Assembly (NCBI GenBank): GCA_048013815.1
Contig: CM106586.1
Coordinates: forward strand, 8,928,001-8,992,000
Reading direction: 5' to 3'
Length of the DNA: 64,000 nucleotides
DNA from: Setoptus koraiensis
Lineage: Eukaryota > Animalia > Arthropoda
A program made the position numbers and the translations under genes. Below, one piece after another: positions 1 to 64,000 of this stretch. The notes below the pieces were generated by a model. The model ran no database searches, was not told the origin of the DNA, and saw only the letters and a list, made by a program, of their open reading frames with translations. The stretch's first letter is position 1. The number at the start of each line of letters is the position of its first letter.

Positions 1-1157
1 CAGTTCTTTCAATGAACTTCACTCGATGGGCACAATACAAACAAGCGAACAAAAGAAAATGTTGCTATCGAATGCTGCTAATTATCGCCGTCACATATCC
101 AGAGTATTGTGTACAACGGTCGGATATTCTAGTGTTTCCACCTGTTACGGGATGGCGCCAGTTCTTTTTTGTCTTGTCGTGATTCGGGGGGCCGTAACCG
201 TTATGTAAAGCATAGTCAAAGTGGCAATCATCACCTCCTCTCGATCATAGTTGGCTGCTGTCCGCCGCTACCCACTGCTATCCAATATCATCAACGGCTA
301 TGTGCACATGGCAATGTATACATTGTATATAGGTATCAACTTTCAATCGCCAGCGTACCGTTATTTGGCTCACCTGGCGGCTCAACTAGAACAGTGATTG
401 TTTTCTGCCCAACAGTGGCGCCAGTGAGCCAGCGAGGGGGGCGGCAAGCAATTGGATCGGTGGCCAGCGACAAGAGTAGCGTTAAATTACTGCCATTACT
501 ACTAATGTAATTACCGAGCAGCCAGTGTAGTTAGTTAGTTTAGCCGAATTGCTTGGATAGCCGTTCAGTTTAACTAAGTTGCATTAGCATCAATGTTTAA
601 TCAGCCATGTAAAAGTCGATGATAACCCACACTTGAGAGGAGAGAGAGGCGACCAACAAAGAGACAAAATTAAGCTATCCATTCAAACACTACAGCTACA
701 AATAAACAACTGTATGTAAACAACAAAAACTAATTCAATGACTTGCTATTTCAATGACGCCCGCTACATAACCATTTGTCAACGATCGCATACAACTATT
801 GTTGTTATTCAACTGACCAACTCACTTCTCTAGATGGTCGCCATTATGAGCACGAGAGTCAATTATGCCATTTATATTATCGCCAATTTTAAGTTAAGTA
901 AGCGACTCAATGAATATTGTGCAATAAGTGATCTCACAATTGTCAATCAAAGTTAGATTGGCGACATAAAATTAATCAACAATTATGACACAACAACAAC
1001 ATCAACAACAACAACGGCAACAACAGCAACTTACAATAGAAGAAAGAGCGCAAAGTATCACACAATCAATCAATCAATACCAATCAACAATCAATTGATC
1101 ACTTATGATCAGATCATTCACAATACGGTGCTGAGATCAGAATCAAGTGAGCCAGAA

Positions 1158-2256
1158 ATGCTTCATCATTCGCCCATGCCTCACATGGGCCCGTATCCGT
1201 CGCCTCATTTGGGCGCCATATTACCAAAGAAGACTAAGAAGATTCTCGCCACCTATCATCAGAGTGCTAGTCAAATGAGAAACTTTGACTGTTATTACGA
1301 CGATCCTAAACTGCAAGCGCTGCGGAGCTCGTTCCAATCATGGAGATCAGTGTCTCTTGTGAGTATAATCGTTGTGCCCATACTAACAATTTCGTCGTCA
1401 TCTTAATTGATTAATTACTAACTAATTATTATTCGCCAACAAACAAACAATTATCGCTCGTCAGGCTTGGTCATTTTTAGCTGTGATATTGTTAGCTTCA
1501 AAATGGTACGAGGTGAACATGGAGGTGGAATTGCTGACAAGTATAAACAAAAGTTGGCTCAATATGAGCAGCCTAATGGTGAATGTCAACACGAGCCAAG
1601 ATTCCTTAAATTCCAACAATGACAACACACCGCTAACTAATTCCGGCAATTTTACGAAACAACCCGATTCCATGGCCACCGTTGAGAATGACGACGAGCA
1701 GGCATCGTCGTCCGGCCAACAGATAAATTTAAGTGAGATGATAATAAACAAAAATGCAAATCTTAAAATCGACATCGATACATTTCTAGGTGAGTCTCGC
1801 TAATCATCTACACTGCAGATTTTAAGGTATCTCCAATTTGCTATGGCCTCTATAGCTAGATGGTGATGATGGCACGCAAACAAAAATATTGATGAATTAA
1901 CTCGGCTCATTTATTTATTTATATCGTCTGTGTCCGGCAATCATTGCTGCATGATTAGTTGAATTCAAGAATGCCAGATCTACTCTCATGCTCAGTCTTA
2001 TATTTGTTGTGGTGTACATTTTAAGCTGGAGCTGGATGGCAATCTCCATAAGGGAAACTCGCGTATCTGTAAGTAGCAAAATCGTCATCGAATATAACTC
2101 GCGCATTCCAGTTTCGTATTTCGTATCTAGTGGCACAATATCTCGTTGTCCAGTATCAATTGGTCAGTTAGATTGCAGCCGAAGAAAATGTCTCTGAGAG
2201 GCGCCCCTTTTCTCCGAGCGACCATATCCGTTTTTTTTCTGTTAGACATACAATAG
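1158..2256 (+). CDS. Putative multi-exon orphan membrane protein; both ends uncertain
   Basis: ORFs 1095-1406, 1483-1803 and 1988-2197 join with phase-consistent GT-AG sites: donor GTGAGT after 1358, acceptor 1464, donor GTGAGT after 1789, acceptor 1958, donor GTAAGT after 2068. This gives hydrophobic segments SLAWSFLAVILLA and LMLSLIFVVVYILSWSWMAI around an N/S-rich loop. The last exon (acceptor ~2130) is a guess. No family recognised. Confidence 0.45.
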
Positions 2257-4554
2257 AGTATCAATAGTGCAACGCAAAAAATACTCATCGCCCGATATTC
2301 AACAAGAAGCTGGATGAGAAATGAGCTGAATTGTTGCGAACCACTAATATGGTCATGAGATGATGGTATCGACTTGTGCACTTTTATTCACAAGCTGATC
2401 GCGAGAGGCTCTCCAACGATCTAGTTGTTGCCGGCAAGTGATTGACCAATTTCTAGTTTCGATCAAGGCGATCAAGAGAAACAGATCAGCAGAATTGGAG
2501 AGAAGTTCGAGTGTGTTGACTCGTGTGCTCAATAAATGCATCTCGGCTGTTGAGTTGATCAAATCAAGTACAAATTACACCAAATGTTTCTTTTCTTTTT
2601 TCAATCAATAATACCAAAGATTATTATCGAGAAACAAGGGCCACACCTCGCGCTCTCAGCAAATGACCCAGCCAGCCGGCCAGCCGACCGATCCAACAAC
2701 TGAACAAATCAAACAAATCTCACCATTGTCAATTGGTTACATTAGTCGAGTAATTTGCGTGATTTGTTTGCATCATGCTAACAGATATCGAGATTGCCAT
2801 CTAAATTGTGTATGGCCATTGGCCAATAATTGTAAATTGTCGGCGGTGTGTGCGTGGCAATCGGGCCTAATTAGAGATTAATTTGACTATTCATTCATTT
2901 CTGAATTTGCTATTCATTTTTGAATTTACCAAGTCAGAATATTCATACGAAAATAAATTGCTGTAAAATGAGGCTAGGCGAGAGTTTGTTTGGTCCGGCC
3001 GCGATGATCAACAATCGATCAAAGTTGGTCGAGACGTGTCATCGTTCCGTGGGCGCTGCTACGCCCGACACAATGAACAGATCGAGCGGGCTATCCGACG
3101 AATTTCATATTACTCACTATGTGTAACACTGTGTGACATTGTATAATATCGGCACCGTTACGTTCGGACGGATGTGTTGCTTAGAGTTTTGCTTACATCA
3201 TGTAATTTTGTCGTGTCAACATCGAGTGGTGAGGCCACTCGATTGTTGTGAATGCTGGCCGTTAATCCCTTGACAAGTTGATCGGTCATTAGCGAGCCAC
3301 TTGAGCAGGCTTGCTGTGTAAAGTGTCCGGCCCGTTCAGTATTTGGCCCTCGGCTCACGAATGCAAATTGCTGCCAAATTGATATTGAAAATTGGATTAA
3401 CGGCAACAGGCCGCTCATAGTGACAATTATTGTTGACCGCGTCTAGTTGCCGTTTTGTACACACACACACACAACTTTTGTTGGTAAGACGTGCAATTGG
3501 CAACAAGTTGACAAACGAAGGTCCCGCGATCAGCGCTGACACGAGCGAGAGGTCAATCGAATGCGACGCCACCACCGACAAATTGGTCGTTGGTCAATCG
3601 ATTGTCGGCGACAATATGTCACCGTAAGTGTCAATCAGGTCACTTGGCTCGATTCGTGACAATGTTGTGAATTGAACTCACAGAACTCACATTGAAAGGA
3701 GGTTTACCTTGTCAGTGCGCCGCGAACTGACCGCAACGCGACCATAGTATAACGTCATAATTGAGCCACTGGCTCAATTATTGCTCGGCTGCATTTTGTC
3801 GGCGTTGGTCAGCGGTCAGAGTGCGAAATTCATTAGCGTTAGTTAGTTGATATATAAACAAATCACTAGTGTATATACAGCGTGCATAGCAGCAACAGGT
3901 AGAGTGGTCAGCTACTGGACGGGCGCGCGGCAGCATTACATAACAGCATTGACTGATCGAGTGGTCGCCGTTTATGGCACCAACGAGAGCCGTTGATTAA
4001 ACGCTTGCTGCTGCTTAGATCGCATCTCGAAGCGACCAATGACTGTCCATCAGCGCGCTAATAACGCTTATAATGAGGCCTTAATTCTCGCTTCAGACTC
4101 ACTGATGAACCGGCTGCAATTTCTGGCGATTTCTGGCAATTTACTGCTGCCTCACAGATAAGTGTTTTAGTTGCGTAATGGCGTCCGTTTCCTGCACCAT
4201 CGAGTCTATAATTAGACGACGACGGCGACGGCGGCGGCGACGACGCGAGCCCGAAACTGAATCCATCGCCGCGGCCCTGACAACCGTTGCCGAGTCAGTT
4301 GCCGAAGCGTTTGGTCGCTTCGTTTGGCGATTTTCGTCGAGTTTCGTCGCTTCGTTTGGCGATTTTCGTCGATTCTCAAACGCAAGCAAACTTGCGCCGG
4401 CAACGTTTTCGCTCGGGCTGGCCGCTCGGCATCATCAGCGTCGCCGGCATGGCGAGCGTCAGCGTCATCATGATCACAATCAGTATCGTCTAATCGATTA
4501 TTATGAATCATTTTGAATGTGTTGCTGCACACACACACACACGATATGATTTAG

Positions 4555-4704
4555 ATCTCATATCGCCTAAAGCTAATAAACAGCAGCAGCAGCAGCAGTT
4601 TGCTGAATGAACAAAATGCAACAAAATGTAACGGTCAGTCATTAGCACTACTGGCCGGACTAATTTTGTTGTTGCTGTTGCAATCAGTGCAGGTGCTTGC
4701 ACAG
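4555..4704 (+). CDS. Possible isolated coding exon with a hydrophobic (signal or TM) segment
   Basis: TTTAG acceptor, open frame ending SLALLAGLILLLLLQSVQVLAQ, then CAG/GTAATA donor. It may be a 5' exon of the gene at 7703-10249; the link is not demonstrated. Confidence 0.3.
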
Positions 4705-7526
4705 GTAATATCACAGCGACCGGCCAATGATTTGGCCGGCAACCTGTTGCACTTGTTGCCGATACTGGATGACAGCAAACAGTGTGTGTGTGTGTTTGTT
4801 TTAATGTGATCTTGTTTCATTTATCTCGGCATGCGCATCGCCTTGCCGGTCAGTCTCGCAAGTCAGTCTCGCGAGTCAGTCAGTTGCTGGTTTCGGTTAG
4901 TTTCCGACGGTTCCGACGGTTCAGTCGGGTTCAAGTGGCCCAACCGAGAGTCGCAAACACCGCCGGCCGATACAATGTGTGCCATCGCATTGAATGCCAT
5001 CGCATGACATGAATCGCCGAGCTCGAGTGAACAGTCTCAGCCGGCCCATTTAAACTTAATTTATTGGCATTGTTTTACAGCCCCAAACGCAAATTAATGA
5101 CGGCCTTCCCCATCACTCGCCTATTGCACTATTGCGTAATATTATATTGTGTATATTGTTGCGTCACAACTATTGACTGTTGAGCAAAAATAACTATCGG
5201 CAATTATCTACTAACGAGTTGATGCGGTGCCAGTAGTGTGTGTGTCACAAGCCGTAGCGACGCTAGAAATTTCTCTCGCGCTCTGACAGCGCGAGACAAA
5301 GACATTACCTGTGCTCGACATTGGCCATAAATCAACCAACTGTCGCATCTCACACACAACGACAATCTTAATGACAATCTCGCTACAACCCGATATAAGC
5401 GGCAATCTTGATAGTGATGTAATACAATTATATCGCCATTAGCTCTTGGCTGCGTGTGACCGCCGATTTGGTGCAACGACAACGTTTTGTCTCGCTCGCC
5501 CGCTCATCGTTTATCCGTTTATTTACATTTTGTATTTGTGTGTGTGCATGGGCTGGCCGCGAGTGTCAAGCGAAAGTTTTTATTTTAGCCGACAATGACC
5601 AGCGACGATAAGCGAGCAGTGGCAAGGTAGTAACGGTCGCCCCATAACGGTAAATGTGTAAACGCGATGCCGTAAATGACGGCGCTCGTCTTGGCGCTTG
5701 CTCTCGTTTGTGCCGCGTCGCGCTTGACAGTTGCAGCTAGCCAGTTGCTGGCTGCAACAAAAATATTATTATCCTTATCGATTCCTTATCGGCCATCCGA
5801 GGGTCGTTGCGCAACAAGCAACAAGCAGCCAGCAGCCAGCAGCAAACGACAAACGGCCAATGACAAACAACCGCCGGCCGCTTGCACTTGCCCGATGGCT
5901 GGCTCACCTGAGAAAGTCGTTCCACTCTCATTGTGCACTTGTTAGCTCGCTCTCATTAGCGAGCTAACAATTATTGGCTGTCGCTCTCTTATTGGCTCTC
6001 ATTAGCTGGCTTGCTTGTTAGCGAGTCGAATTGTGCGCAACAGCAACGGCAGCAACAGCAACAACAACCGCCGCCACCACGTTGCCAGTCGACTGTTTCG
6101 TTTGACGCTTAATTTGTGAAAATTAGAATATCCATCATTGGCGAAAATCATTTTATAATATCATCATCTTATCCGCTTGTTTGCTGTCAACCTGTCGGCC
6201 GACAGCTGACGCAAGTCACCCAGTCAGCTGTTACCATGAGTTTGTTTAGTGACACACCGTGTCAGCTAACTCACCTGGTGACCAGGTGACTCACCTGATA
6301 GTCTTATTGTGAGGTGGGCAGTTCATGAGACGAGCACGTTAAACTGTTCAGTTGACTGTGCCAAGTCAATCTAATTTGACCATTGATTGATCGTCACGTA
6401 CAAGTTCATTTTTATTTTTATCTATCGTTTGTTTGTCTTGCTCGCCTTTGCACTTGTTCGCCAGTTGGACACTTGTTAGCCCAATGACCGTCGTTGTTTT
6501 TTTTTTGTTTCACGACAAAGACACGACGAGCCGATTGTTTCAGCGAGCCGCCGCCGCCGACAAACTCGTCGGCTGTGAGCGCTCTCTAACAAAATGGTAA
6601 ATGTTTTTATCTCTGGCAGACATTAGCGCACTTGACTCTTCTGCCTGATATGCCTGATGGACAACAAACTGACTGACGATAATACGCTTACCTAATAACA
6701 ATTGTAGTTACGCAATCAAAATAATGTTGCCAAAATAATTAAGCTCGCCATCGTTAGCACTAGGTGCTGCCGCTGCTATTGTAGCAACAATGCCAAATCA
6801 ATGTGATATCAACCTTCTCGGCTCATCTGTCAGCCCAACAGAAGGTCATCTGACACTGCAAGTCATCGCACTAGATCTGCATTCAACAAGTTTCGTTTCA
6901 CAATGCTAGCTGACGTAATTGTGAAACAAAATCGAAAAACAAACAATTTAGCCAGTTGATTATTTTTATCATTTTTTATTTACTGAACGCACACAAACAG
7001 CGAGATTGGTTAGATAGCTAAAAATGCACTTTTATCGTTAATGACACCAACTTGAGTGAAGTGAGCAATTCGCAAAGTGCTGATAAATGAAACAAATGAT
7101 CATCATTTAATGATGTCATGATTCGAAATCTAACCATCCGAACACAGTTACAACAAACACGATGAATGCAATCTGATGAATTAGGTGTCATCTTGCGATA
7201 TTTCGGGCGCCCAACAAGGTAGTGCTAACAACCTTTTGGTCGGTGTTGTGTCAAGTAATTTATCCCTCTCGCCGCAAATAGACTGAGCTTGCCTTTCAAT
7301 CGTCAAATCGATTTCGGCGTGTATGTGTGTCAGAGGCGTCGTGACAACACAGTTAGAAAACAATTATCCCCATTCCGTCTCACACCGTGTGTCCTCTTGA
7401 AACTGTGCTGCAACCATTGTCCACAGTTCACAACTCACAATTATCCTCGGTTGCACCCACACCCGTTATGCGGCACGATCGATATTGGCTGCAGGCCACA
7501 GAAAACAGAAAAAAAGAGTTTGGCAA

Positions 7527-7670
7527 CTCGACAAATATTTTTTTTCGACAACCATTTTTTTTTTTTTTCGACAAATCGTATTTCTGACAGCTCGTTTTCC
7601 CGACAACCCGTATTTCTGGCGGCTCGTATTGCTGACAACCCGTATTTCTGATAACTAACGTTTTCGAAAA
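7527..7670. repeat. Degenerate 16-17-bp tandem array (CGACAACCCGTATTTCT-like)
   Basis: Several imperfect units read directly. Confidence 0.8.
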
Positions 7671-7702
7671 AATTGTCTCTGCCTGTTCCATTGTATCATC
7701 AG

Positions 7703-10249
7703 AATGACATATCGCTGAAAACAATATTGCTCATATCAATATTTGCCGCCGTGGACGTAGCCGCCAGCGTTGGTTTTGTAATGGTTCGTCTGATAATGGT
7801 AAGTGTTGACACGCGCTTGTTGTTTCTTAGTGTTGTTACATAACATTACGACACCAAAACATTAATAATTCTAATTCGAAATTCTTTGGCATTGCCTAAT
7901 GGTGCGATTGATATGGTGACGGTTGACGCAACAGTATTCCGTCAAGAACAACTCATTCTCAAATAGAATGATGGCGTTGTTTACAATCAAGAGTGAAACG
8001 GTGGATCAGATGGCGGCCGTGACGGCACTGCGAATGGCATCATTAAAGGTGAGAAAAAACAATTATTATTATTATTGTATCGTCACGATTCGCGACGCAG
8101 CTACAGCCAGTTGCAACTGATAATAATAAAATACTAATTTTCACCTGTCGCTTTCACGCCGCGCTTTGCATGCGTGTGGCCACCATCAACGGCATCAATT
8201 TCCGGCCAATTTAATTTCGGCCAATTCAAATGACGGACAAACAAACGGCGTGACGCAACAACAGTCTTGTTCGGCCTATGTGGACGTATTCGTAAGTGTC
8301 ATAATTGGACTGCTCACCATATTGAGAATATATTCAGTGGCGTGTGCTCTATCGTATTACAGACGCATGAGGAGCGGATTTGACATAAGCCAGCATCAGC
8401 AAATGTACAATTATTATCAACAATTGGCCCAGCCTTATCTAACAAATGGCAACAACGCGAATACCACAAATACGACGCCAAACATCAACGGCAGCAACCA
8501 TAACAGCTTGGTCAGCCCAAAACATGCCAGAAATACGCCACCCTCGTCCTATCTGTCCAACGGTAATGGTAATATAGCAACTGGTAGTAATATGAATATC
8601 AATTCTATGATTGATATGATTAATTACGATCATGCCAGCGCCAATGGCAATAACACAATTAATAATATCAATAATAACAATAATAATGATGTAACTGCAC
8701 ATAGTAACAATAGCCACTTGTTATCGTCGTTAATGATAAACAACAACAACAACAACCAACAACAACAACAACAAATTGTCAACAACAAAAACAATCGTCA
8801 GAACAATTTAGCTTTTAATGAGCCATTCATCGTTGGTAAACAATTGGCCCAACGAAACAATCAGCAACAACAGCAGCAGCAAAATTACAATTGCGACCAA
8901 TTCGTTGGCTTCAGCAACAACTTTGTGCCTCAGCAAAAGTCCAATTCAAATCTAGCTCAGACGGCCACAAAACAAATCGATAATGACGGCGACGCCAACA
9001 ACAATGCCCTGTTTGTTTCGTCCCTGAATCAGCAAACGCCTGTAAAATTTTCATCAAATCAACTAAACAACAACAACAACAACAATCAGCATATCAATTA
9101 CCACAATTCTGGCTCCACTTTGGCCAACATCTTGCAGGCGAAATCCAGCGCCAACAACAACAACCAAGCCAGCAACAACAATATCGGTCAGAACAATAAC
9201 AATAATGACTCACTGCAGGCGATCCCAATACAGTTACTACAGACGCCAGTCAAAACCACCGACGGCCTCATTTTGTCGCCCCACAACGTTATCTCAATTA
9301 ATCGCAACAACAAAAACCAAGAACAGGAAATGACTTATGCAACCACCAATCTGCTAATTGGAAAATGTAAGTAGTAATCGTAAATCGCGCAAACAGAGAG
9401 AATTGAAATAACTGAAACCTGTACCTATTTCATCTAATCTATCGTCTATTCGCACGTAACTACATCATACTTTGCCACTAAAATTTTCGTTATGCTAATT
9501 GATGATACATAGATTATTATTCATAATCTCCGCATTTTTCCGCATCGAAATAATTTGAAACAATTGCCAAATGACTATAACTTTAACTACTGTATGTATT
9601 ACAAACGAACTGTAAATATTTACGATGCCACTGGTGCCAAAATATACATTTTGAACCCTTCTCGCTGATGTGAAAATCAACCAATCAGCCTTGTCACTGG
9701 CCAGCGGTGGCGGTCAATCTCATGAGCAACAACAGGACGCTCTAGGACCATTCAAGACGTTGCTATTCCTAAAGTAAGTACGGATGACAATCATCGCCTC
9801 GGTTGCAATTTACGAAACGTATTAAATACAGAATACTAATAGTATGATAATCGTATTTTAGTCGCTCGATGGCGGAACCAGGGATGTTGCGAGAGCTGAG
9901 TAACCGGATCAACAGTGACAACATGATGCAAACCTCTCTGACGAGTCTGAGGTTGCTCGGTCAAACAAACGGCCTGACGGCACTTGCGGCCATACAAGAG
10001 CAACAAGATCAAAATCAAATTCAAGCAGAACAGTCAATGTTTTCTCAAATTTCCATGATTGAACATTTTCAATTGGAGGAAGACGACATTCTGATGCAGT
10101 TCCACACAACAAATGACGACTCGAACGATCGCGAACTGTCTTTTTGTAACGATTACCAATTGGATTCGCTTGTCAATGTAACTGGCGACATCAGTCACTC
10201 GTCACTGCTTGTAAACAACTCAATGGCAGATGAAAATACAATAGACTAA
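7703..10249 (+). CDS. Multi-pass membrane protein (tetraspan LAPTM/DUF7027-like last helices) with a long Asn/Gln-rich tail; 5' exons unresolved
   Basis: Phase-consistent exons 7703-7798, 7935-8048, 8265-9366, 9689-9773 and 9862-10249, all with GT-AG. TM-like KTILLISIFAAVDVAASVGFVMVRLIM and VFVSVIIGLLTILRIYSVACALSYYRR. The final exon falls exactly into frame with ORF 9869-10249. The family call rests only on the Y-x-x-x-x-x-x-SYY end of the last helix. Confidence 0.75.
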
Positions 10250-12417
10250 TAAGAGAGGATGATACATGGCATTATCGCATTATTTTCATATGTTACAAGG
10301 TGGCAACGCACCCATCAATGGATTTGTCGCTACAATGTCGCTACAATGGAGCCATTTTCGAGGCCATCTTTTTTTCCCTTTCTTTTCCTGTTTTTCGTTC
10401 AACAGCAACCACAACTCCAAATCCTACTGCTCATGGAGACACTAGAAAAACACATAGAACATGTTAACCCAATTCGGGGAATGGGAGAGAGAGAGAGAGA
10501 GAGAAAGAGAAATAATGATCAATAAATTGAAAATGAGCATCGTGATCATATCAACGATTTGTTTTAGTTTTGCATAGTTTTCTCCTTCTGACAAGCCTTT
10601 AATCTGATAATTAATGTCAGTATCGCACCAAGTGAAACTAGTTTTATTTCTGTTGCTGTAACTTGACATAACTAATGGAGTGTCACTGTTTCGAGGCATG
10701 CTCAACGCGAAATGCTCCTGCGAAATGCTCCTGCGAAATGCGCGGGAGGATAGCGACAACAGTGAAAAAAGTCATTAAAACAAGTTGCGCAATATATGCT
10801 AGTTGGTGCATCCACTTATTCTATTAATATCAGCACGATTAGCATAATCAATTGCATGGAGACATCTAAATCGAATGCCAATTAATGAAAAGATTATTCA
10901 CGCAGATAAATCATTTCGCGGACATGGATCACTATGCACCATGATTATTATTCACTTGTTCAATTTGGATTCAAGTTGATTAGTTTTTATTCGCGGCAAT
11001 CAATTAAGGCCACTCGATTTGCGCCCTTGAAAATATGCCACCATATCAATGATGGAGACTATAAATCAACAATGAACTCTGTTCAAATTATTTTATGCAG
11101 TTTTTCACCCCTATCCATCGCAAATACATGCACGCATCTGGTAAAAATGTCTAGAAAAACTTATTACTTTGTTCACTGTCGATTTTATAGCTTGCAACCA
11201 GCGCGTTGTAAATTATCGAACGCAGTTATTAGTGGAAAGTGATTTTCGTGAAAGCATTTGCAAAAGAATCGCCTGTACATCTACTTTGGCCAACATACTG
11301 TGGCCCGTCATTCGGTGAGCTAATCCAATGATTTATTTATTCAAATAGTTTCAGTTCGTCCGCAACTCTGCGATGAAGATACAGCTTTGAATGTGGAAAT
11401 TTTTTCGAAACTTCTCGAAAGAGACGTCGACGCATGTGTCATTTGTGAATTTCTGCTCACATTTCTACCGGGTATCGGAAATACATCAGGTATATTCAAT
11501 GTACTATATTGTGTGTGTTTGTTGTAATCTGGCTTGACAGCGATTATTCTTTTGACTCTTTCGGCTGTCTCTTTTGTCTGCCATCATCACCAAGGGACCT
11601 TTGCTGTTAGTGATACTGGCAGTAAAAAAAAAATGAAGAGAAACCAGACGCAAACATCTACATGATGTATCTGACTGTAACGTTTACGATCAATACACAG
11701 AAGAAAAAAGATTAGCCGAGCGCTGATGCGCTGAGATAAATTGACAGATAAGTGCTAATTAGTTAATTAGTAGCGATAGGTTGAAATGGACCCAGGCAAG
11801 TCAGACAATGATCCAGTTTTTTCATTGTCTGGGCGAAAAAGATAATGAGATAAAAATTCAAATAAAAATGATGCTTGCAACTATCAATTGGGAGGTGAAA
11901 GTGAGAGTTGATGTTGCAGTGTCAATGTCAGAGTGTGTTATCTGGCTGAATCTTGGTTATATTAGCCTGAACTGACCTTGATCATTTTATATTTGTCTTG
12001 TGTTCATTAATAGTTTTTCATTCATAAATGATGATTGCAAGATAGATTATTTATTTACTCAACTTGAAGCGTTAGCAACAAGTTGATTAGCGTTAGCAAC
12101 TTGGTTAGTTAATAAACTTGCCGTGTGTCAATCAGAATAAATCCCATTCTGATTTGTCTATAGCTAACAAAGTTAGCTTTTCGTGTCAATAGTGACAACT
12201 GTATAGTAATGGGTCTAAACGATAAACAACACGCTGGCGGTGGAACAACCGCCAAAGTGTGGCAATTAAATCAAATTGTGATGGAACACAAAATTCAGCA
12301 GCAAGCTTAAGATTTAAATTGACGCTTCTTCGAGCTGTTGTCACACGCCGACAAAGTAGGCGACGAAAGTTGCCATATCTCACCGCTACCGCAGCTCATT
12401 AGCTAACAAAGACAAGG

Positions 12418-12486
12418 TAAATGGTTGCTAGGTGAATGGTTGCTAGGCAGAATAATCTCAGGTGAGTGTTGCGTTTAGTTGCTAGG
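12418..12486. repeat. 15-bp imperfect tandem (AATGGTTGCTAGGTG)
   Basis: Two near-perfect units plus a partial third. Confidence 0.75.
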
Positions 12487-12814
12487 AACAGCAAGGGGTG
12501 AGCGAGCATATTTTTTGGCGCCACGATAATCAATGGTAATGGCGGTTGTCGTCAGAATGTCGCAATAATTTTCAAATTGGAAATATAGGGAAAAAGCAAA
12601 AAAACTCCTCCATCCAATCATCAATGTGGCGAGCGCCAGCGAATGCTGAATAATTTATGATCGGTTTCACTGGCACTGATGAAGGGAATTTGTTTTAATT
12701 TTATAATCGCATTCTTTCAGGATGTGAGCCAACAGGCCACTCCTACTGCCTACCGCCTATAAACTACACGTGGTGCGGGCGCTGGCCAAGTTTCGAGCCA
12801 CCGATTTTCGTGGC

Positions 12815-12823
12815 TATATAAAA
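12815..12823 (+). promoter_or_regulatory. TATA box of the cuticle protein gene
   Basis: TATATAAAA about 125 bp upstream of the ATG at 12942. Confidence 0.6.
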
Positions 12824-12941
12824 TGGCGACAGCGGAGCCCGCAGCGACCAATAAAGGATCACAAGTGGCCGAGAGACCTCACAACCGTTTGCAATTTCAA
12901 CTTTAACTAGCATTCCAGCGACACACAAATCAAAACCAAAA

Positions 12942-14555
12942 ATGTTCAAGGTGAGTGCCCAGCCCAACACGCCGCTGCCCAGTCGGCATGTATCGCTGCC
13001 CAGTTGGCATGTATCAGCGCCCCAATTTACTGACCGTTTACCTCTGCTCGTTACTTTTACCCTATCTAGCAAATAATCCTAATAGCCCTCGTGGTGGCCG
13101 GTGCCGCGGCTCTACAGGAAGAGGCCGCCCCGGAGCCCTACAGCTTCCAGTACGACGCCGACTCCCACTCGGCCGCAGAGAGCAAGGACGCCAACGGAAA
13201 GGTCACTGGTTATTACACGATAGGTAATTATCCGTTTATGTTTTTGTTTGCCCGTTGACACAAGACTGTCACGTGCATGCCATACTCACTAACTGTCATC
13301 TCACTAACTGTCATCTCACCAACTGACAACTGATAAATTTGCCAATCCAACGCCAACCCAAAACCGGCCATCAGCTGAGGCTGACGGCAGACAACGCCGC
13401 GTAGACTACGAGGCCGATGCCGCTGGCTTCCGTGCCAAGGTTCAAACCAACGAAGTCGGAACCAAATCAGACAATTCGGCCGATGTCGAGGTTCTAGCAT
13501 CGCCCCCAACGCGAGAGCAATTAGTTCAACAGGTCAGTGGCGCTCAACAATACTCTCAACAGCAACAACAATTCGCGCAACGGGTTGCCGGTCAACAACA
13601 AGTGCAAAGGGCCTACTCGCAACAAGTGTCCGCGGCGGCGCCCCTCCAGCGAGCCGTCTACGGTAGCTACCAGTCGACCGCCAGCGCCGTACCCGCCCAA
13701 TCATCGTACAGCAGCTACCAGTCGACCGCTAGCGCCGCACCCGCCCAATCAGCTTACGGTAGCTACCAGTCGACCGCCAGCGCCGTACCCGCTCAATCAT
13801 CGTACGGCAGCTACCAGTCGACCGCCAGCGCTACCGCTGTACCCGCACAATCATCTTACGGAAGTTACCAATCGACAGCCAGTGCCGTACCCGCCCAAGC
13901 AGCTTATGGCAGCTACCAATCGACGGCCGGCGCCGTACCTGTCCAAGCAGCGTACGGTAGCTACCAGTCGACCGCTACCGCAGTACCCGCACAATCGTCT
14001 TACGGAAGCTACCAAGCGACCGCTACCGCTGTACCAGCATCGGCCCAATACGCTAGCTCGGTGTACGGATATTATCCAGTCAGCAGCGGAGCCTATGATA
14101 CCGCTTACACCCTAGGCAATGCCAACAACAATGCCGCTTACTATGCCTACAGCGTAAATCCTGGATATGCCGCAAACTACAAAACTGTCGCCTATACAAA
14201 CGAGGCCGCAGTACCCATCCAAGCCGCCGCTGTACCGGCCACCATCCAATATACCATCAAAAAGGTTCAAACTTCCGCCGTACCTGTCGTACCTGTTGTG
14301 TCTGTTGCACCCGTTGCAACAACATCCACAAGTCGCAATCTTTACCGCACAGTTACCGGCTACCAAGCAGCGGCCGTGCCGGTGAGCGTCGGACAGTACA
14401 GTAGCGGATATCAAATTGCTGTACCCCAACAGCAGACAGCTTCGTACCAATACGTGCAACCTGCCACCACCACTGGATCTTCTTATTATTCATCGTCCTC
14501 ATCATCGAAAGTTGAACAACCACAACAAGTAACATCATCGCTCGTCTACAACTAA
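12942..14555 (+). CDS. Cuticle protein with Rebers-Riddiford chitin-binding domain (CPR family) and Tyr/Ser/Ala repeats
   Basis: Exons 12942-12950 (MFK, then GTGAGT), 13070-13223 and 13375-14555, phase-consistent. Signal peptide MFKQIILIALVVAGAAA; R&R motif PYSFQYD...ESKDANGKVTGYYTIAEADGRQRRVDYEADAAGFRAKVQTNEVGT. Confidence 0.93.
12974..13015. repeat. 21-bp tandem x2 in cuticle gene intron 1
   Basis: GCTGCCCAGTYGGCATGTATC twice. Confidence 0.9.
13285..13330. repeat. 15-bp tandem x3 in cuticle gene intron 2
   Basis: CTCACTAACTGTCAT x2 plus a degenerate third unit. Confidence 0.9.
13659..14048 (+). repeat. Coding 48-bp tandem repeat, 8 units (YGSYQSTASAVPAQSS)
   Basis: Read directly in the DNA and the translation; unit 4 has a 2-residue insertion. 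Confidence 0.95.
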
Positions 14556-15425
14556 ACTATTTCTATTACCACAAACTACTCATAGTCGAGTGAATTTTTT
14601 CTCACTCCAATCACACACTCGTTGTCACTATTGTGTAACCATTAAACTCTTGTAATCATTCAAACACCATGCCCGTTATCTAATAATGTTGACCATCGAT
14701 TGAATATAAGACCCATTTTTTCGAGCAAAAGTATATGCTGCGTCTCCTTGACTCGCTCCACTTCTTGCCGCTGGCCGTCATTGGCGAACCGACTCAAATT
14801 CCGTCCGAATTTAGCCAAACGAACAAAAATCGCATTGGAATTTCGTGCGTTTTCAGGCATATTTCGGAAGTGCGGTTGCGGTCACGGGGGCCATGTCCAT
14901 ACTTTTTTGTCATTTTTTCTTCGTCAATGCGCGCATCTTGGCCGGACCTAGCCGCATGCCCACGCAGTTGTTGCGCGACCGCGGTTTCGGGCCAAAAAGT
15001 TGAAAAAACCGGCGAAAATGACAAATTCCAGACAAGATTTCGTCGGCAATGGGTGCGACCACAGATTCGCTCACAATGCCTGGTGACACTCTACCCATGA
15101 AAGAAAATCCCGACCTCACATCGCTGATAATCTGCATCATTATCGCCGATGATTTGCATTGTCGGATGAAAAATATCCCAACAAAAATACCCTTAGCCGC
15201 GCGGAATCCCGACGGAAGCGAGTGCCGAATGCGCACGGGTGCGGCCAACAGGAGCAGCAATAGTGGAAAAGGCGTGCGCAGCGCCCTCGAGTTGCGACTC
15301 GCACCACATGTGTTCTGTTTTGCCGTTACGGTCGGCGTGTTCGTCGTGCACGATGCACCACAATAATAATCATTTCGAGCGATTCATTTGTCGTATTCAT
15401 TATACTGCCAATTGATCTATTGGCT

Positions 15426-16472
15426 ATGGACCTGGAGAAGGACACACTCAGCTATGATGCCATAGTTCCGTTGTACACCACAAATATCAAATCAAACCAA
15501 CAGGGACACGAATCTCAACCAACAGGTACCCAGCAGGCCTTTATAGTGGGCTGTTCGCAATTGGACGGCTACAATGGCGGAAATTGGAAGGGATGCGTCT
15601 ACAAAATTGTATTGAACGATGATGCCGCTCATTGGGATGCACAAATTACCCACAGGGTACAACCAGGACAAGGCGGCTGCTCCGATCTGATTCGTTTGAG
15701 CGACAAACTGATCGTTGGCTCCTTCGACTCGGGCTGCGTTATACCCATCAAAAATTTTGGACCTCAAAAGACGTTCAATTGTCATGTTAACGGACGACTG
15801 GCCAAGCACAACAATCAAATCATTCGTTTAGTCGGCAATAGTGACTCAAATCAATTTGCAGCCGCCAGCATAGACGGATTTGTGTCGTTGTATTCCGTTA
15901 ACGAGGAAGCCATTTTCTACACAACCAAGCTCAGTCCGTCTTTGGCGCCCATCACAGGATTGTGCTATGTTCAGGAACCATTTTCTGGCCGCGAGACCAC
16001 AATTGTTTTGAGTTTGCAAAATGGCACCATTTGCATGCTCGATACTAGAAGTGATAAATACGAATTTAATCAACAAGTTACCACATTTAAATCATCAACA
16101 GCAATCTGTTCTATTCCCGAATCTAGCCAATTTGTCGTTGGCACCAACGACGGATTCATGGCGAAACTTGACCTACGAAACATGTGCACACCAGTAATTG
16201 TTTCACAGATTAATACCAGTCGCATAACTCGCATCAAGAGATTGATCGATTGTCACAGCAACCAGCTGATGCTGGGCATTTGCGACCTTAGTGATAAATT
16301 AAATATTATTGACTTTGAGTCATTCAAACAGGCTCCAGAAACAGATTGGACTTGCGTCAGACAAGAGACCGGCATTGTGAGAGATTTCACTCAAGTCGAT
16401 GATAAAATATTCACATGTGGTCTCAATTCCACTATCGGATGTTGGAAGAATGTTCACCATACCAATGCTTAG
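15426..16472 (+). CDS. WDR77: WD40 protein, divergent MEP50/WDR77 (valois)-like, intronless
   Basis: 348-aa ORF from ATG 15426. Motifs FIVGCSQLDG..NWKGCVY, GCSDL...SFDSGCV, KHNNQI, LDTR, DLRN and IVRDF..IFTCG align by eye with MEP50 (LLLGASSLSGRCWAGSLW, GVADL..ASDSGAV, EHDDIV, FVRDATW..TVGWD). AATAAA follows the stop. Confidence 0.65.
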   Translation: MDLEKDTLSYDAIVPLYTTNIKSNQQGHESQPTGTQQAFIVGCSQLDGYNGGNWKGCVYKIVLNDDAAHWDAQITHRVQPGQGGCSDLIRLSDKLIVGSFDSGCVIPIKNFGPQKTFNCHVNGRLAKHNNQIIRLVGNSDSNQFAAASIDGFVSLYSVNEEAIFYTTKLSPSLAPITGLCYVQEPFSGRETTIVLSLQNGTICMLDTRSDKYEFNQQVTTFKSSTAICSIPESSQFVVGTNDGFMAKLDLRNMCTPVIVSQINTSRITRIKRLIDCHSNQLMLGICDLSDKLNIIDFESFKQAPETDWTCVRQETGIVRDFTQVDDKIFTCGLNSTIGCWKNVHHTNA

Positions 16473-17133
16473 AGACTGCACAAAATCAATTGAATAAATA
16501 TTCAGAATAATGTACAGAGATGTTTATTGAATAATATCTTGACCAGAGATCAGACTTTCAGTACATTGATCAGTTGATGAAGATCAACCCGAAGATCCCC
16601 ACTTATGTTTGAGACATTGATACACCGCGCTCGCATCTAAAAGCTCTTTTTACCGAATTGAAATTCGCGCTCTCATTCATGGCACAGAAGCTGCCAAGGC
16701 GCACGTAGCTTACGTAAAGACTGTGACACTAAAATGTTCTACAGGCATTTGTTCTTTTCGGCCGCCAGGTTGCGTAACTAATTCATTTCCACCACATGGC
16801 ATAGTACACTTGCGCAATAGATGGCTGTGCTATCAGTCTAATTGTGAGTTTTATCAGCGGTGTCAGCACCTCTCTCGGAGCAGGCATGAATTAAATCTGT
16901 CCATTCGTAACTTATTGCGAGCAATGGAACGAACAATGGCAGAGGCAAATATTTTCAAGGCCATCGAAAGTCATGCTTGTCACTATATAATAACTGCTAT
17001 TGCATCCTTTACTTCCATTCTCAACCCTTCATCTAGACATTTCTCTCGGTGGCAAATAGAATACAAACAAAGGCTCCTTCCGTAATTTTATTCAACAAAC
17101 AGTTAACATAGTAGGAAATAGATAATCATCAAC

Positions 17134-17994
17134 ATGGCATCTGAAGATTACACTACAATAAAAGAGGTTTCAAAAGCAAAATGCTTTGACGGCCAACAGA
17201 ACGTGTACCAGCATCAAAGCGCCGTGCTGGGATGTTCAATGAAATTTGCCGTCTATTTACCAACGGCATCCGACAGCAAGAAATTGCCTGTTGTATACTA
17301 TCTCAGTGGCCTTACTTGCACTGAACAAAACGTTATTACAAAATCAGGGTTCCAACGTTACGCGCAAGAATATAATCTTATTGTTGTTGCACCCGACACC
17401 AGTCCTCGTGGTGTCGATGTTGCTGGCCAAGATGAATCATGGGACATTGGCACTGGTGCAGGATTTTATGTTGATGCCACACAGCCTGACTGGAACAAAC
17501 ATTACAAAATGTACTCTTACATAACTAAAGAGTTACTTGAAGTGGTAGCGAAAAACTTCCCTGTCGACACAAACAGAGTGGGTATCACTGGTCATTCTAT
17601 GGGCGGCCACGGGGCTCTTATTTGTTTCTTCAAGAATCCCACAATTTACAAGTCCGTGTCGGCCTTTGCCCCAATCTCCAACCCAATTAATTCAGCATGG
17701 GGTAAGAAGGCCTTGGGTATCTACCTTGGCGAAAATGTAGAAGACTGGAAACAATACGACGCCACTGAACTTGTTGAGAAACAACCTCGAAAGGACGTAA
17801 CTGTTCTTATTGATCAGGGTGGAAAAGACGAGTGGACTGGTCACCTCGTACCAGACAACTTCCCGGCTGCCTGCAAAAAGGTCGGTCAGCCTATCGAGTA
17901 CAACCTACGTGAGGGCTACGATCATGGGTACTTTTTTATTTCCACTTTTATCCAAAATCATTTAGCACACCACGCCAAAGTACTTCATGCATGA
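17134..17994 (+). CDS. ESD: S-formylglutathione hydrolase / esterase D, intronless
   Basis: KCFDG, MKFAVYLP, YYLSGLTCTEQN, APDTSPRG, GAGFYVDAT, nucleophile GHSMGGHGA, SAFAPISNP, EGYDHGYFFISTFI. Confidence 0.97.
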   Translation: MASEDYTTIKEVSKAKCFDGQQNVYQHQSAVLGCSMKFAVYLPTASDSKKLPVVYYLSGLTCTEQNVITKSGFQRYAQEYNLIVVAPDTSPRGVDVAGQDESWDIGTGAGFYVDATQPDWNKHYKMYSYITKELLEVVAKNFPVDTNRVGITGHSMGGHGALICFFKNPTIYKSVSAFAPISNPINSAWGKKALGIYLGENVEDWKQYDATELVEKQPRKDVTVLIDQGGKDEWTGHLVPDNFPAACKKVGQPIEYNLREGYDHGYFFISTFIQNHLAHHAKVLHA

Positions 17995-18513
17995 GCTAGT
18001 TGGATGTTATTTCATTTTCGCCTATCTCACGGTCATTTGATATCAATCAGTCGAGGTGCGAGGCAGGCACTAAACTTTGAAGAGAATCAAATCAAACTTG
18101 TTCGATCAATAAAATTGATGTTAAAATAATCACATTAGCAATTTTGTCCAATCTTAGATTAATATTCTAACTCTTTCCGGTGATAATCTTAGTGAAATTA
18201 CCATGAAGATTCATAAAGATCAATTCAAGAAATCAAAATCTTGTGTGGTTAGGATAAGAGACCAAGAAATGTAGGAGAAAAACGAAATAACGGGGCCAGT
18301 CCCTGTGCAGGTTTTTCCAGCCGTACTAATCCACTCTGGAGCTGGTCTCACGATTTTTGTCTCTACATCTCAATCTATCGCAAGCTGAGAAAAGTGGTAA
18401 CAATGGAACTGTGAAAAAATCAATTAACTTCTTTAATAGACCAAATTGAAAATTGAAAAAAAAACAATACCCCAGCAAGTGCTCGTCCCTGTCTGTTCTT
18501 GTTAGGCTACAAT

Positions 18514-18895
18514 TTATTTTAGGCCATAAATCTCCACCAGAGTACGAATGCGACAGATGTAGGCTAGTTTTGCCTCTTCTCTATCCATACCTATATTTAG
18601 GAACACGTTGTTACAATGCAGACAATGGGTTAAATAGAATTAAATATCAAGATACTGTAAAGAGGTTGGATTCACAATGAAAAAAACAGTTCAACTTACC
18701 TTTCTTTTTATTCCACCATTCCCATTTTGCTTTTTCTTTCAGTGCAAACATGCCGGGTTTTGGCGTATTATTGTCACCTTCTGTCGCTTGCTTGTAGAGA
18801 GCGTATATCTCTAACAATTCCTCATCAGAGGGTCTGGCTTTCAATTCTTTGATTTGGGCAGCTGCCGCCTGGAATTCTTTGTCGGTATCGGACAT
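18514..18895 (-). CDS. DBI: Acyl-CoA-binding protein (ACBP/DBI), 90 aa, 2 exons
   Basis: Exons 18895-18700 and 18590-18514 with a GTAAGT...TAG phase-1 intron. RPSDEELLEIYALYKQATEGDNNTPKPGMFALKEKAKW..WNKKKGMDREEAKLAYI matches the ACBP signature. Confidence 0.95.
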
Positions 18896-20401
18896 CCTTA
18901 GATTTGTGTTTAATCTGTGGCTTTCCAAATCAATCAGGCTGTATGGTTTATCTAGGAGCAGTTACTTGAATTATTTGAAGAAACTTTAATAGATGTACAT
19001 TGATTATAAGATCTAAATCTATACAAAATCACAGCGATCGGTTTCAGTGGAGATATTAGTAGTATTAGCTTGAGCGGCGTGCGTTGAAATGAATATTTTC
19101 CGCTTTACAGTAGTTTTGTGAGCGCAAGCAGTTGGTTGCTTATTTCGGAAATTTTTTCTCCTGAGAATTAATATAACACTATGTGTACAAAAGTTTAGTG
19201 GCAATCGTTTGGTTGTTGCTTGTCGTTGGTCGGTATAAAGATCTTCAGACTGTTAGTTGATTTACAATTTGTACAACAAAACCTTGCCGTGTAGTGTCTG
19301 TAAATAAATATCGAGGGCGTCTTCTCGCATCTCTCACAGTCAGTGGCTGTATTGGTGACTAGTTGCACTTGCTTGCTATTTACAAGATGACACATTGCAC
19401 AACAACAACAACAACAGCAACAACTGCCTTTTCAGGATAGCGTTGGCAAGATGCTTTTATATGCTATGATGCTATGTATACCTTTCTCCAAGGATTTGGT
19501 GATTCATTAGCTTGCAGCATTGACGTTTAAATCCTATGAATAGCAAACCTATTTGTTTTCCTCGCTCTTTTCCCTCCAAAGTGGAAATGAGAGTCTTTCG
19601 TTTTGATAATATATCCGGATAAAATATACAAAATAACAACAATAGTGTGCATGAAGAAAAACTTTTGTTCCGTGCGTTTCTAAGATCTACGGTTTGTCGT
19701 AAAGAGTAACTGCTTTCTAAACTATGTCTCTATTCTCATCCATGAACAACTTTACAGTACTAGCCGTACCCCAAAAGTGCACTCACAAGGTAAACCTCTT
19801 ACGGTGCGGAAACTCAGATCCATTAGAAAATCGGGCACTCTATTCCGGCGAATCGCGAGAATGTTGAAATGGATATTCTTTTATATATCTGACTTTTTTT
19901 ATTCCTGACAAACTATGTGAATCATGCGGCGCCTATCCTCTCTATTTTTAATGGTAGAAAGCGCACTAAAAGAGGAATCGAAAGAATTCTCAAATTTCTC
20001 CCAATAACATTCTCACATCAAATGACTCACTTTCAGAAAATTTTGATTATTTCAGAGGCTAAGAAAAAGTTAGATTCTTAATAGATCTCTTCTTCTTTGG
20101 TTCAACCAGGTAGTTGGAGTTACGGGTGTAAAGAAAGGTTTGGCGCAGGAACACTGTTGCAGTTTCCAGAAACTTCTTCACTGCAGATAGCGCCGATCAA
20201 AGCGTGTTGTTGTTGTAGTGACGTAAAACGCACGTTGATGTTCCAGTTAGTTGTTTTTCAATTTTGCCAACAACACTACGCCATTTGCTGAAAATAATAA
20301 ATCACATTATTTTATGTATCAATTATTCGTTATATAAATGAGAGCAACGATTATTCACATGAAATCATTGTAGTGATCACTATTTATTAATCATCGACAA
20401 G

Positions 20402-22396
20402 ATGCCTGCATTTTCAAATAAGAAAAAGAAAGAGCAGTTACGTCTCAAGAGGCTATTGAAACGTGAACGTAATGATGATCCAAGTAGCTTTTATAAATCT
20501 ATATCGCAAAAGTCACATTTCAAAGGCAAACAGAATGGTAACAACGATAATCGCAATGGAGGACCTGACAAAAGGAAAGAACGCTTCGCTGATTTACAAT
20601 TCTTTAAGGATGATGATGAAGAAATCAAATTGCGCAAAGAACAGTCCATGCTACCGATAACCAGGTTAGAGGAAAGTCATCTTGAAGTTGATGCTCAATG
20701 CCCAGCAGCTAGTCTAGATATGCCTAAGAGGCCACCATGGAATAAAACAATGTCAGTCAAACAATTGGACGAGCAAGAACAAAGGCATTTCAAACAATTC
20801 ACGAATGATCTCCTATCACAATCGGACGAATCAGAAAAGAAGCTTAGCTATTTCGATCTCAATCTCGATACATGGCGTCAGTTGTGGAGAGTGATTGAAA
20901 TGAGTGAGATTGTTACTATTATTGTTGATATTAGACATCCATTGTTTCATTTTCCACCTACACTCTACAATTACATTGTGAATGATTTGAAAAAGATGGT
21001 CATTATTGTTTTGAACAAGATAGATTTAGTACCAGCATCGCTCGTGGTTGCTTGGATGGATTATCTCAACAAACAATATCCCGAGGTCCATATCATACCT
21101 TTTGCTTCATATGCTGGAATGAAATCAAAGAAAGATGGTAGGCGCGTAGGTAAGCTTCATATGGCCACAGATGGAGCTAGAAGATTCATGTTGGAGGTTG
21201 AAAAAATGGTTGGTCACTTTGTAGACCTGACAACCTGGAAAGAGAAGATTCAAGAAGAATTGAAAACCAACGGAAAGCCGATCAACTTATATCATGATCA
21301 AGTTGGTGGAGATGAGGATCATCCATCTGAACACAGTGGAGACAATCTTTCGGATCAAGATGATAGCGCTTCAGTTTCCTCTCATCATAGTGAAAATGCA
21401 TGTGTAAATGAAGATGAAAATGAACAGGATTGTTCTGACGAAGATGTCATACCTGAAGCTGATTCAGACCACGAGGCAGGGGATTCCGAGCATGATGCTG
21501 TTGTTGACAGATCGTCTTTGAAGCAACAAGCCTTCAAGAAGAACCATAATTTCTACAGGGATCATCGTGGCCAAAATAAGCATGATTATGATAGTCATAT
21601 GGAGCGTCAAGCAGTTAGCAGGGAGGAAGTAGTAGATAGTGATGACAGTGACGACGCAAATGCAGGTCGAAGAGCTTTACGTCAAGCCAGACAGATAAGT
21701 ACAAAGAATGATGCGACTTACTACAACGAGGAGAAATTCAAGAATGGATTGTTGACAATTGGTTGTGTGGGTCATCCGAATGTTGGAAAGTCCTCATTTA
21801 TGAATGCGCTTATTGGCAAGAAAGTAGTATCTGTGTCCAGAACACCAGGACATACCAAACATTTCCAGACTATTTTCTTGACACCGAATGTTCGTTTGTG
21901 TGATTGTCCCGGTCTTGTATTCCCGTCTTACTATCCGAAACAACTTCAAGTCATCATGGGATGCTATCCGATATCACAATTAAGAGAGCCTTACAGTTCT
22001 ATTCAATATATTGCCGAGCGTTTAAACTTGCCAGAGATACTAAAATTGAAACCCATCGATGAGATCAGGCATCATCTGGAAGGAAGACAGAACTTAAGTA
22101 AAGCACAGCAGCAACAGATAAAAGACGACATTGAGTGGTCGGCATACTCGATTTGCGAATCATGGGCCATGATCCGAGGATTTTTGACCGCCAGGTCTGG
22201 TCGTCCCGATGTTTACCGCGCAGCAAATCATTTGTTGAGGATGGCTTTAGATGGTAGGACGATCTGTCTGACATTTTACCCACCGGATTACTTCAAGTTG
22301 AAAGAGAGCCACTGGGAGCTTCACGAAGATACCGCTCGTATTCAATCTATTCAGGGAAGACATAATATCATAGACGAAGAAGAGGAAGACTATTGA
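20402..22396 (+). CDS. GNL1: Guanine nucleotide-binding protein-like 1 (circularly permuted MMR1/HSR1 GTPase), intronless
   Basis: N-terminal FSNKKKKEQL, LDTWRQLWRVIEMSE, DIRHP, G4 LNKIDL, G1 GHPNVGKSS, VSRTPGHTKHFQT, G3 DCPG, GRPDVYRAANHLLRMALDG. Confidence 0.95.
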   Translation: MPAFSNKKKKEQLRLKRLLKRERNDDPSSFYKSISQKSHFKGKQNGNNDNRNGGPDKRKERFADLQFFKDDDEEIKLRKEQSMLPITRLEESHLEVDAQCPAASLDMPKRPPWNKTMSVKQLDEQEQRHFKQFTNDLLSQSDESEKKLSYFDLNLDTWRQLWRVIEMSEIVTIIVDIRHPLFHFPPTLYNYIVNDLKKMVIIVLNKIDLVPASLVVAWMDYLNKQYPEVHIIPFASYAGMKSKKDGRRVGKLHMATDGARRFMLEVEKMVGHFVDLTTWKEKIQEELKTNGKPINLYHDQVGGDEDHPSEHSGDNLSDQDDSASVSSHHSENACVNEDENEQDCSDEDVIPEADSDHEAGDSEHDAVVDRSSLKQQAFKKNHNFYRDHRGQNKHDYDSHMERQAVSREEVVDSDDSDDANAGRRALRQARQISTKNDATYYNEEKFKNGLLTIGCVGHPNVGKSSFMNALIGKKVVSVSRTPGHTKHFQTIFLTPNVRLCDCPGLVFPSYYPKQLQVIMGCYPISQLREPYSSIQYIAERLNLPEILKLKPIDEIRHHLEGRQNLSKAQQQQIKDDIEWSAYSICESWAMIRGFLTARSGRPDVYRAANHLLRMALDGRTICLTFYPPDYFKLKESHWELHEDTARIQSIQGRHNIIDEEEEDY

Positions 22397-22539
22397 TCTT
22401 CACCTGATCGTTCAAACGTTTCAAATAAACACAATTTCGTCAAATTTTCTGTTCGTTGAAGAGAAGTTACTATTCAGATTGTTCACTGTCTTAATAATGA
22501 TACCGTAGCTCTAATGATATTTTGTCCTTGAGATAATCG
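22278..22539 (+). repeat. Direct repeat copy 1: GNL1 3' end, shared 3' UTR and last codons of the TIR gene
   Basis: Near-identical to 25180-25440 over about 260 bp by direct reading. Confidence 0.95.
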
Positions 22540-24514
22540 GCCATCTGAATTTCGGCGTTTTAATTTTCGGACTTATGATTCCGGCGTTCTGATCATCCGG
22601 CCTTTCAGCAGCTGCCCGAGAATTATCTTTTCTGCCTGCATCAACATATTCCATTGAAGAATCTCCCAGCTTTTTTATATCAAATGATTCGGCGATTCTT
22701 AAATTGTTTTTAATCATAACAGCAACTTCAGATATACACTCTTGTGGCCAATGAAGAGCTCCGTCGCCTTTTGAAGTATCACCATTTGAATATGATTCTC
22801 CGTTGGGTTTCCAGCAGATATACTGTGTTGTTGCAAATTGTATAGCCAAACAAGGTGGTGGCCAGATTTGACAAAAATTCACTGGAATTATGTGTTTTTT
22901 AAGCACATCTGCAAGTTTGATTTCTCTGTTCGACCACAATGTCTGTCCATAGGATGATGTCACTAAAGGTACAAATACGGAACAGCCACATATTGCATCG
23001 TTCAATGAATCTTGCCAATCTGATCCACTTTTGATTTCATGAATATCCAAATAAACAGTTAGTCCCAACTTTTCGAGAGCTATTTTTAGATCGAGGGCAT
23101 GAACTGCTGCCTCACGCCGCACATAGGAGATCATCACTTGTTTATCGATGCTTTTATCGCTGGTGCAAGTCGTGGTACTCTCCTCTTCTTGTCTCACTTC
23201 AACATCCTTGATCTCTTGTTTATATTCCGTATCAGTTTTGCTTATTTGCCCTGATTGATCTATGTCGATCGATAGCTTCAGTGAGTCAACAGCTAGACTT
23301 TCATTTTTTAACGAAAGATTCTTGAATTTCCAATTTCTTCTTTCTTTCAATGTGTCCTTTGATCCAAGTATTAATGGTGAATTGCTAGCCTGCGTTTTGT
23401 AGCCTGATGTGTCATTATTCAAAACTTCAACTGATGCGTCACTTTTAGTTGTATTCTCTCCGTTAGGTATAACAAGACTGGACTTTCCAAGCCCGACATA
23501 CACCGTGGTGTCGGCTAGCGAACCACTCTTGATGGCTACGGTTTGATTCTTGCCTACAATAGTGATAATTGCGATGGATGATTCTTGCTGGGGTGTTATG
23601 GGCCAAAAGCGTTCATCCAAGAATATGAAATTTTTCAGTCTGGAGTATAGATTTCCACCGTCATCTATTATACTTGTCAAATGTTTGAAGTGCGTGTCGA
23701 TTTCTTGACGCAAATCAGATAGGCAATCTTCTTTATTACAAATTATCGAGCCGAGGCACACTCCCGCACCCGTGCATTCAACTATTCCAATTTTCAATTT
23801 TGGATCGGAGCTTTGAATAAAAACGGAACCTTCGTCCTTTCTTGAGCCATGCCAACTTATCAAATCACACGCTGTCTTGTATTCCTCTTGATTTCTGGGA
23901 GAATATGTAATAATATCACTATCTATTTGTAAAAAAGTGAAATCTTCAGGCAAATAGAGCACATTTTTTAATATGAGAGTTCTTAAATTCGACAATGTCG
24001 TGTTAATCATATCGATTTTTACAAATCCCAATACTGTATGTTGGTCCGGCATCCTTTTGAATTTGTTTAGTAGTACTATAGAGATTTCCTTGACTAAGTT
24101 TCGGTTTTCTTTTGCTTCAAATGTGCACCTTGAGGTTTCATGGTTCATCTCAGTTGTAATCACAAAGTTGGTATCTATCAAACGATGGTCTGTTAATGGT
24201 CTGCGACCGACATAACAAGTTTGCGTTTCGAATTGATTAGTTTTTTTTAATTCATGCTCAGCAGAATATGTTTCATCTTCCCCTATAATCATCGTATTGT
24301 TTGCTTGGGAGGGCGATGAAACCCGGGCTGGCATACCCGGGCCCATTGAATGCTCTCTCTTACCTTCATCAGTCGGGTCTTTTTCTTCAATCGATGACGA
24401 GCATTTACTTGTGGACGCAATAACGATAGTTTTGCTTTCTGATCTATGCTTAAATGGGCCATAATTGAGTTCTATCTCCTCGTATTGATTTTGTGTCGTA
24501 CTCCAATTATTCAT
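22511..24514 (-). CDS. TIR (TIR_2-type) domain protein with two upstream SPATA1-N-like modules; start uncertain
   Basis: Long intronless ORF (first ATG 24514, frame open to 24586). C-terminal VMISYVRRE..LDLKIALEKLGLTVYLDIHEIKSGSDWQDSLNDAI..CSVFVPLVTSSYGQTLWSNREIKLAD..KHIIPV is a TIR_2 pattern. Two internal modules share LG.....LS.LR..I...F.FL...P..QE. Confidence 0.88.
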   Translation of the reverse strand: MNNWSTTQNQYEEIELNYGPFKHRSESKTIVIASTSKCSSSIEEKDPTDEGKREHSMGPGMPARVSSPSQANNTMIIGEDETYSAEHELKKTNQFETQTCYVGRRPLTDHRLIDTNFVITTEMNHETSRCTFEAKENRNLVKEISIVLLNKFKRMPDQHTVLGFVKIDMINTTLSNLRTLILKNVLYLPEDFTFLQIDSDIITYSPRNQEEYKTACDLISWHGSRKDEGSVFIQSSDPKLKIGIVECTGAGVCLGSIICNKEDCLSDLRQEIDTHFKHLTSIIDDGGNLYSRLKNFIFLDERFWPITPQQESSIAIITIVGKNQTVAIKSGSLADTTVYVGLGKSSLVIPNGENTTKSDASVEVLNNDTSGYKTQASNSPLILGSKDTLKERRNWKFKNLSLKNESLAVDSLKLSIDIDQSGQISKTDTEYKQEIKDVEVRQEEESTTTCTSDKSIDKQVMISYVRREAAVHALDLKIALEKLGLTVYLDIHEIKSGSDWQDSLNDAICGCSVFVPLVTSSYGQTLWSNREIKLADVLKKHIIPVNFCQIWPPPCLAIQFATTQYICWKPNGESYSNGDTSKGDGALHWPQECISEVAVMIKNNLRIAESFDIKKLGDSSMEYVDAGRKDNSRAAAERPDDQNAGIISPKIKTPKFRWPIISRTKYH

Positions 24515-25179
24515 CAGGTCATTATGTGGATAGACCAGTTGGCTTAGCCGGAAGCGATTTGTTGCATAATGAGTCGCATGTAGCAACGACCAATAAGAAA
24601 AAGAGCGAGCCAGAATGTATATGTCTTTAAATCAAGTATACACTATCGACAATGTTACCCGAATAGCTTGAGATTGCACCACAAAGTAGGTTTTAGTTGG
24701 TTAATCCTAACCAACTTGGTTAACTTAATCCTAAATTATAAGGCGTTGAGCTTATTTTCCACTACGAGAACGCGTTTTTATTACATTCGAGAATGATGAG
24801 ACAGAAGAAATTGAAATAGAGTTTTCATCAGCACAAAAGTCATGAGCATGTAACTACCTAGTGTACCTACCTTAATGGGAATAGTTCACATTAGACGATA
24901 GATTAATATCATTATCAATAGATAAAATCAATCAGAGAGCCAGCGATAACAAATTGTTTATGTAACCTTGCGGGCCATTGCAAAGTTAATTTCTATAGGT
25001 AAATGCCGAACACAAAATTTAAACACATCGAAAAATATAAATAGGACGGTATCTATATAACAGCATATAGAAAGATTGGTTCCATTCCACGAATACCGCT
25101 CATAAACAAATACAGTATCAAGATGCCTTAGCAAATCCTCGATATAAGTTTTTCTTGTTTCTTAATAAAGTACTCATAC

Positions 25180-25440
25180 ACCCACCGGATTACTTCAAGT
25201 TGAAAGATAGCCACTGGGAGCTTCGCGAAGATACCGCTCGTATTCAATCTATTCAGGGAAGACATAATATCATAGACGAAGAAGAGTAAGACTATTGATC
25301 TTCACCTGATCGTTCAAACGTTTCAAATAAACACAATTTCGTCAAATTTTCTGTTTGTAGAAAAAAGTTACTGTTCAGATTGTATGGCTCTTCACTGTCT
25401 TAATAGTGATACAGTAGCCCAGCACTTTTTGAGATAATCG
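25180..25440 (+). pseudogene. Direct repeat copy 2: duplicated, degenerate GNL1 3' fragment
   Basis: Copy of 22278-22539 with substitutions and small indels; GAG GAA GAC is changed to GAG TAA GAC (nonsense), and there is no 5' portion. Confidence 0.9.
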
Positions 25441-25602
25441 TTTGAATGAAAAGTTAGACCAATAAAAGCGATCTAACTAAATAGATCGGTGTTGTTTCAG
25501 AATCGACATCACTTGTCATGGATTTTCAATTTCGTTAAATGACCACCTGAGTTAGTGAAGCCAAAATGGGATCAGCTTTGCTGCAATTTGCCAAAAAGTT
25601 TG

Positions 25603-25675
25603 TGGAGACGCCGAGAATCGAACTCGGGACCTCATGCATGCTAAGCATGCGCTCTACCAACTGAGCCACGTCCCC
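25603..25675 (-). tRNA. tRNA-Ala (anticodon AGC)
   Basis: GGGGACGTGGCTCAGTTGGTAGAGCGCATGCTTAGCATGCATGAGGTCCCGAGTTCGATTCTCGGCGTCTCCA folds as a cloverleaf with the G3:U70 Ala identity pair, A and B boxes, and a downstream TTTTT Pol III terminator. Confidence 0.97.
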
Positions 25676-25889
25676 GCACATGAAGGTTTGCTAATCATAT
25701 GTTTAGTAGTATTCACAGATTTCGAGACAGGTCAGGCTGAGAGAGTTGTTGAATTAGGGGTTGAGCCAGTTGGAAGAAAAGGACAAGATCTAGTTTGTTT
25801 TGAGTTATTCAACCGGTTTTCAGTCATTCAATTTGTTCAATATCAATTATTTATTGTTTATGTTGCGCATAAGTATAAAAAACCAATAA

Positions 25890-26768
25890 TCAATCCGTTT
25901 CCATTGGTGCCGGTGCGGACTCGGCAGCAGGAGGTGCCACCGTAGGAGTTGGTGCCGTGCCTGATGCAACAGGAGCACCAGGTGCTCCAGGGGCACCCGG
26001 TGCCCCGGGTGCTCCTGGTGTGGATCCGCTACCTCGGCCCTTTCTTTCATTTGGCTCTAGTAATTGGAGGAATTGATTCACTTGTTCATCATCATAAGTG
26101 GAAAATGGTAGACCCTTGCCAACCAGAGCTATTGAGACATTTTTTGTGCTTAGTTCAACATCATTTGGTAGGCACTCTCTCAACGCCAATAGAGTATGTC
26201 TGATGAGCTGATTTTTATCACTCGTGGCAAATTCTTCATTATGACGCTCTAAATAGGTTCTGGCAGATTGTGATCTGGCGCCAATGGCCATAGCTTTACA
26301 GTCATGATAATTGGCCGATGCCTCTACCTGATAGATATGTGGTCCTTTGCTATCGAAACCGGCTACTAGAATACCCACACCAAATGGTCTACGATCATAG
26401 CGTTGTGTAGATGTTTGCATCTTAATACCTAGAGTTGCTATTAATCTATTGACTGCCAATGGTTGTTCATGAGCGTAGCGCTCATTCATACATTCATTAC
26501 GTAAATAACGTGCCAATATTCTCGCGTCAGCTGTCAATCCGGCTATTGACATACCGACGTGCTCGTCTAGTGGTATTATCTTTTTCTGGTGAGCACTTAG
26601 TTCCGACGTGCTACGTTTCAAGGCGGCTAGAACGGCACAATCCATTTCGTTTTTGAGACCAATTGTGGCCGATCCTTGTTTCACTGCCTCCATGGCATAT
26701 TCAACCTGATAAAGGCGTCCCTGTGGCGACCATGTCGTCACATCATTGTCGTAGGGGTTCCTGAACAT
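25890..26768 (-). CDS. PSMA1: Proteasome subunit alpha type-1 (alpha6), intronless
   Basis: [76 protein letters not shown]. Confidence 0.98.
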
Positions 26769-28727
26769 GTCGGTGATATTCTTTTGAGTTGTCAGAAGGG
26801 CTGGTAATTAAGTCAATAGATCGGTGTAGTGATAGTAATAGTAGAAGATGGTTGGGCTCAGAAGAAAAATTTTCACCTTTCATATGTTCACAATTCGGGT
26901 CTTACCACTGTGAAACAAATGCTCGCTTCTTTAGATCTTCTGTCCGCGCATGCGTATGTTTCAAAAAACTTGGCGCGTTCTTACGCAGTTGTGACAAGAT
27001 AGGTGCTGTTCGCCCTCAGATTGCTTCCGATTGTTACCCGGTTGCTGATAGATGCTATATCCGGCTGTTATTGTCATCTTGACCCAGTCGTTTTGTTGTT
27101 GGCTGTTGTCTCAATCACATCCACTATCGCATAAGTAGGATCCATTGAGTTATCTATTGAGTTATTATGTAAGAAAAGTGATGCGCACTCAATCCCATTT
27201 CAATGCTTATACTCACAAAATATTTGAAAAATCTCTTCATCACAATCCAGGCCGCCCGTTCAGCTTGATCAGAAGTACAAATGAATCTCCATGTCAACTC
27301 AGCGTAAGAATATTATGCAATGGGCATGCTTATTGAAAGAATAGATGATCTCAATCATACAAAGTTATTCGGTCAGCCATCGCTGACATCACATTCAACA
27401 AGAGACTGTATCTAGCGGATGCTGGAGCCTCAAATTTGAATCTACGGACAGATCTGCATCGGCAAAGGAATGCGAGGCATTCAAGTTGATGTGAGTAAAC
27501 GTAGTTTCGATAAGCAAGTAAGAATGATAACAGATAGTACCTTAATAATGCATAATAAATTGTCCAATTATGCAATTTATAAATAAGTTGGTCCTTTTAA
27601 TCGATTGTAAATAGACGAGTTTTTTTGCATTTGACACCTCAAAACTCATACCTCAGACTAATAAAATAACTCTGTCGATTGTTGTATCATCATATGCAGA
27701 CTCTCTCGGCTGTGGTTGGTGGTTTAGAGACCGGTCCACAACGTCTGGATGCATGACACCCGCGCCATTTATTGACTTTACACAAAGTTTATTATTATTC
27801 GTTGGATAAACATCGTCAGATCAGAGGTATCATACATGAACACCATTTGACAGATTAAGTATGCCATGTCTGTTATTCCGGGCAAAGCGCCGGCTGAGGC
27901 ACCGGCACTCGGCAAATAGTGGCAGCAACAATAGGATGTTATGCTAACACAACATTTCTAAATACATATAATAGTAGTATTGTTACATAAATTTGTTTAT
28001 GAAACATCATTCATCCCTCAACAATGTACATGCTGCTGGAATATACAGGACAATGATCAAAATTTCATGAGATACTCTGCATTCACAACAAACAAACAAT
28101 TTTTCGGTAGACCCAAACAATATCCATGTTTGGTCACGTTACGATCTCGTTGCAAACTAATTAGTGTATGCATAATTGAAATCATTAAGACTACAACAAT
28201 GAAAAAATTCTGACTAGTTTATTATTAACTTGTTGATAAGAACCTCTATGAATAAATCAATAACTCCTCAAATATGAATGCCCTGAGCTTGCACGATGTA
28301 TAATAGCACATATATATCACGCTTTTTACAGTTACTTTGTATACCGAACTAAATCATTCACACGATAACAGTGGTTATAAATAATTCAGCATGACATCAG
28401 TTAAATACCAGAGATTTGATGGGTAAGTGAGCGCCAATTAACTATCGAGGATAATTATGATCGTGACAAAAATGGTATCCTAACAAACCACTCAGTATTC
28501 GGAAGTTCAATGAATATTCCATCCATTCAATATATGGTGATGATATGCGAAAGATACTTACACTAATGACGATAGTTTATAAATAGATCTCATGTCACTG
28601 CCGCCTTTCATACTGCCTACCTAACTTTGCAACTTTTATCCACAACTATAACAAGCTACTATCATTGTTCCTCATGGTCTCAACGTCTATCTTCGAATCA
28701 TCTATTTAGGGAGGAGAAATTTCTAAT

Positions 28728-30590
28728 ATGTCTGGGTGAGTAAAACTACAACAACTATGCTACAAGATAAGCTCGATTCACAATGTTAGTAGACGTTAAA
28801 TCGCAACATAACAGACATTACACAAACAAATGTTAGAATGGTTTCAAGCAAAGGTTACTCTACTACAACCATTTTTAGATATAACAATTAAAATTACGAT
28901 GATACATCGTACAGAGGAACGTCTTAATCATAATCATTACTAATTAATTAACATATTTTTTGTTTTTTTTTATTGAAATATTTCTTCAACAGCTCTTCTA
29001 TCTTTTAGCTTATTCTGCTTCACTACCCTACTTTGGGTGTCACATGTCGAGTCAGATGGAAAAGCTGACGCTGATTTTGTCGACACCAAAGCTCAAGTGG
29101 ATACAAATAATTACGCTGTCATAATAGATTGCGGAAGCTCCGGTTCTCGGGCACACATTTACACATGGGCCCAAGTGTCTGGCGATCCTCTCCTATTGCC
29201 TGATGTAAAGCCGCTAGAAAATGGTAATGGCGAGAGGTATGTAAAAAAGATCGAACCGGGGCTAGATAGTGTTGAGGATGAGCCAGACAGTGCCTCTAAA
29301 TATATGGGCCCAATAATGGATTTCATCGCATCGAGCATACCCGAAGAAAAGCATGCCGTCACGCATGTTTATATTATGGCAACAGGCGGATTGCGTCTAC
29401 TAGGCAAGCATACACAACAAGATATAATGTCGGATTTAGAAAAGGATTTGCCTAAAATGTACAAATTTCCCAATATCAAGGCTCAGGTAATTAGTGGTCA
29501 AGACGAGGGAATGTACTCATGGATAGCTGTCAATTTTATGGCGGGCCGCTTCGAGAGGAGTATATTAGATAAGAGATTCAGTATTACGACAAAACAACAT
29601 CAGTGGCTGTATGAAAACGATCTTAGAAAAAAAACTGTTGGTATCATAGATATGGGTGGTGCCTCTATTCAAGTTGCTTTTGAAATGACACCGAGCGATG
29701 GCAATAATATATCAACAAACAAATTAGATTACAATAGTCAAGCAAGCGCAATTGAGGATAGCATAAAAGAGGTTGATCTAAATAGAAGAGATAACAAACA
29801 CAACTACAAATTGTTTGTAAACACATTCTTAGGTGTGGGCTCCGATAGTGCCAGAGAGGCAGCCACAGACCTTCTGGTTAGATCATTGCTGAACTACGAC
29901 AGAGGACCAAAAAACTTAAGTCGTATAGAGTCGTTGACCTTACTGGATCCATGCTTACCTAGGGGTGCAACAGAGGTAATTAAAAGGCCAAGGGTATTAT
30001 TGGAGACGCTTAAAAATAATAATAATAGAGGAGAAAAGTCGCACCAGACCATAGGTTTCAGATATGATGAAGATGAGCCAAGTGTTGATGTAATACTTAA
30101 GGGTAGTGGTAGCATGAAACGCTGCATGGCTCACCTTGTGAAATTAATAGATACAGCAAAACAAGAGAATATGAATTGTGACAATCCATCCAGGTGCCCC
30201 ATGTCACTGCTAGGAACTAACTTCATCCCGTTTGAGAGCCATCATTTTTATGGTTTAAGTGATTTCTATTATAGTACTAAAGAATTGATTGATTCGGCTG
30301 GCCTATTTAATAGAAGAGAGATTATCTCTAGAACAAACCGAATATGTTTGACACCATTCAGAAAATTACAAAATCAATTTGCTCATTCCAATGAACACGA
30401 CCCGACTCGTGTTTTGCACGAATGCTTCAAAGCTACATGGCTACTCACCTTTCTAGAGCACGGCTTACACATGCCAAAACAATCTAGGAATTTCGAAACG
30501 GTTGATAAAGTCAATGGTGAAGAAATTAATTGGACACTGGGTGCCATGATTGAGAAATCAATTGGATTAGAGAAAGAGTCAGATAAGTGA
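28728..30590 (+). CDS. Apyrase / NTPDase of the GDA1-CD39 family, ENTPD4/7-like
   Basis: Apyrase conserved regions IDCGSSGSR, ATGGLRLL, ISGQDEG, DMGGASIQ and WTLGA, plus DPCLP and FYGLSDFYY as in ENTPD4/7. Likely first exon ATGTCTGG/GTGAGT (28728-28735) joins in phase to acceptor 29008, giving MSGLFCFTTLLWVSHVES. The start is uncertain. Confidence 0.92.
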
Positions 30591-30958
30591 ATGGATTCCA
30601 ATTTAATTAATTATAATTACTCGATGAAAAAGAGCTGATAATAAATAGTAAATGATGATTACTTTGTATAGAATAACTTGCTTCGTCGTTACTTATGTAT
30701 GTTACTTGACTCCTAGATAGACAATCGAAAGTGGCAGTGATATCATGATTCCACGGATGGCTGTCTGTCTATGTGGCATTAATTAACATTCAATTATTAT
30801 GTGCACTTTTACAATATACTTACAAAACCTACTTTTTCCAACTGTCTCGCTATGCCCGTCTCAATACTATGGATGCCGTATTTTGATCTGTAAATCTATA
30901 ATCTGCATTCATATTTATAAGTATCAACATACGAAAGTGAAATTCAAAAAAATAATAT

Positions 30959-33754
30959 TCAATTGTCTTTAGTAGGGCCAGCGACAGCCAATTCTTCAAT
31001 ATAATTTAAAAGAACCTTACGTCTTTCATCGCTCAAAGGTTCTAGATCTACATAACGCCGGTCATTTTGTAACGTTCCAATTATTTCCATCAGATGCTGA
31101 TGTTCAGATTCCTCTATCTTTCTCCTTGAACTTGAGTCTATAACCTTTGTTTCCTTAAGAAGATCTTTGAAATTGCTTTTTGCTGTATTAATACGAGTTT
31201 GTAAGAAATCTTTGAACTCCCTTTCGCATTTTCGCTCACTCGATGAAAACTTTATAAATCTCGGATCATCTTTAATGATGCGTCTGATATCCTTCCAATC
31301 GCTATCCAATTTGATTTCTTTTGTTTCTTGTAGCAGCTCATGGAATTTATCTTTTCGCTTCGTATGAAGTTTGTTCCTGTGATCAGTGAAAAGTTCTTGC
31401 CTGATATCACGAGGAAGATCTTCAATCAGATCCCAACGTGAATCTTTTTTCATTATCTTCTTAGCGTCATGCCATGAAAAATCTGGATTGCGAACTAAAT
31501 CAATCAACAGAGCTTGAAAGACGTCGAGTACTTCAGTTTTTTTCAACTGATCTCGTCCTTTCTCCCTCTCTATCATGTGAGTAGCGAGATCTCGAGCAAC
31601 CTCTCGCTCTCTTTCTCTCAAGCTAGCCTCTACTTTTTCTTTCATTGCTCGTTCAATCAATCGTGCGTCCGAACGTTTGTCATCCTGATCATCGAATGGT
31701 AGAGAGCGTATGAATTTTCTAAACAATTCTTCTCTAGTCGAGCTACTATCGATAGCTCTGTATCTAGGATCGTTTCTGATGATTTCTTTAAAGTCATTCC
31801 AAGGGGAATTTACTTTAGTCAAGACTTCAGTGTGCTCAGAGAGAAGAGTTTGAAAGTCCGACTTGGCTTTTTCTCGCTGGGCTATCTTCTCCTCTCTCTC
31901 CTGACGACGTATGATACTCATGTGCTCGTCATATAGGGCAAGTCTATCACGAGATCTTTCTATTGCTCTAAATCTAGGGTCTCGGCCGAACCTATCATGC
32001 AGTTCAGAAAATTGGGATCTTGTAGATAATTTTGCCTCTTGTAACATTGCTCTAAAGTCATCGCGATACTTCTTTTCTTTTTCACGCTTCAGTTTCCTTT
32101 CTTCTTCAATCTTATCACTACAGAAGTCATCAAAAACTTGTCTTCGCTCCTTTGATGTAAGTAGGAGATATCTAGAGTCGAATACAATCTTTGCTAATTC
32201 TTTCTGAAAAGTCGATAGAGGAGAAACTTCTTTCTCTACGAGCATCGTTCTGAACATTTCAATCCTTTGTTCTAGTGGTAAGGTTTCGCGCATCTTGGCA
32301 GCTTGCAGTTCAACTTCCGATCCGGCTTCCTTTTTCGGGGCCTGACGACTAGCGAAGTCGCTATTTGTATCATCAGTTTTTCTAACAATATTAATAAATG
32401 TGCATTGGTGATATGAAGAGCAAAAGAAGATGGGCGCGAGGTAAATGAGTTAGAATCAAGTCGCATATATGAGAGATCAGGATTTCACCAGTTGAATAAA
32501 GTACTTACACTTTTTTCTCTACATGCGCGCCTTCAGTTTTGCTAGATTCGTCATCGTCATTATTGCGTTTACCATTTTCCAGCTCTTTAGTCTCTCGTTC
32601 ATTTTTAGTATCCGTAGTTTTGTCATTTGATTGTTCAATTTTATCATCTTTCGGTTGGCTGCTTACCATTTTGTCGACATCTGCTCGATCTCTCAGTTCG
32701 GGTGGTCTTTCCCAAACTGACGTTTTAGTGCTAGGGTTATAAAAGAAGACTCTGTTGTCCCCCGTCCATACAACACACCTGTAGATTAATTGACGATATT
32801 CGAAATGATTGATATTAGACACTATGTTCATGTGAAAACAAATCAGTATCAAGAGGGAAATGGTGAGCGGTGCGTGCACTTACCATGGTGTTCCTGGTAC
32901 GGAAGTGGTTGATACAGGCTTATTTTTATCTTTGGAGTTGACCGAGGTGGTCAGTGTATCACTTTGTTGCTGTTGGTTGCTGCTATCTGGATTTTGGTTA
33001 GAATTTTTCGGAGATTCGTCACTTGTTGGAGATCGCGTACCAACCTTTTTAATCTCACCGTTGCTATCCTGCTCTTCAGCCTTAGCCTCGTTCACAGCTT
33101 TAGCCGCTTTTTGTTGTCTTATTTTTTCAATCTCGCCTGAACATGAAATAAAAAAAAAGATGTCAGTTATATCAGTATCACATTGAAAGATGCTTCGATA
33201 GAGAGATTGACAAGAGAGAAAGGAAACAATTGTGTGAACTTACCGTCGAACTCAACCAACACCGAAGGCTTATCCCAGGTTCGTTCTTGAGTTTTAGTGT
33301 TGTAGTAATAATACATTTGGTCAGGTGTCTTGTATTCTTGCCAATCGACAACTCGATCACGGAGCTCTGCGCTGACCTGATTTAAATATACCCTCCTCTG
33401 AATGTCTGCCTCGGATATCATTGGCCTCATTGGTGGTGGTTGTTGCCAGGCCATTGGCGGCATGGCCAAGGGACCAGGAAATCCGAGTGCTGGTGGCATA
33501 CCGAAAGGAGGAAAAGATGGCACAGTATAAGGGGCTTGAACACATTGCATTAGTTGTTCTTGTTTGAGAATTTCAGCATTCTCGGGCCTCTTCCAGCTAG
33601 TCTCTCTCGTTTTAGCATTATAATAGTACACCTTTTGATCGGCAGTTTTTGTTTCAACCCACAAGGGCCGCTGCTGCTGCTGATTTGACTGCAAATCAGA
33701 TACCTGGGGCACCATGGTAGCGTGGTCGTCCGCCCTGGCTGGTTGTTGCATCAT
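30959..33754 (-). CDS. TCERG1: Transcription elongation regulator 1 (CA150), WW x3 plus FF domains, 4 exons
   Basis: Phase-consistent exons 33754-33244, 33136-32884, 32778-32509 and 32348-30959. WW3 [21 protein letters not shown], and FF repeats starting FRTMLVEKEVSPLSTFQKELAKIVFDSRYLLL. Confidence 0.96.
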
Positions 33755-34772
33755 GATTACCGTGTTGAGGAGGATTAATTATTGTTATATTTATCAGTCC
33801 AGTGAGTATTTACAAATATAATATATTCTTGCCCACTTCCTAGTGAAAACAACAACATTATTGGCCTAGTTTGTGCAGATTGCCACCAGTCTCCGAATAT
33901 TCTATGCGATGCGCAGTAGCAAGGCAGACTGCGTTGCATCAAACACTGAACCTTGAATGGAAGCCCTCTAGCGGTCAAACTATGGCACTACTCAACTGCA
34001 GCTAAGCGCGCGGATATCCGATCCGTTTTGAAAATTTTTTGGTCATTGTATGAATTAAAATGAAGCTCACAAATCAGAGTATTTGTATATTGTTATTTAT
34101 TTGTATTTATTCGTTTTTATTTATTTATTTGTATTATAAGAGTTTGACGAAGAGTATTTAGGGTGTCGTGAATTCCGGAGTCTCTCAGTCCCCTCAGCTT
34201 TATTTTAACACTAGCTCTCTGATCCGATGATGGTGCTTCAAGTCCTTTGAGTAGACAAGCGAAGGACTCAACTATTCGGGCAACCAGATCGCTAACAAGG
34301 AAACTTGGCATACCAGCATCAATATCTGCATGAAATGCTCAATTTTCGGAATTAATATCATAAAATTGAGCGCCCGAAACTTTCGAGCCGTAAGCACGGG
34401 CCGAACGCGCGCATAGATATGAGAAAGAAACCGTGACTGTCGAGTGTGAAAAGAGTGCGGATACTCGTGTTTGCGATTCGCGACGTAACCTTAGTTTTTC
34501 ATACACACATATACACTTTTATTCGGTTCGAGATACACTTGTTGTAAACATTAAGTGTTAGTTTTGCGTAGTATCAGTTGAGAGATGGTATCATATCTGT
34601 TGGAAGCGCAATCAGGGCTGACACAAGCGAGGACAAACGAGTTTGCTGCGATTGTCGTGTTGCTTTTTCCTGTTCCGTCATACACAAACAGCAGATTAAA
34701 TTAACCTGGCCCAGATGATGTCATCAGATTATTCAGTTCCTGAGGCTGATGCTAGCTGCCTACCTGGATACT

Positions 34773-34843
34773 GTGATAGCGACGCTGGTGACAGTGATAG
34801 TGACGCCGGTGACAGTGATAGTGACGCCGGTGACAGCGATAGT
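34773..34843. repeat. 21-bp tandem x~3 (GTGACAGTGATAGTGACGCCG)
   Basis: Read directly. Confidence 0.9.
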
Positions 34844-35805
34844 AAAAGTTGTTGACTGACAAAAATCTAACATTTGATCTTGTCTGACGAGATGAAAATG
34901 ATTTGATTATGATGTTTACAGCAGCTAACAAGATTGCACAAGCCAGCCATTGGTCTTGTGCGTCAACCTGTTTGTTTTTGCTACCAGGCAAATGACTGCT
35001 ACCGACCATACACAACAATGGCAATGATTGTTGTTGTTGTTCAACTTGAACCGACTTGTTATTGGCGAAATGCCGGAAAGTTTGCTCGTTCGGCTCGGCA
35101 TCGCCGCTGACAGATGCACCATTGTCATTGTGAGGCCTCTATGCCAAACGATCTCTAACTGGCAACTGTTGTTATTAGTGCGTATTCTTCTCGTCTATTG
35201 TGTGCATCATTATGACGACCATTATTATGGCGAGTCGATTATCATTAGTCAGCCACGTTGGCGGCCTGTCATAGATGGATATTTGAGATGAGTCGATGGC
35301 AAAAAGTTTATGTGCAAACAAAACAACTGCTATTGCTACATTTGGCGACGTCTTATCTCGACATTGATCGTCATGTTTTTGTTGTTGCGATTTCCTCTCT
35401 GATCTCTCTGATTTAATCAAGCCTCACGCTGCCGACTCTGCAAAATCTCGAGTTGCGATCACTGGTTGCGTGTTAGTGTTAGCGCAAACAGTTGACTCGA
35501 AATTGTTTGTTTAAAATTGATACTCAATCAAAATCTAAATCTAAATCTATGACAACCGTCTGCAGCATAATTAGCCGCGATGATGCCAATATAATCGCCG
35601 ACAAAATGTAGCAATCGTTCGTTTACATCCCATCGCACCACACTCACACCACCAACCCCGTAATTGACAGTTGAGCCTTCCTCTGGCGTGCCCAACCCGC
35701 AACAACTAACAAGCAACAACTACCGAGCAACAACTACCAAGCAACAACTAACAACTAACAAGCGACAAGCAACAAGCGACAAGAAACCCGCGAAAAGACC
35801 CCATC

Positions 35806-37682
35806 ATGCTGGCGAAAAGTCTCGAGATCGCGCTCTTGCTGGCCCTGGCGACGGGCGCCGCGTCGGCGCTCGCCAACCCTCTCAGTGGGCTCTTCAACGA
35901 CGACATCCTCAAGGATATATTTCTACGGCCTGTTCAAGACATTTTTCGCTCGCCCGCGCCCCAGCAGCAACAAAATCAGCAGCAACAAAATCAGCAGCCG
36001 CTAGCGTCGATAAAGCGCGACGAGTCTGGCGAGATATTGGAGGACCCAGACACTCGCCGAAATGTCAAGCAGATCATCGAATCGCGCGGTTATCTAGCCG
36101 AAGAGCACGACGTCGTGACAAAAGACGGCTACATACTAACGGTGCAACGAATAATCAATCCACTGGTGCAGGACACTTACAAGCCCAAAATGAAGCCAGT
36201 GATTATGCAACACGGACTGATGTCGTCGGCCGCCGATTGGGTCATCAATTCGGTCAACGTGAGACCGGCTCCCTATCCGGCCGCCAGCGACAACAACAAC
36301 GACAAATCAATGTATTATTATGAGACCACTAGTGGCGACAACGACAACGTTGAATTGACCGGCGACACCCAGGACAAACCGAACAGTTTGGGCTTTTATC
36401 TGGCCAATCGCGGCTACGATGTGTGGCTGGCAAATTCGCGCGGCAACATATACGGTCAGCGGCACGTTAACATGTCCAGTTGGAATTTAAACTTTTGGGA
36501 CTTTACCTTCGACGAGCAAATAAAATACGATTTGCCCGACATTATTGAGTACGTGCAGCGCGCAACAAACAAAACCAAAGTGGGCTACGTGGGCCACTCG
36601 CAGGGCACCGTAATGGCGTTCGGTTTGTTGTCGGAGCGGCCCGAATATGCGGACATTATCGAGCCGTTTGTTGCGCTGGCGCCCGTCGCCTATTGCGACC
36701 ACACCACTAGTCCGGTGAAATATTTTTCCGTTTACACGCCCATTTGGTCGCACGTAAATCTGTGGTTTGCCACCAGCAATGTGGCCGTCAAATATCTGGC
36801 GCCCATTGTGTGCGGACCCAAGACGGTGCGCAAGGATATTTGCGCCAACCTGTTGTTTCTGACAGTTGGCTTCGACGAGGACGAGCTCGACGACGTAAGC
36901 ATCCGACGGACGCAATCTGAACCGTCGGGACGGATCGATCCGTCTCGACAACTCCGTTTCTGCGTTTCCTGTCTTCAGCCAGATATCTGAATAATTCGTG
37001 TGCTGACTGACTGATTTATTTGCTAATTGCTGCTTCTTTTCTGTTTATATTTATATCATCATGGTGTCTTTTTGTCGCGATTAGTCGCGCGTCTCGGCCT
37101 ACCTCAACCACACGCCCTCGGGCACCAGTGTCAAGAACGTGGCCCATTACGGTCAGGAGGTGCTGAGCGGCAAATTTGCAAAATTTGATCACGGCATTCT
37201 GGGCAACCTGTACAAATACGGCAGCTACAAGTCGCCCATATACGATCTGTCCAAAATCCGCTCCAAATCCATCGCCCTGTTCACGGCCCAAAACGACTGG
37301 CTTGCCGCACCCAAAGACGTGGCCCATTTACTGAGCGACCTGACAGGTGAGTAATGATCATGTCAATGAGCAATGATGAGCACATGGCTCGAGTGCTATT
37401 ACATAACATACCGCATTGCATTACATAACATGCGATCACTGCATTAGACGAGTAGATAACTTACATTCATTATAATATTTTTCAATATTATAATATTTCG
37501 ACTGCCGTTTCCGTCGCAACTGCATCGTTGCAACAGTTCCCGTGTACTACCATTTCAACGCGACAACCGTCAAGCCCAAATGGAACCACATCGATTACGT
37601 GTACGGAAAAGACGCCGGCCAGATCATTAATACGCGCATCGAAAAGGTGATGGACGCCTTCAGGGACGACAACAACCTGTGA
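35806..37682 (+). CDS. Secreted acid lipase (gastric/lysosomal lipase, lipase-3 family), 3 exons
   Basis: Exons 35806-36894, 37085-37346 and 37537-37682, phase-consistent. Signal peptide; GY.AEEH.VVTKDGYIL, QHGL, GYDVWLANSRGN; triad GHSQG, NDWLA and WNHIDY. Confidence 0.96.
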
Positions 37683-38560
37683 GGGGGCCACTTTCACTCG
37701 CAATTCACTCACAATTCACTCACAAGCTGATCAAAAACTGGCCACAAGCTGGTGGCAAGTTGGTCAGTTACAAGCAGCCCGATTGTGCAACACAAATTGA
37801 ACACAAACTGGCTGTGCAATTTGAACGAATCGAAAAGACAACGATCACTAGTCACACATGTATTATGTAATATGTTGTATTATGTAAATTGGACGCTAAA
37901 ATAATATCGACAACAATCAATTCACCTGTCAGCGAGTGAGTTGTGGCGAGACGTTCATTTTGTTTCTGAGTTTGTTTGTGAGGCGAGCTCGTTGCTGGCA
38001 AGTGAACGACCGACCACTGGCCACAGAGACTCTCCAATAGTAAGCTTCTCTATTAGAGCAGTGATGCGGTTCTCACAAGCGGTCAGTTTTCGCGTTTGCA
38101 CCAATAAATCGGCGACGAAAAGTGCGTTAGATCACCTCGGACATTGGCGACAACTCTCTTGTGTGAGCTTGGCGTCAGTTTCGAAAAGGTTGCGAGTTCG
38201 CAAAAGAGAAATCACAGTCTCACAAGTTGTTTGTAAAATTGTCAGTTGTGCACTGCGAGGAAAACCCTGAACAAACTGGCGGGTTTTGGCCCGAAAGCCT
38301 TGCTTGTTCAAAGTGCAGACACAGTGCAAATGAGCGGCCGAATGTCTGGCAATGTCGCCACTCGCGAGGGCATGTTTTCACTCGCTCTCGATTCGAAAGT
38401 CTCCAAGCGATTTATCCGGCTACTCTAATTGGTCGCAAAGTCATCTCGCTAATTAATACTGTCGCGTTGCGCCGCCAAGTCACAGCAATGAGTCAACGCA
38501 CTCCGACTCTCATTATGACAGTCTCATACACTCAATGGGCAAGTCAGTCTGTCGCTATCT

Positions 38561-38634
38561 ACTCACTACTCACTCACTATTCACTCACCATTCACTCACC
38601 ATTTACTCACCATTCACTCACTATTCACTCACTG
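38561..38634. repeat. 11-bp minisatellite (CACTCACYATT)
   Basis: About 6 units read directly. Confidence 0.9.
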
Positions 38635-38917
38635 TTTACTGTTTGCACGCACTTGTTTCTCGATCACCTGTCTCCCGATTGTCGATCACCTGTGTGGCTC
38701 GATGACATAACTCACCGAGTCGTCGCTTGTGATCTGACGTAGCTGCCAGTGGCGCTACGTGACAAAGTTTTCATCACGTTCGCTCATGACACAACCGTCG
38801 CCTCACTTGCTGCACTGTGAGAGATGTGAGATTATGTCATGTGATCCAGCAACAAGTGTGCTCGAGTGTCGAAACGCAAATTAAAAACAAACAACATTCG
38901 CCTTATATGGATTGTGC

Positions 38918-38985
38918 CGACCGTGAATATCTCGACCGTGAACATCACGACCGCGAATATTCCGACTGCGGATAGCTCGACTGTG
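38918..38985. repeat. 15-bp imperfect tandem x~5 (CGACCGTGAATATCT)
   Basis: Read directly. Confidence 0.85.
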
Positions 38986-39145
38986 TTGACTGACTCGCAC
39001 CCAGTTGACACAGTTAACACATGCATCGTGCAAACTGTTTGTGTCTAGCCAAGTTTAAATCTTGTCGACAATCTTGCTGTGAGTGAATATCAACGTGCGA
39101 TATTGATCTCACTTGTCGCAATAAACAGATCAACAGTTCACACAC

Positions 39146-39235
39146 CAAGTTGTCGAGATGCGCAAGTTGTCGAGATGCGCAAGTTATCGAGATCGTCGAG
39201 ACGATGCTATCTCGACACGATGCTATCGAGAGATA
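39146..39235. repeat. 17-bp tandem (CAAGTTGTCGAGATGCG) with a degenerate tail
   Basis: Two perfect units plus partial ones. Confidence 0.85.
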
Positions 39236-39609
39236 AGCAGGTCAACTTGCAATTTCTCGTCCTGTCTCATGTCGCCCTTGTCGTTTCGCCCAGTCTAGCT
39301 AGCCGTTGAGGGTGTGTGTCGACATTGTAATTTTAAGTGTATGCGCACCCTGTTGCTGGCACATTGCGAGTGTCGCGCATCAGCAATCTGCATCTCAATC
39401 TGACAATCACATTGATGCACACCAGTCACCATCTCAAAATATATCGCCAATTAGTGAAATTAGTGTAATTTGACCAGCAACCGTTCGTCGCAGTCACATC
39501 TCAATTGGATATTCAATTGATTTTGAGAAATAATAACAATTTATAATTTATTATAATTACAACAACAATAACAGCTTTCAAACACACACAAAGTGAGAAA
39601 AGTGATTAA

Positions 39610-40903
39610 ATGAGAAACCTTTCGGGCGCCCTCCTCCTGCTGGCGGCCAGTTTGGGCGCACTTGCCCATGCCAGCCCATACAGATCAAAGTGTTCGCTGG
39701 AGCGCGATCTCGAAATGGACAAATGCGCCAGTCAGTTGGGTTTTCTCGGCAACAAAGCGTTCAAAGTGCCCAAAAATATGAAACAAATGAACCAATTTTG
39801 TAGGTGAGTTTACGCTGACAATTACAATTAGTGTATTCACATTTGTTGCCCGGCCGCACCGCATTGCTGACCCAAATGTTGCGCTGCTCACACGGCAGCT
39901 CCAACAACGGGCCGGTTGCACCGTTGGCTGACCCAAATCGGATCGGCCACCAATGGCCAACAACAATCGTCTGTGTGTATCAACAAGCATTAATTATCGA
40001 TCATTAATTTCGCTGTCTGTTTGTTTGTTTGTGTGTGTCGCAACAAGCGAGCTCAAGGATTCTCTCGGCTGCATCCAAAACTATTCGCGACAATGTCTGA
40101 CCTCCATGTCACGACAAGTGCTCACCACCATCATTAGGAACGGCAAACAAACGCAGAGTCGCCTGTGCAAAACTGACAAATCCAAGCAAGGTAACTCCAA
40201 CTGTAGCAACTGCTCTCTCGCAAGCCGCTGAGCCGTCGTCTGGCGGCTCACTAATTAACTCTGACTAATTAACTCTGACTAATTAACTAATCAACTCCGA
40301 GCTTGACTCGTTTGTGTTTGCATGCATCTCAACTGCGCCAATCGCCCATTTGCCCATCTATTATCCACTATTGCCACTACCTTGGTATTGACAGAATTCA
40401 TGCACAAAATGGCCTGCCTGGCGGACGACAAAATCGATCAGTTTCACCGGTGCATGGACGGATCGGTGGCCCGTTTTGAGTACATCGCAAGCAAAAATGT
40501 TGCGCAAGACGACAAAATTGTCTCTATTTGTTGCTCTAGCCAGATATTTAATCGCGAACTGAGCGACACAGTGACGCGAATCTGCAAGGAGCCCCCCTCG
40601 CTGCCAGCCAATGGAAAATCCAACGACTCCGAGCTCAACGCCAATGGCACCGGCCACTATTTGCATGAAGTGGTGTCGTCCACTATGGGCAGCTTCATGA
40701 ATCTCGTTTGCGACGGCTACCAGTCCTACCAAGAATGCAAAAAGTCGCCCCGTATGACGCAAGTGCTGCCCAAAATGGAGGACGTTACCAGTCAAGTTAA
40801 ACAAAATAAGCTGCAGCCAACGGCCAAGTCGCTCATATCCGTGCTGCTGGTCATATTGACCGATCAGAAAGCGGACCAGTCCGGCCTCAAAGAGGAGCAG
40901 TAA
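39610..40903 (+). CDS. Secreted Cys-rich helical protein of unknown function, 3 exons
   Basis: Exons 39610-39803, 40048-40190 and 40395-40903 join in phase. Signal peptide MRNLSGALLLLAASLGALAHA; many spaced Cys, including a CC pair. Confidence 0.85.
40251..40290. repeat. 14-bp tandem x~3 in an intron (CTAATTAACTCTGA)
   Basis: Read directly. Confidence 0.9.
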
Positions 40904-41091
40904 AGCGTGCTTGCAATGTCAAGAAAAAACATTTCAATAAATAACTTAGAGTGTCCGTGATGCGAACACGTAAGGGCAATTTGCGTTGAGCGATATCGTT
41001 TATTTGGCATTAATTTTAATATTTTTTTATATGTTAATTATTTGGAATTATTCTCTTTCGGTCTGTCTGTCGGCAAAGTGCGCGTGCAATT

Positions 41092-43191
41092 TTAGAGCTT
41101 AGTGATGCCCTCGGATATAATTGGTGGGAGGTCAGTGCTCAGATTGGAGCGCCAAGTGCGCCGCTTATAAACAACAAACGCAACGGCCAGCAGCAAACTA
41201 ATTAGTGCACACGCCAACAAAATGTTAATTACGTAGGATATCTCACAACCGCTCAGGCCAGACGGCTCGCTGTTGGACAATACGCTTGGCGTTTCCGTGC
41301 TGCCACGGCTGGCCGTAAATTCCGTTAGTCGGGCCGGCAGGGCCCTCGAGGCCGACACGGTGGTGGGTGTAGTTGTGACGGGAAATATCACGGTTGCTAT
41401 CAGTGTGGTTGTTGTCTCGAGCGGTGTCGCCGGCGTGGTGCTCGTCGATGTTGTCGTTGGTGTTGTTGTTGCTGGTGTCTTTGTTGTTGTTGGTGCCGTT
41501 GTTGTTGTTACTGTCGTTGGTGTTGTTGTTGTTGGTGTTGGTGTTGTTGTAGTTGGTGTTGTTGTTGGTGTTGTTGTTGGTGGTGCCGTTGTTGTCGCGG
41601 CCACCGTTGTGGTGGGTGCTCCAACGGGCGACGCCGGTGTCGTCTGAATTACCGACGACAGCGCACCCATCGGCGACGACGATGATGTTATTTCTGAGGT
41701 TGCTGGTGCTGGCATCGTTGTTTGTGTCGCTGTTGGCGTCGCTGTTGTTGTTGGTTGGGCCGTCGCTGTCGACGCCACCGGTAGTGATGTGGTTGTCGTT
41801 GTTGTCGTCGGCGGTGCTGTTGGTGGTTGCGCCGTCGGTGGGGCATCGATCGGCGCGGCCGTCGTAGATGGGGCCCCGTTCGTGGTTGTTGTCGACGGTG
41901 CTGTTGTTGTGCTTGAAGTTGTTGTTGGCGCTGTCGTTGTTGTTGTTGTTGTCGTTGTTGTTGTTGGGGCGGGTGGGGTCACGGGCGCCGCACTTGTGGC
42001 CATTTCCGGGGGCGTTGCCGGACTCGATGTGGTAGTTGGCGCTGGAGTTGTAGTTGTGGTTGTCGTGCTGGTCGTTGTGCTGGTTGTTGTCGATGTTGTG
42101 GGTGTTGTCGGTGTTGGTGGGAATGCCTTTAGGGCGGTTGAGGAGAGCGCAGAGGCCGATCTGGCGGGCGCCACCGCCGCCCTCAGTGTTGCGGTTACTG
42201 TTGCGGGCGTCGTTGACGAGGCCGACCGAGCCGTCGACATCGACGACGACGTCGATATTCTCACAATTGGCTTTTGCATAGTTTTGGGCGTCACAAATGA
42301 TTCCACCGTGACCATTTGCGGCCCGCCGAACGGGCCCGAACTGCCCGGCAGAGGCGGCCCGGCGGTCATGATGGGAAAGCTGGGATTTCTGTCCAATTGG
42401 GCGGCTATGTTTGCGATGTCTTGCGCCTCAAACAGCGAATTCATGGTGGTCGTTGTGGTTGTCGTGATTGTTGTTGGCTGAAAGGCGCCCTTCGAGCCAC
42501 TGCCTCTCGGGCCGGTCGGGCCTATCGGGCCGCTGGGAGCCGGCTCAAACGACTGCTGCCAATTTTGCGCGGCGGTCGCGCTGATCGGCCTGAACGGTTG
42601 CTGGTCGAGCGGGGGCGGCTTGAACTGGCTGGGCTGGCGGAACAGGTTGTAATAGTGAAAGGTTCTGTCGTCATCGTCGTCGGGCTGCTGCTGTATTTGT
42701 TGTTGCGGCTGCCGGCTGTCCATCTTTCGGGCCGCCGTCTGCTGGTTTGCGGGCGAGTACGGTATCACGGGCGACATCCTGATGGGCACTTGCTGCTGCT
42801 GCTGCTGTTGCTGTTGCTGTTGGCCGGCTTGGGCGCCAGAGTCGACGGTGCGGGTGTAGTATCTGCGGGACCCGAGGCTGGCCGACACGACGTCGATGTC
42901 CTGGTTGTTGTTGTTTCTGGTCGAGTGAAACAATTGCGCCATCAACAATTGCTGATTGACCGGATCCGCGGACTGGTAGTAGTCGGAGTAGGTGTTGTCG
43001 CCGTTGCCGTATATGTGATTTGCGGGCGCACCAATTTGAGCGGGGCCCGTTGTATCGGGCGGCTGCCGCTGATAAATGTCATCGGCGAGGGGCGACATTG
43101 AGCCGGCCGAGCGACAGGCCGTGTGACTAATAAAATAACTAATAACTATTGTACATAGTGGTAACAATCTGATTAATTGTTGATTATTCAT
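41092..43191 (-). CDS. Mucin-like type I membrane protein, intronless
   Basis: 699-aa ORF with an N-terminal hydrophobic signal, poly-Q, a long Thr/Pro/Ala tract, TM YVINILLACALISLLLAVAFVVY, stop-transfer KRR and a short tail ending TKL. Confidence 0.88.
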   Translation of the reverse strand: MNNQQLIRLLPLCTIVISYFISHTACRSAGSMSPLADDIYQRQPPDTTGPAQIGAPANHIYGNGDNTYSDYYQSADPVNQQLLMAQLFHSTRNNNNQDIDVVSASLGSRRYYTRTVDSGAQAGQQQQQQQQQQQVPIRMSPVIPYSPANQQTAARKMDSRQPQQQIQQQPDDDDDRTFHYYNLFRQPSQFKPPPLDQQPFRPISATAAQNWQQSFEPAPSGPIGPTGPRGSGSKGAFQPTTITTTTTTTMNSLFEAQDIANIAAQLDRNPSFPIMTAGPPLPGSSGPFGGPQMVTVESFVTPKTMQKPIVRISTSSSMSTARSASSTTPATVTATLRAAVAPARSASALSSTALKAFPPTPTTPTTSTTTSTTTSTTTTTTTPAPTTTSSPATPPEMATSAAPVTPPAPTTTTTTTTTTTAPTTTSSTTTAPSTTTTNGAPSTTAAPIDAPPTAQPPTAPPTTTTTTTSLPVASTATAQPTTTATPTATQTTMPAPATSEITSSSSPMGALSSVIQTTPASPVGAPTTTVAATTTAPPTTTPTTTPTTTTPTPTTTTPTTVTTTTAPTTTKTPATTTPTTTSTSTTPATPLETTTTLIATVIFPVTTTPTTVSASRALPARLTEFTASRGSTETPSVLSNSEPSGLSGCEISYVINILLACALISLLLAVAFVVYKRRTWRSNLSTDLPPIISEGITKL

Positions 43192-43523
43192 GTTTGACTC
43201 GAATTGGGGGCCTCGACTGGGCGAAAAGTTGATTCAATTTGACTGGTGCGTTCGCTATCATTTGCCACTGATTTGATGATGGGTGCACATGCCACTGACA
43301 CTGATGACACTGACACTGCTGACGCCGTGACACTGCGATCGATGATGCTAACAAGCGATGTGACGCCCGAAATCGCCCAATTAGCGATTTGACATCGATG
43401 ACTCAATTAGCGCCCGCGACAGCGATCGATTTGTCGTTGGTGTCGCGATTTGTCGCCTTTGTTTCTGTCGATTATGTCGTTGTTGCTGCTGTCGATTATG
43501 TCGCTGTTGCTGCTGTTGTTTTT

Positions 43524-43586
43524 GTCGGTGTTGCTGTCGGTGTTGCTGTCGGTGTTGCTGTCGGTGTTGCTGTCGGTGTCGGTGTC
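43524..43586. repeat. 12-bp tandem x~5 (GTCGGTGTTGCT)
   Basis: Read directly. Confidence 0.9.
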
Positions 43587-44467
43587 GTGCTCGGCTGGTG
43601 TTGAGGGCATGTCAGCTGCTGGCGGGCGCGCCGCGTAATGCAAATGATACCATATGATTGTCACATCGCAGCAACAACTACAAACGGCAGTGTCTTGGTG
43701 TCTTGGCGATAACTCGTTGCGTTGTTATCCTTCGGGCGGCCGCTTGTCTGCGTTTTTTTGCGGCCCGCTTCTCGTTTGATATTAATCGCCACTGACAGCT
43801 TGTCGCCTGTTCACTGACAATTGAGAGCCTTGTGACAATGAGAATGTCACTTTTTGCGTTAGAATGCGATATGATGCAGCGACAAAAAGGCGCCACCACC
43901 TACTGATGCCCAACAAGTTGTTGGCAACAACAGCGACACCGGCAGCAGCGACGACAACGGCAACAACAGCGACAACAACAAGTGTCTCAAAATAAAAACT
44001 CACTTGTCACTCACAGTTCGTGCACACTCAACCTGGCGGCCGACGACGGCAAGCTCAACGCGCTGACGCAGCCTCGCCGGCGGCGTCTTGCCAGAGGCGT
44101 CTCGCCGACAGTCTCGGCCGTGTCGTCAGCAGAGTCAACAATCAAAAGAATCAACAAAGTCGGCAGAGTCAGCGGAGTCTCGTTAGCAGAGTCTCCGCCG
44201 ACGACACAGTCTCGCCAACGGAGTCTTGCCAGTTGTGCGCTGGGTGTTACAATTCACAATTGTCAGTGCGCTGACGGCAGCGCCGCCACAACGAGACGTG
44301 CAACAACAACGCTAATGATGTTTTTCCTGGCGAAGCAAAACTCATATTGCCGAATACCTGGCCGAACAAGAAGCGCTCACCTGTTGCCTGTCAGTCGCAG
44401 TTAGTTAGCGGGCAAGACGGCTCACAGGGCGGCGCCTAGCTTGCCTTTTTTCCCCGTCTCTCTGTTC

Positions 44468-44553
44468 ATCGGTTGCGTCCGAATTGGCCGATTGCGTCTG
44501 AAAATCAGTTTCGTCCAACAATCGGTTTCGTCCGACAATCGGTTGCGTCCAAA
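44468..44553. repeat. 17-bp imperfect tandem x5 (ATCGGTTTCGTCCGACA)
   Basis: Read directly. Confidence 0.85.
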
Positions 44554-45981
44554 GCGAACACAGCGCCAGCGTCGGCTGTCGAGGAAAATATCCTGTCGAC
44601 AGTAACAGATTGAGAAAAACAACACACAGTGGCGAGAAAACGATGTTACTTGGCCATTTACTCTCTTCACTTTGGGTCGCTTCGAAAACTCGCCAAAACT
44701 TTTCTGTCAGATGTAACGCCAATATATACTCGAGCAGTATGAGCCAGCCGGCTGGCCACTGGAGCTTGACTGCTCTGGCGAGTAACGGTGCCAGCAGTCG
44801 GTGCAGTTGCCGGTACCGTTGCGCGGGAGAGAGATGAGAAAGACAACTTGTTTATATGATACAATTAAAAAAGGTAAATAATTGCCATTTTCTCTCTCTC
44901 TCTCTCTCTCTCTGCCAGTTTCACTGGTGCGATATGGCGCGGTGCGATATGGTGCGGCGCAATATGCGATGTTGTGCAACAGCAATAACAATAACAGTAA
45001 TAATAGCAACTTTTCAATGTCGTCCAGCGCCGATGGCCCATGTCGCTAATGATGGAGCGGCGCGCTCATTAGTTGCGACACACATGATTGATTGCCGCCA
45101 ATTTATCCGCCGCCAACGCCAACGGCAACGCTAGCCGACGGTGACGAGTTTACTTTTTCTTCTTCGTTTGCTAATCGTTGTCGTCGCTGTCGACGCCAAC
45201 GTTCAATTTCTAACTTTAGTCAACAGCTAACTTTGGACAGAAGGAAGCCAGCGCTAGAGCCGTCAAGACACTGGTCAATGTCCTTCCTAAATCGCACCGC
45301 CAGAGTCGCATTGTTTGCCAACAAACTAACTGTCACTGTTGGGGAAGACAGCACAATGTGTCGCCAACAATGTGATAAAATTATGATAATAATAATAATA
45401 TTAATATTTGCATGCCGAACAATTGCTCAAATGATTTGAGTCAAATTGGTCGCGGTTAATTTCACCTGGGCATGCGATTCAATTGTAATTATGTCAATTA
45501 TTGGGCACGCTTAACGTATCACCACTGTTTACATCCATGATAACGATTTATCTACCTGGCAGCCGATGACGATTGTTGGTGCGGGCATGTTAGTTAGGCC
45601 ACGCGACCAACACATCAGCCAGAACTCAAACAAAATCAATCGCGCAATCAATTAGAATAAAATGGGTCGCTTCATTGGCTAGTGCGACAGGTGACGAAAT
45701 GTCAACTTGTGAAGAATGAGTTGATATATTGCAATATTCAAAGTGAAATGAAAAATACCCTGCTCGCCTAGCACCCACAATTCAAAATAACAATCGTTAG
45801 AGCACTTATTCACGCATGAACTCGGTTTGGTTCATCCATATTTTTATGTTCGCTTCGTCTATACATCGCACGGCACGTCAAATTCACTTGTGAATAATAT
45901 CGCACGATCCGCTTCCGGAATGAACAGTGTCTAGCGAGTGATCAACTTACGAGATTGGCTTCAAAAATAAAAATGACTATC

Positions 45982-47085
45982 CTATTCGTGTACCGTCAGC
46001 GGGTGCTTGCGTTCCTCTGACCAAATCAACAGTTGGCCTGGCCCAGTTGGCCCTAGACTCTCGCAACTCACGTTACAGTAAGGGGACAGGACATCTTCAT
46101 TGACCAACTTGTAATTGCCTGATTCTGATCGGTTTCGTTTCCATCTTTCTTTATCCATCGCGAGGTACAAATATAAAAATTCCTCGCCGTTGATGAGGCG
46201 TGAATCGAGAAATCCATCGCTTCACCACAACTCTTCACCACTTACGCAGTCGTATTCGATTATTGTAATTTCGAATAGGGAATGACAATTCATTCTTATG
46301 AATGACTTGTCCAGTGTCTGACCACACGGGAACGCCAGGAGAAAATATCTGTTGTCTCCATATTTTCGTTCCCATCGAACGGTCGATATTCGTTGTTTAC
46401 ACTCTGGCAGGAAATTATCTGCGCGGAATTACAATTATTATAATTGTAATATAACCGCCCCCACCCCCAGCTCGGCCCAGCCAGCAAGAGGCCGTGGAGG
46501 CAATGGAGGCCATAGTGGCAATGGAGACCGTGGTGGCTATGGTGGCCGTGGGTCCACTACCCATCCACCCCGTAACAACAACAACCGCCGTGGCGGCACC
46601 AGCCGCCCTAACCCACCCATCATCATGGATGAAAATGCCCTCGAGAACCGGATAAAGACACTGTCCTGTATCCTCGAGGATCTCCGCAGCACCCGCTTGG
46701 CCAAGGAGAAAGCCGAAGCCGCTGATGCCGCCCAACGCCGCCAGGCCCGACAGCAGCGGAGGGGATTGAAGGAAAGGCAGCGAGTCGCAAGACTCGCTGC
46801 AATGCTGCAGCGGCAGCAACCACCCGCACACCCAATGTGGATGCCGGGGGCTGAGCAGCAGCAACAACAGCGAACAATTGGTTCCAACACTTGACAATCT
46901 GGCGAATCCGAAATCTCGCTACTGAGTGTGCCCTCCTCTAGTTTTTCGTTTTTTGGACCAATAGGCTTGCTGAATGTCGTAGAAACTTGGGCCAAATTAT
47001 GTCTATCGAATAAATCGTTCAAATTTTTGATGATAATGAGCAACACCTCAGGCGGCAGCTCTTCCAGGCGGTAGTTGGTTGACAT
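45982..47085 (-). pseudogene. Probable disrupted F-box gene
   Basis: F-box motif RLEELPPEVLLIIIKNLNDLFDRHNLAQVSTTF from ATG 47085. A downstream frame 46428-45982 is open for 149 codons except one TGA (46224-46222). A GC-rich segment separates the two parts. Confidence 0.5.
46455..46894 (+). other. GC-rich coding-like segment (RGG-rich, predicted coiled coil, poly-Q)
   Basis: ARGRGGNGGHSGNGDRGGYGGRG...LENRIKTLSCILEDLR...QQQQQ; composition contrasts with the AT-richer flanks. Confidence 0.4.

Positions 47086-64000: not shown

What the first reader, a model, noticed from the sequence alone, without database searches (positions are those of the whole stretch)
22511..24514. Non-Toll TIR protein with tandem SPATA1-N-like modules and a retained NADase-type glutamate
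Seen: a cytoplasmic protein (no signal peptide, LRR, TM or ARM/SAM) with two related modules (LGFVKIDMINTTLSNLRTLI..DFTFL..PRNQE and LGSIICNKEDCLSDLRQEI..NFIFL..PQQE), an acidic linker and a C-terminal TIR_2 domain. Its WSNREI Glu (codon 22924-22922) sits where SARM1 has WVHKEI. Established: that Glu is catalytic in the NAD+-cleaving TIRs of SARM1, plant TNLs and bacterial Thoeris. Inference: this could be an uncharacterised animal TIR NADase or signalling enzyme controlled by ubiquitin-like sensor modules. The SPATA1 resemblance is from memory of the SPATA1 N-terminus.
Basis: partly seen in the sequence, partly recalled or inferred. Interest (0 to 1): 0.72.

Follow-up and report, generated by a model that had tools for sequence, protein, structure and literature searches.

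The report
Truncated mite TIR signalling-enzyme gene
This mite gene encodes only the front half (two ubiquitin-like modules plus an enzyme-type TIR domain) of a widespread invertebrate TIR-TIR-SLOG protein whose starfish counterpart was recently shown to make the signalling nucleotide cADPR; the family is therefore already known, and the unusual point is that this copy lacks its back half and sits between two copies of a neighbour gene's end.

Summary
Window 22511-24514 (minus strand) is an intact 667-codon ORF. It has no signal peptide or membrane segment, two homologous N-terminal modules and a TIR_2 domain. Glu531 (codon 22924-22922) aligns with SARM1 E642.

Its TIR is 55-70% identical to one conserved family found in mites, spiders, ticks, horseshoe crabs, molluscs, echinoderms, hemichordates, nemerteans and Trichoplax. 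That family's architecture is two ubiquitin-like (UBL) modules, TIR1, TIR2 and a SLOG domain.

The isolated TIR1 of the starfish member (Patiria miniata A0A914B4U3, catalytic E327 in WTNRE) made cADPR in E. coli (bioRxiv 10.64898/2026.04.20.719644, Table S4). The paper says such activity was lost in all catalytic-Glu mutants.

The modules are tandem ubiquitin-like folds and are conserved across the family. The SPATA1 link is only a weak fold-level lead.

New here: the mite copy stops about 25 residues into TIR2 and has no SLOG. The ORF ends 1 nt from the edge of a roughly 235-bp direct duplication of the neighbouring GTPase gene's 3' end. This indicates that a 2.67-kb gene fragment was inserted. 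Conservation suggests the fragment is still functional, but expression is untested.

The scan had already noted this duplication (s1-307652).

The parts
22511..24514 (-). Intact single-exon ORF of 667 aa (stop at 22511-22513): truncated UBL-UBL-TIR1 member of the metazoan TIR-TIR-SLOG family
24104..24514 (-). Poorly conserved N-terminal region, aa 1-137 (dN/dS 0.47 for aa 1-130 against the relative L001)
23810..24103 (-). Ubiquitin-like (beta-grasp) module 1, aa 138-235
   Evidence: AlphaFold model, pLDDT 82.9. VIA: SHANK3 SPN Z 8.1, ubiquitin variant Z 8.1 with rmsd 2.6 over 76 residues. Conserved in 113 of 120 family members.
23507..23809 (-). Ubiquitin-like module 2, aa 236-336, homologous to module 1
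   Evidence: hhalign module 1 vs module 2: probability 99.0%, E 6e-18. VIA: PI3K ABD Z 8.9, hHR23A UBL Z 8.3 with rmsd 2.3 over 74 of 77 residues, Dsk2 UBL Z 7.9.
23150..23506 (-). Linker, aa 337-455, mildly acidic at its end
   Evidence: dN/dS 0.31
22679..23149 (-). TIR1 domain, aa 456-612, SARM1-like and ThsB-like
   Evidence: Pfam TIR_2 E 2.7e-14. Model pLDDT 82.1. SARM1 TIR Z 15.1, rmsd 2.2 over 127 residues, 25% identity. PADLOC ThsB 1.6e-8. dN/dS 0.083.
22922..22924 (-). Codon GAA for Glu531, the catalytic-position glutamate in W-S-N-R-E
   Evidence: Aligned to SARM1 E642. Invariant in the 58-sequence family alignment A2. Equivalent to Patiria E327, listed as the catalytic residue in the preprint.
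22514..22678 (-). C-terminal tail, aa 613-667. Its last part is the decayed remnant of the first ~25 residues of TIR2 (DDQNAGIISPKIK against HHQNDGLVANKIK in the relative).
22510..25179 (.). 2.67-kb segment lying between the two repeat copies: the TIR gene fragment plus about 665 bp of its upstream DNA. Homology to relative L001 is confined to this segment.
24515..25179 (-). Upstream non-coding part of the segment. 24894-25064 is 73% identical to the upstream region of the relative's gene.
22278..22509 (+). Direct repeat copy A: last 40 codons and 3' UTR of the GTPase gene (the functional end of that gene)
25180..25418 (+). Direct repeat copy B: relic of the same GTPase 3' end, 222 of 240 aligned positions identical, with two indels and a premature stop
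20402..22396 (+). Neighbouring intronless GNL1/LSG1-type GTPase gene (664 aa), convergent with the TIR ORF

Best explanation
**What it is.** The ORF is a naturally truncated copy of a conserved invertebrate gene. The full-length product is UBL-UBL-TIR1-TIR2-SLOG, in effect a Thoeris-like signal-making TIR and a nucleotide-binding SLOG in one chain. The mite copy keeps the two ubiquitin-like modules and TIR1 and ends about 25 residues into TIR2.

**How it arose (inferred).** A 2.67-kb fragment, comprising the upstream region and the first two thirds of the gene, was inserted into the 3' end of the neighbouring GTPase gene. The insertion duplicated about 235 bp of the target.

**How it works.** One step is shown in an orthologue: the isolated TIR1 of the starfish family member converts NAD+ to cADPR in E. 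coli, and its listed catalytic residue is the Glu equivalent to E531. The remaining steps are inferred.
- The mite TIR1 keeps E531 and 61 of 64 highly conserved family positions, so it should have the same activity once its TIR domains self-associate.
- The tandem UBLs are probably docking or assembly modules.
- Without TIR2 and SLOG the protein would lack the family's presumed nucleotide-sensing and regulatory half. It would then act as a stand-alone signal generator or NAD+ consumer.
For: **Family membership**
- TIR region search: 55-70% identity across mites, spiders, ticks, horseshoe crabs, molluscs, echinoderms, hemichordates, nemerteans and Trichoplax. Many hits carry PF13676 plus PF18306.
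- Pfam on full-length members shows two TIR_2 stretches or SLOG matches, or both.
- The N-terminal double module is present in 113 of 120 members.

**Catalysis**
- Preprint Table S4 row 129: Patiria A0A914B4U3, TIR 254-417, catalytic residue 327 (the E of WTNRE), scored active, cADPR produced. The text states that mutating the Glu abolished production in all cases.
- P0045 is the same starfish gene and is 65% identical to the window TIR.
- W78, N80, R81 and E82 of alignment A2 are invariant.
- SARM1 is the best PDB match by sequence (3.6e-9). By structure it scores Z 15.1, rmsd 2.2.
- ThsB hit at 1.6e-8. The starfish protein also hits the ThsA SLOG (STALD) model.

**Truncation**
- The window protein is colinear with P0001 only up to its aa 687.
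- A 477-column TIR2+SLOG profile finds the relative's gene (9e-54) but nothing in the 64-kb window.

**Insertion**
- Repeats at 22278-22509 and 25180-25418.
- The ORF stop lies 1 nt from the end of copy A.
- L001 homology is confined to the interval between the repeats.

**Constraint**
- dN/dS is 0.083 for TIR1 and 0.14 for the UBLs.
- There is no excess of window-specific changes at conserved sites: 5 against 2.
- At the divergence seen in the flanking repeats, a neutral 2-kb ORF would probably be broken. P(open) is about 0.12 from substitutions and about 0.003 from indels as point estimates.
Against: - There is no expression evidence.
- The constraint argument since insertion rests on only about 10 substitutions and 2 indels in about 235 bp of flank, so it is weak. 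dN/dS against L001 (dS about 1.2) mostly reflects time before the insertion.
- Activity was shown for an isolated starfish TIR over-expressed in E. coli, in a preprint. It was not shown for this protein or in an animal.
- TIR2 may be needed in vivo as the partner that completes the active site.
- A full-length paralogue may exist elsewhere in this genome, making this copy redundant.
- A residue-level structural superposition of E531 on E642 could not be produced with these tools. Only sequence and profile alignments plus domain-level superposition are available.
Confidence: 0.6

Rival explanations
1. It is a young, non-functional gene fragment. A partial duplicate of a full-length TIR-TIR-SLOG gene landed beside the GTPase gene and has not yet accumulated disabling mutations.
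For: - The copy lacks two of the family's four conserved domains, and the ORF ends at the junction.
- The remnant of TIR2 has lost its first strand.
- There is no expression evidence.
- The flanking repeats are still 93% alike, so the event is recent relative to dS 1.2 against the nearest relative.
Against: - 667 codons are open, with no frameshift or stop. The flanks show two indels in about 235 bp.
- 61 of 64 highly conserved TIR1 positions and 8 of 8 UBL positions are kept, the same as in the full-length relative.
- There is no rate acceleration.
- The segment carried about 665 bp of upstream DNA, part of it conserved with the relative.
- Another eriophyoid, Fragariocoptes, also has a UBL-UBL-TIR1 gene with no TIR2/SLOG within 10 kb. 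This suggests the short form can be viable.
Confidence: 0.27
2. It is an expressed protein that acts as a non-catalytic TIR adaptor or scaffold, or as a dominant-negative regulator of a full-length paralogue. It would work through TIR-TIR and UBL contacts, not as an enzyme.
For: - Many animal TIRs with a Glu at this position showed no activity in assays (preprint Discussion).
- Structure alone does not separate it from adaptor TIRs: MyD88 Z 14.0, MAL 13.3, against SARM1 15.1.
- UBL domains are typical protein-protein interaction modules.
Against: - The orthologous starfish TIR is active.
- The W-x-N-R-E motif is invariant across phyla.
- The profile matches only enzymatic TIRs in the PDB (SARM1, TIR-1, bacterial TIRs) at E<0.01, and no TLR, MyD88 or IL-1R TIR.
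Confidence: 0.1
3. It is an assembly or haplotype artefact. The juxtaposition of the TIR fragment with the GTPase 3' end would be a mis-join, and the real gene would be full length.
For: The independent read-level check could not be run.
Against: - The two repeat copies differ by about 10 substitutions and two indels, so they are not a collapsed or duplicated read artefact.
- Eight runs from five studies hold the stretch or a part of it, six of them at least half of the sampled words.
- The tail after TIR1 has diverged from TIR2 in sequence, not just been cut.
Confidence: 0.03

Closest known systems
Patiria miniata TIR-SLOG protein A0A914B4U3 (= LOC119739902, P0045) and its invertebrate orthologues (bioRxiv 10.64898/2026.04.20.719644)
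   Same: Same family by descent. The TIR1 is 65% identical, with the same T-x-W-[TS]-N-R-E-[VI]-K motif and catalytic Glu, and the same N-terminal tandem UBL modules.
   Different: The starfish and most other members continue with TIR2 and a SLOG domain. The mite copy ends about 25 residues into TIR2. The mite UBL region is longer (221 against about 148 residues) and divergent, at 20-31% identity.
SARM1 / C. elegans TIR-1 (NAD+ hydrolase)
   Same: SARM1 is the best solved-structure match by sequence (profile E 3.6e-9) and joint best by structure (Z 15.1, rmsd 2.2 A, 25% identity). W-x-x-x-E aligns with W638/E642.
   Different: There are no ARM or SAM domains. The N-terminus is tandem UBL instead. 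The preprint places the two in different TIR clusters. The starfish orthologue was scored for cADPR production, with no NAD+ depletion entry in its Table S4 row.
Bacterial Thoeris (ThsB TIR + ThsA SLOG)
   Same: The TIR hits the PADLOC ThsB model (1.6e-8). In full-length family members the C-terminal domain hits ThsA's STALD/SLOG model and Pfam LDcluster4/STALD. The family therefore looks like signal generator and receiver fused in one chain.
   Different: It is eukaryotic and fused in a single polypeptide, with no SIR2 or other recognisable effector. The mite copy retains only the ThsB-like half.
Tandem ubiquitin-like domains (USP7 HUBL, talin F0-F1, linear di-ubiquitin, ISG15, FAT10; single UBLs of hHR23A and Dsk2; PI3K ABD)
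   Same: Each module superimposes on a whole UBL (74-76 residues at 2.3-2.8 A, Z 7.9-8.3). The pair matches tandem-UBL proteins (Foldseek probability 1.0, E 4e-7 to 5e-5).
   Different: There is no sequence-level similarity: Pfam and PDB profile searches are blank. There is no C-terminal di-glycine, so it is not a conjugatable modifier. Z around 8 is in the range where only the common fold is shown.
SPATA1
   Same: Two sets of SPATA1_C-containing clusters appear among the 30 nearest ESM Atlas models to the UBL pair (TM 0.40, 105-107 residues aligned, rmsd 3.4-3.5).
   Different: TM is below 0.5. There is no SPATA1_C domain. SPATA1 clusters were not among the rows shown by the feature-based search. 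No sequence comparison was possible.

Membership tests
Metazoan UBL-UBL-TIR-TIR-SLOG family (Patiria A0A914B4U3 type) | TIR1 with invariant W-x-N-R-E and the flanking family motifs | tested here: met
   61 of 64 positions conserved at >=90% are kept, and all 37 invariant columns of A2 are kept. 55-70% identity across phyla.
Metazoan UBL-UBL-TIR-TIR-SLOG family (Patiria A0A914B4U3 type) | N-terminal pair of homologous ubiquitin-like modules | tested here: met
   A local profile finds the pair in 113 of 120 members, including P0001. The window keeps 8 of 8 conserved positions.
Metazoan UBL-UBL-TIR-TIR-SLOG family (Patiria A0A914B4U3 type) | Second TIR domain (non-Glu at the catalytic position) | tested here: not met
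   Only a remnant of about 25 residues is present. The TIR2+SLOG profile finds nothing in the window.
Metazoan UBL-UBL-TIR-TIR-SLOG family (Patiria A0A914B4U3 type) | C-terminal SLOG domain (PF18306/PF18185) | tested here: not met
   There is no Pfam hit and no profile hit anywhere in the 64 kb. It is present in the relative L001.
SARM1 family | ARM + tandem SAM + TIR architecture | tested here: not met
   Pfam finds only TIR_2 at E<=1.
SARM1 family | Catalytic Glu on helix alpha-C in a W-x-x-x-E context | tested here: met
   HMMER alignments. E531 lies in predicted helix 77-88 of the model.
Catalytic (NAD+-processing) TIR domains | Measured NAD+ cleavage or cADPR production that is lost on Glu mutation | not testable with these tools
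   Reported only for the starfish orthologue's isolated TIR, in a preprint.
TLR / IL-1R / MyD88-type signalling TIR proteins | LRR or Ig ectodomain with a TM segment, or a death domain | tested here: not met
   No TLR, MyD88 or IL-1R chain appears at E<0.01 with the family profile.
SPATA1 | SPATA1_C domain (PF15743) | tested here: not met
   No hit at E<=1.
SPATA1 | Sequence homology of the N-terminal modules | not tested
   No SPATA1 sequence could be obtained by reference. The only evidence is a fold-level lead of TM 0.40.

The most novel reading that the evidence does not exclude
The UBL-UBL-TIR1 half is an autonomous signalling enzyme, and eriophyoid mites have freed it from its TIR2-SLOG half at least twice: here by a fragment insertion with a ~235-bp target duplication, and independently in Fragariocoptes. 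These would be natural separation-of-function alleles. They would show that the family's cADPR-type output does not need the in-cis SLOG, and that the tandem UBLs, not SLOG, couple the enzyme to its trigger.
Probability: 0.3. Interest if true: 0.6.

Novelty: new variant of a known kind. Interest (0 to 1): 0.42.

Why it matters
Enzymatic TIR signalling in animals outside SARM1 has only just been proposed. The family this gene belongs to is among the most conserved non-Toll TIR proteins of invertebrates: its TIR1 is about 60% identical from Trichoplax to mites. It also looks like a fused Thoeris-type generator plus receiver. Its biology is nonetheless unknown, and the family-wide tandem UBL pair was not listed among the domains the preprint tabulated for the members seen here.

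A naturally truncated copy that still looks constrained gives a concrete test of which domains are needed for activity and regulation. The ~235-bp flanking duplication is also a clean example of how a gene fragment with its promoter can be moved and become a shorter gene.

For genome annotation, the practical point is that this is a member of a known family, not a new orphan NADase.

Tried and rejected
1. **Whole-protein word search** and **exhaustive HMMER search of aa 100-400**. Both returned only P0001. The mite's N-terminal half is too divergent for single-sequence searches. The family link came from searching the TIR region alone and from local profiles.
2. **ESM Atlas feature searches**. 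All scores were below 0.9. Ubiquitin-type clusters appear only as leads, and SPATA1 clusters were not among the rows shown.
3. **Read-level check of the insertion and of expression.** Two local scripts did use the whole window only as a search target: six-frame scan with a protein profile; BLAST database.
4. **Exact-sequence look-up** of the 667-aa product in public assemblies: not on record.
5. **Search for a full-length paralogue in this genome** through the scan's notes: nothing found, which is uninformative.
6. **Nucleotide alignment of the last 50 nt of the ORF to the relative's TIR2**: no convincing homology. Whether the terminal 15 codons are frameshifted TIR2 or filler is open.
7. **Transposon signature in the inserted segment.** There is no second copy in the window, and only short 11-12-nt inverted repeats, none at the segment's two ends. 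A transposon-mediated origin is unsupported.
8. **Bacterial-type promoter and terminator scan**: not meaningful for an animal gene.
9. **Module profile against PDB sequences**: only chance-level M-CSF hits.
10. **TIR tree with SARM1, MyD88 and bacterial TIRs**: Profile-versus-PDB ranking and the preprint's clustering were used instead.
Full report
**1. What is in the sequence**

Window 22511-24514 holds, on the minus strand, an uninterrupted ORF of 667 codons (ATG at 24514, TAG at 22513-22511). An in-frame TTG at 24586 would add 24 residues. Pfam finds one significant domain, TIR_2 at aa 460-567 (E 2.7e-14), and nothing else credible at E<=1.

The N-terminus is hydrophilic, and the most hydrophobic 19-mer scores only 1.59 on the Kyte-Doolittle scale. 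The protein is therefore soluble and not secreted.

The neighbours are ordinary housekeeping genes: esterase D, a GNL1/LSG1-type GTPase, a proteasome alpha subunit, a CD39-type NTPDase, an FF-domain protein, a lipase and nanos. Earlier notes of the scan call the genome an eriophyoid mite. My closest annotated protein matches are indeed mites.

**2. The TIR domain and its glutamate**

- **Sequence.** phmmer against all PDB sequences gives SARM1's TIR as the only family with E<0.1, with WSNREI aligned to WVHKEI (E642). A profile of 58 family TIRs raises this to E 3.6e-9. C. elegans TIR-1 and two bacterial TIRs follow. No TLR, MyD88 or IL-1R TIR reaches E 0.01.
- **Structure.** An AlphaFold model built on that alignment (pLDDT 82.1) places E531 in the helix at model residues 77-88. 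The model superimposes on SARM1's TIR at Z 15.1, rmsd 2.2 A over 127 residues and 25% identity. Other TIRs (Hydra TRR-2, RUN1, SPARTA, AbTir) tie on Z, so the fold alone does not discriminate.
- **Defence-system models.** PADLOC's ThsB (Thoeris TIR) model matches at 1.6e-8.

**3. It is a member of a large, conserved family**

Searching with the TIR region alone returned 152 proteins. The named ones among the 120 listed come from mites (Dermatophagoides, Sarcoptes, Oppia, Halotydeus, Leptotrombidium, Fragariocoptes), spiders, ticks, scorpions, horseshoe crabs and a pseudoscorpion. Others come from many molluscs, echinoderms, hemichordates, nemerteans and Trichoplax. All are 50-70% identical to the mite TIR, and many carry PF13676 plus PF18306 (SLOG cluster 4). 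No insect, crustacean, nematode or vertebrate appears among the named rows. This is suggestive of absence but not proof.

Pfam on full-length members shows two TIR_2 stretches, or a C-terminal SLOG (LDcluster4/STALD), or both. The starfish protein also hits PADLOC's ThsA SLOG model.

In the TIR1 alignment 37 columns are invariant, including W78, N80, R81 and E82 (E82 = E531). The motif T-[QL]-W-[TS]-N-R-E-[VI]-K is almost universal.

**4. The family's TIR1 has been assayed**

The source is the bioRxiv preprint 10.64898/2026.04.20.719644 (Hurieva et al., Sorek laboratory, 22 April 2026).

- **Catalogue (Table S2).** It lists the same architecture in Macrostomum (TIR1 Glu360, TIR2 His671, SLOG 757-955). 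For two tardigrades it lists a Glu-type TIR and a SLOG.
- **Assay (Table S4, row 129).** The entry is Patiria miniata A0A914B4U3, 857 aa, TIR 254-417, catalytic residue 327. It is scored active with cADPR produced at 4 h.
- **Residue check.** Counting along the sequence given there, residue 327 is the E of WTNRE. P0045 in my set is the same gene (motif offset 19) and is 65% identical to the window TIR.
- **Mutants.** The text states that in all cases mutating the catalytic Glu abolished cADPR production.
- **Limits.** The authors stress that these are isolated domains over-expressed in E. coli. They do not discuss this family further.

[quoted passage not shown] I could not check which ecTIR-DC class this family is.

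**5. The two N-terminal modules**

- **Family-wide conservation.** A local profile seeded from window aa 125-345 finds a roughly 148-residue double module at the N-terminus of 113 of 120 family members.
- **Internal repeat.** Its two halves share the pattern LG-x-V...L-x-x-L-R...Q-L...F-x-F-L...G-W-P-I...Q-E. Profile-profile comparison of the halves gives probability 99.0% and E 6e-18. They are a tandem duplication.
- **Fold.** The AlphaFold model (pLDDT 82.9) shows two beta-beta-alpha-beta-beta units. Foldseek's top hits are tandem-UBL structures: talin F0-F1, USP7 HUBL, linear di-ubiquitin, ISG15 and FAT10 (probability 1.0, E 4e-7 to 5e-5).
- **Single-module superpositions.** Each module covers a whole UBL. 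Examples are hHR23A (Z 8.3, rmsd 2.3 over 74 of 77 residues), Dsk2 (Z 7.9), a ubiquitin variant (Z 8.1, rmsd 2.6 over 76) and the PI3K ABD (Z 8.9).
- **Sequence level.** There is no sequence-level match to any Pfam or PDB family.
- **SPATA1.** SPATA1_C-containing clusters appear among the 30 nearest ESM Atlas models at TM 0.40, but not among the rows shown by the feature searches.

**6. This copy is truncated**

The nearest relative is P0001, from a Logan assembly (locus L001). It is 60% identical over the whole 667 residues, and 81% in the TIR. It continues for another 400 residues. The alignment ends at P0001 residue 687, about 25 residues into its second TIR (window DDQNAGIISPKIK against HHQNDGLVANKIK). 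The first strand of TIR2 (RRVAISH) is already replaced by AAAERPD in the window.

A 477-column profile of the family's TIR2+SLOG half gave these results:
- It finds L001's gene at 9e-54.
- It finds a further L001 ORF at 6085-6936 at 1.4e-14, which looks like a second exon.
- It finds nothing in the 64-kb window.

The same is true of the Fragariocoptes setiger locus L002. There the modules and TIR1 lie at 13188-14407, with no TIR2 or SLOG within 10 kb downstream. Because the window copy still carries a TIR2 remnant and is colinear with L001's full-length gene, the two eriophyoid truncations look independent. This is an inference.

**7. How the truncation arose**

The ORF and about 665 bp upstream of it lie between two direct copies of the last 40 codons plus 3' UTR of the convergent GTPase gene. 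Copy A is at 22278-22509 and copy B at 25180-25418. They share 222 of 240 aligned positions, with a 1-nt and an 8-nt indel and a premature stop in copy B.

Copy A ends 1 nt before the ORF's stop codon. DNA and protein homology to L001 is confined to the interval between the copies (22559-25064, with a faint match to 25181), and L001 carries no GTPase sequence.

The simplest reading is insertion of a 2.67-kb gene fragment into the GTPase 3' end with a ~235-bp target duplication. I found no transposon signature. A dispersed duplication of the GTPase end is a less parsimonious alternative. It would require coincidence between three things: the repeat edge, the stop codon and the end of homology.

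This duplication was already noted by the scan (s1-307652). I confirm it and refine its length.

**8. Is the short gene alive?**

- **For: domain constraint.** dN/dS against L001 is 0.083 in TIR1 and 0.14 in the UBLs, against 0.31-0.47 in the linkers.
- **For: conserved sites.** 61 of 64 highly conserved TIR1 positions and 8 of 8 UBL positions are kept, the same count as in the full-length relative.
- **For: no acceleration.** Lineage-specific changes at conserved sites number 5 against 2 (not significant within either domain).
- **For: ORF survival.** At the divergence seen between the flanking repeats, a neutral 2-kb ORF would stay open with probability about 0.12 for substitutions and about 0.003 for indels (point estimates).
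- **Against.** dS to L001 is about 1.2, so dN/dS mostly reflects the time before the insertion. The flank-based rates rest on very few events.

I put the odds of a functional gene at about two in three.

**9. Mechanism**

- **Shown in an orthologue.** TIR1 makes cADPR from NAD+ in E. coli.
- **Inferred for TIR1.** The mite TIR1 should do the same once its TIR domains self-associate, as other enzymatic TIRs require (established for SARM1, plant and bacterial TIRs).
- **Inferred for TIR2 and SLOG.** In full-length proteins TIR2 has Gln or His at the aligned Glu position (7 family sequences aligned here; Macrostomum in the preprint). TIR2 and the ThsA-like SLOG probably provide partnering and nucleotide sensing.
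- **Inferred for the UBLs.** The UBL pair probably docks the enzyme to a partner or scaffold.
- **Consequence for the mite protein.** It would be the signal-generating half alone.

**10. Verdict**

It is wrong about novelty and architecture.

The protein is a truncated variant of a known, recently assayed family. What is new is the family-wide tandem-UBL module, which the preprint's tables did not list among domains for the members seen here, and this naturally shortened, apparently constrained copy with its clear insertion footprint.

Noticed in passing
L001:1618-4860 and L001:6085-6936: The relative's gene is split. P0001 (1080 aa) matches the family TIR2+SLOG profile only to column 335, and a separate downstream ORF matches columns 325-439 (E 1.4e-14). 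P0001's last ~40 residues are probably read-through into an intron of about 1.2 kb, and the true product is longer.
   Followed up: partly
L002:10001-14413 (Fragariocoptes setiger JAIFTH010000401.1): The annotated protein P0037 ('clathrin assembly protein LAP', 887 aa) is a chimeric gene model. It joins an ANTH/ENTH gene to a UBL-UBL-TIR1 gene (modules 13188-13649, TIR1 13822-14407 with one intron). No TIR2 or SLOG follows within 10 kb, so a second eriophyoid also has the short form.
   Followed up: partly
window 25155-25289 (+): There is a relic 44-codon ORF made from the duplicated GTPase 3' end (…PPDYFKLKDSHWELREDTARIQSIQGRHNIIDEEE*). It carries a premature stop relative to the functional copy.
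   Followed up: yes
family TIR2 domains (e.g. P0086, P0071, P0081; P0001 aa ~780-800): When aligned to the TIR1 profile, TIR2 has F-C-E-Q-Q-V where TIR1 has W-T-N-R-E-V. That puts Gln at the catalytic position in the 7 sequences that aligned; by eye P0001's TIR2 has His there, as the preprint lists for Macrostomum. The second TIR is probably non-catalytic.
   Followed up: partly
P0045 aa 650-848: The starfish full-length protein hits PADLOC's ThsA STALD/SLOG model (E 9e-4) as well as ThsB with its TIR1. The animal family therefore resembles a fused Thoeris generator-receiver pair.
   Followed up: no
window 24690-24725: A short perfect hairpin (GTTGGTTAA-TCC-TAACCAAC type) lies in the upstream region of the TIR gene. 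Its function is unknown, and it is not repeated elsewhere in the window.
   Followed up: no
window 20402-22396 and 22511-24514: Both the 664-aa GTPase gene and the 667-aa TIR gene are single uninterrupted ORFs, and their ends are only 114 bp apart. The convergent transcripts probably overlap in their 3' UTRs. The GTPase's AATAAA lies inside repeat copy A.
   Followed up: no
   Followed up: no
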